From Syntrophorhabdaceae bacterium (GTDB taxonomy: Bacteria > Desulfobacterota > Syntrophorhabdia > Syntrophorhabdales > Syntrophorhabdaceae), in contig CAXXUO010000001.1 of the NCBI GenBank assembly GCA_963666485.2, positions 1,120,001 through 1,184,000 of the forward strand: a DNA stretch of 64,000 bases, written 5' to 3'. Of this stretch, positions 1-64,000 are shown one piece after another (position 1 is the stretch's first letter; each line of letters opens with the position of its first letter). The position numbers and the translations under genes are program-made. The notes under the pieces are model-generated. The model was not told where the DNA came from. It was given only the letters and a program-made list of their open reading frames with translations, and ran no database searches.

Positions 1-1082
1 ATTTTTGCCTCGTAATTCTCACGCTCCCTCTGCTCGAGCTGTTTGGCGGCACTGTTGAGAACGACGGCCAGTTCGTCGAGTTCGTCCCCTACCCGGGGTA
101 TGTCGATCTTTGAGAAGTCGCCCAGGCCAAATTTTCGCGATGCCCGCCGCATTATATCGAATCGTTTCCCGATAGTTAATCTGCTGAACGCCCATGCGAT
201 CACCAGGATAGCCAGGAAAGATGCCAGGAGAAGCCCGATGCCCGCAATAAATTCCCTGCGTGCCACGGTATTCAATTGGGAAACAGGGACCCCCACACGC
301 ATATAGAGAAAAGGCCGGTCTTCCGCGGGGAGCGTGAACGTCCTGTAGGCGTAAAACCGTTTTGTCCCGTCAACGCCCGTCTCCAGGAAGGTGCCCGAGG
401 CGGCAGGGCCGCTCATATGGCCCATCATGCTCCCGAGGTCCTGCCGGCCGGTATAATTTTGAGTATCAGGGTAACGGTACAGCCTTTTTCCGGCGTGATC
501 GGTAAGGGCTATGATCGAACCTTCGGGGAGTTTTGCGATGGAAATCAGCTCGCCATACGTGTCAAGCTCGATGGCTGCAACGAGGACCCCCACCGCGTCA
601 CCCCGGCTGTTTAATACAGGGTATGCAAAGTGGAGGCGGGGCCTTCCGTATGTCGCGCCCAGGACGAATTCCCCGACAGAGAATTTCTTCTTCGTCATGG
701 CGTCCCGAAAGTATTTCCTTTCACTCAGGTCGACCTTGCGGATGGGAAGGGCCGATGCGATTATCGATCCCGCGGAATTGACGACGTAAATGTTCGCATA
801 TGCGCTCTTTTCTGTCTGGACCTTTTTCAAAAGGTGTGTGGCGGCGGGGATATGCATGATACCGGGCGAATGAGACAGTGTGGAGAGCACCTGCTCGATC
901 CCCATGATCAGGGTCTCGTTCTCGTGGCCTAAGAGATGGACCATCCTTTCCAGCTCGAATTCGGCCTGCGCACGGACATATTCGCCAATCTTCATCCCCA
1001 GGAGGCCAATGACGATGAGGCCGGGAACCGCGCTTATAAGGACAAGCACGACGATCCGGGTTCTTATTGACCGAAACCGCAT
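1..1082 (-). CDS. Membrane sensor with Cache and HAMP domains, partial (C-terminal output domain lies outside the window)
   Basis: Not in the ORF track because it has no stop in the window. Read manually from ATG 1082: MRFRSIRTRIVVLVLISAVPGLIVIGLLG (TM1), Cache-like region (DLSERKYFRDAM, YPVLNSRGDAVGVL), second TM segment, HAMP-like DELDELAVVLN. Confidence 0.8.
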   Translation of the reverse strand, partial: MRFRSIRTRIVVLVLISAVPGLIVIGLLGMKIGEYVRAQAEFELERMVHLLGHENETLIMGIEQVLSTLSHSPGIMHIPAATHLLKKVQTEKSAYANIYVVNSAGSIIASALPIRKVDLSERKYFRDAMTKKKFSVGEFVLGATYGRPRLHFAYPVLNSRGDAVGVLVAAIELDTYGELISIAKLPEGSIIALTDHAGKRLYRYPDTQNYTGRQDLGSMMGHMSGPAASGTFLETGVDGTKRFYAYRTFTLPAEDRPFLYMRVGVPVSQLNTVARREFIAGIGLLLASFLAILVIAWAFSRLTIGKRFDIMRRASRKFGLGDFSKIDIPRVGDELDELAVVLNSAAKQLEQRERENYEAK

Positions 1083-1126
1083 TGTTCATGCCCCCGGGTA
1101 TCGTGATGGATCTTTCGGCATCAGGA

Positions 1127-1573
1127 TCATTCCCGCGCTGTGTTCGCTCTCACTATTGTCCGGCGAGGTGCTCTCTTCGCCGGGTGGAACCCGAGTTTCG
1201 CCAGTTCATCAGCAAGTTTCGCCTTGTGTATCGGTTTTACCAGGTAGCTCTCGCACTGCGCCCTGAATGATCTCATAATGTCCCGGAAATCGTCGAGGGC
1301 CGTGGTCATCATTACCTTGACACCATTCAGGCCCGTTATTCCCCTGCTCTCTTCCATGTTCCTGATCTTTTTGAGGACCTCCTGCCCGTCCATCCTCGGC
1401 ATCATGATGTCGAGGCAGACAAGGTCATAGGGTTGCCGGGAATTGAGGGCATATTCGAAGGCTTCGACGGCCTCTATCCCATCAACGCTCAGGTCGACCT
1501 TCCCATAGCCCGAGAGCATCTTCATCAGGATCTTGGCACTCGTGATGTCATCCTCGGCAATAAGTATTTTCAT
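1127..1573 (-). CDS. Single-domain response regulator (CheY-like receiver)
   Basis: [21 protein letters not shown] (phospho-Asp), TTA, YLVKP. Start trimmed to ATG 1573, behind a GGAAGGGG RBS. Confidence 0.9.
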
Positions 1574-3140
1574 GAGCCCCTTCCTCCTTTTCATTCAGGG
1601 AATGTGCATTGAAACTGAGGCTGACGTTAAAGGTCGACCCGTTCCTGCCGTCGCTTACGACCCAGACATCGCCCCCCATCATCCGGACAAGCTCCTTGAC
1701 GATGGCCAGTCCGAGGCCTGTCCCGCCGTATTCACGCGTTGTCGAGGGGTCGGCCTGGGTGAATTTCTCGAAAATAATGCCCTGCTTATCTGACGGGATC
1801 CCTATCCCGGTATCCTGCACGGCGAAAAGCACCGGGACCTTGCCGTTCCCGTTCCCGCCCATATCCCGCGAGACCTTTCCATTGATCCGCGAGACCCTTA
1901 CGGAGACGGAGCCTTCCCGTGTGAATTTTATGGCGTTCCCGATGAGATTGAGCAATACCTGCCTTAACCTGACCGGATCGCCCCGAAGTATTTCCGGAAG
2001 TCCGGGATCGATGGCGTATTCGTAGGCGAGGTCCTTCCCGCGTGCCTTTGCCGAGAGAATGTTGACGCTCTCACTGACAACATTGCCCAGGCTGAAGTCT
2101 ATATCCTCGAGTTCGATCTTCTGGGCCTCGATCCTCGAATAATCGAGGATGTTGTTTATCAGCATCAACAGGGTGTTGGCACAACCGCCTATATCGCGGG
2201 CATACTCGGCCTGTTCGTCCGTGAGGTCAGTGTCGAAGAGCAGCTCGCTCATCCCGATGATCCCGTTGAGCGGTGTCCTGATCTCGTGGCTCATGTTCGC
2301 AAGGAACGCACCCTTCATCCTGCTTGCACTCTCCGCCATCTCCTTCGCGCGCCGCATTTCCCGCATGGCTTTTTTCCGCTCCGTCACGTCAAGCAGTGAC
2401 GCGATCAACTGCATTGTCCCCGGTATCCTGTTTATGGTCGCGATAATGTCCCGCAGGGAGCCGTCCCTCACCCTCACGGCGAGCTCCAGCTGTTTCGGCG
2501 AGGCCATGCCGTCATCCATGCAGGTTTTGAAATAACTCTTCATTTCCTCGCAATCCTTGTCGGAAGCAAGGCAGGCCGAAAATGAGGCACCCTCCACCTC
2601 GGGCCTTTTGTACCCGAGGTCCCGTTCAAATTCGCCGTTTACCCGGGACACGATCATATCGGGTTCGATGATGACCGTGGGGTTCCCCGTGTTCTCGAAC
2701 ATTGCCCTGTAGCGCTCCTCGGATGCCCTGAGCTTCAAGTCCATCGCATGGCGATATATGCCGATCTTTATGGCGATATCGAGCTCCTGGTCGTTGAAGG
2801 GCTTCACCAGGTAGCCGTAAGGGGCCGCGGTTTGCGCCCGCTCCACCGTCACGTCGTCTGCGAATGCCGTGAGAAAAATGAACGGTATGTCACGGGTGTT
2901 CTTGATGACGTTTGCCGTTTCGATCCCGTCCATGGTCCCCTTGAGCATGATGTCCATTAAAACGAGGTCCGGTGCCGCGGCATCTATCTTTTCGATCGCC
3001 TCCGGGCCGGACGCCGCGCTTCCGCAGATATGGTATCCAAGGATACCAAGCCTGTTCCTGATATCCATGGCTACTATTTTTTCGTCTTCAACGACGAATA
3101 TTTTCTTCCTGCCGCTTTGAGGAATGTTCTCTGAGATCAT
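1548..3140 (-). CDS. Hybrid histidine kinase (REC-PAS-HisKA-HATPase)
   Basis: N-terminal receiver (VVEDE, LMDIML), PAS-like middle, H-box [16 protein letters not shown]-box [12 protein letters not shown] boxes DTGIG and GGTGLGL. Confidence 0.9.
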
Positions 3141-3171
3141 GCCGGTCACGCCTTTTATGAAACAGTTAGCA

Positions 3172-3207
3172 TGTGCCCGCCGCCCTCCAAAAAGGGCGGC
3201 GGGCACA
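3172..3207. repeat. Intra-operonic 15-bp GC-rich hairpin between cheW and the hybrid kinase
   Basis: TGTGCCCGCCGCCCT / AGGGCGGCGGGCACA perfect stem. No U-tract on the minus strand, so more likely a stability or pause element than a terminator. Confidence 0.6.
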
Positions 3208-3220
3208 AATTCGCTTTTGT

Positions 3221-3742
3221 CTATACAGCCATCTTCTTGTCTTTGCGGTCCTCCAGGGCGGCGCTCAGTTCCGTCACGAGGTCAATATCCTCCGTGGAGA
3301 AGACCTTGTCGATGTTGAGGATGATAATGAAAGCGTCGTCGCGCTTCCCCATTCCCTTGATGAATTCGGTCTTAAGCTGCGTTCCGATCTTGGGCGCGGG
3401 CTCTATCTGGTCAGGTTCCAGTTCGAAAACCTCCTGGACTGAATCGACAAGCGCGCCTATAATGGTCGTCTCGTTCTCGAACGTCACCTCGACCACGATG
3501 ATGCATGTGTTGATGGTCCTTTCCGTCCGGCTGAGCCCGAACTTGAGGCGCATGTCGAGCACCGGGACGACGCTCCCGCGCAGGTTGATCACCCCTCTCA
3601 TGAATTCAGGGGTCTTCGGGACCTTGGTCACCGTCGTGAATTCCAGTATCTCGCGGACATTTGCCACGTCGAGACCGAAGATCTCCTCGCTCAGTTTAAA
3701 TGTCAGGTACTGCCGTGTCTGTGTTATGCCGGTCACGCTCAT
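3221..3742 (-). CDS. cheW: Chemotaxis coupling protein CheW
   Basis: [46 protein letters not shown]. Confidence 0.95.
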
Positions 3743-3753
3743 GGAGGGCCTCC

Positions 3754-6700
3754 TTAGAATCTCTCGAAGTCGTCGTCGAGATTGTCAGCCATGTCGATGT
3801 TGATGCCCGACCCTGACCACTGACCGTTGCCGTTCCTGCCGTCCTTCTTCGTTTTCTTCCCCGCTGCCGGTTCTGCTTTCGCTTTCGCCATCGCCTTCGG
3901 GGCCGCGTGTGCGTGCTGCATGGGCTTGCGGGCATTGAAATTCCGTGCGCCGGAACCGCTGTTCTCTACCCTGAAGAAAGCTATGGTGTCGAGCAGCTGG
4001 TTCGATTGCCCGGCAAGTTCCTCTGTCGTTGACGCGATCTGCTCCGCGGCGGATGCATTCTGCTGGATGACCTGGTCAAGCTGCTGGATGGCCCGGTTGA
4101 TCTGCTCCGCACCGGAGTTCTGCTCGTTGCAGGCAGCGTTGATCTCCTGGACAAGCTCCGCCGTTTTCTGGATATCCGGTACGATCCGTGTGAGCATCTC
4201 GCCGGCTTTTTCCGCAACGTCGACGCTGCTTGCAGACAGTTTGTTGATCTCGGCTGCAGCCGTCTGGCTTCTTTCCGCCAGCTTTCTTACTTCCGTTGCG
4301 ACAACCGCGAATCCTTTGCCGTGCTCACCGGCGCGCGCTGCTTCGATCGCCGCGTTGAGCGCCAGGAGGTTCGTCTGCCGTGCGATCTCTTCGATGATCG
4401 AGATCTTGTTCGCTATCTCCTTCATTGCCGCTACGGTCTCGGTGACGGCCCTTCCGCCTTCCTGCGCATCACCTGCCGTCTTCTGGGCGATCTTCTCGGT
4501 CTGCTGCGCGTTGTCGGCGTTCTGCTTGATGTTTGAAACCATCTGCTCCATCGAAGAGGAAACCTCTTCGGCGGATGCCGCCTGTGTGGATGCGCCTTCG
4601 GACATCTTCTGCGCACCGCTTGACATCTCCTGGCTTCCCGAGGCGACGTTTTCGGCCGCGCCCTTGACGTCATTGACGACGCCGGTCAGTTTGTCGACCA
4701 TGGAGGCGAGAGCCCTCATGAGTTCATCCTCGGGGGACCTTTCCCTGGCCGTGACGGTCAGGTTGCCGTTGGCTATTTCCTGTGCGAGCTTTGTCACTTC
4801 ATTCATCGCGTCGATCAGGACATTGAGGTTGTTCTTGATAACGTTGTACTGGCCTTTGTACTCATCGGAGATCTTGCCGGGGATATCACCTTTCGATATC
4901 CGTTCCACGTAGTCCGCCGTCACCATGAGCGGGTTGACGATGTTCGTGATCGTGTCGTTGACACCCGACACCAGCTTGTTCCACCCGCCGATGAAGAGGT
5001 CTGCGTTCGCCCTCTGGTCGAGCTGACCGTCCGCAGCCGCCTTGATGATCTTGTCGGTCTGCTGGAGAAGCTCGGTCATCATCTTCACGACCGCGTTGAG
5101 GTTGTTCTTGATAACGTTGTACTGTCCCTTGTAGACGTCGGTGATCTCCGGCGGGATGATGCCCTTCGATACCTTGTCCACGTAATCCGCCGTGACCATG
5201 AGCGGGTTGACGATGTTGGTCACAATTTCGTTGACGCCGAGGACGAGCTTCTTCCATCCTCCGATAAAGAGGTCGGCATCTGCCCGTTTGTCGAGTTCGC
5301 CGTCGGCAGCGGCCGTGATGACCTTGCCGGCCTCGGTGAGCAGGTTGTTCATGATATCGATGCAATTATTGAGGTTGTTCTTGATCTCGTTGAAGTCACC
5401 CTGGTATTCATCAGTGATCCTCTGCGGAATGTCGCCCTTCGAGATCCTGTCCACGTACTCCGCCGCCACGTTGAGAGGCCCGATAACCGCGTCGAGGGTT
5501 TCGTTGACGCCCTGGACGATCTTGCGATAGTCGCCCTGGTGCTTCGATGCGTCGGCCCTTGTCGCGAGCTTGCCTGCGACTGCCGCTTCGACGAGCAGGT
5601 TGGCGTCGGCCACGAGGGCGTTCATATTGTCGATGCAGTTGTTCAGGTTGTTCTTTATTTCGTTAAAATCGCCGTTGTAGGAATCGCTGATCCTCTGCGG
5701 GATGTCGCCCTTCGAGATCCTGTCCACGTACTCCGCCGCCACGTTGAGGGGCCCGATGACCGCATCGAGCGTGTCGTTGACGCCCTCGACGATCTTGCGG
5801 AAGTCTCCCTGGTGTTTCGATGCGTCGGCCCTGGTTGCGAGCTTGCCTTCTACCGCGGCCATCGCCAGTACATTCGCATCGGCCACGAGCAGGTTCACCG
5901 CTTCGATGCAGTTGTTCAGGTTGTTCTTTATTTCGTTAAAATCGCCGTTGTAGGAATCACTGATCGTCTGCGGGATGTCGCCCTTCGAGATCCTGTCCAC
6001 GTACTCCGCCGCCACGTTGAGGGGCCCGATGACCGCATCGAGGGTTTCGTTGAATCCCCGCATGAGTTTCTTGTACACGCCGGCGAGCTGGTCAGCGTCA
6101 GCCCGGGCGTCGAGCTTACCCTGTGTTGCCGCTGTTATCAGGACCCCCGTCTGGTCGACAAGTGTCGATATCGCGTCAATGCAGGTATTGAGGTTGTTCT
6201 TGATCTCGTTGAAATCACCGTTGTACTCGTCCGTGATCTTCTGCGGGATGTCGCCCTTCGAGATCCTGTCCACGTACTCGGCCGCCACGTTGAGAGGCCC
6301 GATGACCGCGTCGAGCGTGTCGTTCACGCCCTCAACGATCTTCCGGTATTCACCCTGGTGCCTCGACGCGTCAGCGCGGGTTGCGAGCTTGCCTTCCACC
6401 GCCGCCTTCGCCAGCATGCCTGTGTCGTTGATGAGGTTGTCGATCGTTTCCAGGCACCCGATGATAGCCGGAAGCAGATGGTCTTCTTCGCTTCTCTTGC
6501 CTACCTTTATCAGCTCGGGCAACTCCTTTGTATCGCCGAGGGCGATCTCGTTGATCTGGCGGGTCACGCCGCGGAGCCGTTCCCTCACCTCGTTGACCGA
6601 TTTTCCGATCGACGCGAAAACCCCCTGGTATACCCCTTCAACACTCTTGCTGTGGTCGTTGAGCGTCATCCTGTGGAGGACCGCGTCGGCCTCGACAAGG

Positions 6701-8073
6701 CCCTGCAGCCCGTCGATACAGTTGTTGAGGTTGTTCTTTATTTCATTGAAATCGCCGTTATATTCATCCGTGATCTTCTGGGGTATCTCGCCCTTCGAGA
6801 TCCGGTCCACGTACTCGGCCGCCACGTTGAGAGGCCCTATGACCGCATCGAGCGTCTCATTGACGCCCTGAACGATCTTCTGGTATTCACCCTGGTGCCT
6901 CGATGCGTCCGCGCGGGTCGCGAGCTTGCCTTCCACGGCCGCTTTTGCCAGCATGCCGGTGTCGTTGATGAGGTTGTCGATCGTTTCCATGCACCCGATA
7001 ACGGCGGGGAGAAGGCGGTCTTCGTCGCTTCTCTTGCCTACCTTTATCAGCTCGGGCAACTCCTTTGTATCGCCGAGGGCGATCTCGTTGATCTGGCGGG
7101 TCACGCCGAGAAGGCGATCCTTGACCTCATTGACGGCTTTCCCGATCGACGCGAAAACTCCCTGGTATACACCTTCAACAGATTTGGTGTGGTCGTTGAG
7201 GGTCATCCTGTGGAGGACCGCGTCGGCCTCGACAAGGCCCTGCAGCCCGTCGATGCAGTTGTTGAGGTTGTTCTTGATCTCGTTAAAATCGCCGTTGTAG
7301 GAATCTGTGATCTTCTGGGGTATCTCGCCCTTCGAGATCCTGTCCACATACTCGGCCGCGACGTTGAGAGGTCCGATGACGGAGTCGAGGGTGTCGTTCA
7401 CGCCCTCAACGATCTTGCGATAGTCGCCCTGGTGCTTCGACGCGTCGGCGCGGGTCGCGAGCTTGCCTTCCACGGCAGCCTGGGCCAGCATGTTGGCATC
7501 CTTTACCAGTTCCTTCAGATTGGTCCGGAGGTTCTCCAGGTTTTCGTTGATAAATGCCTTCTTGCCGGGGAATTTCTCGAGTTCCGCTTCGAAATTGCCC
7601 CGTGCGAATTCGGCGACACACGCCATGGCTTTCTTCTTTACCGATATGTGGCCGTTCACCATGTCGTTGACGCCGCGTGCCATCACCTGGAATTCACCCT
7701 TGAACTTCGCAACATCCATGACGACATCGATGTCGCCGAGGTCGTGCTGCCTGCTCATGTTCGTCATCTCGGTGACAAGGTCGAGAAGGTTCTTCTTGAG
7801 CATGTCCAGCTTCTCGTTGGCCACCGCCTGTTTGCCCGGCAACCTGTCGAGGGATTTTGCAAGGTCGCCCTCGGCATAACTGCCCACGACGTCGAGGATC
7901 CTGACGGCATTGTCCACGTGGAGCTTTGTCACCTGGTTCACGTAATCGGCCATCTGCCTGAATTCGTCATCAAGGCCGGCTGTCGGTATGAAATGATCGA
8001 TATCGCCCGCCTTGTGACTGTCGAGCATCGTTTTGAGCTCGCCCATAAAAATGTCTTTTGCCTTGTTGCCCAT
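3754..8073 (-). CDS. Soluble methyl-accepting chemotaxis protein with a long poly-HAMP array (1439 aa)
   Basis: Signalling tip [40 protein letters not shown]. About 1100 aa of repeated HAMP-like units, no obvious TM segment, C-terminal pentapeptide DFERF. Confidence 0.95.
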
Positions 8074-8145
8074 ACTATACCCTCCTTCCTTTCTGTATTA
8101 TTTCAAGATCTTTTATCCTGGTTCCGGTAAGCAATGCCTCACCTC

Positions 8146-8748
8146 CTAAAAGCACAATAAACGTGCGGTTTTTACGTTCCTTAAGGTCGTGGAGATCATA
8201 TCAGTGATTCCTTTATTGCTCGGGTGCTCGTGGCCTGCGAACAGGTGCCGGATCTTCAGGCTGCTGAGCAGCTCCAGGGTCTCGACGAATTCCGGCGCAT
8301 ACGTCCCGCCGACCGACAGTATCCGCAGGGATGTATCGCCCGAAAAAAGGACCCCTTCTTCCTCGCAATAGATGCATATAGAATCGCTCGAATGTCCCGG
8401 CGCGTGGATGATACGGCACATGCGATCGGCAATATGGATGAACTGGCCATCGGACAACAACTCGTCAACGTGCGGCCCATCGGAGAATGCATACACCTTC
8501 GGGTGGTAAAGCCTTACGATCTCGGGAAGGTTCCCCATATGGTCGAAGTGGTTGTGCGTGAGGATCACCTGGTCCACGCGCCTTTTCCCCACGCCAGTCG
8601 GTGCCTGCTCGATCGCCTGGAAGACCGAAGGGTCGCTCCCGACATCGATGAGCGTGTTCACGTCCTCCAACCGGCTCCACGTACCGAGCGCCAGGTAGGC
8701 GTTTGAGGAATAGACGGTATTGTCGGGATTGAGCAGCTGCACTTTCAT
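8146..8748 (-). CDS. Metallo-beta-lactamase-fold hydrolase
   Basis: THNHFDH (HxHxDH), PGHS, FSGDT, AGH. ATG 8748 overlaps the cheR stop (ATGA). Confidence 0.85.
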   Translation of the reverse strand: MKVQLLNPDNTVYSSNAYLALGTWSRLEDVNTLIDVGSDPSVFQAIEQAPTGVGKRRVDQVILTHNHFDHMGNLPEIVRLYHPKVYAFSDGPHVDELLSDGQFIHIADRMCRIIHAPGHSSDSICIYCEEEGVLFSGDTSLRILSVGGTYAPEFVETLELLSSLKIRHLFAGHEHPSNKGITDMISTTLRNVKTARLLCF

Positions 8749-9359
8749 TTCACGGCCCCGTTCTTCTTGTGTATCTGGCCGTCTCCGACGACGTGTTCGA
8801 ACAGGGGGCGCATCTCTTCCGGCATCTTCTGTGTCTGCTCGGTCGCAAAATAACCGCCGGCAGTCAGGGCATTGTGAAACATCCTGATGACCTCGATCCT
8901 TTCGCTCTGCTGGAAATGAAGTAGCACGTTCTTGCACATGATGAACGTGAAATCGCTGCCCACGGGCTTGAGCGACAACAGGTTATGCTTCATGAACTGG
9001 ACGCTTCTCTTGATGGGGTCGATCACCTCGTAAAACCCTTTTTCATCAGCAGGCTTGAAATACTTCTCGAACAGGTCTCTGGGTGCTCTCTGGAGCTCTT
9101 CGTAGCTGTACACACCCTTCCGGATTATTTCGCCGAACGTGTCCTGGTCGTCGATATCCGATGCAACGATCGTGAGGTTCTTGAAGGCAAAATACCCCAT
9201 CTTCTCGGCAAGCATGATGGCGAGTGAGTACGGCTCGGGGCCCATCGCGCAGCCGGCGTCCCAGACCCTGACCTTGCTTCTGCCCATCGAGAAAGGGACG
9301 ACGTGCTTTATCGCGAGCTCGAGTATCTGCATGTCCCTGAAAAAGAAAGTGAACGCCAT
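8745..9359 (-). CDS. cheR: CheR-type methyltransferase, short form without the N-terminal domain
   Basis: FFFRD, RVWDAGCAMGPEPYSLA, ASDID, HNLL, IMCKNVLLHF. ATG 9359 overlaps the cheA stop. Confidence 0.85.
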   Translation of the reverse strand: MAFTFFFRDMQILELAIKHVVPFSMGRSKVRVWDAGCAMGPEPYSLAIMLAEKMGYFAFKNLTIVASDIDDQDTFGEIIRKGVYSYEELQRAPRDLFEKYFKPADEKGFYEVIDPIKRSVQFMKHNLLSLKPVGSDFTFIMCKNVLLHFQQSERIEVIRMFHNALTAGGYFATEQTQKMPEEMRPLFEHVVGDGQIHKKNGAVK

Positions 9360-11509
9360 TAGTGCACCATTCTCCGGGCTTCGTCTATCTCGACGCACTG
9401 GATTATCTTTCCCGCATCCACGATGAGGGCCACGTTGCCGTCACCTAAGATCGTCGCCCCCGATATCCCCTCGACATCCTTGTATATCTTGCCGAGGTTC
9501 TTGATAACGGTCTGATGTTCACCGATCACGTTGTCGACGACGAACCCGACCCGCGAACCGTTCACGCCGGTGACGACTATCTGTTCGATATCCGGCAGCT
9601 CACCGTTTATCTCAAATTCCTTGCGAAGCCTTATATAGGGGACGAGCTCGCCGCGGATCGGGGCCATGTTCCGCCCGTTCGATCTCCTGACGTCCTCCCG
9701 GGTGAGCTCAACGCATTCCTCTACTATGGAGAGCGGCAGTATGTAGCGGTCATCCCCCACCCCGACGAGGAGGCCCTCGATAATGGCGAGCGTGAGCGGC
9801 AGCCTTACCGTCACGGACGTCCCCCTGCCCGGTGCGCTCTCAACCTCGATCGTCCCGCGCAGCGAATCGATGGACCTCTTCACGACATCCATGCCGACGC
9901 CTCTTCCGGAGACGTTGGTCACCTTTGGGGCTGTCGAGAAGCCCGGCATGAAGATAAGCCCGAAGAGTTCTTTATCCGTCATCTCGGCGTTCGGGGCGAT
10001 AAGCCCTCTTTCGATCGCCTTCGACCGGATCGCCTGCGTGTCGAGGCCCTTGCCGTCATCGACTATCGTGATGAGGACACTGGCGCCCGAGTGAATGGCC
10101 GAGAGCTTGATGGTGCCCGCACGGTCTTTTCCCGCGGCCTGCCTGTCGGCCGGTGTCTCGATGCCGTGGTCGATGCTGTTGCGTATGATGTGAACGAGCG
10201 GGTCGTTGAGTTTCTCGATGACCGTCTTGTCGAGCTCTGTCTCGGCGCCTTCCGTGACGAGCTCTATTTCTTTTCCCAGTTCCTGGGACAGGTCACGGAC
10301 GAGGCGCTTGAACCGCCCGAACGTCGTGCCGATGGGCAGCATCCTGATGTTCAGCGTGTTGTCCCTGAGCTCCGATGTAAGCCTTTCGATCTCTTCCGCA
10401 ACGGAGATGAACTCATTGTCTTCCGTCCCGGACGCGATCTGCGTCAGGCGCGCCTGCACGGTGACAAGTTCACCGACAAGGTTCACGAGGATATCCAGTT
10501 TTTCGGCAGGTACGCGGATGCTCGTCGCGCTTTCCTTGTCCTGGCCTGCCTGGCGTGTCATCTTGACCTGGTTTTGCTCCGCCAGGGCCGACATGACCTT
10601 GTCAGGAGAGACGAGGCCTTTTTCGACGAGCATTTCGCCGATCATTTTCTTGTCCCGCAGCACATCATGGAGGTCTTTCTCCGAGATGTCGCCCTTTTCG
10701 ATCAGGATCTGCCCCAGCTTCTTGTATTCCGTATCGCCATCGAAACCCCTGTTATCGATGACATCGATATGTATCTCGGCGCTGTCCTCGATAAATATGA
10801 ATACGTCCCTGATGACATCGACGCTCCTGTCCGTCGTTAAGATGACGTCGAAATAGGCATAGCAGGACTCGGCGTCGAGCTCATCGAGTGAGGGGACCCT
10901 GTCGAGCTGGGCTATCACCCTGCATTCCCCCAGTTCTTTAAGTTCGGACAGAATGCGCAGGGGATTGCTCCCGATCCGGAAGAGATCGGCCCCCGGGATG
11001 AAGCGGATCCGGTATGTAAGGCTTGCCGATTCCGGGTCAGGCGACGTCCCCGGCGCTTCGCCGGGCCCATCCGGGAGCTTTTCTGCAGCGGGGGACCCCG
11101 GTGCACATGCTTCTTCATCGTCTTTTTCCAGGAGCTTCTTGAAGGCTTGAACGATCTCGCCGGCATCGATCTCAAGCTGGGCCTCGTCACCGGGGGCCGG
11201 GTCGAGCATTTTTTTTATCTGGTCCCGCCCTTTGAGCGTTAAGCTGATGAGGTGAGAGGACACGCGCATCTGCCCGGAACGCACCAGGTCAAAGACCGTT
11301 TCTATCTCGTGGGTGAAGTGTGCAATGTCATCGAACCCGAACATCGCACCCGAACCTTTTATAGTGTGCATGGACCTGAAAACGCGGCCCACCAGGTCCA
11401 TATCATCAGGGTTCTCTTCGAGTTCGAGAAGGGCGATCTCGAGGTCCGCAAGGAGTTCCTGGGCCTCTTCCCGGTATGCGTCAGAGTAATTACTGTCAGT
11501 CTTCGTCAT
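9359..11509 (-). CDS. cheA: Chemotaxis histidine kinase CheA
   Basis: Hpt FRSMHTIKGSGAMFG, SIRVPAEKLDILVNLVGELV, HIIRNSIDHGIE, DDGKG, SGRGVGMDVV, C-terminal CheW-like P5 domain. Confidence 0.95.
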   Translation of the reverse strand: MTKTDSNYSDAYREEAQELLADLEIALLELEENPDDMDLVGRVFRSMHTIKGSGAMFGFDDIAHFTHEIETVFDLVRSGQMRVSSHLISLTLKGRDQIKKMLDPAPGDEAQLEIDAGEIVQAFKKLLEKDDEEACAPGSPAAEKLPDGPGEAPGTSPDPESASLTYRIRFIPGADLFRIGSNPLRILSELKELGECRVIAQLDRVPSLDELDAESCYAYFDVILTTDRSVDVIRDVFIFIEDSAEIHIDVIDNRGFDGDTEYKKLGQILIEKGDISEKDLHDVLRDKKMIGEMLVEKGLVSPDKVMSALAEQNQVKMTRQAGQDKESATSIRVPAEKLDILVNLVGELVTVQARLTQIASGTEDNEFISVAEEIERLTSELRDNTLNIRMLPIGTTFGRFKRLVRDLSQELGKEIELVTEGAETELDKTVIEKLNDPLVHIIRNSIDHGIETPADRQAAGKDRAGTIKLSAIHSGASVLITIVDDGKGLDTQAIRSKAIERGLIAPNAEMTDKELFGLIFMPGFSTAPKVTNVSGRGVGMDVVKRSIDSLRGTIEVESAPGRGTSVTVRLPLTLAIIEGLLVGVGDDRYILPLSIVEECVELTREDVRRSNGRNMAPIRGELVPYIRLRKEFEINGELPDIEQIVVTGVNGSRVGFVVDNVIGEHQTVIKNLGKIYKDVEGISGATILGDGNVALIVDAGKIIQCVEIDEARRMVH

Positions 11510-11513
11510 GGCC

Positions 11514-12278
11514 TCATCTCCCCGCTGCTGCCGCAGCGCCGTCATACCAGAGGCAGTCTGCCGGCTTCTCCGCCACGCATCCCGCGTGACGGGAAAAACC
11601 GGACTCCCTGACACTGTCTGTAAATGCCGCAGATCTGTGCCCGTCGAGTGATAGCGCTATTTTGCGCTGTTCACAGGTCCTGTGCGCCGCACACAAGACC
11701 TGGAGCCCCGCCACATCCGCCTCTGACAGGGACTCGACATTGAACATGACCGTTTGTGCACCGGACAGGATCTCTGTGAGGGCCCTGGCGATGGCCGCGG
11801 CCTTGTCGATCGTCAGGCTGCCGGTGAAATAGACGGTGCGCGTCCCGTTTGCACTCTCGACCCGCATGTCGTCTGCAAGCTGCTGCCGCTCCTCGATCAT
11901 TTTCTCCACCCTTAGCGTCTCGAACTTGTTCAATGAATCTTTCAGTATCCTGGCGGATACCGGTTTCTCGAAATACTCGCTGGCCCCGAGCGCATAGGCC
12001 TCCTGCATTGTTGAGGCGTTGCCGTGCCCCGTAATGATGATCACGTAGGCGGCCGGCGATCTCTTCCTGACAAGCTTTAAAACCTCGAAGCCGCCTTCCT
12101 TCATGGTGCCCGAGAGCCTTAAGTCCGTGATGACGCAAAAATAGTCTTTCTGATCGATGAATTCTTTTGCCTGATCGAGCGTTTCCGCTATATCGACCTT
12201 TGTTTCCTTGTTTTCCAGGGATTTCTTGAATCCCAGCAATATGTCGCTTTCATCATCAACAATGAGGATATTTTTCAT
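11514..12278 (-). CDS. Receiver domain fused to a STAS domain
   Basis: MKNILIVDDE, ITDLRL, FEKP receiver, followed in frame by a STAS-like region (GSLTIDKAAAI, DVAGLQVLCAAHR). Confidence 0.75.
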   Translation of the reverse strand: MKNILIVDDESDILLGFKKSLENKETKVDIAETLDQAKEFIDQKDYFCVITDLRLSGTMKEGGFEVLKLVRKRSPAAYVIIITGHGNASTMQEAYALGASEYFEKPVSARILKDSLNKFETLRVEKMIEERQQLADDMRVESANGTRTVYFTGSLTIDKAAAIARALTEILSGAQTVMFNVESLSEADVAGLQVLCAAHRTCEQRKIALSLDGHRSAAFTDSVRESGFSRHAGCVAEKPADCLWYDGAAAAAGR

Positions 12279-12358
12279 AGCCAGCCCCTTAATGGTCCGT
12301 GTGAACCTGAAGATCAATCATGGGAAACACCATCATCATGGTCGCGGACTAGAACAGG

Positions 12359-12374
12359 GCAAGAAATATGCCAG
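12359..12374 (-). promoter_or_regulatory. sigma54 (-24/-12) promoter of the chemosensory operon
   Basis: Minus strand CTGGCATATTTCTTGC has exact GG-N10-GC spacing, about 80 bp upstream of the REC-STAS start. Confidence 0.8.
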
Positions 12375-12437
12375 AGATTTTTGTCGTTGTAATATCTGGA
12401 TTTTATTTGATTAGTTTAATTCGGCGCACAGCTGATA

Positions 12438-12475
12438 TGTTTCAGGTGAAACAGAAATGTTTCACCTGTGAGACA
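12438..12475. promoter_or_regulatory. Tandem palindromic upstream activator sites (putative bEBP binding)
   Basis: TGTTTCAGGTGAAACA (12438-12453) and TGTTTCACCTGTGAGACA (12458-12475). The same arrangement recurs at 17957-17993. Confidence 0.65.
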
Positions 12476-12480
12476 AGAGG

Positions 12481-13773
12481 TCACTTCGGCTCTTTATTTT
12501 TTTTTCGATAGAGCGTTGCGCGGGAGATCCCGAGCGACCGGGCTGCCTTGGCCATGTTGCCGCCGCTTTGCCGTATGGCGTCGTCTATGAGCCGGTCTTC
12601 CTGGGGCGGGCTGTCCGATGCCTTGAACTGGGGTTCGATAAAGAAATGCTCCGCCCCGAGCAGCGATCCGCCGGAAAGAAGGACCGCCCGTTCGAGGACG
12701 TTCTTCATCTCCCTCATGTTGCCGGGCCAATGGTAGGCGCGCATCTCCTCCCGGACGCTTGCGGGCAGCTTCAGGTGCCCCATGTTCATCTGCCCGAGAA
12801 AATACCGGGTGATCGCGTCAATATCCTGGACCCGGGAGCGCAAGGGCGGAATGGCGATGGGGAACACAAATATCCGGTAATACAGGTCCTGCCGGAATGC
12901 GCCCTTTCTCGTCTCCTCGGCCAGGTCCTTGTTCGTTGCGCAGATGAGGCGGAAATTGCTCTGCCGTGTCCGTACGTCGCCCAACCGGCGGAATTGCTTC
13001 TCCTCGATCACCTTGAGAAGCTGGGCCTGTACCAAAAGGTCCATGTCGCCGATCTCGTCGAGGAAGAGGGTCCCCTTATCGGCATATTCTATGAGGCCCA
13101 CGCGGTCCTGGGATGCCGACGTAAATGCACCCTTCGTGTGTCCGAAAAGCTCACTCGCGAGAAGGTCCCCCCTTAGGCCCGAGCAATTGACCTCGACGAA
13201 GGGTGCCTGACTTCTCCGGCTTCCCTCGTGGATCCATCGTGCGAGGACACCTTTACCCGTCCCTGTCTCGCCGGAGATCATGAGGATCGAATCGTTGTCG
13301 CATGCAATAGCGGCGAGCCTCTCGACCTTGCTCATCTCCGGCCCTGTGCCGAAAAATGGCGTGCCTTTCTTTGCAAGGCGCTGGGCCACGTGATGGTCTC
13401 TTCTTAACGAACCGAACTCTATCGCTTTTTTGAGGGACACCTCGAGTTCGGCCATATCGACCGGTTTTGTCAGGAAGTGGTCCGCCCCCCTGCGCATTGC
13501 CTCGACGGCCGTAGGTATGTCTCCCAACCCCGTTATAACGATAAGCGCAATATCGGGCCTTTCGGAGCGCGCCTCGGCGATCCAGTCTATACCGTTGCCG
13601 TCGGGAAGATTGAGATCGAGCAGGATACCGTCAAATGTCCGGGAATTGAGAAGCTCCCTCGCCTCGCTCAAACTTGCCGCCACCTCCACGTCATAACCCG
13701 TCTTGCTCAGGTACCGGTTGAAGGCAAACTGAACGGCATCGTCATCGTCGACGACCAGGACGAGCGGTTTCAT
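12481..13773 (-). CDS. sigma54-dependent response regulator (NtrC family: REC-AAA+-Fis HTH)
   Basis: REC domain, Walker A GETGTGKG, SELFGHTKGAFTSA (GAFTGA variant), FLDEIG, WPGNMRE, HTH AARSLGISRATLYRK. Confidence 0.95.
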   Translation of the reverse strand: MKPLVLVVDDDDAVQFAFNRYLSKTGYDVEVAASLSEARELLNSRTFDGILLDLNLPDGNGIDWIAEARSERPDIALIVITGLGDIPTAVEAMRRGADHFLTKPVDMAELEVSLKKAIEFGSLRRDHHVAQRLAKKGTPFFGTGPEMSKVERLAAIACDNDSILMISGETGTGKGVLARWIHEGSRRSQAPFVEVNCSGLRGDLLASELFGHTKGAFTSASQDRVGLIEYADKGTLFLDEIGDMDLLVQAQLLKVIEEKQFRRLGDVRTRQSNFRLICATNKDLAEETRKGAFRQDLYYRIFVFPIAIPPLRSRVQDIDAITRYFLGQMNMGHLKLPASVREEMRAYHWPGNMREMKNVLERAVLLSGGSLLGAEHFFIEPQFKASDSPPQEDRLIDDAIRQSGGNMAKAARSLGISRATLYRKKNKEPK

Positions 13774-15248
13774 AATGAACCTCCCCTGTAGGCGGGAAGA
13801 CCGATCTCAACGGTGCATCCGGGCCCCGGGTCATTGTTGCGCACCGAAACGTTCCCTCCCATTGATTCCACGAAATGCTTAACAATGCTCAGGCCAAGCC
13901 CTGTTCCTCCCCGGCGCGTCGTAAAAAATGGTTCGAATATCTTGTCGAGGTTCTGCTGCGCGATGCCCGTTCCCGTGTCGTGGAAGGATATGGCCAGATG
14001 GCCGTCCTGCCGTTCATTGAGCGCGATCCTGATGTCGCTGCCCTTTTCGCTGTGATGGACGGCATTGTCGAGGAGGTTGATGAATACCTGCTGCAGGCGG
14101 GCGCTGTCCGCCATGACAAGCTTGTCTGTGATGGCCGGTGAGGATTCAAGCTGCACCGTGTAATTATGCGATACGTCTGTCTCATTCCACAGGTTGATGG
14201 TGCTCCTGCAGATATTTTCGATCGATTCCGGCTGGATGCTCGCTGACTGGAGGGGTTTACCGAGGTCGAGCAGGTCTTTCATGAGGCGTGAGAGCCTGTT
14301 GACCTGGCTTTTGATATGAACAAGGTAGGGGCCGTATTCCGTGTCCTCGCCGATATCCTGAAATAGCGCCTCCGTTATTGCGAGTATGGCGTTGAGCGGA
14401 TTGCGCACTTCGTGCGCCACGTTGGCGGCGATCTGCCCGAAAACCTTCATCTCGCGTGCGTATTCCAGTTGTTTTTCCATTTCCTGCCGGTCCGTCACGT
14501 CCCTGAAGACAACGACAGCACCGGACGCTTTTCCTGTTTCATCTTTGATTTGGTCTATATTGCCCTCGATCGATATCAGGTGGCCATCGCATGCTTCGAG
14601 AACGCTGCCTTCGGGGAATACCGAAAAGCCTCCGTCGCCGGCATCACCCCCCGGGACCTCGAGGGGCTCCCCGCCGTCACCGGCAAGGATGCGAAAGGCC
14701 TGCGACACGGGGATTCCCTTGGCCTCTTCGAACTTCCATCCCGTCAATTGTTCGGCAATGGTGTTCATGAGAACGACCTTTCCGTCGATATCAGAGGCGA
14801 TGACCCCGTCGCCGATGCTGTTCAATGTGGTTGCCAGCCATCTTTCATTCTCCTTTAGCCTTTTCACGATCGCGTGCTTGTACAGGGCCATTTCCACAGT
14901 GGAATGCAGTTCGCGAATATTGAATGGTTTGAGGAGATAGCCAAAGGGCTCGGTCACCTTCGCCCTCTCCAGGGTCTTTTGATCAGCGTACGCCGTAAGG
15001 TATACAATCGGGACATCCATTTCGTCCTTCACGATCATCGCGGATTCGATCCCGTCGATGTGACCCTTCAGCCTGATATCCATGAGAATGAGATCAGGAA
15101 TTTCACGCCTCGCGGTCTCGATCGCTGCCCGGCCTGACACGGCAGTCCATACCGGCCCGTAGCCGAGGGTCTGCAGCATCTTCTGGATGTCCCTGGCAAC
15201 GATAACCTCATCTTCGACGATCAGAATCTTTACCTGTTTCTCGATCAC
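13770..15248 (-). CDS. Hybrid histidine kinase (REC-PAS-HisKA-HATPase)
   Basis: IVEDE receiver, PAS (SIGDGVIASD, AEQLTGW), H-box VAHEVRNPLNAI, NLLDNA, DTGTG, GTGLGL. Confidence 0.9.
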   Translation of the reverse strand: MIEKQVKILIVEDEVIVARDIQKMLQTLGYGPVWTAVSGRAAIETARREIPDLILMDIRLKGHIDGIESAMIVKDEMDVPIVYLTAYADQKTLERAKVTEPFGYLLKPFNIRELHSTVEMALYKHAIVKRLKENERWLATTLNSIGDGVIASDIDGKVVLMNTIAEQLTGWKFEEAKGIPVSQAFRILAGDGGEPLEVPGGDAGDGGFSVFPEGSVLEACDGHLISIEGNIDQIKDETGKASGAVVVFRDVTDRQEMEKQLEYAREMKVFGQIAANVAHEVRNPLNAILAITEALFQDIGEDTEYGPYLVHIKSQVNRLSRLMKDLLDLGKPLQSASIQPESIENICRSTINLWNETDVSHNYTVQLESSPAITDKLVMADSARLQQVFINLLDNAVHHSEKGSDIRIALNERQDGHLAISFHDTGTGIAQQNLDKIFEPFFTTRRGGTGLGLSIVKHFVESMGGNVSVRNNDPGPGCTVEIGLPAYRGGSL

Positions 15249-15269
15249 TTTAAGCCACCTTAAGGGTAC

Positions 15270-17366
15270 TTACATATTTACTTTAAATGTGATAACGAAC
15301 TCGGTCCCCGGGTCCTTTTTCAGTTCGATCGAGCCTTCAAGCTGATCGACAAGGATCAGCACGAGCTGAAGGCCCATTGAGGCATATTCCTCGAACCTGT
15401 CAGCCGGGCCGGCGAACCCTATCCCATTGTCTTTCACGGACAATATGCACGCATCGCCATCCCGCGTGAACCGTATCGAGATCAAACCTTCGTGTCCCGA
15501 CGGGAAGGCGTGTTTTATCGCGTTGGACACAAGCTCGTTTATGATGAGCCCGCAGGGGATTATGGCATCCAGCGTAAGTTCGATATCCGACGCCGAATGC
15601 TCGATCCTGAGTCGGGAATTATCGACGCCGTAGCTCACGCACAGGTCCCCGACCAGGCTCGCTATATAGCCGGCGATATTGATCTCCGCCAGGTTCTTCG
15701 ATTGATACAGCTTGTCGTGTATAAGGGACATGGACCGGATGCGATTCTGGCTTTCCCGGAATATCTCGTGTACCTTTTCGTCCTCGATGTGCGCTGCCTG
15801 GAGGCTGTACATGCTGGATATCACCTGGAGGTTGTTCTTTACCCGATGGTGTATCTCCCTGAGCAGCACCTCTTTCTCCCTCAGGGCCGCCATGATCTGC
15901 GATTCGGCGAGCCTTCTCTCCGTGATATCGTAAATGACCATGATGGCGCAGTTCCTTTTGTCCACAATGAACGGGCTTACGCTGAAGATGGACCAGGTTT
16001 TGCGTATCCCGCCTTTACTGTCGTCATATATCATCGCCTCTTTATCACGGACGGGATTCGCCCTGACGAGGGCCTCTTTGATGGCGGAAAAAAAAGGACA
16101 GGTGGGGCATTCAGGGGAATTGCCGCACCCGGCAGGATCTTGAAGCCGGTTAGGGCACGCGATGATATCCCCGAACCGCTTGCGGTTAAGGTCGAATATC
16201 GATCTCCCGAAAAGGTTCTCGGCAGCGGGATTTGCAAAGATGACCTGCTCCCGGTCGTCGATCACAAGCATGGCGACAGGCGTCGAGATGAGCATCGAGC
16301 TTAAGTTGTCCCGTTCCTGCTCAACGGCCCTTGCCAGCATTTCAGCCCTTTCCTCCGATAATTTCCGCTTGGTGATGTCGGTGAAGACCGTTATGGAGCC
16401 GGCGAACGCCCCATCGTGATCGATGAGGCTTTTCGAGGATATGATGCACCACACGACAGGGCCGTCCCGGTGGCGCATCTTCGCTTCATATATCTCGGAC
16501 CTTCCCATTCTGCGCTCTCTCAACTTGTTTGAGAGACCGGGAATATCATCCGGGAAGACGAAGATCTCAGGCGTTCTCCCGATCATTTCTTCTGGAGAAT
16601 AGCCGGTCAGCTGCGTCATCGCGGGATTGACAAAGGTTATCACATGGTCCCGGTCAAGCTGCACTATGCCTTCAAGCGTGGTCTCGAAGAGTGTCCGGTA
16701 GAGCGCTTCGCTTTTGCGCAGCTGATCTTCAGAGATCTCAAGCTTTTCCTTCGCCTGCCTCTGTGCTATGCCTATCACCATCGCGTCCGTGATCCGTTCG
16801 AGAAATTCGATGATGTCCGGTGAAAAAAAATCCCGGGCGTGATTGTTTACCTGGACAAGGCCGAAGGGGACGCCGCCGAGCCGCAGGGGGAAAAGGCCCA
16901 CGGATTCATAGCCCATGCTGTTGCACCGGTTCCGCGTCCTGGTCTGCCGGTCTTCGTCGCTCGTCGATGCAAGCAGCTCGGTCGTGCAATTGGAGACGAA
17001 GCTGCCGTATGGCGTAAAGAAAGGCAGGGAAGGGTCGACGCGGCCGAGGATGATATTTCCGCACATGCATTCGATATACGCATTTCCGTCACTGTCGCGC
17101 AGCAGGGCGCCCGTGTCGTCGCGGGCGCACAGGGAGGTCTCGAGAAGGAGGAAATCCTGGGGGAACCCGTGCGATACATAATACGGGAAATCCTCGCCGT
17201 CCTTAAGGCGGATCCCCATCGCGTCGCAGGCGAGCCAGCCTTTGAGGAACTCACAGATTTTCCTGATGAGATCGGGCATGCCGTCGTCCTTGTTAAGGAA
17301 GGACATAACGGTGATCGTGGCTCTCTGGATGTCCTCGAGCCGGGTCGTTGCGCTGCGGTCACTCAT
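15270..17366 (-). CDS. Cytoplasmic sensor kinase (GAF-PAS-PAS-HisKA_2)
   Basis: H-box EIHHRVKNNLQ (HisKA_2 type), NELVSNAIKHAF, DNGIG. N-terminal GAF and two PAS-like segments with Cys clusters. Confidence 0.9.
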   Translation of the reverse strand: MSDRSATTRLEDIQRATITVMSFLNKDDGMPDLIRKICEFLKGWLACDAMGIRLKDGEDFPYYVSHGFPQDFLLLETSLCARDDTGALLRDSDGNAYIECMCGNIILGRVDPSLPFFTPYGSFVSNCTTELLASTSDEDRQTRTRNRCNSMGYESVGLFPLRLGGVPFGLVQVNNHARDFFSPDIIEFLERITDAMVIGIAQRQAKEKLEISEDQLRKSEALYRTLFETTLEGIVQLDRDHVITFVNPAMTQLTGYSPEEMIGRTPEIFVFPDDIPGLSNKLRERRMGRSEIYEAKMRHRDGPVVWCIISSKSLIDHDGAFAGSITVFTDITKRKLSEERAEMLARAVEQERDNLSSMLISTPVAMLVIDDREQVIFANPAAENLFGRSIFDLNRKRFGDIIACPNRLQDPAGCGNSPECPTCPFFSAIKEALVRANPVRDKEAMIYDDSKGGIRKTWSIFSVSPFIVDKRNCAIMVIYDITERRLAESQIMAALREKEVLLREIHHRVKNNLQVISSMYSLQAAHIEDEKVHEIFRESQNRIRSMSLIHDKLYQSKNLAEINIAGYIASLVGDLCVSYGVDNSRLRIEHSASDIELTLDAIIPCGLIINELVSNAIKHAFPSGHEGLISIRFTRDGDACILSVKDNGIGFAGPADRFEEYASMGLQLVLILVDQLEGSIELKKDPGTEFVITFKVNM

Positions 17367-17875
17367 GGCGCGTCACCTGCCCGGGGCGGCGCGGTATGGT
17401 TTCCCTTGGATGGCAGGCTGGCAGGACCAAATTTGAAATGATTTTTACCGAGGGTACTCCCTCTTTTGCCGTAATGCATAGACTACCCTGATGACACCCC
17501 ATACCCTGTTATTGAGATCGTGTAACCAATTATTATAATATTTCGGCATCAAAGACAATCCCTTAATTTCGAATCAGCCGGGGGATTGCCAGGGTCTCGT
17601 CCGAGAGACGTCACCTTATGTTTTGCATGCCAGGCCCTGAAAAAGATGCCCGGCATTTTTAGGGGAGGACGAAGCCCTTCTGCGAAAATTATAGAGCGAT
17701 GGGGGGTTGCAGAAGCTTGAGCTTCTCCTGCTTTTTTCTTCACCAGGAATATGTGTAAGAGAGCCGATATTATCCTGCGAAGATATTTTCAGAAGGGCTT
17801 CGTCGTGAGGGGCTAAGCTAAACATTTATTCGCTTCATCCATTTTCTTCGTTTTTTTGGTACGTAAATATATAGA

Positions 17876-17891
17876 GCAAGATCCATGCCAG
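17876..17891 (-). promoter_or_regulatory. sigma54 (-24/-12) promoter upstream of the kinase/activator operon
   Basis: Minus strand CTGGCATGGATCTTGC, exact GG-N10-GC. Confidence 0.8.
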
Positions 17892-17956
17892 TGTGCACTT
17901 ATCAGACAATAGCTTGATTTATTTGGGTATTTTAAATACCGGACACGACGGGTTTG

Positions 17957-17993
17957 TGTATCACATGATACATAAATGTCATATCATGAGACA
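17957..17993. promoter_or_regulatory. Tandem palindromic upstream activator sites (putative bEBP binding)
   Basis: TGTATCACATGATACA (17957-17972) and TGTCATATCATGAGACA (17977-17993), with the same 20-bp start-to-start spacing as at 12438/12458. Confidence 0.65.
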
Positions 17994-18020
17994 GTAAGAA
18001 CGCCTAAATTTGACGATATC

Positions 18021-18869
18021 CTATTTTCCGACCAGTGCCTTGATCTTCGGCATGGCCCGTTCAGCCGCTTTTATGCCCTCTTCCATCAATGCCTTTTTCT
18101 GGGTGAAATCGAACATGGTTATTCCCTTCGTATCGGGCTCGAGTATGACGTCGGCGTAGGCCAGTTTGCTCTTCGAGTTGACATGCATCATGATGGCTAT
18201 GGATTGGGCGATGACGTCGATGACCGAATTTATATCCGTGTCGCGGACATCCTTCTGGAGATTGACCGCAATGATGACGTCGGCGCCTTTCGCACGAGCT
18301 ACCTCACACGCGATGTTGTTTGTCACCCCGCCGTCGACGAGCGTCCTGTTGCCGAACCTGACCGGGACAAATATGCCGGGGATTGCCGATGAAGCATGGA
18401 TGGCCCTCGCCAGCGAACCTTTTTCCAGGGTGACAGTCTCGCCCGTGTTCAGGTCGGTTGCGACAGGGTAAAAAGGTATCTTTGTCGCTTCAACCGTTTT
18501 GACCTTTGCATTCTGTTCCACAAAGGACTCGAGTTTTGCCCCCTGTACCGGGCCCATCTTTGACGATGCGACGGAATAATCGAGTATGTCGCCCCGGTTG
18601 ATCTTGAATGCGGCCCATTCAAGCTGGAAGCTGTCGGGGTTTGCCGCGTAGAGGCCGCCGATAAGGCTGCCGACACTTGTCCCGACTATCATGTGGATCG
18701 GTATCTTTTCCTTTTCCAGGGCCCGGATGACGCCGACATGCGCAAAGCCCTTGGCCGACCCGCCTCCGAGCACGAGGGCCACTTTCGGCTCGGTCTTCTT
18801 AGGCGGGGGCATTGTCCCGCACGAACATGCGATCAGAAGAACGAGAAAACAGAGTACAAATTTCTTAAT
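18021..18869 (-). CDS. Patatin-like phospholipase, probable lipoprotein
   Basis: GGGSAKG, GTSVG (GxSxG), DGG. The frame extends upstream of ATG 18812 into IKKFVLCFLVLLIACSC, starting at an ATT codon (start uncertain). Confidence 0.85.
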   Translation of the reverse strand: MKKFVLCFLVLLIACSCGTMPPPKKTEPKVALVLGGGSAKGFAHVGVIRALEKEKIPIHMIVGTSVGSLIGGLYAANPDSFQLEWAAFKINRGDILDYSVASSKMGPVQGAKLESFVEQNAKVKTVEATKIPFYPVATDLNTGETVTLEKGSLARAIHASSAIPGIFVPVRFGNRTLVDGGVTNNIACEVARAKGADVIIAVNLQKDVRDTDINSVIDVIAQSIAIMMHVNSKSKLAYADVILEPDTKGITMFDFTQKKALMEEGIKAAERAMPKIKALVGK

Positions 18870-19509
18870 AGCCGCCTCTCTTTCCGACGAACGGGTTGTA
18901 TATCTTTTCCCTGCCTATCGTGCTGCGCGTGGAATCCCCGTAATTATGCCCCGGCGCGACGACCGTATCATCCGGCAGGGCGAACAGCTTCTTCTGGACC
19001 GATGCAAGCAGCGTCTCCCATGACCCGCCGTCGAGGTCCGTCCTGCCGACGCTCCCGACAAAAAGCGTATCGCCTGTGAACACCATTCCTGTGTGGTAGA
19101 GGGATATACTCCCCGGCGAGTGGCCCGGCGTGTGGATGACGGCAAGCGAGGTGTTGCCTACCGCTATGACGTCCCCGTCCCGGACTGTCCTGTCAGCCGG
19201 CGGTGAAGGCTCGCCCCCGAACATCTGGAAGGAATGGGCGGACTGATGGACGAGTGCATTCGCCTCGGTCTCGTGAATGATGATCTCGGCACCGGTCAAG
19301 TCCTTCATCTTCCGGTTACCCATGATGTGGTCGATATGGCAATGCGTGTTGACAATATACTTGATCGTGTATCCCCGCGATACGGCCTCGTCGTAGATGC
19401 GTTTGCAATCCGCCGCCGGGTCGATGACGAGGGCTTCGTTGGTCTCCTTGCAGGCCACGATATAGGCAAAAATGGCAAAGCCGCCTACTTCCATTTGCTT
19501 GACGAACAT
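18865..19509 (-). CDS. MBL-fold hydrolase (glyoxalase II-like)
   Basis: THCHIDH, HTPGHSPG, FTGDTLF, PGH. RBS GGAGG before ATG 19509. Confidence 0.9.
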   Translation of the reverse strand: MFVKQMEVGGFAIFAYIVACKETNEALVIDPAADCKRIYDEAVSRGYTIKYIVNTHCHIDHIMGNRKMKDLTGAEIIIHETEANALVHQSAHSFQMFGGEPSPPADRTVRDGDVIAVGNTSLAVIHTPGHSPGSISLYHTGMVFTGDTLFVGSVGRTDLDGGSWETLLASVQKKLFALPDDTVVAPGHNYGDSTRSTIGREKIYNPFVGKRGGY

Positions 19510-19616
19510 GTAGGTCCTCCTTAAGATCGGCTCTAAATTTAATACTTTTTGGTGCCGTTTTTCAAATTTTTTGGTAAGATTGAGCGTTAACGAACCGGGG
19601 GACACCAGGAGGAAAA

Positions 19617-20324
19617 ATGAGGCCAGTCTTCATCGAGGCGCGGGACCTGCCCGACGCGTGGTTCCAGTGCATCTACCGTATATTTGAGAATGAAGGGGTG
19701 CATGAATATGTCATCGACAGAGGCTCGTTCGAGGGCAACAAGCGCCGCGAGTTCGACCTCGCCATGGTCCACATAAAATACCCGGGGACCATACCGATCA
19801 TCCCCGATATCCCCGCTGAGCTCGGCGTTCCTGCCCCGACATCGATGGACTACGTCGAGGAATACCTCCAGTACCTCATGACGGACAAAAAAGCCCCGAA
19901 CGAACTGTACACGTACGGGGAGAGGCTCACGAACCCGAAGGTGATCATCGACGGCAGGGAATATGCCTGCGGGGTGAATCCCGTCGAAGAGGTCATCGAC
20001 ATTTACAGGAAGGGCAATTTCGGGACGAACCAGGCGATCATGGAGATCGGCATGCCCTCCGATATAACGATAGAAGACCCGCCATGCCTGAGGCTCATCG
20101 ACACGCGCGTGACCGACGGAAAGCTGCATTTCGTCCTGTATTTCCGGAGCTGGGACCTGTGGGCGGGCTTTCCTTCAAATCTCGCGGCGATCCAGCTCCT
20201 CAAGGAATACATGTGCCAGGAGATCGGCATAGAGGACGGAACGATCACCGCCGTGAGCAAAGGCCTCCATCTCTATGAATATACTTTCGGCTTTGCCCTG
20301 CAGCGGCTCCGCAGGGACGCCTGA
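19617..20324 (+). CDS. thyA: Thymidylate synthase family protein, compact type
   Basis: YTYGERL, catalytic PPCL, FRSWD, GFPSN, LHLYE. RBS AGGAGG. Confidence 0.75.
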   Translation: MRPVFIEARDLPDAWFQCIYRIFENEGVHEYVIDRGSFEGNKRREFDLAMVHIKYPGTIPIIPDIPAELGVPAPTSMDYVEEYLQYLMTDKKAPNELYTYGERLTNPKVIIDGREYACGVNPVEEVIDIYRKGNFGTNQAIMEIGMPSDITIEDPPCLRLIDTRVTDGKLHFVLYFRSWDLWAGFPSNLAAIQLLKEYMCQEIGIEDGTITAVSKGLHLYEYTFGFALQRLRRDA

Positions 20325-20337
20325 CGATCACCGGCGG

Positions 20338-21225
20338 TCAGTTCCGGTCATGCATGGACAACACTGTGAAGCGGTCCTTGATCTTCTTCTGGATCTCGTC
20401 GACCCCTGAATCCTCCGTTATCTCGAGGGTGTCGTATCTTTCCGTCCGGGGATCGAGCATGGTCATGACGACCCCTCCCTCCTGCGAAGGTATCAATTCG
20501 AAAAACACCTTGTTCCGGTAAACGAAAACGATCCCGTAATGGCAGGGTGTTATGACCCCGTCCTTGCAGGAATACGCCGAAAAGCTCAAGAGGTCGTTCA
20601 ATATTCCCCATAATTTGGGGGAATTGAGCCCGTCCAGGTGTTTCCCGACCGTCGGGTGATGCAGGCACGGCGCAAGCGTCTGCTCGATCGAAGGGGCTTT
20701 ATCCCTTTTCGGGTCAAGAAGCCTCTCTTCGAGGTGATAGCTCAGGTCGACGATCTCCGGGTATGTGAAGGATTGCCGGGACCAGAGCCTGTCGAAGATG
20801 TCTCCGGCATCGGTCCACCCAAGGTTTCTTTCAAGGTCGATAAACAGGTTCTTCCTGAGCCTCATGTCGAAAAAGCTCTCTATGCCGAGGCGCTCCATCC
20901 TGCTGTCGACATAGAGGCTCCAGATCTGGTTATAGCGGTCCCTGATGGCAGGCTCTTTCTCCTCGTCGGGGGTGATGCCCGGATCATACAGGAATGCAGG
21001 GTCAAGGACATCGGCGATATAGAGAAAGATCCGGTAAATACGGCCGTAGAGGTGGGAATTGTCGGCCCAGAGAAACGTCTTTACATCGAGAGACCCTTTT
21101 TTACGCTTGATCAGGGCTTTTTCGAGCCAGGGCGAGTTCGTGTCCTCTATGACGACATTGTTGATGTTTTTCGATATTCCGAGATTGTCTATGACTAATT
21201 GTACAACGGCTTTCCGCGTTTGCAC
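20338..21225 (-). CDS. Hypothetical protein (295 aa)
   Basis: Long ORF with protein-like composition, abutting the upstream gene. No motif recognised. Confidence 0.7.
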   Translation of the reverse strand: MQTRKAVVQLVIDNLGISKNINNVVIEDTNSPWLEKALIKRKKGSLDVKTFLWADNSHLYGRIYRIFLYIADVLDPAFLYDPGITPDEEKEPAIRDRYNQIWSLYVDSRMERLGIESFFDMRLRKNLFIDLERNLGWTDAGDIFDRLWSRQSFTYPEIVDLSYHLEERLLDPKRDKAPSIEQTLAPCLHHPTVGKHLDGLNSPKLWGILNDLLSFSAYSCKDGVITPCHYGIVFVYRNKVFFELIPSQEGGVVMTMLDPRTERYDTLEITEDSGVDEIQKKIKDRFTVLSMHDRN

Positions 21226-21804
21226 TTAGAATTCGCCTTCAAGGCTGTACAGCCCGAGAAGGAAGGTCTTGGCTTTCATCCATTTTGAATTCTCGCTTGC
21301 CGAAAAGGGAACGGCCTGGAGGTATTCGCTCAAATACTTGCGCGCCCGCTCTGATTCATGGCGTTTGGCATAGATGTACCCGAGGTAGTAGAGGCTTGTC
21401 TCGTACGCCGCCGTATAGCGCGGGATGAGATCGGTCAGGCTCTTCAGCTTGAGGTACAGCTGCTCCTTGTCCTTGGTGGCGATGGAGGGATCGTTGACGG
21501 CCTTTTCATACTGGCCCTTGATAAATTTTACGGTCGTGAGGACCTCTTTCGTGTATTCGTGTATCTTGAGCTCTATCCTGAGCGATTCGTTCAGGTCGTT
21601 CTTCTTGAGGAGTTCATCCACCTTTTTCTGGCTTGCCTGCAGGTTGGCGTCGTTGATCACGCCCGACTCTTTTTGCGGAACGGGTTTCGGTTCCTTTTTG
21701 GGTGCGGCATGAGCCGAAAGGCCGAGAACGAGAGGTAAAACGATACCGACAACGAAAAACAGAAAGCATGATGTCCTGCCGAAGGTCCCTGCGACATATT
21801 TCAT
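21226..21804 (-). CDS. Exported hypothetical protein with a C-terminal TPR-like helix pair
   Basis: Hydrophobic N-terminus ending AHA; SLYYLGYIYAK and ARKYLSEYL resemble a TPR. Start trimmed to ATG 21804 because the longer ORF overlaps the tRNA. Confidence 0.7.
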   Translation of the reverse strand: MKYVAGTFGRTSCFLFFVVGIVLPLVLGLSAHAAPKKEPKPVPQKESGVINDANLQASQKKVDELLKKNDLNESLRIELKIHEYTKEVLTTVKFIKGQYEKAVNDPSIATKDKEQLYLKLKSLTDLIPRYTAAYETSLYYLGYIYAKRHESERARKYLSEYLQAVPFSASENSKWMKAKTFLLGLYSLEGEF

Positions 21805-21834
21805 ACGATATGTTCCCCCGATGTGAAAGAAAAA

Positions 21835-21908
21835 TGGCGGTGCAGAGATTTGAACTCCGGACACTGCGGATATGAGCCGCATGCTCTGACCACCTGAGCT
21901 ACACCGCC
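21835..21908 (-). tRNA. tRNA-Met (CAT), elongator type, CCA not encoded
   Basis: GGCGGTGTAGCTCAGGTGGTCAGAGCATGCGGCTCATATCCGCAGTGTCCGGAGTTCAAATCTCTGCACCGCCA folds as a cloverleaf with a paired G1-C72 and anticodon CAT. Confidence 0.9.
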
Positions 21909-22131
21909 TTGCCATTTGATATAAGCTATAAGGGCACGGAATGTCAATATTAAATAGGCTGACGGCGTACGGCTGACGGCTGACGGCTAAGGGTTGATGG
22001 CATAATAAACTACCACCACCCCCCCGTCATTGAGATGGCAGGACCCGCGGTTCTGTTTTTCACATCCTGCAATGATCCGATTCTTCACCCTGCAACGATC
22101 TGATATTCGTCATCCTCAATTATATAATATT

Positions 22132-22160
22132 CGTCATCCCGGCTCAAGGCCGGGATGACG
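22132..22160. repeat. CGTC-type REP-like palindrome
   Basis: CGTCATCCCGGC-TCAAG-GCCGGGATGACG perfect 12-bp stem, with related copies at 35311 and 35408. Confidence 0.7.
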
Positions 22161-22192
22161 CGGTATGGTGGTCGTTTTGCCGTTAGCCGGTC

Positions 22193-22801
22193 TTATTTTA
22201 TTCCGATCAATTTATGGAGTTGGACCCCGAGGCGCCAGCGGGGATGCGCGAGGCAATACGCAACGGCTCGCCGGAGATTTTCCAGCCCGTCTGCATCGTC
22301 AACAGGTTGGATGATGAAATGCGTAAAATCAAGAGATTCAAATGATGCGGGATCGATACCCCTCTGGGGATAGAGGAGCTTGAGTTCATGGCCGGCCGTG
22401 ACGACAAGGCTGCTTCCCGCTTTCGGGCTGACGGTTATCCAGTCGATGCCGGGAGGTATCGGGAGGGTCCCGTTGGTCTCGACCGCGATCTCCCAGCCGT
22501 CGCCGTGGAGTTCCCGGATGAGGGCGGCATCTAACTGGAGTGCCGGCTCGCCCCCGGTCAGGACGGCGAACCGGGGCCCGTCGCCGTGTTCAAATGAAGA
22601 AAGGCAGGCCCTCATGGCGGCGATGATATCGGAAGGCCGGTCGTATACACCCCCGCCCGGACCGTCGGTGCCCGAAAAATCCGTGTCGCAGAAGGGACAC
22701 GCGAGGTTGCACCCCGAGAATCGTACGAAAACGGCGGGCCGCCCGGTATGTATGCCTTCGCCCTGGAGTGAATAGAATATCTCTTTTACGCGGTATGGCA
22801 T
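22193..22801 (-). CDS. queE: 7-carboxy-7-deazaguanine synthase (radical SAM)
   Basis: EIFYSLQGEG, VRFSGCNLACPFCDT, LTGGEP, VETNG, VSPK, QLHK; adjacent to queC. Confidence 0.9.
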   Translation of the reverse strand: MPYRVKEIFYSLQGEGIHTGRPAVFVRFSGCNLACPFCDTDFSGTDGPGGGVYDRPSDIIAAMRACLSSFEHGDGPRFAVLTGGEPALQLDAALIRELHGDGWEIAVETNGTLPIPPGIDWITVSPKAGSSLVVTAGHELKLLYPQRGIDPASFESLDFTHFIIQPVDDADGLENLRRAVAYCLAHPRWRLGVQLHKLIGIK

Positions 22802-22814
22802 CTATGACATCTCG

Positions 22815-23507
22815 CTATGCATAGTCAACGGGATCTTTGAGTCCCGCCTCACGAAACCCCTCGAGGCGGAGGACGCAGGCCTCGCATGACCCGCACGCCT
22901 TTCCGTCTTCCGCGGGATCGTAGCACGTCGTTGTCAGGGAGTAATCGACCCCGAGCGAGATGCCTGTCCGGATGATCTGCGCCTTTGTCATGGCAATGAG
23001 CGGCGCATGGATGGTGAACGACCGTCCTTCGACGCCGGCTTTTGTGGCGAGGTTGGCCAGGCGCTCAAAAGCGGCTATAAATTCCGGCCTGCAGTCGGGA
23101 TAGCCGCTGTAGTCTACGGCATTGACGCCGATGAAAATGTCCCGGGCATCGACAGATTCGGCAAAGGCGAGGGCGAACGACAGGAATATCGTGTTCCTCG
23201 CGGGCACGTATGTGACGGGAATTTCGTTCGATATGTCGGATGCACTTTTTCCTTTGGGAACATCGATGTTGTCGGTGAGCGCAGAGTGGCCGAAGCCGGC
23301 GAGGTCAATGTCGAGGGTGACGTGCCTCGTGATGCCGATCGAACGGGCGATCTTTGCCGCTGCCTCGACCTCCCTCATATGCCTCTGGCCGTAGCGGAAG
23401 CTGAGCGTGTACAACCCGTACCCTTCGCTTCGCGCAATGGCCAGCGTTGTCGAGGAATCGAGGCCGCCGCTCAAAAGCACGACCGCCTTCTTCGGTGCTG
23501 TGTTCAT
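22815..23507 (-). CDS. queC: 7-cyano-7-deazaguanine synthase
   Basis: SGGLDS, YGQRH, TYVPARN, GYPDCR, C-terminal CY/CGSCEAC zinc motif. Confidence 0.95.
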
Positions 23508-23516
23508 GCAGGCCCC

Positions 23517-23729
23517 TTATTTCCTGAATATCGAAAAAAGGATCGATAACAGGATACTGATAATGATGCTCGTGGCGAGGGGAAAATAGAACGTGAAATT
23601 GTCCTTCTTTATCGAGATATCGCCGGGAAGCCGCCCAAGCCAGGGGATCCGGGGCCCGTAGAGGAAGACGAGCCCGAGGATAACGAGGACAAAGCCGGTC
23701 AGAATGAGCATTTTGCCGAAAGAGGGCAT
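23517..23729 (-). CDS. Small membrane protein (DUF2905-like)
   Basis: Two hydrophobic helices around LGRLPGDI and FYFPLATSII. ATG 23729 overlaps the queH stop. Confidence 0.8.
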   Translation of the reverse strand: MPSFGKMLILTGFVLVILGLVFLYGPRIPWLGRLPGDISIKKDNFTFYFPLATSIIISILLSILFSIFRK

Positions 23730-24274
23730 TATTTCCTTTCGTAGCGCTCTTTCTCGCTGAATATGCACCCGCAATACTGCTGGCGGTACATGTTGAGCTT
23801 TCTCGATCCCTCGATCCCTTCCTGCCACCCCTTCCTGAGATCACGGTAGACAAAGGCAGTGCCGTAGGCGCCTGCCAGTTCGTCGCCGATCGCCCGTATG
23901 TCGTCATGGCGCTGGTACTTGCTGTAAAGAAGGGTTGTCGAGACCCCGTCGAATTTTTCCCGGACGGCCTTCTGAAAGGTCTTTTCGAGGCGCAACCGGT
24001 AGCAGAAAAGGCACCGGTCCCTGCCGAGCGGAAGTACGCCGCGGCAGAAATCCTCGAGATCGTACGACGCATCCACACTAAGGGGAAGCATGACGACCTT
24101 TGCGTATTCGTTCAGCGTCTCGAGCCTTTTCGAAAATTCGGTGTACGGATGGATGTTGGGGTTATAAAAATACCCGGTGAGCTGGGCACCCTCGCCGCGA
24201 AATTCCCTGATAGTGTACACGCTGCACGGAGCGCAGCATATATGGAGCAAGACCCGCTTATCCCGAATGTCCAT
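23729..24274 (-). CDS. queH: Epoxyqueuosine reductase QueH
   Basis: LLHICCAPCS, FYNPNIHP, RCLFCY, YRQQYCGC; in a que cluster. Confidence 0.9.
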   Translation of the reverse strand: MDIRDKRVLLHICCAPCSVYTIREFRGEGAQLTGYFYNPNIHPYTEFSKRLETLNEYAKVVMLPLSVDASYDLEDFCRGVLPLGRDRCLFCYRLRLEKTFQKAVREKFDGVSTTLLYSKYQRHDDIRAIGDELAGAYGTAFVYRDLRKGWQEGIEGSRKLNMYRQQYCGCIFSEKERYERK

Positions 24275-24445
24275 AGTTTTACCCCGCCTGCCCGTATTTA
24301 CTCATACATTAACACCTTTGGCCCTTATTTTCCAAGCCTTTGGTCGTGTGCGCGGGGCCTTTAAGGGTATTGCAGTCGTTCCCGGATATCTGATATCGTC
24401 AGAGAAGCCTGTTAATGCATTATAATGAGTCAGGAGGCAGCAAAG

Positions 24446-24793
24446 ATGATCAAATATATCCTTTATATACTGCGCTGGACCGTGCTGGCGATACCGGGCG
24501 CGCTCTTTTTCAACAAGGTCAAGGAGATATTCGGGATCGAGAACGTCTACCTTGCCATGATCATCAGCCAGGCCATGATGGGCGCGATGGTCTATTTCGT
24601 GGACAAGCTCATTTTCACATCAGGGGCCGTGCCGATCCCCTGGGAGATAAAACCACGCGGGACATGCGCCGACTGCGGACATGTGGGGAAATGCTACCGT
24701 ATGCCGGGCGAAAAATGCTGCGAATTGAAAGACAACGGCGAGAATTCATTTCGGTGCGAGAAGTGCGCGCTCAAAAAGCTCAAGTCCGCTTGA
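24446..24793 (+). CDS. Small membrane protein with a Cys-rich C-terminus
   Basis: RBS AGGAGG before ATG 24446, two hydrophobic segments, then CADC, CY, CC, CEKC. Confidence 0.65.
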   Translation: MIKYILYILRWTVLAIPGALFFNKVKEIFGIENVYLAMIISQAMMGAMVYFVDKLIFTSGAVPIPWEIKPRGTCADCGHVGKCYRMPGEKCCELKDNGENSFRCEKCALKKLKSA

Positions 24794-24860
24794 GCCGGTC
24801 AACATGCTATAGAGTCTTATCCTTATTTGATATATAATGAGCCCCGGAGCCATGTGAATC

Positions 24861-25649
24861 TTGGAAGAAACTAATTCCCCTAAAACTACAACGCTGGCAG
24901 GTTACACAGACGTCTTCCTGGTCTTCCTGGGCCAGGCGCTCATCGTTTTTGTTATCTCCGCCGAGAACGCCCCTGCGTTCCTGATAGCTCCCGCACTGGT
25001 CCTCAATGCGGTCGGTCTCGGGATGCGGGCAAAAAAGTGTGGGCTCGGCGTGATCCTCTGGGGATTGATCGGGTGTTTGTTCCCTGTTATCGTGCCTGTT
25101 GTCGCGATCCTTTTCATGGTTTTCCGGCACAGGAAGGGCCCCCGGGAGAAAAGGCCCCTCCCTCTGTGGGGACACATCATTATTGGAGCTGTCCTGTTCC
25201 TGGCCGGCGCCATACTGATGGACTCGTTCAGTTTTGCCTTTTTTTCCACGACCGCAGCGATCATCTGGGCGCTGACAGGAAGGCGCGGCCTGTATACGAA
25301 GAAACAACGGTTATTCCACGTGATGATCTACCTCGCGGCGTTTGCGATGGTCCTCGGGGCGAAGACCGCAAATAACCGTATGTCGGAAAGAAATGCGAGT
25401 ATCATAATCACCGCGTGCGACGAGTATTTTAAGAAGAACGGGACATATCCGGAGACCTTGAAAGACCTTGTCCCCGCATACCTGCCGAAGGTCCCGGCCG
25501 CGCGTTACACGTGGATATCCCCGGAATTCCGCTATCGGACGTTACGCATGGAGTCGGGAAAGAGCTATACTCTCACGTATGTCGTTGAAGCGCCGTTTGC
25601 CAGGCGGTCCTACAATTCGGAACAAAAGACATGGCGCAGCATTGACTGA
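24861..25649 (+). CDS. Hypothetical multi-pass membrane protein
   Basis: Several TM-like stretches; soluble tail YFKKNGTYPETLKDLVPAYL is reminiscent of pilin/GspG-like heads. Confidence 0.65.
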   Translation: MEETNSPKTTTLAGYTDVFLVFLGQALIVFVISAENAPAFLIAPALVLNAVGLGMRAKKCGLGVILWGLIGCLFPVIVPVVAILFMVFRHRKGPREKRPLPLWGHIIIGAVLFLAGAILMDSFSFAFFSTTAAIIWALTGRRGLYTKKQRLFHVMIYLAAFAMVLGAKTANNRMSERNASIIITACDEYFKKNGTYPETLKDLVPAYLPKVPAARYTWISPEFRYRTLRMESGKSYTLTYVVEAPFARRSYNSEQKTWRSID

Positions 25650-25841
25650 TAACAGGTCCGGTCACGTCGCGCCGGCCATCTTCGGGTCCTTGGATTGCCT
25701 GAATTACTTCGAGAGTTTCTTCCCGTACCATAATGATATAATTCTTTTCATGGGTCACAAAAACCAGTGAGCGGGAACTTTTCCGGTCCCTGTTTGTCAA
25801 AGACAGAGGGCCTGCGGAATAAAAGTGAAAGGAGATAAAAG

Positions 25842-27047
25842 ATGAACCGGCTGCATGTTGTATGTGCTGTAGTGATCATGACCTGTTTCATGGGTTTTTC
25901 TTGCCTGTCAGAAGCGGGTGTCACCGCGGCATCTCATAAGAGCGTCGCGCAGGGGAATACCGAACTCGCCGTTGATCTTTACCGGGAGCTCGGGCAAAGG
26001 CAGCAGGGGAACCTCTTCTTCTCGCCGTTCTCCATCTCCTCCGCGCTTGCAATGACATATGCCGGCGCCCGTGGGGAGACAGCGGCGCAAATGAAAGGGA
26101 CCCTTCATTTTGAACTCGAGCAGTCGGGGCTCAACTCCTCTTTCAGGGGCCTAACCCTGAAGCTTGGCGAGTCTGTCAAAATGTCGGACCAGAAGCTCAC
26201 TATCGCGAACGCGCTTGTCTTCACGGGAGGCAAGGTGAGCGATACCTACCTGAAGACCCTGAGGACGTATTACAACGCCGAGATCTTCGGGGGCGATCTC
26301 AGTGCGATCAATGCGTGGGTGAAGCGCAAGACCGAGGGCAAGATCCCGTCCATCCTCGACCAGCTTTCCCCCAACTCCATCTGCGTTATCCTGAACGCGA
26401 TATATTTCAAAGGTACGTGGGACGTGCAGTTCGACAAGGCCGGCACCCGGGACGATGTCTTTACCACGGCGGCAGGCCGGCAGGTGAAGGCCCCTCTTAT
26501 GCATCGCAAAGACAATTACAAGCTTCTCGATGAAGGGGGATTGCAGGTCATTTCATTACCCTATAAAGGAAAATCCCTTTCAATGGTCGTGGTCCTTCCG
26601 AAAGAGGCCCAGGGCCTCGCCGGTTTCGAGGACGCATTGAAAGCGGCCGACCTCAAGCAACTGCTCGCGAAGCTGGACAAGATCCCGGAACGCAAGGTAT
26701 CCGTCTATTTTCCGCGCTTCAAGATGGAATCGAAGTACGATCTGGGCGGACCGCTTCAGAAGATGGGGATGACGGACGCCTTTACGCCGCGTGCCGATTT
26801 CACGGGCATGGGTTGGCACCGGGGCGAACTCTTCATCGGTCAGGTAAAACACAGGGCATTTGTCGAGGTCAATGAGGAAGGAACGGAAGCCGCCGCCGCG
26901 ACGGCCGTTGAAATGGTGACAAAGTCGATGCCTCCCCGCGAGGAGGTATTTCGCGCCGACCATCCTTTCTTCTTTATGATCCGCGACAATGAAACGGGCA
27001 CCGTTCTTTTCATGGGAAAGCTCGCGGACCCGACATCGGAGAACTAA
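25842..27047 (+). CDS. Secreted serpin (serine protease inhibitor)
   Basis: NLFFSPFSI, NAIYFKGTW, hinge EEGTEAAAAT, FRADHPFFF, LFMG; signal peptide; RBS AGGAG. Confidence 0.95.
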   Translation: MNRLHVVCAVVIMTCFMGFSCLSEAGVTAASHKSVAQGNTELAVDLYRELGQRQQGNLFFSPFSISSALAMTYAGARGETAAQMKGTLHFELEQSGLNSSFRGLTLKLGESVKMSDQKLTIANALVFTGGKVSDTYLKTLRTYYNAEIFGGDLSAINAWVKRKTEGKIPSILDQLSPNSICVILNAIYFKGTWDVQFDKAGTRDDVFTTAAGRQVKAPLMHRKDNYKLLDEGGLQVISLPYKGKSLSMVVVLPKEAQGLAGFEDALKAADLKQLLAKLDKIPERKVSVYFPRFKMESKYDLGGPLQKMGMTDAFTPRADFTGMGWHRGELFIGQVKHRAFVEVNEEGTEAAAATAVEMVTKSMPPREEVFRADHPFFFMIRDNETGTVLFMGKLADPTSEN

Positions 27048-27074
27048 AGGTTACGGTTCACGTTTAAGTTTCAA

Positions 27075-27133
27075 GCAAAAACGACTGCCCGGGATCAATG
27101 TTTTCAGGCCTTACCCCGGGCAGTCGTTTTTGC
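27075..27133 (+). terminator. Long hairpin or terminator after the serpin gene
   Basis: GCAAAAACGACTGCCCGGG / CCCGGGCAGTCGTTTTTGC 19-bp perfect stem containing A and T tracts. Confidence 0.65.
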
Positions 27134-27226
27134 AACAGGGCCGGGATAATGTTGTTTACGCGAAGCCGGCCCGGTGTTATAAATAGAATTTGAATGTTTT
27201 ACATAATCAATGCATAGGAGGTTCTT

Positions 27227-27757
27227 ATGGTGGCTCGTAAACGCGTTTTCTTCCTGGTGCTCACAATGGTTTTTGGATTCGCACTCTTCGCAGGCTTTAC
27301 AATTCCTGCAGATGCCGGCACCAGGGCGAAGCAGGATCCGGTCGATCAGTACAAGGAAATGGCAAAGATCATGACACACAGTTTTGCGGTGGGGTTGGGG
27401 AGTGCCCTTGCGAATGTAAAGAATGAGCAGGACCGCATCAACCTTGTCCGGTCATTCATAGATCCTGTACGGTTTTTTCCGGATAATTCCGGCTATTTTT
27501 ACGTGTATGACATGAAATGCGTCAATATTGCCCATGCAATGCAGAAAGATCTGCAGGGCAAGAACCTGTTCGATTATAAGGATGCCAAAGGCAAACTGGT
27601 CATTCAGGCCCTCGCGGACGCAGCCAAAAAAGGCGGCGGGCTTGTCGATTTTTACTGGGTAAAACCCGGGACAAAGGAACAGATGCCGAAACTGGGATAC
27701 GTCGAACCGATCCCGGGGACGGATTATTTTATAGGTACCGGCGTGTACCTTCCATAA
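27227..27757 (+). CDS. Stand-alone secreted single-Cache domain protein
   Basis: Signal peptide, GYFYVYD, GKNLFDYKDAKGK, GGGLVDFYWVKPG, KLGYV, IGTGVY. Confidence 0.85.
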   Translation: MVARKRVFFLVLTMVFGFALFAGFTIPADAGTRAKQDPVDQYKEMAKIMTHSFAVGLGSALANVKNEQDRINLVRSFIDPVRFFPDNSGYFYVYDMKCVNIAHAMQKDLQGKNLFDYKDAKGKLVIQALADAAKKGGGLVDFYWVKPGTKEQMPKLGYVEPIPGTDYFIGTGVYLP

Positions 27758-27902
27758 ATTACGAATAATTTCGCCGGCTGGTCGCCTTAACCCGCGACGA
27801 TCAGCCGGCACTTTCGGTCCGCCTCGCCCCCGCTTCCCCTTGTCTATTTGGAACTCACTGCTAAGATTACTATAGAGAATAACGTTTTCAGGGGAGGGGA
27901 CC

Positions 27903-28382
27903 ATGGACAACAGGAACGTACTCGTTGCATTTGACGGTTCAGAGAGCGCTTTTAAAGCGGTTGATTATGTCGGGGCCCAGTTTGAGGGGATTACCGATAT
28001 GACGATCACCCTGTTTTATGTCGTGCCCAGCGTTCCACCTCAATTCTGGGATGACGGACACATATTGTCGCCGCAGGAAAGGCAGGAGAGGCAGGGTGTC
28101 ATCGATAAGTGGTTCGAAAACCAGAAGAAGGTCATGGAGCCGCACTTCGAAAAAGCCGGCAAGGTGCTGATAGATACGTATCTTTTTGGCGCGAAGCAGG
28201 TTGAAGGGAAAATGCGCAGCGACGTCACGAGTGTGGCCGATGCGGTGGTCGAGGAGGCGAAGTCAGGTAAATACCGCACGCTTGTACTGGGGCGCCGCGG
28301 GGGGGTCCCGACAGTCGCCGGGAGCCTTACGGCGGCCATCCTCCACAAGGGTGCCGGACTCGCCGTGTGCGTCGTGGAGTAA
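27903..28382 (+). CDS. Universal stress protein
   Basis: VLVAFDGSESAFKAV, LVLGRRG, GSLTAAIL, VCVV. Confidence 0.85.
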   Translation: MDNRNVLVAFDGSESAFKAVDYVGAQFEGITDMTITLFYVVPSVPPQFWDDGHILSPQERQERQGVIDKWFENQKKVMEPHFEKAGKVLIDTYLFGAKQVEGKMRSDVTSVADAVVEEAKSGKYRTLVLGRRGGVPTVAGSLTAAILHKGAGLAVCVVE

Positions 28383-28419
28383 GGCGCCCTGTTTGCCGTT
28401 GACTTTCCTGCTCTCAACG

Positions 28420-29067
28420 ATGAAGAATATGTTGAGCACTATGGACGGCGCGGACGTACATGCACAAGTACCGCTTGATCATATTCCCCGGGGCCGCAGG
28501 ATAACCGGGACATTCGGGTTTCAGTGGGGCATATGGGGAATTTTCCTCATCATGGTCCTCATCCTGATGCTTGCCGGGTCGGGCAAGCGCCCGGCCCTTT
28601 TCGAGATAGAGATATATGTATCGTTGTTCGTTGCGGGCGGGGTATCGATCGCATGGGAAACGATGCGGCGCCGGCATCCGACGGTCCTTGTGCGGCAGGA
28701 TGGCATGATCGCGGTCTACCGGAAGCGTTACGGGGATGCTGTGGTCTCCCGGGACCGCGTGCGCTGTGAAAGGATCGATCTCATTATCATTGTGAAGGTC
28801 GGGGTGCCTCTTCTCATGTGCACTATCCTGTTTACGGCCATTGCCGTTGCGATCATGGGGGACGAAAAAAGGATAACCGCGGAAACGCTGATCCTGCTGT
28901 CGTTCGGTCTTGCCCTCGGCGCATCTCTCGTTTCCGCCGCGTGGACGACATTCTTCAGGAAACACCTGCGCGTGCCTGTGGAAGGTTCCCGGTGGATCGC
29001 CGAGCAGACGGTCCTTGTGACCCGGGAACAATGCAAGAGATTGTTCGCCGGGTCCGGGGAGGGTTGA
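28420..29067 (+). CDS. Hypothetical membrane protein
   Basis: Four TM-like segments. Start uncertain (ATG 28420, 28429 or 28441). Confidence 0.6.
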   Translation: MKNMLSTMDGADVHAQVPLDHIPRGRRITGTFGFQWGIWGIFLIMVLILMLAGSGKRPALFEIEIYVSLFVAGGVSIAWETMRRRHPTVLVRQDGMIAVYRKRYGDAVVSRDRVRCERIDLIIIVKVGVPLLMCTILFTAIAVAIMGDEKRITAETLILLSFGLALGASLVSAAWTTFFRKHLRVPVEGSRWIAEQTVLVTREQCKRLFAGSGEG

Positions 29068-29110
29068 CCGGCGCCCGAAAAAGAATTAACAACGGGACGG
29101 GGAGAGTACA

Positions 29111-29275
29111 ATGCAGAGAGAGAAAAAAAAGAGCGAAACTTTTTTCCGGGCGGTCCGTATTGCGAAGGCGGTAACGACACTGGCGGTCGTCGCCGTGCCG
29201 GTCGTGACGGCGGTAGGTATTATCGCGGGCTACGGGGCATATTCGCTTTTCAGGCGTATACGGCGATCACGCTAA
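29111..29275 (+). CDS. Small single-pass membrane protein (54 aa)
   Basis: Below the ORF-track cutoff. GGAG RBS, then MQREKKKSETFFRAVRIAKAVTTLAVVAVPVVTAVGIIAGYGAYSLFRRIRRSR. Confidence 0.55.
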   Translation: MQREKKKSETFFRAVRIAKAVTTLAVVAVPVVTAVGIIAGYGAYSLFRRIRRSR

Positions 29276-29393
29276 GGCAATTTAGCATATCCGGGCATGC
29301 GATGTGATCCGGAATAAAAGTTGGCGGGAAAGCTGAATCGGGGAATTAGGTTACAGGTAACAGGCTATGGGTTGCAGGGGCGCTTGTTGCCCG

Positions 29394-29546
29394 TCACTTT
29401 GACGTGTCCTGAAGGTCCTGTTTTTCCCCGGAAGATGGTTGATGCCCGACGTAAATGATCTGGTTGCAGCAGACCGCGATGAACCTGGTCCCGAACGGGA
29501 TGATACTTACTTCCTTGCCGCAGTGAGGACATCTCTTTTTTACCAT
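29394..29546 (-). CDS. Small CPxCG zinc-ribbon-like protein (50 aa)
   Basis: Below the ORF-track cutoff. GGGGGA RBS-like site, then MVKKRCPHCGKEVSIIPFGTRFIAVCCNQIIYVGHQPSSGEKQDLQDTSK. Confidence 0.5.
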   Translation of the reverse strand: MVKKRCPHCGKEVSIIPFGTRFIAVCCNQIIYVGHQPSSGEKQDLQDTSK

Positions 29547-29711
29547 GCCTGATCCCCCTAAGAACCCACTTGGATCGTACCATGAAAACGGCCCGGGCGT
29601 TCCACCTTTTTTTGGGGATAAAATATGGGTATTATAACCATATTATTGGAGGGACCGGGCCTCATTTGAAAAAACAGCTTTTTTGGTGTACATTTATGTC
29701 GTTTCCGGCCT

Positions 29712-30533
29712 GTGACGGCAGGTCTCAATAAGGTGACCAGGGTAGCACATCTCGATATAGCTTACGGAAGATACAGGAATACGGTCCCGGAAGATTTTGA
29801 CCGGGACCCGGTGTCGTTCGTTCACCGTTTCAGCAATAACGGCGACCGGGAAATAGCCGGTTTTATAGCGGCCCAGTTCGCGTACGGCAAGATCGGGCTC
29901 TTTATGGGTTTTCTCGAGCGGTTATTCGCTGCGATGGACAATGACCCGGCCGGATTTGTGAGGAACGGCCGGTGGGACGCACTCGCCGGCCTGTATTACC
30001 GGTTCCAGAAGGCCGATGACCTCACCATGCTCTTTGAGGTGCTCAAAAGGATCCTCGATGAACACGGCACGCTCGGAGCCATGTTCCGTACGCTGTATGA
30101 CGGCGATACGCAGAAGGCCATATGGCGCATCCGCAAGATGTATGTGCCCGATGATCGAAAGCTGCTGTTCTTTTTCCCGCGTACCGGTTCGGCCGGCGCC
30201 CAGAAGAGATGGAACATGTTCCTCCGGTGGATGGTGCGCAAGGATGACATCGACATCGGTATCTGGGATTTTATCGACCCCGCCGATCTCGTCGTCCCGC
30301 TCGATACCCACATTTACAAGATCGGGAAGTGCTTGGGCTGGATAACCGGGAACGCGCCTTCGTTCCGGGCGGCACGCGAGGTCACGAAGGCCCTTAAAAA
30401 ATTCAGCCCGTCCGACCCGCTCAAGTATGATTTTTTCCTCTGCCACGGGGTCGGCATCTCGGCAGGGTGCACGGGCAGGAAAACAAAAAATTGCAAGGAG
30501 AGATGCGCCGTTTATGATATTCAGGATGATTAG
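29712..30533 (+). CDS. TIGR02757/DUF2400-like protein
   Basis: DPVSFVHRF, FAYG, KRWNMFLRWMVR, VPLDTH, DPLKYDF. Confidence 0.8.
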   Translation: MTAGLNKVTRVAHLDIAYGRYRNTVPEDFDRDPVSFVHRFSNNGDREIAGFIAAQFAYGKIGLFMGFLERLFAAMDNDPAGFVRNGRWDALAGLYYRFQKADDLTMLFEVLKRILDEHGTLGAMFRTLYDGDTQKAIWRIRKMYVPDDRKLLFFFPRTGSAGAQKRWNMFLRWMVRKDDIDIGIWDFIDPADLVVPLDTHIYKIGKCLGWITGNAPSFRAAREVTKALKKFSPSDPLKYDFFLCHGVGISAGCTGRKTKNCKERCAVYDIQDD

Positions 30534-31779
30534 CCTCGGGTGCCCGAAAAATCTCGTTGAGTCGGAGTACATCTGCGAGAGGCTGTGCGCGGCGGGCCAT
30601 GTTCAGGGTGACGACGGGGACACCGTTGTTGTCAACACGTGTGCATTTATTGCAGAGGCCGCCCGGGAATCGATCGAGACGATCCTCGAGGCCGCGAAAG
30701 ACAGCGGGAAAAAGATCATCGTCACGGGGTGCCTTGTCGAGAGGTATCGCGGGGACCTCACCGCGCTCCTGCCCGAGGTCCGCTCATTTATCGGCAGGGC
30801 ATGCTATGCAGACATTGCGGCACTTGTCGACCGTCCCGGTTTCCATTATCGCGATACCGGTTTTTCCGAAACGTTCCCCCGGCGCGTGCTGACGCCGCCC
30901 CCGAGCAGTTATCTGAAGATACAGGAAGGCTGCAACAACAGGTGCAATTACTGCACGATACCGTCGATCAGGGGAGGCCTGACGAGCAGGCCGTCCGGTG
31001 ACATCGCGTCCGAGTTCCGCTGGCTTCTTGACAACGGGTATCGCGAAATAAATGTGATAGGCCAGGATATCACGTCCTACGGGGCCGGCAGTCCGCGCGG
31101 CGAGAGCCTGGCGGGCCTCATCCGCCTGATACTCGAAGAGCCGCGTGATTTTTACCTGAGGCTTCTTTACATGCACCCGAAGGGCATTACAAAAGACCTC
31201 ATCGATATCATGCGCAGCGATCCCCGGATAATCCCGTACCTTGACGTGCCCATCCAGCACAGCGAGGACAGGATCCTGACGCTCATGGGGCGGGGGCACA
31301 CAAAGGCCTACCTCGAGGACATCCTGGAGATGATGCGCGAGCGCCTGCCCAAGGCAGTCTTGAGGACATCGATCATCGTGGGCTTCCCTTCCGAAACGGA
31401 TGCAGAGTTCGAGGCGCTTCTCGCCTTCCTGAAAGGCCACCCTTTCGATATGCTCGGCGCGTTCCGGTATGCACGGGAAGAAGGTACGCCCGCGTATAAG
31501 TTTAAAGGACAGGTGCCGAAGAGGGTCAAGGAAGAGAGGTACGCACGGCTCATGGAGGCGCAGAAAGATATCTCGCGCACGAGGCTTTCCCGGCTCAAAG
31601 GAACGATCGTCAAGGTCATCGTCGAGAATGCCGCCGAGGACGTCAAGACGGGCAGGATCCTTCTCCAGGCGCCGGACATCGACGGCATGGCATTCATAAG
31701 CGGGGATTGCCGCACGGGCGACATATGTGACGCGAAGGTCCTGAAAACACTTGATTATGATGTCGTAGTGGAAGTATAG
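30514..31779 (+). CDS. rimO: Ribosomal protein S12 methylthiotransferase
   Basis: SLGCPKNLV, VNTCAFI, VTGCL, EGCNNRCNYCTIP, C-terminal APDIDG TRAM region. Confidence 0.9.
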   Translation: MIFRMISLGCPKNLVESEYICERLCAAGHVQGDDGDTVVVNTCAFIAEAARESIETILEAAKDSGKKIIVTGCLVERYRGDLTALLPEVRSFIGRACYADIAALVDRPGFHYRDTGFSETFPRRVLTPPPSSYLKIQEGCNNRCNYCTIPSIRGGLTSRPSGDIASEFRWLLDNGYREINVIGQDITSYGAGSPRGESLAGLIRLILEEPRDFYLRLLYMHPKGITKDLIDIMRSDPRIIPYLDVPIQHSEDRILTLMGRGHTKAYLEDILEMMRERLPKAVLRTSIIVGFPSETDAEFEALLAFLKGHPFDMLGAFRYAREEGTPAYKFKGQVPKRVKEERYARLMEAQKDISRTRLSRLKGTIVKVIVENAAEDVKTGRILLQAPDIDGMAFISGDCRTGDICDAKVLKTLDYDVVVEV

Positions 31780-31819
31780 AAATATATCGTTAATATACCG
31801 CCAGAACATTGAGGAAAAA

Positions 31820-33283
31820 ATGGAACCCATAAATGAACTGTATGCCGTGCGCAAGGATAAAGAGAAATACCTGAAGGAGCAGGGTATCGAGACGTACCCG
31901 CAGGACCGCGGTCCGTATATCACGACCGCGGATGTCGAGGCACGGTTCGGCGCCCTCGAAGCCGGCGAGCTCGAGAAGACGGATGAACGGGTCGCAATAG
32001 CCGGGCGCATCATGGCATTCAGGGATTTCGGCAAGAGCGCCTTCATCCACGTGCAGGACCGCAAGGGGAAGATCCAGGCGTATGTCCGGAAGGATATCCT
32101 GAAAAGCCCCGGGTACGACATTTTCAAGAAGTTCGATATATGCGATATCGTGGGCCTCGAGGGAAAGGTCTTCAAAACGAAGACGGGCGAACTCACCGTG
32201 CTTGCCGATACGATGAAGCTCCTGACGAAATCCCTGCGGCCGCTCCCCGAGAAATGGCACGGCCTCAAGGACGTCGAGGAGCGGTACCGCAAGCGGTACC
32301 TCGACCTTATCGTGAACGACAGGGTGCGCGACGTGTTCACGACGCGCGCGAGGATCATCGACTATATCCGGCGCTATTTCGTCGAACGGGACTTCATCGA
32401 GGTCGAGACCCCGATGATGCAGGTCATACCCGGCGGGGCGACGGCCAAGCCGTTTGTCACGCATCACAATGCCATGGGCATGGACCTGTACCTCAGGATA
32501 GCCCCCGAGCTTTACCTCAAGCGGCTCGTCGTGGGAGGATTTGAACGGGTCTTCGAGATAAACCGAAATTTCCGCAACGAAGGCATATCGGTCCGCCACA
32601 ACCCCGAATTCACGATGCTCGAGTATTACCAGGCGTACGCGACGTACGAGGACCTGATGGCGCTGACCGAGGACATGGTATCGTCTCTCGTGAAGGAGCT
32701 TTTCGGGACATACGTTGTAACATACGGCGGAGAGGAGATAGATTTCACGCCGCCGTGGAGAAAGATCACGATGGCCGAAGCGATGGCCGAATTCGGGAAC
32801 TTCGATCTAAGCGCCTTGAACGATCCCGAGCGGCTGAAAGATTATGCGAAGGACCTCGAGATAGAGGGCGCGGACAAGGAATCGCGCGGCAAGCTCATCA
32901 CGAAGATATTCGAGGAGCTCTGTGAGAAGAAGCTCATACAGCCTACATTTATCACTCAGTACCCGATCGAGGTGTCGCCCCTCGCGAAGAGGAACCCGGA
33001 GAACCCGGAGATAACCGAACGGTTCGAGCTGTATATTTCCGGTATGGAGATCGCGAACGGCTTCAACGAGCTCAACGACCCGGAGGACCAGCTGGGGCGT
33101 TTCGAGCTGCAGATAAAGGAAAAAGAGGAGGGTGCGGCCCTCGACGAAGACTACATCACCGCACTGGAATACGGCCTGCCGCCGACGGCCGGGCAGGGCA
33201 TAGGGATCGACCGGCTGACGATGCTCCTCACGGACAGCGCATCGATACGGGAGGTCATTCTCTTCCCGCTGCTGCGTCCCTGA
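31820..33283 (+). CDS. lysS: Lysine--tRNA ligase (class II)
   Basis: YRKRYLDL, EVETP, LRIAPELYLKRL, FRNEG, HNPEFT, YGLPPTAG, GIDRL. Confidence 0.97.
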   Translation: MEPINELYAVRKDKEKYLKEQGIETYPQDRGPYITTADVEARFGALEAGELEKTDERVAIAGRIMAFRDFGKSAFIHVQDRKGKIQAYVRKDILKSPGYDIFKKFDICDIVGLEGKVFKTKTGELTVLADTMKLLTKSLRPLPEKWHGLKDVEERYRKRYLDLIVNDRVRDVFTTRARIIDYIRRYFVERDFIEVETPMMQVIPGGATAKPFVTHHNAMGMDLYLRIAPELYLKRLVVGGFERVFEINRNFRNEGISVRHNPEFTMLEYYQAYATYEDLMALTEDMVSSLVKELFGTYVVTYGGEEIDFTPPWRKITMAEAMAEFGNFDLSALNDPERLKDYAKDLEIEGADKESRGKLITKIFEELCEKKLIQPTFITQYPIEVSPLAKRNPENPEITERFELYISGMEIANGFNELNDPEDQLGRFELQIKEKEEGAALDEDYITALEYGLPPTAGQGIGIDRLTMLLTDSASIREVILFPLLRP

Positions 33284-33369
33284 CCGGCTATAACGTGCAT
33301 TGCAGAGCTGTCTCACGAACGGCTTTATTGCGCGACCACGATCGTATATGGTAGGACATTAATCTCCTT

Positions 33370-34569
33370 ATGGATTACGAGACTCTTATAGGGCTGCGCT
33401 ATTTACGGTCGAAAAGAAAAGAGGCCTTCATCTCCTTTACGACCTGGATATCCGTCGTCGGCATCGCGATCGGCGTCATGGCCATTATTGTCGTCATCGC
33501 GGTCATGACAGGCTTTCAGGATGAGATCAGGGCGCGCATCCTCGGTATAAACCCCCACATCCTGGTCATGGACATGGGTGGGGAGATCCGTAACCCCGGC
33601 GAAATAGTATCGAAGATAAAGCAGATACCCGGCGTCTCCCGGGCATTTCCCTTCACCGCGTTCCAGGCAATGGTGCAGAACGGGAAACAATTGTCCGGTG
33701 TCGCAATAAAAGGCATGAACCCCCAGGATGCGCAGTACCTGGCGAAACTGGTAAAAGAGGGTTCGGTCAACTCGCTCAACCAGAAAGGCAGTGTCCTGAT
33801 CGGGAAAGAGCTTGCGAAGCATCTCGGGCTTTTTCTCGGCGACAGCTTCACGATCATGGTGCCTTTCGGCGGGTTCTCCCCGATGGGCTCCATGCCCGAG
33901 ACCGTGCGGGCACGTGTGGGCGGCATCTTTGAGACGGGCATGTACGAGATCGACAATACCCTCGTCGTCATGCCGCTGCCCGATATCGAGGCCGCAATGG
34001 GCATCGGGGCGACGGGCATAGAGGTCAAGCTCGTCGACGAGTACAAGGCCGGTGACATGAAATGGACGATCCTCAAGGCCCTCGGCCGCGATTATTTTGC
34101 CAAGACATGGATGGAAATGAACCGCAACCTTTTCTCCGCGCTAAAGCTCGAGAAGCTCGCGATGTTCATCATCCTCGCGCTCATCATCCTCGTCGCGAGC
34201 TTCAACATAATCAGCTCGCTCATCATGACGGTCATGGAAAAGAAAAAGGACATCGCCATACTCAAGTCGATCGGGGCAAAGAAGCGGAGCATCATGAAGA
34301 TCTTCATGATGGAAGGGATAACAATAGGCGTGGTCGGCGCTCTTTTCGGGTCGCTCACCGGCTACTTCCTGTGCTGGATAATCAAGAGCACCGGGCTTAT
34401 AAAACTGCCCGAGGACGTCTATTACATAACGACCCTCCCGGCAAAGATCAGTATCATCGACGTCGCTCTGATCGCCCTGGTGACGATGGTCATATGCGTC
34501 CTCGCGACGATATACCCGTCATACAAGGCCGCGAAAATAGACCCCGTGGAGACCCTGCGCTATGAGTGA
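33370..34569 (+). CDS. Lipoprotein-releasing ABC transporter permease (LolC/E family)
   Basis: [45 protein letters not shown]; followed by lolD. Confidence 0.9.
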   Translation: MDYETLIGLRYLRSKRKEAFISFTTWISVVGIAIGVMAIIVVIAVMTGFQDEIRARILGINPHILVMDMGGEIRNPGEIVSKIKQIPGVSRAFPFTAFQAMVQNGKQLSGVAIKGMNPQDAQYLAKLVKEGSVNSLNQKGSVLIGKELAKHLGLFLGDSFTIMVPFGGFSPMGSMPETVRARVGGIFETGMYEIDNTLVVMPLPDIEAAMGIGATGIEVKLVDEYKAGDMKWTILKALGRDYFAKTWMEMNRNLFSALKLEKLAMFIILALIILVASFNIISSLIMTVMEKKKDIAILKSIGAKKRSIMKIFMMEGITIGVVGALFGSLTGYFLCWIIKSTGLIKLPEDVYYITTLPAKISIIDVALIALVTMVICVLATIYPSYKAAKIDPVETLRYE

Positions 34570-35251
34570 TCATATCATCGAGGCCTCAGGGATCAAGAAA
34601 TCATTCCAGAAGGACGACGTCGTCATCGAGGTCCTCAAGGGTGTGAACCTTACCGCCGACGCGGGCAGCTTCATAACGATAATGGGCCCGTCCGGCGCCG
34701 GCAAGAGCACGTTCCTTCACATCCTCGGGACCCTTGACCGCCCCACGGAAGGCACAGTCCTTTTCCAGGGTGAGGACATAATGAAATTCAGCGAGGATGA
34801 GCAGAGCCGGTTCCGCAACGAACGGATAGGCTTCATCTTCCAGTTCTACCACCTTCTCCAGGATTTCAACGTCATTGAGAACATCATGATGCCGCTTTTG
34901 ATCCGCAAGGTCAGGCCCGACGAGGCGCGCAAAAAGGCCCAGGGTTTTCTCGAGACGGTCGAACTTACCCACCGCGCCAGTCACAAGCCGGGTGAGTTAT
35001 CCGGCGGTGAGCAGCAAAGGGTCGCCATCGCCCGCGCCCTCATCAACGAGCCGAGCGTCATACTCGCCGACGAGCCGACAGGCAACCTCGACCGCAAGAC
35101 AGGCCGGGGAGTTCTCGACCAGATCCTGTCCATTCAGAAAAAACTCTCCGCAACACTGATACTCGTGACCCACGACCCGGAAATAGGGTCTGTAGGTGAC
35201 AGGAAGCTGACGATGGTGGATGGGGAATTGTTTGATACGGCTAACGGCTAA
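34562..35251 (+). CDS. lolD: Lipoprotein-releasing ABC transporter ATP-binding protein
   Basis: [43 protein letters not shown]. Confidence 0.9.
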
Positions 35252-35310
35252 CGGCTAACGGCTAACGGCCTCTGTCACCCTGTCAAAATTTTTTATAGTC
35301 CGCGTGATGT

Positions 35311-35435
35311 CGTCATTCCGGCGGCTTTTGCGCCGGAATCCAGTGTCTTCCTCTTTTTTCCTGGAAAATGTCTCTGCCTAAAACTTGAAACTTTCGTTGT
35401 AGAGACTCTGGATCCCGGCCTTCGCCGGGATGACG
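35311..35435. repeat. Inverted doublet of CGTC-type REP-like elements
   Basis: CGTCATTCCGGCG-N7-CGCCGGAATCCAG (35311-35343) and CTGGATCCCGGC-CTTC-GCCGGGATGACG (35408-35435), between convergent lolD and ugd. Confidence 0.7.
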
Positions 35436-35473
35436 ATGGAAGGGAAACGCCTTACGCCTTACGCTCTCACGCC

Positions 35474-36859
35474 TTACGTAAAATGCACCAGCGGTTTTTT
35501 TCCTATCGGGTACACGTTGAAGCCGATGTCGTGCAGGTTCTTATGATCGAGTATGTTCCTGCCGTCAAATATGAATGCCGGTTTTGCCATTGAATCGTAG
35601 ATGCGCTGGTAGTCGAGGGCGGCGTATATCTTCCATTCCGTCATGACCGCTATCGCGTCGCATCCGGCGGCCGCCCTGTAGGGGTCTGTCTCGTAGGTTA
35701 TCCCGTCTACGTCGGCAAGGTCGGTTTTCGCGTTGCCGATGGCCTGGGGGTCCGTTATGACGATCTCGGCCATCTCCTCGCGGAGCCGTCTCGCGATGGT
35801 GTATGCCGGCGTTTCGCGCGTGTCGCCGGTATCCGCTTTGAATGCGAAACCGAAGAGACATATCCTCTTGCCGGCGATCGTGTTGAACATGGCGTTCAGG
35901 ATGCCGAGTATGAACCGTTCTTTCTGGTACTCGTTGATGTCGACGACGCTTTCCCAGTAGTCGGCGACGTCCTCGAGGCCGTACGAGCGGCATATATAGG
36001 CGAGGTTCAGGATGTCTTTCTTGAAGCAGGAGCCGCCGAAGCCAACGCTGGCATTTAAGAATTTGCTGCCCAGCCTGCTGTCGAGTCCGATCGCCCGGGA
36101 CACTTCCCCTACGTCGGCTTCCGTTTTTTCACACAGGGCCGATATCGCGTTTATCGAAGAGATCCTCTGCGCGAGGAACGCGTTTGCGACGAGCTTCGAC
36201 AATTCGCTGCTCCAGATGTTGCTTTCGATTATCTTTTCACGCGGCACCCAGTTGAGATAAATATCGACAATGGCCTTGCGCGCCTCGATCCCGTTCGGGG
36301 TTTCCCGGGAGCCTATCAGGACGCGGTCGGGGAATTCGAGGTCGCGTATCGCGGTGCCTTCCGCGAGAAATTCCGGGTTCGAGATGACGTCGAACCGGAT
36401 GTCGCCGTCCTTGGATGTCAGGATCCGTTCCATAGCCAGGGCTGTCTTCACGGGTATCGTGCATTTTTCGACGACGATCTTTGGCGACTCGGACGCCTCG
36501 CGTATCTGCCGCGCCGTCTTTTCCCAGTACTGAAGATCAGCGGCTTTGCCCGCGCCCGCCCCGAACGTCTTGGTAGGGGTGTTGACGCCGACGAAGATGA
36601 TCCTCGATTCCCTGATCCCCTTTTCGATATCGGTCTCGAAGAAAAGGTTCTTTCCCCGTGTCTCCTTTATGATCTCGTCCAGCCCCGGTTCATACACGGG
36701 CAGATCGTCCGAGTTCCAGCGGGCGATCTTTTCATGGTTTATATCGACCACGGTAACTTTGTATTGCGGGCACTTATATGCGATCATCGCCATTGTCGGC
36801 CCGCCGACGTAACCCGCACCTATACAGAGAATATTTTTACGGTCCAAAGAACCCTCCAC
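35474..36859 (-). CDS. ugd: UDP-glucose 6-dehydrogenase
   Basis: IGAGYVGG, VNTPT, SNPEFLAEG, GFGGSCFKKD, AFKADTGDTRE, DGRN. Alternative start TTG 36847. Confidence 0.92.
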   Translation of the reverse strand: MEGSLDRKNILCIGAGYVGGPTMAMIAYKCPQYKVTVVDINHEKIARWNSDDLPVYEPGLDEIIKETRGKNLFFETDIEKGIRESRIIFVGVNTPTKTFGAGAGKAADLQYWEKTARQIREASESPKIVVEKCTIPVKTALAMERILTSKDGDIRFDVISNPEFLAEGTAIRDLEFPDRVLIGSRETPNGIEARKAIVDIYLNWVPREKIIESNIWSSELSKLVANAFLAQRISSINAISALCEKTEADVGEVSRAIGLDSRLGSKFLNASVGFGGSCFKKDILNLAYICRSYGLEDVADYWESVVDINEYQKERFILGILNAMFNTIAGKRICLFGFAFKADTGDTRETPAYTIARRLREEMAEIVITDPQAIGNAKTDLADVDGITYETDPYRAAAGCDAIAVMTEWKIYAALDYQRIYDSMAKPAFIFDGRNILDHKNLHDIGFNVYPIGKKPLVHFT

Positions 36860-37008
36860 CGTTAATTTTCACTATTCTAGCATAACGCGGGCCGGCAGGA
36901 AAGATGCCGGCGCCGGAAATGTACCCGCCGACACCGCCGCGGCCCCGGCATTTACTGTGTAAAAAGGTCATACCATAATGTGAACGGTAATGTATAATAG
37001 GAAAACAC

Positions 37009-38871
37009 GTGGGCAAACACAGCAGGCACACTCTTATAACCCTTTGTATCGCCGCAGTCGCCCTGGCGGTGTGCATCGGGGCCTATCCCGCAGGACTGCA
37101 GGGCCCCCTTGAACGCAAGGCGTACGATGCACGGGTGCGTCTTGTGGAACGCATGGGGCTTGGACATGACGGTGTGAGCGGGAAGACGGTGATCGTCGGC
37201 ATCGATGAACGGTCGATAATCCGGGAAAAGCCGCTTCTTTTCATCTATGACGATATAGGCCGCTTCTTGAAGCGGATGGACGAGTATCAGGCCGGCATCG
37301 TCGGGCTCGACGTGATCCTCGTCCACAAGCAGAGCGAAAAACTCAAAAGCGCTGCGCAGGTATTCCTCGAAGGCGGGAAAGGGCGCGCCGACGACGCGCT
37401 CGGCCGGGCCATGGAGGATATCGGGGAGAGGCTCGACCGGTCCGTCCTTGAGCCCGTCATCAATGTCAGCGAGCGCGTGAAGATCGTGCAGGTCGTTCAT
37501 GGGGACCTCGTTCCTTTCTTTTACGGGGTAAGCCCTCTCATAAAGGATCTGACCATGGCCGAAGCTTCGCTCACCGACGGCGCATTCGGCCCGAATGACG
37601 GGATTATCCGGAAGCAGGTCTTCGGCCAGGGGGAGCGGCCGTCATTCCCTTCAGCACTCTACCTTCTCGCAACAGGCAGACCGTATGCAGGAAGCGTTGT
37701 CTTCGTCAATTACCGTATGACGGCAAAGCTGCCCTTCTTTCACTTCGATGACGTGATGTCGGGAAAGGTCGATAAGAAGTTTTTTGCCGGGAAGACCGTC
37801 ATCCTCGGTTATATCAGCGGGTATGAAGATGTCCATGCAACCCCGCTCGGGCGGGATGTCGCCCCGGGGTACCGGGACGGCAGGAACGCGCCCGGCCAAA
37901 AGGGCGGCAAGATGGCGGGCCCCTTCATCCACGGCCTCATTCTCGAGACGATGCTGACCGGTACTTCGCTCAAGGAAGCCCCGCTTTCCGTGCACATCGT
38001 CATCCTTGTTCTCCTCGCGGCCGCCGCGTATGCTGCGATAACGTATGTGAAACCCCTCTATGCATCGGTGGGCCTGATCGCGATAATGGCCGTTTATTTC
38101 GCCGCCGATCTCGTTCTGTTCTCATACGGGCAATACGTGCATCTTTTCCCCCAGGTCGTTGCCCCGATCATGATGGCGATCATGGTCTATCCCTACCGGT
38201 ACTTTGCAGAAGAAAAAACACGAAGAAAAGTGGAAAAGGTCTTCGGGTACTATGTCGACAGGCGCATCCTCGACGGGCTCGTTGAGTCTGACAGCGCAGC
38301 GCTTCTCGCTGGCGAGGAGCGCAGGATATGCATCTTCTTCCTTGACATCCGCAACTTCACGCAGCTTTCCACCACGAGGAACGCGCAGGAGATGGTGCAA
38401 TTCCTCAATTTTTTCTTCGGCCGGTTGACGGGGATCATCCAGAGAAACGCCGGTTTCGTCAATAAATTTATCGGCGACGGACTGCTGGCGTTCTTTATGA
38501 CGGGACCGAACCCGGTGAGCGACGCTGTGGCTGCCGCCCGTGAAATAATCGCCGCGACGGAACAGCTCAACCGGGAGAAGGCATTCGGGAAATCTATCGG
38601 TGACTGGGAGGTCAGGGTCGGCATCGGCATACATTACGGTGACGTCATCCTCGGGAATGTCGGCTCGGAGCAGAAAATGGATTTCACGATCATCGGCGAA
38701 CATGTCAACATGGCATCGCGCATAGAAAGCCTCACGAAAGAGGCCGGGGCCGCGATCCTCGTGAGCGACGATGCGCGCATCGTCGCCGGGGACGGGATAT
38801 CCTGGATCGAAGCCGGGCAATTCACCGTCAAGGGGATCGACCATTCCATTTCCCTTTACACCGTGGAGTAA
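37009..38871 (+). CDS. CHASE2-domain class III adenylate cyclase
   Basis: N-terminal TM, CHASE2-like region (VIVGIDERS, GLDVIL, DGIIR, GKTVILG), three TMs, then FLDIRNFT, KFIGDG, GIGIHYG, VNMASRIE. Confidence 0.88.
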   Translation: MGKHSRHTLITLCIAAVALAVCIGAYPAGLQGPLERKAYDARVRLVERMGLGHDGVSGKTVIVGIDERSIIREKPLLFIYDDIGRFLKRMDEYQAGIVGLDVILVHKQSEKLKSAAQVFLEGGKGRADDALGRAMEDIGERLDRSVLEPVINVSERVKIVQVVHGDLVPFFYGVSPLIKDLTMAEASLTDGAFGPNDGIIRKQVFGQGERPSFPSALYLLATGRPYAGSVVFVNYRMTAKLPFFHFDDVMSGKVDKKFFAGKTVILGYISGYEDVHATPLGRDVAPGYRDGRNAPGQKGGKMAGPFIHGLILETMLTGTSLKEAPLSVHIVILVLLAAAAYAAITYVKPLYASVGLIAIMAVYFAADLVLFSYGQYVHLFPQVVAPIMMAIMVYPYRYFAEEKTRRKVEKVFGYYVDRRILDGLVESDSAALLAGEERRICIFFLDIRNFTQLSTTRNAQEMVQFLNFFFGRLTGIIQRNAGFVNKFIGDGLLAFFMTGPNPVSDAVAAAREIIAATEQLNREKAFGKSIGDWEVRVGIGIHYGDVILGNVGSEQKMDFTIIGEHVNMASRIESLTKEAGAAILVSDDARIVAGDGISWIEAGQFTVKGIDHSISLYTVE

Positions 38872-38925
38872 AAGTGGTGTGATGTAATGTACATATCGAC
38901 TTTACTATCTCAGGGGGAAAGTGAT

Positions 38926-39780
38926 ATGAGAAAACATTTGATCATCCTGCTATGCTCCGTCTTTGCCGGCATCTTTATGGCAGGCAGCCTCGAAGCCGCG
39001 GTCCAGACCGGCTATATATTCGATATCCAGGGCTCGGCCCAGCTCACGAGTGCGGACGGGAAGAAGATAGTCCTCAATAAAAGCCAGCACCTTCTTTATG
39101 CTGTAAAAGAGGGAGACCGGATAAAGGTCGAAAAAGGGAAGGTCGTCATCGCCTCGCTGAAAGACAGCAAGGGGTACGAGATCGGGAGCAATTCGGAGGC
39201 GGTGGCAAAGATCGGGTCTGTCGCGGCGGTGAAGGGGTCGGTCTCGGAATTGAAAGGCCTGCACGCACCGGCAAAGGCGGGCCCGGGGTCCATCGGCGGA
39301 TTTGTCGTGCGCGGCGCCAAGCCGTGCATCAAGGCACTTTCCCCGGTTAATACAAACATTATCACCACGACCCCGACCTTGAACTGGGATAACCGCTGCT
39401 CCGGGGATAAGCAGGTGATGGTCAAGATAATATCGGGGGACAGCGTTCTTTTCAGCCGGCAGACCCGTGAAGATTCCCTGGCGGTCCCGGCAAACATACT
39501 CACGTACAACCAGGAATACCGGTGGATAGTGGATTCGGGAAAGGTGAACAACATCTCGGGCGGTGTCTTTTCGATACCCGCTGCCGAGGAGGCACGCGAG
39601 CTTACCCGTCAGATAGCCCTGTATGAAGAAAGGAAGAATGACATCTCGTACTATCTTTCGTACGTCTTCTTTCTCATCGATAACAACCTGAACGACCTTG
39701 CGCGGGTCCAGATAAAAGCGCTGAAAACTGAATACCCCGACAACGAATACCTGAAAAAAATGGAAGAGAGCATCAAATAG
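38926..39780 (+). CDS. Secreted hypothetical protein, probable partner of the cyclase
   Basis: Signal peptide, beta-rich FecR-like N-half (DIQGSAQL, VKEGDRI), TPTLNW and YRWIV. Confidence 0.65.
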   Translation: MRKHLIILLCSVFAGIFMAGSLEAAVQTGYIFDIQGSAQLTSADGKKIVLNKSQHLLYAVKEGDRIKVEKGKVVIASLKDSKGYEIGSNSEAVAKIGSVAAVKGSVSELKGLHAPAKAGPGSIGGFVVRGAKPCIKALSPVNTNIITTTPTLNWDNRCSGDKQVMVKIISGDSVLFSRQTREDSLAVPANILTYNQEYRWIVDSGKVNNISGGVFSIPAAEEARELTRQIALYEERKNDISYYLSYVFFLIDNNLNDLARVQIKALKTEYPDNEYLKKMEESIK

Positions 39781-39785
39781 TCCTG

Positions 39786-41348
39786 ATGGGGATATTCGAA
39801 TCATCCGCACAAAATTCTCGTCCGCTCCTTATTAGTGCGCCTGTTGCAAAGCCATGCGAGGCCCCGGCCGGTATAGGCAGGCTCGCCGGCGCCCTCAAAG
39901 TGTCCGGTCATACGTGCAGCGTGATCGACATGAACATCGAGGGGACGCTCTGGCTCCTTGACCGCGCGGGGCCCGGGGAAGACACCTGGTCGCGCCGGGC
40001 GGCGAAGAACGTCGTGCGCAACCTTGCCGCACTTCGGGACCAAAAGACCTACCGCGCTTTCGACCGCTACAAGAGATGCGTCAACGATGTCAATCGCCTG
40101 CTTTCCGGGACATCATCAGGCGATGCACGGATCAGCCTCTCGGATTACGAGGACCGGCGCCTCTCGCCTTTAAGGAGCGGTGACCTTCTCGAGGCGGCCG
40201 GCCACCCGGAAGACAACCCCTTTTACGGGTATTTTTCCGGTCGGCTCAGCGAAGCGATACATGCCGGCAATCCGCCCTTTATCGGCTTCTCACTGACGTA
40301 CTTGAGCCAGGCCCTGACGACATTCGCTGCGATAGGTTTCGTGCGGGCAAACTTCCCGTCGGCGAAAATAGTGCTGGGAGGGGCCCTCGTAACGTCATGG
40401 ATGAGCAACGCGTCCCGCAGCGTCGATTTCAACGGCCTTGTCGACCACGTGGTCGCCGGGCCGGGAGAGACCTTCCTGCTCAACCTCATCCATTCGGAAC
40501 GGGAATATACCATCTGCCCGACATACGACCTCGACCCTTTCCCCTGCCATGATTATCTTTCCCCCGGCGTGATCATGCCGTACAGTACATCGACCGGATG
40601 TTATTATGGAAAATGCAGCTTCTGCCCCGAAACCGCCGAGGGGAATGCCTATTACCAGCTGGGCCCCCGGGCGGCGGCGAAAGAGATCGGCCGCCTCGCC
40701 CGCGAGATACGCCCGGCATTGATCCACATTGTCGATAACGCGATCAGCCCCGCCGTTCTCAAGGCGCTCATAAAGGACCCTCCCGGAAGTCCCTGGTATG
40801 GTTTTGTCCGTATGACGAAAGAGCTTGCCGATCCCGGGTTTTGTGCCGGGCTCAAAAAGTCCGGGTGCGCGATGCTCAAGATCGGTGTTGAATCGGGGGA
40901 CCAGGACGTGCTCGACGCAATGGGCAAAGGTATAGATATCAATGATGTTTCGAAAGGCCTCAAGGCCCTTTCCGCGGCCGGGATCGGCACATATGCCTAT
41001 CTTCTTTTCGGGACGCCGTGGGAAAACGAGGCGTCCGCCGGGAAAACCCTCGAGTTCACCGCGGAGCACGCGGACTGCATCGATTTCCTCAACCTTGCCG
41101 TCTTCAACCTCCCGCGCCACAGTCCCGATGCCCGGGGATTGGAACAGAAGGCATTCTACGGCGGTGACCTCTCGTTTTACACGGATTTCGTTCACCCCTT
41201 GGGATGGGACCGGAAAAAGGTGCGCCATTTCCTTGACCGCGTATTTACGCGTCACCCTGCCGTACGCGAGATCGTCAAACGCCAGCCGCCCTACTTCACC
41301 TCCAACCACGCCGCGTTTTTCTGCGATCAGACCTTGCTTGAAAGATAA
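39786..41348 (+). CDS. B12-binding-type radical SAM protein
   Basis: GCYYGKCSFC (CxxxCxxC), IGFSL, IVLGG, GPGE, GVESG, LFGTP. Confidence 0.8.
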   Translation: MGIFESSAQNSRPLLISAPVAKPCEAPAGIGRLAGALKVSGHTCSVIDMNIEGTLWLLDRAGPGEDTWSRRAAKNVVRNLAALRDQKTYRAFDRYKRCVNDVNRLLSGTSSGDARISLSDYEDRRLSPLRSGDLLEAAGHPEDNPFYGYFSGRLSEAIHAGNPPFIGFSLTYLSQALTTFAAIGFVRANFPSAKIVLGGALVTSWMSNASRSVDFNGLVDHVVAGPGETFLLNLIHSEREYTICPTYDLDPFPCHDYLSPGVIMPYSTSTGCYYGKCSFCPETAEGNAYYQLGPRAAAKEIGRLAREIRPALIHIVDNAISPAVLKALIKDPPGSPWYGFVRMTKELADPGFCAGLKKSGCAMLKIGVESGDQDVLDAMGKGIDINDVSKGLKALSAAGIGTYAYLLFGTPWENEASAGKTLEFTAEHADCIDFLNLAVFNLPRHSPDARGLEQKAFYGGDLSFYTDFVHPLGWDRKKVRHFLDRVFTRHPAVREIVKRQPPYFTSNHAAFFCDQTLLER

Positions 41349-41610
41349 AAGACACTCTCTCGCCCGCTTCGCTCGAGCTCACAGAGGTCACAGAGAACTG
41401 CGAAGGGGAAAGACTTTGCCGGCTGGTCGCGGAGCCGACCACGACCAGCCGGCACTTTCGTCGGCTTCGCCGAGGAAAAGAAGAAAAACAATACAAGGAA
41501 ATTAATACTCGAAGCGGTCCATCCTGCCTGAAGGGCAGGATAGCAGGGTACCCAACTTCCAAGCTTGCTAATGTTGGGTGGCAACGAACGGGCGAGAGAA
41601 TGTCTTTTTA
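41346..41610. mobile_element. MITE-like element with about 26-bp terminal inverted repeats
   Basis: TAAAAGACACTCTCTCGCCCGCTTCG at the left end and CGAACGGGCGAGAGAATGTCTTTTTA at the right end; internal hairpins; no credible ORF. Confidence 0.55.
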
Positions 41611-41653
41611 AATTGCGGAACGGGGACGTGAATTGTGGTAAGCTGAGAGCGAT

Positions 41654-42493
41654 ATGAAAGACCTTCTGAAAAGGACCCTTCGACATCACCTGGCGCTGAT
41701 AGGCCTCATTATCCTCGTCCCCATGTTCTTCTGTGCCGTTTTCGCCCCGCTCATAGCGCCGCATGACCCGGTCGAGCCGGACATAAAGAATATCCTGTCG
41801 GGGCCGACGCTGTCGCACCCGTTCGGAACGGATACCCTCGGCAGGGACGTCTTTTCGCGGGTCCTGTACGGGACGCGGATATCGCTTCTCGTCGGTTTCG
41901 TTTCCGTCGGGATCGCCATCCTCATCGGCCTCATTCTCGGGGCCGTCTCGGGCTATTTCGGGGGGATCGTCGATGAGGTCATCATGCGCTTCGTCGACCT
42001 CATGATGTGCTTCCCGACATTTTTCCTGATACTCGCCGTCATTGCGATACTCGAGCCGAGCATCTGGAACATCATGGTCGTTATCGGGCTCACGAGCTGG
42101 ATGGGAACGGCGCGCCTTGTCAGGGCGGAGATACTGAGTATCAAAGGCAAGGAATACGTCATGGCCGCGAAAGCGCAGGGTTTTGGTTCTTTAAGGATCA
42201 TCTTCCGGCATGTCCTGCCGAACGCGGTCACCCCTGTCTATGTCGTCGCCACGCTCGGCATAGGCGGCGCAATACTTACAGAATCCGCACTTTCCTTCCT
42301 CGGTATCGGTGTTCAGCCCCCGACCCCGAGCTGGGGCAACATCCTGACCCAGGCGAAAGACAACATCGAGGTCGCCTGGTGGCTCTCTGTCTATCCCGGC
42401 CTCGCAATATTCCTCACCGTGATGGGCTACAACCTCCTCGGTGAAGGCCTGCGTGACATATTCGATCCACGACGGAAAGGCATGGCACCGTAA
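41654..42493 (+). CDS. Peptide/nickel ABC transporter permease (OppC/DppC family)
   Basis: HPFGTDTLGRDVFSR, EYVMAAKAQG, ESALSFLG, PPTPSWG, GEGLRDIFDP. Confidence 0.92.
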   Translation: MKDLLKRTLRHHLALIGLIILVPMFFCAVFAPLIAPHDPVEPDIKNILSGPTLSHPFGTDTLGRDVFSRVLYGTRISLLVGFVSVGIAILIGLILGAVSGYFGGIVDEVIMRFVDLMMCFPTFFLILAVIAILEPSIWNIMVVIGLTSWMGTARLVRAEILSIKGKEYVMAAKAQGFGSLRIIFRHVLPNAVTPVYVVATLGIGGAILTESALSFLGIGVQPPTPSWGNILTQAKDNIEVAWWLSVYPGLAIFLTVMGYNLLGEGLRDIFDPRRKGMAP

Positions 42494-42622
42494 AAAATGG
42501 TTCAAGGTTCAAAGTTCAAGGTTCAAAGTTAAAAGAACAGTACGGCCGGTCTTTCAACCGAAATTGATTTAAAATCACCAAATTATTTTCCTGTTTTTAA
42601 CCTTGAACCTTGAACTCTAAAG

Positions 42623-42654
42623 AAAAACCCCGGACAAGATGTCCGGGGTTTTTT
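42623..42654. terminator. Bidirectional intrinsic terminator
   Basis: AAAAACCCCGGACA-AGA-TGTCCGGGGTTTTT between convergent genes. Confidence 0.85.
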
Positions 42655-42671
42655 ATTGAACGATTTGTTTA

Positions 42672-43901
42672 TTACAGCTTTTGCGCCAGGCCGAGCCTGT
42701 CGAGGGTTTCAAAATAGGCTTCGATGCGCGTCCGTACCTGGGATTCCGCGTAGAATCTCTGGTCTCCCATGTCGCTCTCGAAAACGAGTGCGGGGATGCC
42801 GGTCCTCTTCGTGAGAACGTCTTTGAGGGTCGGAACGGCGAAGGACACGGCCTTGCAGCTTCTGTTCATGAACATGATCATGCTGTTCATCGAATATTTC
42901 TTGAAAAGGTCCATCGCCATGTCGGCGCGGTCCTCGATCGTTGAGTTCGAGAAGCGGTTAACGTAGTTTTCGGCGAGAGTTTCCAGCGGGTCCTTGTTGA
43001 GATCGAACTCGAGGCTCCAGGCATGGACATAAAGGGACGTCAGGATGACGCCGCCATAGGAACCGAGCAATTTCGCATGGTCGCTGAACTTGAACCAGAC
43101 CGGGAGGTTCTCCCAGTAGAGCCGGTATTTTTCCTGGTCTCTCGGGAGGACGCCGATGCCCTGGTCGACCTTTGCCTGGATCTCGTCGCAGAGGGTCTGG
43201 TAGTAATCGACGCATTCCTGCGTGCCCCGGCGGTAGACGGCGATCGCCATACCGATGAGGGCGTCGAAGATGCTGATCGGCGATGGTTTGTACTGTGCCA
43301 TGTCGAGGAATTTCTTGTAAAGGATGCTCGAGGCGGCGGAGTATTTCATGACCTCTTTCAGCCGGTCATAGTCGAATTTTCTCTTCGTGACCTTTTCGAG
43401 CCAGCTGATGAGCTCTTTGAGCTGGAGAACACAGTATTTCACGATTTCCTTGCGCGCTTCCTTGTCCAGGATATGCTCCGGCGTATCGAAGACGAAGACG
43501 GGCAGGTCGCCCCTGCGTGCGAGGACCTGAAACCATTTCGTCAGCGTGAAGCACTGCGCGTTGCAGGCGAGGAAAAGGTCCGGATCGGGGATGCCTTTTG
43601 TAACGGTCACGCCGGTCTTGCGGTACCCGAGGTCGCTGCGGGCATACGCGCACAGGTGGTTTGTGTATCCCATGCTCTCGACGACCGAGCACAGCTCGAC
43701 GCCTTTCTTGGCAGTCAGGTTGGCAACGGCATGGTTCTCGGGATATATGGGAACGATGTCATGTGCAACGAAGAGCTCGACGGGCGAGATGGCCGTCGTG
43801 TACCCGACGAGCTTGCCGTTCTCGCGGGCATGAAAGGCATCCTCCATGTATTCGTCGGTGATCTTCCTCGATAGTTGTTTTGAAGTCAGCTTTTCGCTCA
43901 T
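42672..43901 (-). CDS. 2-hydroxyacyl-CoA dehydratase / class I benzoyl-CoA reductase family subunit (alpha/BcrB-like)
   Basis: YPEN, LCAYAR, NAQCFTLTKWF, NRSCK, ESDMGDQR, TRIEAYFE. Confidence 0.8.
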   Translation of the reverse strand: MSEKLTSKQLSRKITDEYMEDAFHARENGKLVGYTTAISPVELFVAHDIVPIYPENHAVANLTAKKGVELCSVVESMGYTNHLCAYARSDLGYRKTGVTVTKGIPDPDLFLACNAQCFTLTKWFQVLARRGDLPVFVFDTPEHILDKEARKEIVKYCVLQLKELISWLEKVTKRKFDYDRLKEVMKYSAASSILYKKFLDMAQYKPSPISIFDALIGMAIAVYRRGTQECVDYYQTLCDEIQAKVDQGIGVLPRDQEKYRLYWENLPVWFKFSDHAKLLGSYGGVILTSLYVHAWSLEFDLNKDPLETLAENYVNRFSNSTIEDRADMAMDLFKKYSMNSMIMFMNRSCKAVSFAVPTLKDVLTKRTGIPALVFESDMGDQRFYAESQVRTRIEAYFETLDRLGLAQKL

Positions 43902-45031
43902 AATGATCCCCCTTTGAGAGATTCGAAGAATGCCTGTGCCCTGGTCAGGACATGAGACAATGATGTTGTCTGGTATTCGGTGTCAAGGACGTGCATCGGT
44001 ATGCCTTCCTTCTTGATCATGTCTTTCAGGTCCGGCAGGTCATATTCCTGCGATTCGCAGAATTCGATGTGGATGTAAATGACTGCCTTTGCCTTTGTCT
44101 CGTTGTACAGCTTTTTCACTTCTTCGAAATTCTTGTAAACGTTGTCATGGATCGGCGAGAAGAACCCGCGGGTGAAGTGCCTGTCCGTCAGGGCCTGTAC
44201 GGGGTCGCCGTTCGTCGATGCCGCGCCCTGCAGGTAGCGTGAGCCGGTAACAAGCGTGTCGCCGATGATGTTGACCTTGAGATCGTCGAAAATATCGAAC
44301 ACCTCGGGCGGGTCGCAGGTGATTCCCACCATGACGACATCCGTGTAACCTTTACCTTTCTTCGGCTTCAGTCCGTCCTTGACCGCTTTCAATGTTTTGT
44401 TGAACTCGGCCTTGTCGACCTGCTGGGAAACCTTCATGAGCGCGAAGAACTGCTTGTTCGTCAGGGTCCCCGGGTTGTTGCGCTTGATGTCGTAAAGCTC
44501 GGCAAGGAGCTTCTTTGTTTCGTTATGCAGTGCTATCGATTTGTTCAGCGCATCGCTGCTCAGCTTTTTCCCGGTCCATTTTTCTAAGGACTCGATAAGC
44601 CGTTCGATCTCTTCCTTGACCCAGTAGTGCGCGCTCGGCCTGTCGGCCTGACGGGGTGCGAGATAGCTGTGGACATACTTGTCAGGGAAGTTGATGCGCC
44701 ATATGTCGGAAAGGTGCTGCGTGGTATCGCAGACCTGCGGCAAAACGAAACCACTGAAAAGGTCCCCTTCGTAGCTCAACGCAAGTTCGAGGTTGCTCCG
44801 TGCGAGTGAACAGGCATTGTCAGGAAGATGGCTCGGGGCCTTCTTTAAGGGTTTATGAGTACCAAGAATTGTCACGGGGAGGAGGTCAAAGGCGTATATG
44901 ACCTCTTCGGGAACATCGGCGATGGTACTCCCAACTACTTTCTTTCCTGTATCTCTGGCCCATTGGCGGATGGAAGGATACGGATCCTTAGCGAGTGCAA
45001 CAACATCTTTCAGATTTAGACTTTCCCACAT
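43898..45031 (-). CDS. 2-hydroxyacyl-CoA dehydratase / class I benzoyl-CoA reductase family subunit (beta/BcrC-like)
   Basis: VPEEVIYA, NACSLAR, PQVCDT, TGSRY, EFCES, TRAQAFFE. Confidence 0.8.
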   Translation of the reverse strand: MWESLNLKDVVALAKDPYPSIRQWARDTGKKVVGSTIADVPEEVIYAFDLLPVTILGTHKPLKKAPSHLPDNACSLARSNLELALSYEGDLFSGFVLPQVCDTTQHLSDIWRINFPDKYVHSYLAPRQADRPSAHYWVKEEIERLIESLEKWTGKKLSSDALNKSIALHNETKKLLAELYDIKRNNPGTLTNKQFFALMKVSQQVDKAEFNKTLKAVKDGLKPKKGKGYTDVVMVGITCDPPEVFDIFDDLKVNIIGDTLVTGSRYLQGAASTNGDPVQALTDRHFTRGFFSPIHDNVYKNFEEVKKLYNETKAKAVIYIHIEFCESQEYDLPDLKDMIKKEGIPMHVLDTEYQTTSLSHVLTRAQAFFESLKGGSL

Positions 45032-45064
45032 AACCCCTCCAAGGAATGATGAAAAATTTCACTA

Positions 45065-45094
45065 ATTATATGAAGGTTCCCCATATATTGTCAA
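45065..45094 (-). promoter_or_regulatory. sigma70-type promoter of the dehydratase/BCR-like pair
   Basis: Minus strand TTGACA-N18-TATAAT with both hexamers perfect. Confidence 0.75.
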
Positions 45095-45184
45095 GGTAAG
45101 TTTGGAGGAGAAAAACCCTTTAAATTAAGCCAAATTGGCGCTGTATTGCCCCGGGTGCGGCACGCAGGCCCCGGCCGAGCTGCG

Positions 45185-45502
45185 TCAGGCGGTCTCCTGC
45201 TCCACCCATGCTGCGTAATCATCGAGCGCGTTCGGGACAGATAAAGCAATGATTTCGGGTACTTCATAGGGATGGAGCTTTCGTATCACAGCTTCGGCCA
45301 CGTGATAGAGGGCTTCCTTCGTCTTCATGATACAGTACCACTCGTCGGTCTCTTCGACGTTGCCTTTCCACCGGTATATGCTCCGGATGGGCCCGGCGAC
45401 CTGGCAGCAGGCAACCAGCTTCTCCTCTACAAGCTGCCTTCCGATCTCTTCAGCCTTCTGTCTGTCGTTTACGGTTGTGATTATTTGAACAATGCGCGGC
45501 AT
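45185..45502 (-). CDS. cutA: Divalent-cation tolerance protein CutA
   Basis: LVACCQ, SIYRWKG, HPYEVPEII. Confidence 0.92.
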   Translation of the reverse strand: MPRIVQIITTVNDRQKAEEIGRQLVEEKLVACCQVAGPIRSIYRWKGNVEETDEWYCIMKTKEALYHVAEAVIRKLHPYEVPEIIALSVPNALDDYAAWVEQETA

Positions 45503-45644
45503 CCTGTTCCCTCCTCTATCCCCTGTCCCTCAAGGCGTTCCCGAACGGTGCGGGATGGAGAATTTAACTTGAAATTATGGGAGATTTCATATATTTTTCT
45601 ATGCTACAATAGCGATTGCATGTTTTCAAGCGACAGGGGTTTTT

Positions 45645-46235
45645 ATGTTCCAGGTAAACGAAGGGAATGCGATCATTCTGGCAAGTGAGTCCACGCGCCG
45701 CGTGGACATCCTGCGGATGCTCGGCATCCCGTTCTCTATAATTCCTCCCGATATAGACGAGACGAGGAGGGAAGGCGAGATGCCGCGGGAGTTCGCTTTA
45801 AGGATCTCCTACGAAAAAGCGAACAAGGTCGGGAAGCTCTTCCCTGACAAGTGGGTCATCGGGGCCGATACCATCGTGGTGTACAAGAATAAGATCCTGG
45901 GAAAGCCTGCGGGAGAAGCCGATGCCTTCAGGATGCTGCAGCTCTTGAAGGGTAAGTGGCACAAGGTCATAACAGGTTTCTGCGTCCTGAACATAACGAA
46001 AGACATCATTTACCGTGACGCCGTCGAGACCAGGGTTTTTATGAAGGACCTCATCGACCGGGAAATAATGAAATACATAAACACGTCCGAACCGCTGGAC
46101 AAGGCGGGCTCGTACGCCGTCCAGGGAAAGGGCGGGTACATGGTGAAAGAGATAAAGGGGTCCTACTCGAACGTCGTCGGATTGCCTATCTGCGAGGTGT
46201 CGGAGGTCCTTCTTTCGCTCGGCGTCCTTTCATGA
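45645..46235 (+). CDS. maf: Maf family nucleoside triphosphate pyrophosphatase
   Basis: ILASESTRR, DIDE, IGADTIV, LGKP, DKAGSY, SNVVGLP. Confidence 0.92.
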   Translation: MFQVNEGNAIILASESTRRVDILRMLGIPFSIIPPDIDETRREGEMPREFALRISYEKANKVGKLFPDKWVIGADTIVVYKNKILGKPAGEADAFRMLQLLKGKWHKVITGFCVLNITKDIIYRDAVETRVFMKDLIDREIMKYINTSEPLDKAGSYAVQGKGGYMVKEIKGSYSNVVGLPICEVSEVLLSLGVLS

Positions 46236-46906
46236 ACGACATCGCGCATGCCCTTGAAGCTGTCCGTGAAAGGATAAGGCGGGCCTGCGAGAAAGCCGGG
46301 CGCGACACAGAAGATGTTACGTTGATCGCCGTCACGAAAACGGTTGATGCCTCCCGGGTTGCAGACGCGATACGGGCCGGTGTCAGAGATGTAGGCGAGA
46401 ATTACATACAGGAAGCGAAGGCGAAGATCGAGGCGCTCGGGCCCGAAAAGGCCCGCTGGCACATGATAGGACATGTCCAGAGCAACAAGGTCAAGTACCT
46501 GCCGGCATTGTTCGACTGTATCCATACTATCGACCGGCCGGACATGCTCGACCGGCTGGAGCGTTTTGAGAAGCCGATGGACGTCCTGTTCGAGGTGAAC
46601 ATTGCAGGCGAGCTGTCGAAAAGCGGGACGGATGCCGCAGGGCTCGAAAAGCTCGTTGAAAAGGCGCGTACGTTGAGGTATTTACGGCCCGTGGGCCTTA
46701 TGACCATGCCGCCCTATACGGCGGACCCGGAAGGTGCGAGGCTGTATTTCAAGAGGCTTAAGGAAACACTGACCGAAATGAACCGGAAATTCGGGGTCGA
46801 CATGAAGGAGCTTTCTATGGGAATGTCTTCTGATTTTGAGGTCGCCATCGAGGAAGGGGCCACGATGGTGCGCGTCGGTACGGCCCTGTTTGGAGCGAGA
46901 TCATGA
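46232..46906 (+). CDS. yggS: PLP homeostasis protein (YggS/PLPBP)
   Basis: LIAVTK, GENYIQE, WHMIGHVQSNK, LSMGMSSD, VRVGTALFG. Confidence 0.93.
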   Translation: MNDIAHALEAVRERIRRACEKAGRDTEDVTLIAVTKTVDASRVADAIRAGVRDVGENYIQEAKAKIEALGPEKARWHMIGHVQSNKVKYLPALFDCIHTIDRPDMLDRLERFEKPMDVLFEVNIAGELSKSGTDAAGLEKLVEKARTLRYLRPVGLMTMPPYTADPEGARLYFKRLKETLTEMNRKFGVDMKELSMGMSSDFEVAIEEGATMVRVGTALFGARS

Positions 46907-48273
46907 AACCGTGGGGAGGCAGGTTCAAAGAAGGGACGGACCCGCTGCTCGAGCGGTTCAGCGCGTCGATAGATTTCGACCGCAAGCTCTACCGCCACGA
47001 CATAAAGGGCAGCAAGGCCCACGCCGAAATGCTGGAAAAGATCGGCATCCTCACGAAGGCGGAGAAAAAGGCCATCATGAAAGGGCTCGACGAGATAGAG
47101 AAAGAGATCGAGTCCGGGGAATTCCGGTTCTCCGACGCGCTCGAAGATATCCACATGCATATCGAGACACGGCTCATCGAAAAGACCGCGGCAGGCAAGA
47201 AGCTCCACACCGGCCGGAGCCGGAATGACCAGATATCCCTCGATATGAGGCTTTTCGTCAAGGATGAGCTTGAAGAACTCGACGAGCGGCTCCTCGCCCT
47301 GCTTAGGGCGATGGTGACGAAGGCTGCATCAGGGTTCGCCGTCATGATGCCCGGGTACACCCATTTGCAGCGGGCCCAGGTAGTGCCATTCGCCCATTAC
47401 CTCCTCGCCCACTACTATGCCGTGAAGAGGGACCGGTCGAGGGTTCAGGCGGCCTTTGTGACGGCCGATGTCATGCCGCTCGGCAGCGGGGCCCTTGCGG
47501 GGTCGACGATCCCCCTTGACCGTGAATTCGTCAGGAAAAAACTCGGATTTGCACGGTTATCGGAGAACAGCATGGATGCCGTCGCGGACCGGGATTTTAT
47601 CATGGACGCCGTCTATGCAGCCGCCATGATCATGACGCATTTAAGCCGCCTGGCGGAAGACCTGATACTCTTTGCCACCCAGGAATACGCGTTCATAGCG
47701 TTGCCTGACAAGCTCACGACCGGCTCGAGCCTCATGCCGCACAAAAAGAACCCGGACGCGCTCGAGCTTATCCGCGGCAAGACGGGCAGGGTGCTCGGGG
47801 ATATCTTCGGGCTTTTCACCCTTTTAAAGGGGTTGCCTTATACGTACAACCGCGATCTCCAGGAAGATAAGGAGCCGATGTTCCACGCCCTCGCGACGGC
47901 CCGGGATGCGCTCGCCATCATGACGCTGTGCATCGAAGGGTTGACCGTCATGAAAAATGCCATGGAAAAGGCGGCCGGAGAAGGTTTCATGCCGGCGGTC
48001 GAACTGGCGGAATACCTGACGGTGAAAGGTGTGCCGTTCAGACAGGCCCATGGTATCGCAGGCCAGGCTGTGCGCCAGTGCGAGGAGTCCGGTATTCTGC
48101 TCGACAGGATGCCGCTCAATCAATTGAAAAAACTGTCCCCGTTGTTTGAAAAGGATGTTTTTGAATATATCAGGCCGCGCAACGCCCTGCGCGTGCGGAA
48201 ATCCAAAGGAAGCGCCTCGTTCGACGAGGTGAAGAAGGCCATCGATGCGGAAAAGAAATATCTGGGTCTTTAA
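46903..48273 (+). CDS. argH: Argininosuccinate lyase
   Basis: WGGRF, EDIH, HTGRSRNDQ, MPGYTHLQ, GSSLMPHKKNPD, YNRDLQEDK. Confidence 0.97.
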   Translation: MKPWGGRFKEGTDPLLERFSASIDFDRKLYRHDIKGSKAHAEMLEKIGILTKAEKKAIMKGLDEIEKEIESGEFRFSDALEDIHMHIETRLIEKTAAGKKLHTGRSRNDQISLDMRLFVKDELEELDERLLALLRAMVTKAASGFAVMMPGYTHLQRAQVVPFAHYLLAHYYAVKRDRSRVQAAFVTADVMPLGSGALAGSTIPLDREFVRKKLGFARLSENSMDAVADRDFIMDAVYAAAMIMTHLSRLAEDLILFATQEYAFIALPDKLTTGSSLMPHKKNPDALELIRGKTGRVLGDIFGLFTLLKGLPYTYNRDLQEDKEPMFHALATARDALAIMTLCIEGLTVMKNAMEKAAGEGFMPAVELAEYLTVKGVPFRQAHGIAGQAVRQCEESGILLDRMPLNQLKKLSPLFEKDVFEYIRPRNALRVRKSKGSASFDEVKKAIDAEKKYLGL

Positions 48274-49264
48274 CGTTGTTTGCCTGTCCCTGTGTGCCGT
48301 CCTCGTCCTTGCATCGTGCGGCAAGAAGGGCAGCCCGGTGCCGATCAGGGTCGCAAAGGCCGGCATTATCGCCGATCTCAAAGCTGAAGAGAAGGACGGC
48401 GTGATCTTTTTGTCCTTTACCCCTCCCGCGCAGATCGAACCGAAAAAGAAGGGCGGCGAGCAGGATGTGAAGATCACAACTTTCAGGGTCGTTAAAGGGT
48501 GCGGCAACTGCCTTGCAGACCTTCAGCCCTTAAGGACGATAACCCTCGCCGAGAAAAAAGGGTATACGATCGCAGGCGGCAGGCTGTACATCTATGACGA
48601 TGATGTAACGGACGGCAGCGAGTACGCATACAGGGTCTACCCCGTGACCGAGAAAGGGACACAGGGCGAGGCCTCCAACACGGTCAACATCACCTGGAGG
48701 CAGCCGCCCGGACCTCCGGGCCCGGTGAAGGTCGAGGAAAGCGATGCGCGCGTAGAGTTGTCGTGGACGAAACGGGAAGGGTTTCTCTACAATATCTACC
48801 GCTGGGACAACGGATTGTACCCGGTCCTGGCCCTCAATCCGCGGCCTATCCCGACGCCGCTTTACATGGATGCCGGGTTGACGAATGGCCAGACCTACCT
48901 CTATGAGGTCAGGCAGGTCAAGGCATCCGCGCCGGGTGTCGAGGGCGAAGGGACCAAGGTAAGTGCGACACCGAAGGACAAGACGCCGCCCGCGCCGCCT
49001 ATGCTGGTGAAGGCCGTAAAAAAAGGGAACGCTATTGCGCTCACCTGGGAGGCCAATACGGAAAAAGACCTTGCCGGATATAACGTCTATCGCATCACGG
49101 GTTCAAAGCCCGACAAGGTCAATGCGGCGCCCATCAAGGAAAATAAATTCACGGATACGGGCGCTCCTGATCATCGCTTCATTGCCTATCATGTCACGGC
49201 CGTCGATGTGGCCGGCAATGAAAGCAGCCCGTCCCAGGAAGCTATCATAACGTTGAAAGAGTGA
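48245..49264 (+). CDS. Lipoprotein with fibronectin type III domains
   Basis: Lipobox LASC followed by GKKG, repeated FN3 signatures (ELSW, YNIYR, ALTW, GYNVYR, VTAVDVAGNES). Confidence 0.8.
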   Translation: MRKRNIWVFNVVCLSLCAVLVLASCGKKGSPVPIRVAKAGIIADLKAEEKDGVIFLSFTPPAQIEPKKKGGEQDVKITTFRVVKGCGNCLADLQPLRTITLAEKKGYTIAGGRLYIYDDDVTDGSEYAYRVYPVTEKGTQGEASNTVNITWRQPPGPPGPVKVEESDARVELSWTKREGFLYNIYRWDNGLYPVLALNPRPIPTPLYMDAGLTNGQTYLYEVRQVKASAPGVEGEGTKVSATPKDKTPPAPPMLVKAVKKGNAIALTWEANTEKDLAGYNVYRITGSKPDKVNAAPIKENKFTDTGAPDHRFIAYHVTAVDVAGNESSPSQEAIITLKE

Positions 49265-49268
49265 GGCC

Positions 49269-50533
49269 ATGGATTATTTCGAATACCGTGATGGAAAATT
49301 GTTTTGTGAAGATGTGCCGGTCAAGGCCATCGCACGGAAGGTGGGCACCCCCTTCTACCTGTACAGCCATGCGACGTTCGCGCGGCATTTCAACGTCTTT
49401 GACGGGGCATTCAGCCAGATCCCGCACATCGTATGCTACTCGCTGAAGGCCAACCCGAACGGGGCGCTTCTTAAGATCATCGCACAGTCGGGAGGCGGGG
49501 CGGACATCGTGTCGGGCGGGGAGCTTTTCAGGGCCCTGAACGCCGGGATCCCTGCCGACAGGATCGTCTATTCAGGTGTCGGGAAGAGCCCCGAGGAGCT
49601 CCGTTACGCGATCGAATCGGGCATCCGGATGATCAACATGGAGTCGGAAAGCGAATTCAAGACCTTGAGGAAGCTTTCGCGCAAAATGAAGCGAAGGGTC
49701 CCCGTCTCGATCCGGGTCAACCCCGAGATAGACCCCAAGACCCACCCGTACATAACGACGGGGCTCAAGAAGAACAAATTCGGCATCCTCTGGGAGGATG
49801 CAGCCCGGATCTACCGGGAAATAGCGGCCGAGGAATACCTCGCTCCTGTGGGGATCTCTTCCCACATCGGCTCGCAGATCCTCGAGCTCGGGCCCTTCAT
49901 CGAGGCAGTCACGTCGCTCAAGAGGATGATCCTCGAATTGCGGGGCCAGGGAATGGCGGTCGACATGCTCGATATCGGCGGAGGGCTCGGCATCACGTAC
50001 AAAGATGAACTGCCCCCCGGACCCGAAGGATTATGCCGGGGTCGTCGTTTGACAACCTCGGGGACATCGGGATCACGCTTATCCTCGAACCGGGACGGGT
50101 GATCGTCGGGAACAGCGGGATATTCGTCACGAAGATGCTGTATGTGAAGAAGACCGCCGGCAAGGTATTCTACATAGTGGACGGGGCGATGAATGACCTC
50201 GTGCGGCCATCCCTGTACAACGCTTATCACGATATCGTCCCGGTAGAGCAAAAAAAGAGAAAGGCGAAAGTGGTGGACCTTGTCGGGCCCATATGCGAAT
50301 CGGGGGATTTCCTGGCAAAAGACAGGGAACTTCCGGGACTCAAGGAAGGCGAGCTCGTTGCCGTCAAGAGCGCCGGGGCCTATGGTTATGCCATGTCGTC
50401 CAACTACAATTCGCGCCGCCGCGCACCCGAGGTCCTCGTCAAGGGCGATCAATTTTTCGTGGTCAGGAAAAGGGAGACGCTCAAGGACCTTGTGAGGGGA
50501 GAGAAGACACCGGCTTTTCTGGAGGTTGAATAA
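49269..50533 (+). CDS. lysA: Diaminopimelate decarboxylase, frameshifted in this sequence
   Basis: YSLKAN, HIGSQ and DIGGG in ORF 49269-50102; EPGR, GPICESGD and GAYG/MSSNYN in ORF 50033-50533. Removing one C (50013-50018) and one T (50048-50050) gives a single ORF. Confidence 0.9.
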
Positions 50534-50534
50534 A

Positions 50535-51346
50535 GTGATCGAACTGGAATTTTCAAAGATGAGCGCCAGCGGGAACGATTTTGTCATGATCGACAACCGG
50601 GACGGCAAGGTATATGACAGGTTCCCGACGTTCTGGACTTCGTGGCAAAGATATGCAGGTTCCACCACTCCGTCGGAGCGGATGGGGTCATACTTATCGA
50701 AAACTCGGCGCAGCACGATTTTCGCTGGAGATTCTTCAACGCGGATGGTTCGGAAGCAGAGATGTGCGGCAATGGGGGACGCTGCGCCGCCCGTTTTGCA
50801 TTCATGAACGGCATAGCCGGTGAAAAGATGTCCTTCGAAACGATAGCCGGCATCATAAAGGCCGAGGTCTTCGGGCAGAAGGTCAAGCTGCAGCTGACGA
50901 AGCCGGCCGACCTGAAACTCGATTACCCGCTCAACCTTGACGATAAGCAGTTCTTCGCGAGCAGCGTCAATACCGGGGTGCCGCACGCTGTCCTGCTCGT
51001 CGTCGATGTTGGCCAGGTAGCCGTTGACCAGCTTGGCAGGATGATTCGCTACCACAGCGCTTTCGGCAAAGCGGGAACGAACGTCAATTTCGTTCAGGTG
51101 CTCGACAAAACCAATGTAAAGATCAGGACGTACGAGAGGGGTGTCGAGGGAGAGACCTACGCGTGCGGGACGGGTGCCGTCGCATCGGGCGTCATCCTGA
51201 CCGAAAAATCACTCGTGACGAGCCCCGTCAATATCCACACAAAGGGCGGGGAGATCCTGAAGATCTATATAAACGACGAGGTTTACCTCGAAGGCGACGC
51301 AAAATTCATCTACAAGGGCCTGCTGCACGAAGAAGCCCTTTTGTAA
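50535..51346 (+). CDS. dapF: Diaminopimelate epimerase, frameshifted in this sequence
   Basis: FSKMSASGNDF in the first frame; GADG, EMCGNG, GVPH, TNV and ERGVEGETYACGTG in the second. Adding one C at 50624-50626 joins them. GTG 50535 follows a GGAGG RBS. Confidence 0.9.
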
Positions 51347-51356
51347 AGGAGATATC

Positions 51357-52253
51357 ATGGAACTGAAGGGTGTTTTTACAGCGCTTGTCACGCCTTTTCG
51401 CGACGGGAAAGTTGACGAGAAGGCTTTGAAAAAGCTTATTGATTTCCAGGTAGCGGGCGGGGTCGACGGGATCGTCCCCTGCGGCACGACCGGTGAGGCA
51501 CCGACGCTTTCCTACGAAGAGCACGAGAGGGTCATCGAGCTTGCCGTTAAATTTGCCGGCGGAAAGGTCCCTGTCATCGCCGGTACGGGATCGAATTGTA
51601 CCGAAGAGGCGATAGAACTTACAGCCAAGGCGAAAAAGCTGGGTGCCAATGCATGCCTGCTCACGACGCCGTACTATAACAAGCCGACCCAGGAAGGCAT
51701 GGTGAGCCATTTTACGGAAATCGCCAGAAAGACAGGCCTTCCCGTCGTTCTCTACAATATACCGGGACGCACCGGCGTGAACATGGCGCCGGAAACGGTC
51801 GCACGCCTGGCAAAGGTGAAAAACATCGTTGCCATTAAGGAAGCGGCAGGCTCGGTTACACAGGTCTCCGAGATATACCGGCTGACAAACGGCAAGTTCA
51901 CGATACTCTCCGGGGACGACGGCCTTTTCCTGCCCATGATGAGCGTCGGGGCGGTCGGGGTGATATCGGTCTTCTCGAACATCATGCCGAAAGAGCTCAA
52001 GGCCCTCTACAAGGCTTTCATGGTCGAAAAGAACATCGCGAAGGCGATCAGGCTCCATACGAAGTACATGCCTCTCTTTCAGAACCTGTTCATCGAAACG
52101 AACCCGATCCCCATCAAGGAGGCGATGTACAGGATGGGCATGATAGCACGCGAATACAGGCTTCCTTTATGCCCGATCTCGGACAAGAACGGGGAATTCC
52201 TGGCAGGCATCATGAAAGAGTACGGCCTCATCGGAAGATCGAAGAAAAAATAA
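51357..52253 (+). CDS. dapA: 4-hydroxy-tetrahydrodipicolinate synthase
   Basis: ALVTPF, GTTGE, PYYNKP, YNIPGRT, IKEA, SGDD, ETNPIP. Confidence 0.96.
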   Translation: MELKGVFTALVTPFRDGKVDEKALKKLIDFQVAGGVDGIVPCGTTGEAPTLSYEEHERVIELAVKFAGGKVPVIAGTGSNCTEEAIELTAKAKKLGANACLLTTPYYNKPTQEGMVSHFTEIARKTGLPVVLYNIPGRTGVNMAPETVARLAKVKNIVAIKEAAGSVTQVSEIYRLTNGKFTILSGDDGLFLPMMSVGAVGVISVFSNIMPKELKALYKAFMVEKNIAKAIRLHTKYMPLFQNLFIETNPIPIKEAMYRMGMIAREYRLPLCPISDKNGEFLAGIMKEYGLIGRSKKK

Positions 52254-52273
52254 AGGGACTCAAGGTGCCTACA

Positions 52274-53059
52274 ATGGTCAGGATAGCTATAACAGGCGCG
52301 TGCGGCAAGATGGGACGGGCAATAACGAACCTTGCCCTCGGCGATGCAGACCTCGAGATCACCGGCCTTATCGAGGCAAAGGGGCATCCCATGGCGGGCA
52401 AGACCCTCGATGCCGCGGGGGGAAAACTTCCGCTTATAACGGACGATATTGCCCGTGGCCTGGAAAATGCCGATGTTCTCGTCGATTTCACGGAGGCGGA
52501 GGCTTCCCTCGCATTCTTCAAGGCGGCAAGCGAAAAGGGCATAGCGGACGTCATCGGCACGACCGGCCTCAAGGAAGAGCACATGCGGCCGATACGCGAG
52601 ACGAAAGGGGCCCGGGCGGTCATATCTCCCAACATGAGCATCGGCATGAACATCCTGTTCGATCTTGCGTACAGGGTGTCATCGATCGTAGGGGACGCCT
52701 ACGATGCCGAGATAGTCGAACTGCACCATCGCTGGAAGAAGGACGCACCGAGCGGGTCCGCCCTCAGGATAAAGGACGCCGTTGTCGCCGGGCAGAGTTC
52801 TCGTCAGTGGATCGAGGTCTTTGGCCGCGAAGGGATGATCGGAGAGAGGAAAAATGACGAGATCGGCGTTATGAGTATCCGCGGCGGCGACATTGTCGGG
52901 GAACATACCCTTTATTTTGCCGGGATCGGTGAACGTCTTGAATTGACGCACAAGGCATGGTCGCGGGACAATTTCGCCCGCGGCGCGCTTCTGGCCGCAA
53001 AATGGCTGGTAAACCGGCCCTCCGGGATTTACTCGATGAAAGATGTCCTCGGGCTCTGA
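52274..53059 (+). CDS. dapB: 4-hydroxy-tetrahydrodipicolinate reductase
   Basis: GACGKMG, DFT, IGTTG, PNMSIG, ELHHRWKKDAPSG, GDIVGEH. Confidence 0.95.
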   Translation: MVRIAITGACGKMGRAITNLALGDADLEITGLIEAKGHPMAGKTLDAAGGKLPLITDDIARGLENADVLVDFTEAEASLAFFKAASEKGIADVIGTTGLKEEHMRPIRETKGARAVISPNMSIGMNILFDLAYRVSSIVGDAYDAEIVELHHRWKKDAPSGSALRIKDAVVAGQSSRQWIEVFGREGMIGERKNDEIGVMSIRGGDIVGEHTLYFAGIGERLELTHKAWSRDNFARGALLAAKWLVNRPSGIYSMKDVLGL

Positions 53060-53083
53060 CCCTTCATATCTTTAAATAATCAC

Positions 53084-53120
53084 AAGGTCCCGGGCCGCTT
53101 TTAAGGCCGGGACCTTTTTT
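53084..53120 (+). terminator. Intrinsic terminator after dapB
   Basis: AAGGTCCCGG / CCGGGACCTT stem followed by a T run. Confidence 0.75.
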
Positions 53121-53413
53121 GCCCTGTGGCTGCAAAATATCGATATTTTCGCTTTCCGGCCAGCCCGCCGGTTGCATCATTGAGCTGATGCCATTTAACA
53201 CCTTGAATATACTCATCATATTAAGATGTTATACTAACGGCCCGGGGCCCTGAAAGCCTTCTGACGGGACACCTGTCTCTGGTCATTTTTCATGGCCAAC
53301 TAATTGATAATTAAAGGCATGTTACGCTTGTTAAATTTTTCTCTTGCAAAAGACCCCCGGAATTGTTAGATATAGGAAAACAAAAGGAAAACAGGGTAAA
53401 AAAGGTACAGAAA

Positions 53414-54055
53414 ATGGCGAAATTTCTGAAGATCCCGGAAGCAACGATACGGAGACTTTCGAGTTATCTCAAGTGCATGGCGGACCTGGAAAGCAAGAAC
53501 GAAAAGGTTGCATCGAGCGCTGTCATAGCGAATATATGCAACGTCAACGCTGCCCAGGTGCGGAAGGATTTTGCATATTTCGGCGAATTCGGCATTCGGG
53601 GTATGGGCTACAACGTCAAGGACCTGAAGCGGCATATAAAAGAGATCCTGGGCATCAACAGGGAATGGCGCATCGCCGTTATCGGCGTGGGCAATATGGG
53701 AAGCGCCCTGCTTGTCTATAAAGATTTCCTGAAACAGAACTACAAGATCGTTGCCGCATTCGATCTCTATCCGGAGACAGTGATCGGGCGTATCTCCGAA
53801 AGGGTCGGTAAACCGGTAGAAATACTGCATGTTGATCGCTTGAAAGAGGTGGTGCAGGCACGCAACATCGAGATCGGGATTATTGCGACCCCGCCGGCTG
53901 AGGCACAGAAGGTTGCCGACCAGCTCATCGAGGCGAATATAAAGGGGATCCTCAATTTTTCACCGGCACCTGTGCGGACGAACGAGAACGTGAAGCTCAG
54001 GAATCTTTTCTTTACATCTGCTCTCGACAATCTGGTATATTATCTTTCAAATTAA
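53414..54055 (+). CDS. rex: Redox-sensing transcriptional repressor Rex
   Basis: IPEATIRRL, QVRKDFAYFGEFGIRGMGY, GVGNMG, GILNFSP. Confidence 0.95.
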   Translation: MAKFLKIPEATIRRLSSYLKCMADLESKNEKVASSAVIANICNVNAAQVRKDFAYFGEFGIRGMGYNVKDLKRHIKEILGINREWRIAVIGVGNMGSALLVYKDFLKQNYKIVAAFDLYPETVIGRISERVGKPVEILHVDRLKEVVQARNIEIGIIATPPAEAQKVADQLIEANIKGILNFSPAPVRTNENVKLRNLFFTSALDNLVYYLSN

Positions 54056-54071
54056 GAAATTTGAGGGATCT

Positions 54072-54281
54072 ATGTGGAAAGTGCTGGCCAACTCTGTCGA
54101 GATGCTCATTTATGCAGCGGTCTTCATCATACTTTCCCTTATCGCGGTCAAGATAGTCGGCGCAACATTCACCACGGATTTTGAAAAGAAGATAGCAGAC
54201 GAGAACAACCTGGCGCTTGCCATAATAGTCGCGTCGCTCTTCATCGGCCTCGCCATCATCGTTGCATCAATAGCAGGATAA
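54072..54281 (+). CDS. Small membrane protein (DUF350-like)
   Basis: Two TM helices around DFEKKIADENNLALAI. Confidence 0.65.
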   Translation: MWKVLANSVEMLIYAAVFIILSLIAVKIVGATFTTDFEKKIADENNLALAIIVASLFIGLAIIVASIAG

Positions 54282-54985
54282 TGAAAAGCATATTTATCAC
54301 GGGAACCGATACCGGCGTCGGGAAGACTGCCGTTGCATGCTCTCTCGCTGCCTACCTTTCGCTCAAGAAGGGGCGGGATGTCGGGGTGATGAAACCCTTC
54401 GAGAGCGGCGGCGATGCATCGGCCGGGGAGATGGCCGGCGATGCCTGGTCGCTCAAAGCAGCGTCGGGCAGCCAGGATTCGATACGCGATATAAACCCTT
54501 ATAATTTCAAGGCCCCGCTCGCCCCGGAGCCGGCGGCAATGCGGGAAAACGCCGATATCGATGTCGGCCGGGTCATGGCCGCATACAGGAAGCTGTGCGA
54601 CAGGCATGATGTTGTGATCGTTGAAGGCGCCGGCGGAATACTGGTGCCGGTCAGGGACGGCTATTTTTATTCCGACCTGATGGTTGACATGGGCGCGCCG
54701 GTCGTCCTTGTCTCGCGGCTGACGCTCGGCACCATCAACCATACGCTCCTGTCATGCCGTTACCTGAAGTCGATCGGCGTCGAAGTCTCCGGTGTCATAC
54801 TCAACGACATGACCGGGGAGAACGACATAGCGTCAGAGACAAACCCGGAAATGCTCCGGAAATACCTCGAAGTCCCGCTGCTCGGCATATTCCCGCATGA
54901 GCCGGACCTTTTCGCCCAGGCCGTCGGCCGGGAAAAACTCGCGACCCTTTTCGAAAAAAATATCAACTGCGAAATATTTAAATGA
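54281..54985 (+). CDS. bioD: Dethiobiotin synthase
   Basis: FITGTDTGVGKT, MKP, VEGAGG, LGTINHTLL. Confidence 0.95.
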   Translation: MKSIFITGTDTGVGKTAVACSLAAYLSLKKGRDVGVMKPFESGGDASAGEMAGDAWSLKAASGSQDSIRDINPYNFKAPLAPEPAAMRENADIDVGRVMAAYRKLCDRHDVVIVEGAGGILVPVRDGYFYSDLMVDMGAPVVLVSRLTLGTINHTLLSCRYLKSIGVEVSGVILNDMTGENDIASETNPEMLRKYLEVPLLGIFPHEPDLFAQAVGREKLATLFEKNINCEIFK

Positions 54986-55047
54986 GGACAGGCAATGGGC
55001 GATAGGGTGCAGTTGCGCAGCTTTTCCCATCGCCTATAGCCTCTTGC

Positions 55048-56238
55048 CTATCGCCCGTTTTTTATCCCCAACTCCATAAAATACTGCCGTGACCGTTCAA
55101 TAACGTCCATGGGAATACAGTACGCCAGGCGGAAATGTCCCGGTGTCCCGAAGCCCACTCCCGGAACGGCGAGGATCTTATGGCGCTGCAGTTCTCTCAC
55201 GAAGGCGACGTCATCGGGTATGGGGGAGCGGGGAAAAATATAGAAGGCCCCCATCGGCCTGACGACGGTGAAGCCCGCCTTGACAAGGATGTCGTAGAGG
55301 ACGTCACGTTTTCTCTGGTACTCCATGATATCGACGCTGTTCCTCTGGAACTTCCCGACGAGGCGCTGCATGAGTGCCGGTGCGTTGATGAAGCCGAGGA
55401 TCCTGTTCGAGAATATCATCGCATCCATGAGCGGCCTCAAGTTGGCGATGCGCGGTGATGCCGCTATGTAGCCGATCCGCTCGCCCGGCAGGGCGAGGTC
55501 CTTCGAATGGGATGTTATGGTGATCGTATCGTCATATATATTGAAGACGTCGGGGAGGACTGTTCCATCATAGAGTATTTTCCGGTACGCTTCGTCGGAA
55601 AGGAAGAAGATCCTCTGGCCTTTCTCCCGGCGTTTGTTGAGGACCGCGGCCAGCTCCTTGAGTTCATCCCCGGTATATACGACACCGGTCGGATTGTTTG
55701 GCGAATTGACGATGATCGCCTTGGTCTTCCGCGTTATAGCTTTTTCGATCTTGCCGATATCGAGGTGAAAGTCCTCGGTGGTCTCGACGAGTTTCATTAT
55801 CCCGCCGTGATTTTCTATATAGAATTTAAACTCGACGAAAAACGGGGACAGGACGATAACCTCATTGCCGGGATCAAGCAGTGATTTCAAAACGACGTTC
55901 ATGCCGCCCGCAGACCCCACTGTCATGACAATGTGATCTTTCGTGAAGGGAAGGCCTGTTCTTGAGGCGTGGAATTCGGCGACGTCGGCCCGCACATCCT
56001 CGTAGCCGCTGTTTGTCATGTAGCGATGCATTCCCGCCGTGTCGGAGGTGACGATCCTGATCAGCTCCTCCTTCAACTGTTCGGGAGGTTCGATATCCGG
56101 GTTGCCGAGGGTAAAGTCGAGGATGTTCTCCGGGCCGTACGTCTTCTTCATTTTCTCGCCTTCCTCGAACATCGCCCGGATCCATGATGAATCCTTCATG
56201 GATTTGCTGATAGCTTTTGAGATACCCATTGTGATCAC
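55048..56238 (-). CDS. Class I/II PLP-dependent aminotransferase (paralogue 2)
   Basis: FTLGNP, NSPNNPTG, DEAY, SHSKDLALPGERIG, GAFY, VPG. Start GTG 56238 or ATG 56229. Confidence 0.92.
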   Translation of the reverse strand: MITMGISKAISKSMKDSSWIRAMFEEGEKMKKTYGPENILDFTLGNPDIEPPEQLKEELIRIVTSDTAGMHRYMTNSGYEDVRADVAEFHASRTGLPFTKDHIVMTVGSAGGMNVVLKSLLDPGNEVIVLSPFFVEFKFYIENHGGIMKLVETTEDFHLDIGKIEKAITRKTKAIIVNSPNNPTGVVYTGDELKELAAVLNKRREKGQRIFFLSDEAYRKILYDGTVLPDVFNIYDDTITITSHSKDLALPGERIGYIAASPRIANLRPLMDAMIFSNRILGFINAPALMQRLVGKFQRNSVDIMEYQRKRDVLYDILVKAGFTVVRPMGAFYIFPRSPIPDDVAFVRELQRHKILAVPGVGFGTPGHFRLAYCIPMDVIERSRQYFMELGIKNGR

Positions 56239-57425
56239 CTCTTTATGATACGTTTTCCTATCCTGATGAACCCTTCGATGCTGTTCTCTATCGTTCTCAT
56301 AGGGACACAGTACGCGATCCTGAAATACCCTTTCTTTCCGAAGCCCCTGCCGGGGACGACCATGATGCGCTCATCCTGCTGCAGGCTGCGAATGAAATCC
56401 AGTTCATCGGCGACGGGTGAGCGGGGGAACATGTAGAAAGCACCCCTGGGTTTCACACATTCAAACCCTCCCTCGACGAGAGCGTTGTAAAGGAGGTCGC
56501 GCTTGCGCTGGTATTCCCCGATATCCACCGATGTCCGCTGGAATTTGGACACGGCGCGCTGGAACAGGGCCGGTGCATTGACAAAGCCAAGCGTCCTCTG
56601 CGTGATCATGAGCCCCGACTGAAGAAGTTCGGCGTCGGGCAGGCGCGGTGATATAGCGAGATACCCTATTCTTTCCCCGGGCAACGCCAGGTCCTTGGAA
56701 TGCGAATTGATCGAACACGTGAGGTCATACGCCTTGAAGATGTTCGGAAGTTTAATGTCGTCAAAAACAAGTTTCCTGTACGCATCGTCCGCAATGAGGT
56801 AAATATCCTGGCCTTCCGACCGTTTCCTGTTAAGGAGCGTCACAAGGTCCGAAATGCTTTCCTCGGAATAAACGGCACCGGTCGGGTTGTTGGGGCTGTT
56901 GATGAGTATGGCGCGTGTCTTGGGGGTGATGGCATTGGCCAGCCGGTCGACATCGAGCTGGAAATCATCCTTTGACCTGACCGTCTTCAGTTTCCCGCCG
57001 TGGTTCTGCACGTAATTGCGGAATTCCCAGAAGAAGGGTGTAGGCACGATCACCTCGTCTCCCCGGTTGAGCATGACCTTCAGCAGAATGTTGAGCCCGC
57101 CGGCGGCCCCGTTCGACATGAAAACGTGTGAGGCGGTAAAGGGGAGCCCGTATATCTCGCTCAAGTAGTCGGCAACGTCCTGGCGCACCTCTTCGTACCC
57201 GCTGTTCGACATGTACCTGTGCATGCCTTTGACAGGATTGGCAAGCGCATCCATCAGCGTTTTCAGTAATATGTCGGGCGGTTCCGTATCGGGGTTGCCG
57301 AGGGAAAAATCATAGACGTTCTCCTCCCCGTACAGTTTCTTGATCTTGAGGCCTTCCTCGAACATCCTGCGGGTCCAGCCTTCCTGGTCTGCTATCAATT
57401 TTTGGATCTGTCGGGATACGATCAT
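56235..57425 (-). CDS. Class I/II PLP-dependent aminotransferase (paralogue 1)
   Basis: FSLGNP, NSPNNPTG, DDAY, SHSKDLALPGERIG, GAFY, VPG; RBS AAGGAG. Confidence 0.92.
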   Translation of the reverse strand: MIVSRQIQKLIADQEGWTRRMFEEGLKIKKLYGEENVYDFSLGNPDTEPPDILLKTLMDALANPVKGMHRYMSNSGYEEVRQDVADYLSEIYGLPFTASHVFMSNGAAGGLNILLKVMLNRGDEVIVPTPFFWEFRNYVQNHGGKLKTVRSKDDFQLDVDRLANAITPKTRAILINSPNNPTGAVYSEESISDLVTLLNRKRSEGQDIYLIADDAYRKLVFDDIKLPNIFKAYDLTCSINSHSKDLALPGERIGYLAISPRLPDAELLQSGLMITQRTLGFVNAPALFQRAVSKFQRTSVDIGEYQRKRDLLYNALVEGGFECVKPRGAFYMFPRSPVADELDFIRSLQQDERIMVVPGRGFGKKGYFRIAYCVPMRTIENSIEGFIRIGKRIIKR

Positions 57426-57443
57426 TTAAGCTCTCCTTATAAT

Positions 57444-57474
57444 AAAAAAGCCATGGGTGTATGCGGCCCATGGC
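57444..57474 (-). terminator. Second attenuator terminator (T2)
   Basis: Minus strand GCCATGGG-CCGCATACA-CCCATGGC followed by T6. Confidence 0.7.
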
Positions 57475-57476
57475 AT

Positions 57477-57515
57477 AAAAAAAGGGCCATGGGTTCCTTG
57501 CACCCATGGCCCTTT
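57477..57515 (-). terminator. First attenuator terminator (T1)
   Basis: Minus strand AAAGGGCCATGGGT-GCAAGGA-ACCCATGGCCC followed by T7. Confidence 0.8.
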
Positions 57516-57520
57516 GTGTG

Positions 57521-57595
57521 TCAGCACAAAGGTAGGCCCGGGTGCAAGCGCCTAAAGAAGAAAAAGCCAAAAAAGAAAGAGAACATCCTCATCAT
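57521..57595 (-). CDS. Phe-rich attenuator leader peptide (24 aa)
   Basis: MMRMFSFFFGFFFFRRLHPGLPLC has 8 Phe in 10 consecutive codons and lies between a promoter and terminator hairpins. Confidence 0.8.
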   Translation of the reverse strand: MMRMFSFFFGFFFFRRLHPGLPLC

Positions 57596-57601
57596 GCCAA
57601 C

Positions 57602-57630
57602 ATTAAAAAGCAAAGCAAATTTTTTGTCAA
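57602..57630 (-). promoter_or_regulatory. sigma70-type promoter of the leader/aminotransferase operon
   Basis: Minus strand TTGACA-N17-TTTAAT. Confidence 0.7.
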
Positions 57631-57693
57631 GGGAAACCTGAATTTTGCTGCGGGGAGCACAAAGTCCCTCACAGCGCCATTGCGCCATATACA

Positions 57694-57722
57694 TTGACAT
57701 GACGGGGTTTTACACTTATAAT
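57694..57722 (+). promoter_or_regulatory. Consensus sigma70 promoter of the MoxR-VWA operon
   Basis: TTGACA-N17-TATAAT, perfect consensus. Confidence 0.85.
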
Positions 57723-57759
57723 ATAGCGGATTTTTTGACTTTTGCAAGGAGGCATTACT

Positions 57760-58611
57760 ATGTCAGGCACAAATCATGGATATCACGGCAGCGAGGATTA
57801 CATCGCATCGAAAGCACTTATGGAGATCGTCAATGTGGCCGTGGTACTTCAGAAGCCGCTTGTTGTAAAAGGGGAGCCGGGGACGGGGAAGACGCTTCTC
57901 GCCCACAGCATCGCCCGTGCGCTCAACAAGAGGCTTCTCATATGGAATATCAAGTCTACAACGAAGGCAAAAGACGGCCTGTACGTATACGATACCGTGC
58001 AGCGGCTCAACGACGCCCGTTTCAAGGACAAGGACATCAGTGATATACGGCAGTACATAAAGATGGGGAAGCTCGGCCAGGCGTTTCAGACCGATGAGCA
58101 GGTGATCCTCCTGATCGACGAGATCGACAAGGCGGATATCGAGTTCCCCAATGACCTGCTCAACGAACTCGATGAGATGACATTTCATATCAACGAGCTC
58201 GATGAAACGGTGTCGGCCATACATAGGCCGATCGTGATCATAACGAGCAATTCCGAAAAGGAATTGCCCGACGCGTTCCTGAGACGGTGCCTTTTCTATT
58301 ACATTGAATTTCCCGACGGGGAAATGATGGAGCGGATCATCAAGGTGCATTACCCGGACATAGAGGACAAGCTTGTCCGAGAAGCGCTGAAGAAATTCTA
58401 CTGGCTCAGGGAAATGGACGGACTGAAGAAGAGGCCGTCGACAAGCGAGCTGCTCGACTGGATAAAGGCACTCGCCCTGGGCGGCGTGAAGATCGATAAG
58501 ATCAACAACGAGATCCCGTTCCTCGGGACCCTTTTGAAAAACGAACAGGATACCGACAGGTTTGTGCGGGTGTCATCCAACCAGGGCGGGTTCGGTTTCA
58601 AGCGAAGGTAA
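57760..58611 (+). CDS. MoxR-family AAA+ ATPase (CoxD-like)
   Basis: GEPGTGKT, LIDEIDKAD, ITSN, LPDAFLRRC; RBS AGGAGG. Confidence 0.9.
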   Translation: MSGTNHGYHGSEDYIASKALMEIVNVAVVLQKPLVVKGEPGTGKTLLAHSIARALNKRLLIWNIKSTTKAKDGLYVYDTVQRLNDARFKDKDISDIRQYIKMGKLGQAFQTDEQVILLIDEIDKADIEFPNDLLNELDEMTFHINELDETVSAIHRPIVIITSNSEKELPDAFLRRCLFYYIEFPDGEMMERIIKVHYPDIEDKLVREALKKFYWLREMDGLKKRPSTSELLDWIKALALGGVKIDKINNEIPFLGTLLKNEQDTDRFVRVSSNQGGFGFKRR

Positions 58612-58632
58612 CGGGAAGAGGGAAGGCAGCAC

Positions 58633-59850
58633 ATGTTCGTAGATTTTTTCTATATCCTTCGGAAGAAAGGCGTTCCGGTATCTATCAAGGAATTCATGTC
58701 TTTCATAGAGGCGCTCTATAACGGGCATTTTCAATCGAGCATCAACCATCTTTATCACATCGGAAAGGCATTCCTTGTCAAGAGCGAGGCATACTTCGAC
58801 GCCTATGATCTGGCCTTCAACGAATACTTCGGCGGGATCGTGACGGAGAACATCGAACTCGACAAGGTGTTGGGATGGCTCGAGAATCCTCTCAACCGCC
58901 TGCCGAAGATGTCACCCGAAGAACTGATGGAATTCCAGAAACAGCTCGAGGAATTCAAGAAGACTCACGATCTCGAAGAGATGATGCGCCAGTTCCGCGA
59001 ACGCTTGAAAGAACAGCACGAGCGCCACGACGGCGGGCATAAATGGGTCGGGACGGGAGGCTATTCCCCGTTCGGCGCGTACGGTTACCATCCCGGCGGC
59101 ATCAGGGCCGGCGGAGAATCGTGGATGCAGTCGGCGTCGAAGGTCGCGGCAGAAAGGCGGTTCCGGAATTACCGTAATGACATCATTCTCGATGTCAGGC
59201 AAACGAAGATGGCGCTCAAAAAGCTGCGTGAACTGAAGCGCGAAGGGGCCCAGGAAGAGCTGGATATAGACGAGACGATCGATAAAACGGCGAAAGAAGG
59301 CGGCGAGATCGAGCTCGTTTTCAACCGTTCACGTGAGAACTCGGTGCGGATCATCCTGCTCATGGACACCGGCGGGTCGATGCTTCCCTATACCGAGCTG
59401 TGCGAGAAACTTTTTTCCGCCGCGACCCAGGCAAACCATTTCAAAGAGTTCCGCTATTTCTTTTTTCATAACTGCATCTACCAGGACATTTACGAAGACT
59501 TGGCCAATTATAAGAATGTCCCGACGGAAAAACTCTTCTCGCTCTTCAACAAGAATTACAAGCTGATCCTTGTCGGCGACGCCAGGATGGCGTATTCAGA
59601 GCTTTTCGATGTCAACGGCTGCATTGATTATTTCTCGACCAACGATAAGCCCGGCCTCGAATGGCTTGCCAGGATCCGGGACCATTTTCCCCATTCTGTC
59701 TGGCTTAATCCGACGCACAGGAACTTCTGGGGGCACTATACCGTGGACACCATCGGAAAGATCTTCCCCATGTACGAGCTTACGATAGACGGGCTCAAGG
59801 ATGCGATAAAGGCGTTGACTTCACGGACCAAGAACCTCATGCATCAGTAG
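58633..59850 (+). CDS. VWA-domain protein (CoxE-like), partner of the MoxR ATPase
   Basis: MIDAS-like MDTGGSM, FFHNC, VGDA, VWLNP; directly downstream of the MoxR gene. Confidence 0.85.
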   Translation: MFVDFFYILRKKGVPVSIKEFMSFIEALYNGHFQSSINHLYHIGKAFLVKSEAYFDAYDLAFNEYFGGIVTENIELDKVLGWLENPLNRLPKMSPEELMEFQKQLEEFKKTHDLEEMMRQFRERLKEQHERHDGGHKWVGTGGYSPFGAYGYHPGGIRAGGESWMQSASKVAAERRFRNYRNDIILDVRQTKMALKKLRELKREGAQEELDIDETIDKTAKEGGEIELVFNRSRENSVRIILLMDTGGSMLPYTELCEKLFSAATQANHFKEFRYFFFHNCIYQDIYEDLANYKNVPTEKLFSLFNKNYKLILVGDARMAYSELFDVNGCIDYFSTNDKPGLEWLARIRDHFPHSVWLNPTHRNFWGHYTVDTIGKIFPMYELTIDGLKDAIKALTSRTKNLMHQ

Positions 59851-60021
59851 AAAGCGAATAACCCCTTAAGGTCAATGGCGGTAAAATTTTCTTACTATTT
59901 TGACGTTTATCCTTTATAATTTCCACGAGACGGGTCTTGGGGGCCCGGTTGTGTCCCCAAATATGGGGCTATGGTCAGACACCTTGGATAAAAGTTATTT
60001 TATACGCGGGAAGGTATTGCA

Positions 60022-62034
60022 TTGAGCGCTGTTCTGGACAGGGTTTCATCACTTAAGAACACAGATCTTTTTCGTGCCCTCGGGGACAACGAGCTGGAAA
60101 AGCTTTCCTCGAAGCTCAGGGAACGTGTCTATCCCGCCAATACGGCCATTGTCCGTGAAGGGGCAAACGGCGATGCAATGTTCATCATCAAAAATGGACA
60201 GGTAGAGGTCAAAAAAAAAGAACCGAACCTCGGCATCGACCTCACGATAGCAACCCTCGGAATGGGGGCGTGTTTCGGGGAGATGGCGCTTCTCACGGGC
60301 AAGCCCCGTTCGGCTACGGTCATCGCGGTCGCGGCAACCGAGCTCTTCGTCCTTGAAAAGAGTGATTTCGATTCCCTTCTTCTCGAACATCCCAGCATAT
60401 CGATATCGATAAACAAGATCGTCGCCGAGCGGATCGAGGAGATGAATACCCAGAAATCGATGGGCGTCGTCTCTTTCCAGAACCTCAAGGTCGATCCCGA
60501 TTTTATCACCGTGATACCGGAGCCGATAGCCCTGAAATATAAAATGCTCGCCACGTCGTACGGCAACGGGAGCCTCACCCTTGTCATGGTCAACCCGCAC
60601 GATCTCATGGCACTCGATGAAGCGACAAAACTGGTGACGGACAAATTCAAGAAGAAGGTGCCGCTGGACCAGGTGATCGTCACTGAGGAAGATTTCAAAC
60701 ATTTCATGGAAGGTGAATACAAGATCATAACAAAGCCACTGGTCGAGGAAAAACCTGAAGTGAACCTCGACGACTTCCTTGATTCGATGGACCATATCCA
60801 GTCGGATTTTATGAAGGATGCTGAATTTGAGGACGGGTCCGTCGACGATGAAGGCATTACCGACCTTGCGCGCGAAGCTGAAGGCGCGCCGATAATCCGG
60901 CTCACAAACAATATTATCGCGATGGCCCTGAAAAAAGGGGCCAGCGATATCCATATCGAACCGATGGAAAAAGGGCTTCGCGTCAGGTACCGCATCGACG
61001 GTGTCCTGCGCGCGGAAATGATGCTTCCCAAGAAGGTGCAGCTACCGCTCATCAGCAGGGTAAAGATCATATCGAAACTCGACATAACGGAACGCCGGAT
61101 GCCGCAGGACGGCAGGATCACGATCAAGCTGGGCAGCAAATCGGTCGACTTCCGTGTGTCTACGGTGCCCACGAAGTTCGGGGAAAAGATCTGTACAAGG
61201 ATATTGGATAAAACGAACACCACGATGGGCCTCGATAAATTGATCTCGCACCTGCCTGTGCTCGATCTTGTCCGCGACATGATCAAGAAGCCGTACGGCA
61301 TAATCTATGTTACGGGCCCCACCGGGTCCGGGAAAAGCACCACGCTGTACAGTTCCCTCGCTGAGATCAATGATATCGGCGTGAATATCTCGACGGTTGA
61401 AGACCCGGTTGAATACGACCTTGAAGGCGTGAACCAGGTGCAGGTGAACTCCGATATCGGGCTCAACTTCGCCCGCGTTCTCCGGGCTTTTTTGCGGCAA
61501 GACCCGGACATCATCCTCGTTGGCGAGACGCGCGACACCGAGACGGCCAAGATCGCCGTCGAGGCAGCGCTTACCGGTCACCTCGTTTTCACCACGCTCC
61601 ATGCCAACGATGCGGCGAGCACGTTCATGCGTCTGTCCGAAATGGGCATAGAACCTTTTCTCATCTCCACGTCCGCGATCGGCATCGTCGCCCAGCGTCT
61701 CGTGCGGAGGATCTGCCCCAAATGCAAGGAGAAATATGCCCCTGATCCTACGATCCTGAAATACCTCGATTTGGACGAAGGCATTGAATTATATAAAGGC
61801 AAAGGCTGTGATGCCTGCTCAGGCGGATATAAAGGAAGAGTTGGCGTGTACGAGGTCCTTGTCGTCAACGAGGAACTCAGGCATCTCATCGCCGAAGGCG
61901 CGGATACAATGGCCATCCGTGATGCGGCCGTCAGGAACGGGATGAAAACCCTGAAAGAATATTGCCTGATCCTCCTTAAGGAAGGGCATACAACGGTCGA
62001 TGAAGTCCTGCGCACCGTCGCGGTGCAGAATTGA
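60022..62034 (+). CDS. PilB/GspE-family assembly ATPase with an N-terminal cyclic-nucleotide-binding domain
   Basis: About aa 10-140 form a cNMP domain (IVREG, MFIIKNGQVEV, FGEMALL, PRSATV). Then ASDIHIEP, RIDG, PQDGR, GPTGSGKST, EDPVE, LRQDPD, GETRD, TGH, TLHAN and a CPKC/CDAC zinc motif. Confidence 0.92.
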   Translation: MSAVLDRVSSLKNTDLFRALGDNELEKLSSKLRERVYPANTAIVREGANGDAMFIIKNGQVEVKKKEPNLGIDLTIATLGMGACFGEMALLTGKPRSATVIAVAATELFVLEKSDFDSLLLEHPSISISINKIVAERIEEMNTQKSMGVVSFQNLKVDPDFITVIPEPIALKYKMLATSYGNGSLTLVMVNPHDLMALDEATKLVTDKFKKKVPLDQVIVTEEDFKHFMEGEYKIITKPLVEEKPEVNLDDFLDSMDHIQSDFMKDAEFEDGSVDDEGITDLAREAEGAPIIRLTNNIIAMALKKGASDIHIEPMEKGLRVRYRIDGVLRAEMMLPKKVQLPLISRVKIISKLDITERRMPQDGRITIKLGSKSVDFRVSTVPTKFGEKICTRILDKTNTTMGLDKLISHLPVLDLVRDMIKKPYGIIYVTGPTGSGKSTTLYSSLAEINDIGVNISTVEDPVEYDLEGVNQVQVNSDIGLNFARVLRAFLRQDPDIILVGETRDTETAKIAVEAALTGHLVFTTLHANDAASTFMRLSEMGIEPFLISTSAIGIVAQRLVRRICPKCKEKYAPDPTILKYLDLDEGIELYKGKGCDACSGGYKGRVGVYEVLVVNEELRHLIAEGADTMAIRDAAVRNGMKTLKEYCLILLKEGHTTVDEVLRTVAVQN

Positions 62035-62792
62035 TCAAAACGAAAATAATCCAGTCGAAAAAGATCTCGTATCTTCTGCGGGCGATCCTGGCCGTACTTG
62101 CATTTTTCCTGGTCTTCCTCATTTTTTACGCATATCAGCAAGGGGCGTGGAAAGAGATCTTTTCGTATTACCGGTTCTTCTTTGACTACAAAAGACTGCG
62201 GCTGTTCATTCTTTCATTCGGTCATTTTTCCGCGATCATGTTCATCCTGATACAGGCACTTCAGGTCGTGTTTGCGCCGGTGCCGGGCGAGGTCACCGGG
62301 TTTGTCGGAGGGCTTATCTTCGGCAACGTGCTCGGTACCTTATATTCTACGATAGGCCTCGTTTTCGGGTCGCTGGTCGCATTCTATATATCGCGTTTGC
62401 TTGGATTGCGCTTCGTAGAAAAAATTGTAAAGAAAGATTATATCGATCGATTCAATTATTTCGTGCGGCACCGGGGGGTGAATGTCTCGTTCATTCTCTT
62501 CCTCATCCCCGGTTTCCCGAAAGATTCCTTATGCTATCTCCTCGGATTGACGCACATGCGCGTCGTTGACTTTATCCTGATCAATGTTTTTGCGCGGCTT
62601 CCCGGAACGCTTATGCTCACCATGCAGGGAACCGCAGTCCACTCCGAACAGTACCGTTTCTTTTTCATACTTTTTTCGACGAGCATCATACTGACTTTCG
62701 TACTCTATGTTTTCCGGAATGTCCTCGTCAAATTTTTTTTGAATGCGGTACGCAGGGTCCGACACTTTTTTCAAGCAGGCAAATCCAAATAA
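62031..62792 (+). CDS. TVP38/TMEM64 (VTT/DedA superfamily) membrane protein
   Basis: QVVFAPVPGE, GGLIFG, FLIPGFPKD, RLPG. Confidence 0.85.
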   Translation: MIKTKIIQSKKISYLLRAILAVLAFFLVFLIFYAYQQGAWKEIFSYYRFFFDYKRLRLFILSFGHFSAIMFILIQALQVVFAPVPGEVTGFVGGLIFGNVLGTLYSTIGLVFGSLVAFYISRLLGLRFVEKIVKKDYIDRFNYFVRHRGVNVSFILFLIPGFPKDSLCYLLGLTHMRVVDFILINVFARLPGTLMLTMQGTAVHSEQYRFFFILFSTSIILTFVLYVFRNVLVKFFLNAVRRVRHFFQAGKSK

Positions 62793-62815
62793 ACAGGTTT
62801 TTGTTATATTCTTTC

Positions 62816-62843
62816 TTGACAGAATGTTTTATTCATATACAAT
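62816..62843 (+). promoter_or_regulatory. sigma70-type promoter of the H1-like gene
   Basis: TTGACA-N16-TACAAT. Confidence 0.55.
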
Positions 62844-62890
62844 TAAAAATTAACAGGAGTGCGCTGTACAAAAAATAAAGAGGGGGAATT

Positions 62891-63256
62891 ATGGCGAGAA
62901 AATGCGGAACAAGCAAAGCAGCAACAGTTGTCAAGACGGAAACGAAGAAAGCGGTAAAACCTGCGGCCAAAAAAGCGGCGCCTGTGAAGGCAAAACCGGC
63001 TGCGGCAAAACCGGCAGTGAAGAAAGCTCCGGCAAAGAAAGCTGCTCCTGCGAAAGCTCCCGCGAAAAAAGCCGCACCTGCAAAAGCAGCGCCGGCCGTA
63101 AAGAAAGCTCCCGCGAAAAAAGCAGCACCTGCTAAAGCGGCAGCGGCAAAACCGGCCGTAAAGAAAGCTCCCGCGAAAAAAGCAGCACCTGCGAAACCGG
63201 CGGCAAAGAAACCGGCTGCAAAGAAAGCAGCGGCAAAGAAACCGGCTGCGAAGTAA
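62891..63256 (+). CDS. Histone H1-like Lys/Ala/Pro-rich protein
   Basis: Almost entirely PAKK/KAAP repeats; GAGGGGG RBS; upstream promoter. Confidence 0.8.
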   Translation: MARKCGTSKAATVVKTETKKAVKPAAKKAAPVKAKPAAAKPAVKKAPAKKAAPAKAPAKKAAPAKAAPAVKKAPAKKAAPAKAAAAKPAVKKAPAKKAAPAKPAAKKPAAKKAAAKKPAAK

Positions 63257-63321
63257 GGGGGGATGTGGTCCGGAAAAATAACGGACCATAGATAAGAACC
63301 CCGCCTCTGATCTCTTAATTA

Positions 63322-63855
63322 TTATCGCGACTCGGCTTCAATATTCTTTTGAGCCGATGCAATGGATGTATCGTCCATGATGTTGGTGGCGATCTCATGG
63401 ACGATGCTGTCTATTTTAGCGCGTATCGACTCACGGAATTTTTGCGCCATGTCGAGCGTCTCGCCGTCCCACTTGTGCGACCCGACGAACCTCGCGAGCG
63501 CCCCGGCATATTCCAGTATCACCTGCAGCTGCACCTCGACAAGCCCCGGGTTTGAATAGAGCATGACTGTTTTGCGATATGCTTCCGATATCCTCGCGCA
63601 CTCGTGTTCCCACAATTTGCTTCTCGATCTGAGCCCGTACATGGTGTTGTTCAGGGATTCGATCTTCGCCTCAAGGTTTTCGATCTCCGTCATTTTCTCC
63701 TTGATGATCTTTTCCCTGCGGCCGCGCTCTTCTTCGAATGTCTTGATCAGGCCCGTGAACTCCTTTTTAACTTCTTTGCGTATGACCGACTTGCTCCTTG
63801 TGTAACAGGCGATGACCTCGAGCGCGCGCTCCTTTATGTCATCCGTTCCGTCCAT
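63322..63855 (-). CDS. Hypothetical coiled-coil protein
   Basis: Charged heptad-rich ORF, start trimmed to ATG 63855. No motif recognised. Confidence 0.6.
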   Translation of the reverse strand: MDGTDDIKERALEVIACYTRSKSVIRKEVKKEFTGLIKTFEEERGRREKIIKEKMTEIENLEAKIESLNNTMYGLRSRSKLWEHECARISEAYRKTVMLYSNPGLVEVQLQVILEYAGALARFVGSHKWDGETLDMAQKFRESIRAKIDSIVHEIATNIMDDTSIASAQKNIEAESR

Positions 63856-64000
63856 GGATATGTCTTCGGTGCATGGGGAAGTCCCATTTCTTGTTTGCCT
63901 GCTGCCTGTCACTTTATACCGCCTCCAGGTGTTCACAGATATCCGTTGTACGCATATGCGATAGCGCCGACAAACAAAGGGCGGCCTCGTTATTTTCGTC

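What the first reader, a model, noticed from the sequence alone, without database searches (positions are those of the whole stretch)
57430..57630. Unannotated phenylalanine-sensing attenuator upstream of two aminotransferases
Seen on the minus strand, in order: promoter TTGACA-N17-TTTAAT, a 24-codon ORF MMRMFSFFFGFFFFRRLHPGLPLC (8 Phe in 10 codons), a strong terminator with T7, then the aminotransferase RBS. The leader segment CTTGCACCC-G-GGCC is complementary to GGCC-AT-GGGTGCAAG in the terminator 5' arm and loop and encloses an inner CCTTTGTG/CACAAAGG stem, which makes an antiterminator. Established: this is the layout of pheL/pheM-type ribosome-mediated attenuation, best known for pheA and pheST in Gammaproteobacteria. 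Inference: Phe limitation induces these genes, so the enzymes probably act in Phe synthesis (prephenate or phenylpyruvate transamination). I know of no such attenuator described for aminotransferases in this lineage, but I could not search.
Basis: partly seen in the sequence, partly recalled or inferred. Interest (0 to 1): 0.8.

Follow-up and report, generated by a model that had tools for sequence, protein, structure and literature searches.

The report
Phenylalanine attenuator with twin terminators
A tiny gene packed with phenylalanine codons and two interlocked stop-transcription hairpins very likely switches on two aminotransferases when phenylalanine runs short, in an anaerobic bacterium whose genome shows no standard pathway for aromatic amino acids and carries matching tyrosine and tryptophan switches, so it likely rebuilds these amino acids from salvaged aromatic acids.

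Summary
The leader, promoter and hairpins are conserved in 59 of 60 Syntrophorhabdales genomes with the gene (the 60th is cut by a contig end). (1) A second terminator follows the first and is likely disabled by a relay (B:C frees D, D captures E). (2) The leader ORF is predicted to be leaderless. (3) Most relatives carry a mixed Phe+Tyr run; only 5 of 75 are Tyr-free. This genome has a trio on one RNA chassis: Phe (here), Tyr (a third aminotransferase) and Trp (trpB2-aminotransferase-IOR). One relative lost the Tyr enzyme and has Tyr codons in this leader again. The prephenate idea is not supported: no shikimate, PheA or TyrA gene was found in this 99%-complete genome, while IOR is in 42 of 42 good genomes. 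The enzymes likely aminate phenylpyruvate made from phenylacetate. No expression data or enzyme assay exists. The scan noted the same kind of twin-terminator Phe/Tyr device before on other DNA (e1-4398069, e1-9828515, e1-9988491). Verdict: new variant of a known kind.

The parts
57602..57630 (-). sigma70-type promoter (-35 TTGACA, 17 nt, -10 TTTAAT); +1 predicted at or next to the A of the leader ATG
   Evidence: TTGAC invariant in 69 of 69 aligned rows (rows were cut at this motif); -35 start to ATG 35-38 nt in 64 of 75 loci
57521..57595 (-). leader ORF, 24 codons, MMRMFSFFFGFFFFRRLHPGLPLC; predicted leaderless
   Evidence: SD-like motif between -10 and ATG in only 3 of 75 loci; His codon in frame with the ATG in 75 of 75 after two manual corrections
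57554..57583 (-). sensor: 8 Phe codons in 10
   Evidence: last aromatic codon lies 3-4 codons before the His codon in 72 of 75 rows as counted by the script
57535..57548 (-). segment B, 5' strand of the antiterminator (encodes Leu-His-Pro-Gly)
   Evidence: B:C 91.7% paired, 3 of 8 pairs with changes on both sides, 53 rows
57511..57532 (-). inner stem enclosed by the antiterminator, holding the leader stop codon
57477..57515 (-). hairpin 1 (C:D) with T7: first terminator and anti-antiterminator
   Evidence: 100% of cells paired in 69 rows, 29 double-sided changes at one pair
57444..57474 (-). hairpin 2 (E:F) with T6: second terminator; its 5' arm E can pair with D instead
   Evidence: E:F 98.5% paired with 4 of 8 pairs covarying; D:E 98.1% paired; at least 6 T in 8 nt after hairpin 2 in 74 of 74
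57433..57437 (-). Shine-Dalgarno AGGAG of aminotransferase 1
   Evidence: sequence
56235..57425 (-). aminotransferase 1, PRK06836 family, 396 aa
   Evidence: NF005305 524 bits, cut-off 376
55048..56229 (-). aminotransferase 2, PRK06836 family, 393 aa, 54% identical to the first
   Evidence: NF005305 542 bits

Best explanation
This is very likely a ribosome-mediated transcription attenuator that switches on two PRK06836 aminotransferases when charged tRNA-Phe is scarce, and the enzymes likely make phenylalanine from phenylpyruvate that this genome, in which no shikimate or prephenate gene was found, would obtain from phenylacetate by IOR carboxylation or by uptake. Shown in sequence: promoter, Phe-run ORF, four pairing options (B:C, C:D, D:E, E:F), their conservation, and the missing aro/pheA/tyrA genes. 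Modelled: a ribosome stalled with the last Phe codon in its A site leaves B free; B captures C, the freed D captures E, and neither terminator forms. A ribosome that passes the run covers B, so C:D and then E:F form and transcription stops. Inferred: leaderless translation, kinetic (co-transcriptional) control, the response to Phe, the substrate, and the source of the keto acid. The ancestral leader senses Phe+Tyr; it became Phe-only in a small clade that also carries a separate Tyr-attenuated aminotransferase.
For: Leader in 59 of 60 genomes with the gene, across 4 families. His codon in frame with the ATG in 75 of 75 over a spread of 11-25 codons, with TTT/TTC and TAT/TAC third-position variation. 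Pair counts. Folding with a ribosome block: stalled, B:C forms in 73 of 74 before D appears, and B:C plus D:E dominate in 73 and 71 of 74 once E appears; past the run, C:D forms in 74 of 74. The same chassis carries codons matched to the downstream gene: Phe+Tyr+Trp before DAHP synthase operons, Phe+Tyr before two of three pheA loci, Trp before trpB2, Tyr before a third aminotransferase. No aroC, chorismate mutase, PDT or PDH in G000, and no orthologue-level hit with relatives' own AroF, AroB, AroD, AroE, AroA, AroC, PheA or TyrA. Among 42 good genomes the aminotransferase is in 42, IOR alpha in 42, PDT in 16, AroC in 23. In 6 of 12 relative loci fetched around the second IOR alpha, a Trp leader heads trpB2-aminotransferase-iorA/B, as in G000. 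Dedicated DapL, HisC and an aspartate-aminotransferase-like gene lie elsewhere. G007 lost the Tyr aminotransferase within one contig and has two Tyr codons in this leader. Aryl acids feed a second aromatic pathway in M. maripaludis (PMC4162585, passages seen, citing Porat 2004).
Against: No transcript, ribosome or enzyme data. At equilibrium the terminators win even with a stalled ribosome: E:F in 55 of 74 full leaders and C:D over B:C in 41 of 74 just after D appears, so the switch must be kinetic, which I did not simulate. The PaaK-family genes score below the curated cut-off and do not lie beside the IOR genes; the main iorAB has no aromatic leader. About 550 nt separate trpB2 from the next aminotransferase in G000, so co-transcription with IOR is not shown. 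Outside the order only 8 of the 25 closest single-copy homologues carry such a leader. The link between Tyr loss and the Tyr enzyme rests on one lineage and one reversal, and G040 has the Tyr enzyme with a mixed leader. L085 lacks hairpin 2 and L021 has lost the leader stop codon. The cultured type strain has PDT.
Confidence: 0.75

Rival explanations
1. The attenuator is real, but the enzymes are prephenate aminotransferases of an arogenate pathway.
For: A mixed Phe+Tyr run suits a step shared by both amino acids; 26 of 61 relatives have PDT and 26 of 61 a PDH match.
Against: G000 shows no source of prephenate and no enzyme to use arogenate; the leader is kept in 34 genomes without a PDT match. 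Both enzymes have Ala at the position where, by my recall, class 1-beta aspartate/prephenate aminotransferases have Lys109 (56 of 56 and 55 of 55).
Confidence: 0.05
2. The attenuator is real, but hairpin 2 is only a duplicated back-up terminator; the D:E pairing is a by-product of the self-complementary CCATGG arms and plays no part in read-through.
For: C, D, E and F share one near-palindrome, so D:E pairs automatically; L085 manages without hairpin 2; at equilibrium E:F beats D:E in most full leaders.
Against: 24 of 27 departures in arm E keep D:E, by G-U wobble or a change on both sides; the other 3 belong to one group that could pair with a bulge. These are only about five independent events. 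In 14 of 74 leaders the U tract of hairpin 1 is weak while that of hairpin 2 is intact, so control must reach hairpin 2; without D:E a stalled ribosome could not open it.
Confidence: 0.25
3. The genome is a plain aromatic amino acid auxotroph: the enzymes only re-aminate aromatic keto acids taken up from partners or formed by turnover, or are broad hydrophobic aminotransferases, and IOR runs only catabolically.
For: IOR is reversible and common in anaerobes (established knowledge); the main iorAB has no aromatic leader; transporter genes also carry such leaders (L192, L241).
Against: An IOR-like cluster follows the Trp-attenuated trpB2 and aminotransferase in G000 and in 6 of 12 relative loci, a layout that suggests anabolic use.
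Confidence: 0.3
4. The U-rich run is not translated; it is a protein-binding or pausing site and the Phe codons are incidental.
For: U-rich DNA gives Phe codons by itself; no SD; no expression data.
Against: Frame kept across 10 different lengths, synonymous variation, and swaps to Tyr-only or Trp-only runs that match the downstream gene.
Confidence: 0.04

Closest known systems
E. coli/Salmonella pheL-pheA attenuator (Rfam Phe_leader RF01859, accession as given)
   Same: Short leader with a run of Phe codons; a stall frees a segment that forms the antiterminator (PMC3082878, passages seen).
   Different: No Rfam match here. Controls aminotransferases, not PheA; two terminators; leaderless start predicted; most relatives read Phe+Tyr; no strong protector hairpin in the model, so an untranslated leader would tend to read through.
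Salmonella/E. coli his operon attenuator (hisL)
   Same: Stalling on cognate codons gives an antiterminator (PMC10065794, passages seen). The two-step B:C + D:E versus C:D + E:F topology is recalled from Johnston et al. 1980, which was not held.
   Different: Here C:D carries its own U tract in most genomes, the four arms are copies of one CCATGG near-palindrome, and the chassis is reused with Phe, Tyr, Trp and apparently Leu runs.
Aryl-acid route to aromatic amino acids in Methanococcus maripaludis (IOR)
   Same: Aryl acids as precursors through indolepyruvate oxidoreductase (seen second-hand in PMC4162585; Porat 2004 itself not held).
   Different: There it is a second route beside a de novo pathway in an archaeon; here it would be the only route found, in a bacterium, and it is inferred from gene content only.
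PRK06836 aminotransferases (NCBIfam NF005305; structure 3ELE)
   Same: Both proteins pass the cut-off; 3ELE is the best PDB match, E 3e-85; PLP lysine and arginine are kept.
   Different: The family entry names no substrate; the tandem pair is seen only in this order among the genomes searched.

Membership tests
Ribosome-mediated transcription attenuators (pheL/trpL/hisL class) | short leader ORF with a run of cognate codons | tested here: met
Ribosome-mediated transcription attenuators (pheL/trpL/hisL class) | mutually exclusive antiterminator and intrinsic terminator with U tract before the first gene | tested here: met
   folding and pair counts only:
Ribosome-mediated transcription attenuators (pheL/trpL/hisL class) | a stall on the run leaves the antiterminator strand free; passing the run covers it | tested here: met
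   model with a 12-nt ribosome block from the P site; spacing kept in 72 of 75
Ribosome-mediated transcription attenuators (pheL/trpL/hisL class) | protector/pause hairpin 1:2 upstream of the antiterminator | tested here: inconclusive
   only a weak 5-bp hairpin in the terminated fold; not examined in relatives
Ribosome-mediated transcription attenuators (pheL/trpL/hisL class) | leader translated, and read-through responds to the amino acid | not testable with these tools
   needs Ribo-seq, Term-seq or a reporter
Rfam Phe_leader or T-box | match to the covariance model | tested here: not met
   9 weak matches up to E 10, none to these families, all below gathering score
PRK06836 aminotransferase (NF005305) | whole-protein score above 376 bits | tested here: met
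   524 and 542 bits
Class 1-beta aspartate/prephenate aminotransferase | lysine at the Lys109 position (feature recalled; source paper not held) | tested here: not met
   Ala108 in 56 of 56 and 55 of 55 sequences; position placed by the alignments
Class 1-beta aspartate/prephenate aminotransferase | a prephenate-forming and an arogenate-using enzyme in the genome | tested here: not met
Aromatic amino acid aminotransferase (EC 2.6.1.57) | activity with phenylpyruvate or 4-hydroxyphenylpyruvate | not testable with these tools
   needs an enzyme assay

The most novel reading that the evidence does not exclude
Syntrophorhabdales, many of which show no shikimate pathway, supply all three aromatic amino acids by carboxylating and aminating aryl acids, with one modular leaderless twin-terminator attenuator per branch. 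The codon run is an evolving label of each enzyme's job: it lost Tyr when a Tyr-specific aminotransferase arrived and regained Tyr when that enzyme was deleted. Reading these labels across the phylum would assign substrates to PRK06836 enzymes, an MBL-fold hydrolase, transporters and IOR paralogues, and would expose an undescribed shikimate-independent route, possibly fed by the aromatic compounds these syntrophs degrade.
Probability: 0.4. Interest if true: 0.78.

Novelty: new variant of a known kind. Interest (0 to 1): 0.62.

Why it matters
It gives a testable function to a widespread aminotransferase family with no named substrate and explains how an anaerobic aromatic degrader with no recognisable aro, pheA or tyrA genes could still make Phe, Tyr and Trp, which bears on predicted auxotrophies and cross-feeding in methanogenic communities. 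It also shows an attenuator chassis whose sensor codons are swapped gene by gene, including a Tyr-only leader, for which one paper search found nothing, with a natural gain-and-loss experiment.

Tried and rejected
Rfam: nothing at the locus and nothing, T-boxes included, around 20 outgroup homologue loci, 17 of them Firmicutes by title. Searches had the D:E and E:F helices one column out of register; those two helix counts are discarded and replaced. The first ribosome model blocked too far downstream and was replaced. Lysine-pathway role (dap genes nearby): rejected, the pair is on the other strand and a DapL above cut-off lies on C9. Archaeal-type ADH synthase route: the only look-alike in G000 scores as an LsrF-type thiolase and no partner of the second gene was found. 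The MFS gene behind the Tyr aminotransferase is found in only 1 of 5 close relatives searched, so it is not taken as part of the system. One search used an ORF that matched nothing. Papers asked for and not held: Porat 2004, Johnston 1980, Lopatovskaya 2010, Dornfeld 2014. By recall, Lopatovskaya 2010 predicts attenuators in delta-proteobacteria; it could cover related leaders and I could not check. Paper searches listed no paper on this leader, judged from listings and abstract starts; supplements were not read, and the genome-wide attenuator tables of PMC2965389 and PMC5314783 may list it. No structure or complex prediction was run.

Full report
Observation. The run of 8 Phe in 10 codons is unique in all six frames of the 3.77-Mb genome, and the ORF ranks first among 1219 short ORFs behind a TTGACN hexamer; the second is a Tyr run on contig C6. 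The antiterminator folds at -33.3 kcal/mol and hairpin 1 at -26.9, each better than 200 of 200 shuffles. Two features were missed: a second hairpin with six U's between hairpin 1 and the RBS, and a gap of only 6 nt between the -10 box and the ATG. Rfam has no matching family.

Genes and lineage. Both downstream genes pass the PRK06836 cut-off and are 54% identical. Named relatives are Syntrophorhabdus and kin, including the type strain S. aromaticivorans UI. The gene was found in 60 of 61 genomes of the order, nearly always as a tandem pair, and in 42 of 42 good-quality genomes. Across 151 genomes of the phylum 107 have a match, single outside the order.

Conservation of the leader. I parsed 60 handle loci and 16 further named loci (other named loci repeated handle loci or were outgroups; L083 and L108 come from one assembly). 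One locus is cut by its contig end, leaving 75. The His codon that starts strand B is in frame with the ATG in all 75, at 10 different distances from 11 to 25 codons. The ATG was taken by position, blind to frame, except in L047, where the first ATG is out of frame and I took the next; in L022 the script misplaced B and I corrected it. The run uses both TTT/TTC and TAT/TAC, and its last aromatic codon sits 3-4 codons before His in 72 rows. The ATG lies 35-38 nt from the start of the -35 box in 64 of 75, and an SD-like motif precedes it in 3 of 75, so leaderless translation is predicted. The run is Tyr-free in only 5 of 75.

RNA switch. Four helices are kept: B:C 91.7% of cells with 3 of 8 pairs changed on both sides, C:D 100%, D:E 98.1%, E:F 98.5% with 4 of 8 pairs covarying. 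Rows are related, so the shuffle controls overstate. Of 27 departures in arm E, 24 keep D:E, but they reduce to about five events. The U tract after hairpin 1 is weak in 14 of 74 leaders, that after hairpin 2 never. With a ribosome blocking up to 6 nt past the last aromatic codon, B:C forms in 73 of 74 leaders before D appears, and B:C with D:E dominates once E appears (73 and 71 of 74); with the ribosome past the run, C:D forms in 74 of 74. Against this: at equilibrium C:D beats B:C in 41 of 74 just after D appears, and E:F wins in 55 of 74 full leaders even when stalled. The switch therefore needs kinetic trapping, as attenuators generally do; I did not simulate it. The logic means induction by shortage, hence an anabolic job.

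A regulon on one chassis. A covariance model of the leader hits 61 of 61 relatives and further sites. In G000 there are three: Phe here, a Tyr-only run before a third aminotransferase, and a Trp run before trpB2, an aminotransferase and an IOR-like cluster. In relatives the run mostly fits the gene: Phe+Tyr+Trp before most DAHP synthase operons (Phe+Tyr only in L210), Phe+Tyr before pheA in L208 and L209 (L207 also has Trp), Trp before trpB2 in 6 of 12 loci fetched. Elsewhere in the phylum the script found aromatic leaders in 18 of 25 loci (one doubtful), but only 8 of the 25 closest single-copy PRK06836 genes have one.

Why Phe only. An orthologue of the Tyr enzyme was found in G000, 17 of 19 other genus genomes and G040. 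The Tyr share of the run averages 0.16 in 18 genomes with it and 0.40 in 41 without, but this is essentially one lineage, and G040 keeps a mixed run. The Tyr-free leaders fall in one clade (100/100; 31 rows, G001-G031 and G000 without the frameshifted G002). G007 lies inside that clade, shows on one contig the Tyr enzyme deleted and its attenuator decayed, and has two Tyr codons in this leader. It is one event, but the predicted one.

What the enzymes do. G000 (99% complete, 10 contigs) gave no match for prephenate dehydratase, prephenate dehydrogenase, chorismate mutase or chorismate synthase, families that ring in 13-14 of 14 control genomes. Relatives' own AroB, AroD, AroE, AroC, PheA and TyrA found nothing, and AroF and AroA only distant hits of 30% and 22%. 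Among 42 good genomes PDT is in 16, AroC in 23, IOR alpha in 42. Prephenate transamination thus has no substrate here, and both enzymes lack the lysine that I recall as the class 1-beta mark. DapL and HisC functions are covered by other genes. The simplest reading is amination of phenylpyruvate (and, in relatives, 4-hydroxyphenylpyruvate). Its likely source is phenylacetate, through a CoA ligase and IOR, the route reported for M. maripaludis (PMC4162585, passages, second-hand). This step is the weakest: the PaaK-like genes score below cut-off and lie elsewhere, the main iorAB has no leader, and uptake of keto acids would also fit. The type strain has PDT; there the same enzymes could finish the phenylpyruvate branch.

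Comparison and novelty. It works like pheL (PMC3082878, passages) with a relay that, by recall, resembles the his attenuator (PMC10065794, passages, confirms only the general mechanism). It is not a member of any Rfam family. Paper searches (listings and abstract starts) and term searches in PMC2965389 and PMC13759103 (passages) showed no description; PMC9309667 (passages) was seen for prephenate aminotransferases. The library lacks most subscription journals, and I could not see Lopatovskaya 2010 or any supplements. The scan's own notes hold the same kind of twin-terminator Phe/Tyr attenuator on other DNA; I had reached my reading before seeing them, and they are not independent support. New here, as far as those short notes show, are the Phe/Tyr/Trp trio in one genome without a shikimate pathway and the gain-and-loss link between sensor codons and enzyme set.

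Verdict. Real attenuator about 0.93; relay through D:E about 0.7; aromatic keto acid aminotransferases about 0.8; IOR as the source about 0.55. New variant of a known kind; interest 0.62.

Noticed in passing
G000:C6:64152-64324 (-), L243: Tyr-only leader MLRNDTSIRLTSYYYYYYSPGHSCRSFS on the same twin-hairpin chassis before a third aminotransferase (closest NCBIfam models PRK08912/PRK09082, below cut-off); orthologue in G000, 17 of 19 other genus genomes and G040.
   Followed up: yes
L158:1710-1860 (G000:C7): Trp leader MMNVQINNWWWWRKY before trpB2, an aminotransferase and an IOR-like cluster (split alpha, beta, second alpha); same order with a Trp leader in 6 of 12 relative loci.
   Followed up: partly
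L259:2700-3000 (G007): Decayed Tyr attenuator: altered -35, early stop in the leader, hairpins and aminotransferase gone, neighbouring MFS gene inverted.
   Followed up: yes
L202, L211, L212, L213, L214, L218, L219, L221: Phe-rich leaders, several Phe-only, before a conserved metallo-beta-lactamase-fold protein of about 307 aa of unknown substrate (PF00753 for L211).
   Followed up: no
L187, L188, L189, L196, L201: Phe/Tyr(/Trp) leaders before DeoC-family aldolases that look like archaeal-type ADH synthases in other families of the phylum.
   Followed up: no
L186:1350-1770 of the minus strand: Same chassis with a Leu-rich leader, read by eye, before a gene that looks like isopropylmalate synthase (motif recalled, not scanned).
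   Followed up: no
L192, L241, L242, L240: Aromatic leaders before an ABC binding protein (Phe), a TRAP DctP (Trp), a GNAT-domain protein next to an ADP-forming acyl-CoA ligase (Phe/Tyr) and near a thiolase.
   Followed up: no
window 56235-57425 and 55048-56229: The two paralogues differ consistently at residues 15, 16, 18, 133 and 137, which by alignment lie in or near the N-terminal helix and the side-chain pocket; they may differ in substrate.
   Followed up: partly
window 57694-57722 (+): Perfect-consensus divergent promoter (12 of 12) for an AAA ATPase and a VWA-like gene.
   Followed up: no
L021, L044, L058, L059, L060, L085: Oddities: leader stop lost (L021); about 115 extra nt between hairpin 2 and the gene (L044); aminotransferase matches in pieces or with a stop (L058, L059, L060); no second hairpin (L085).
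   Followed up: no
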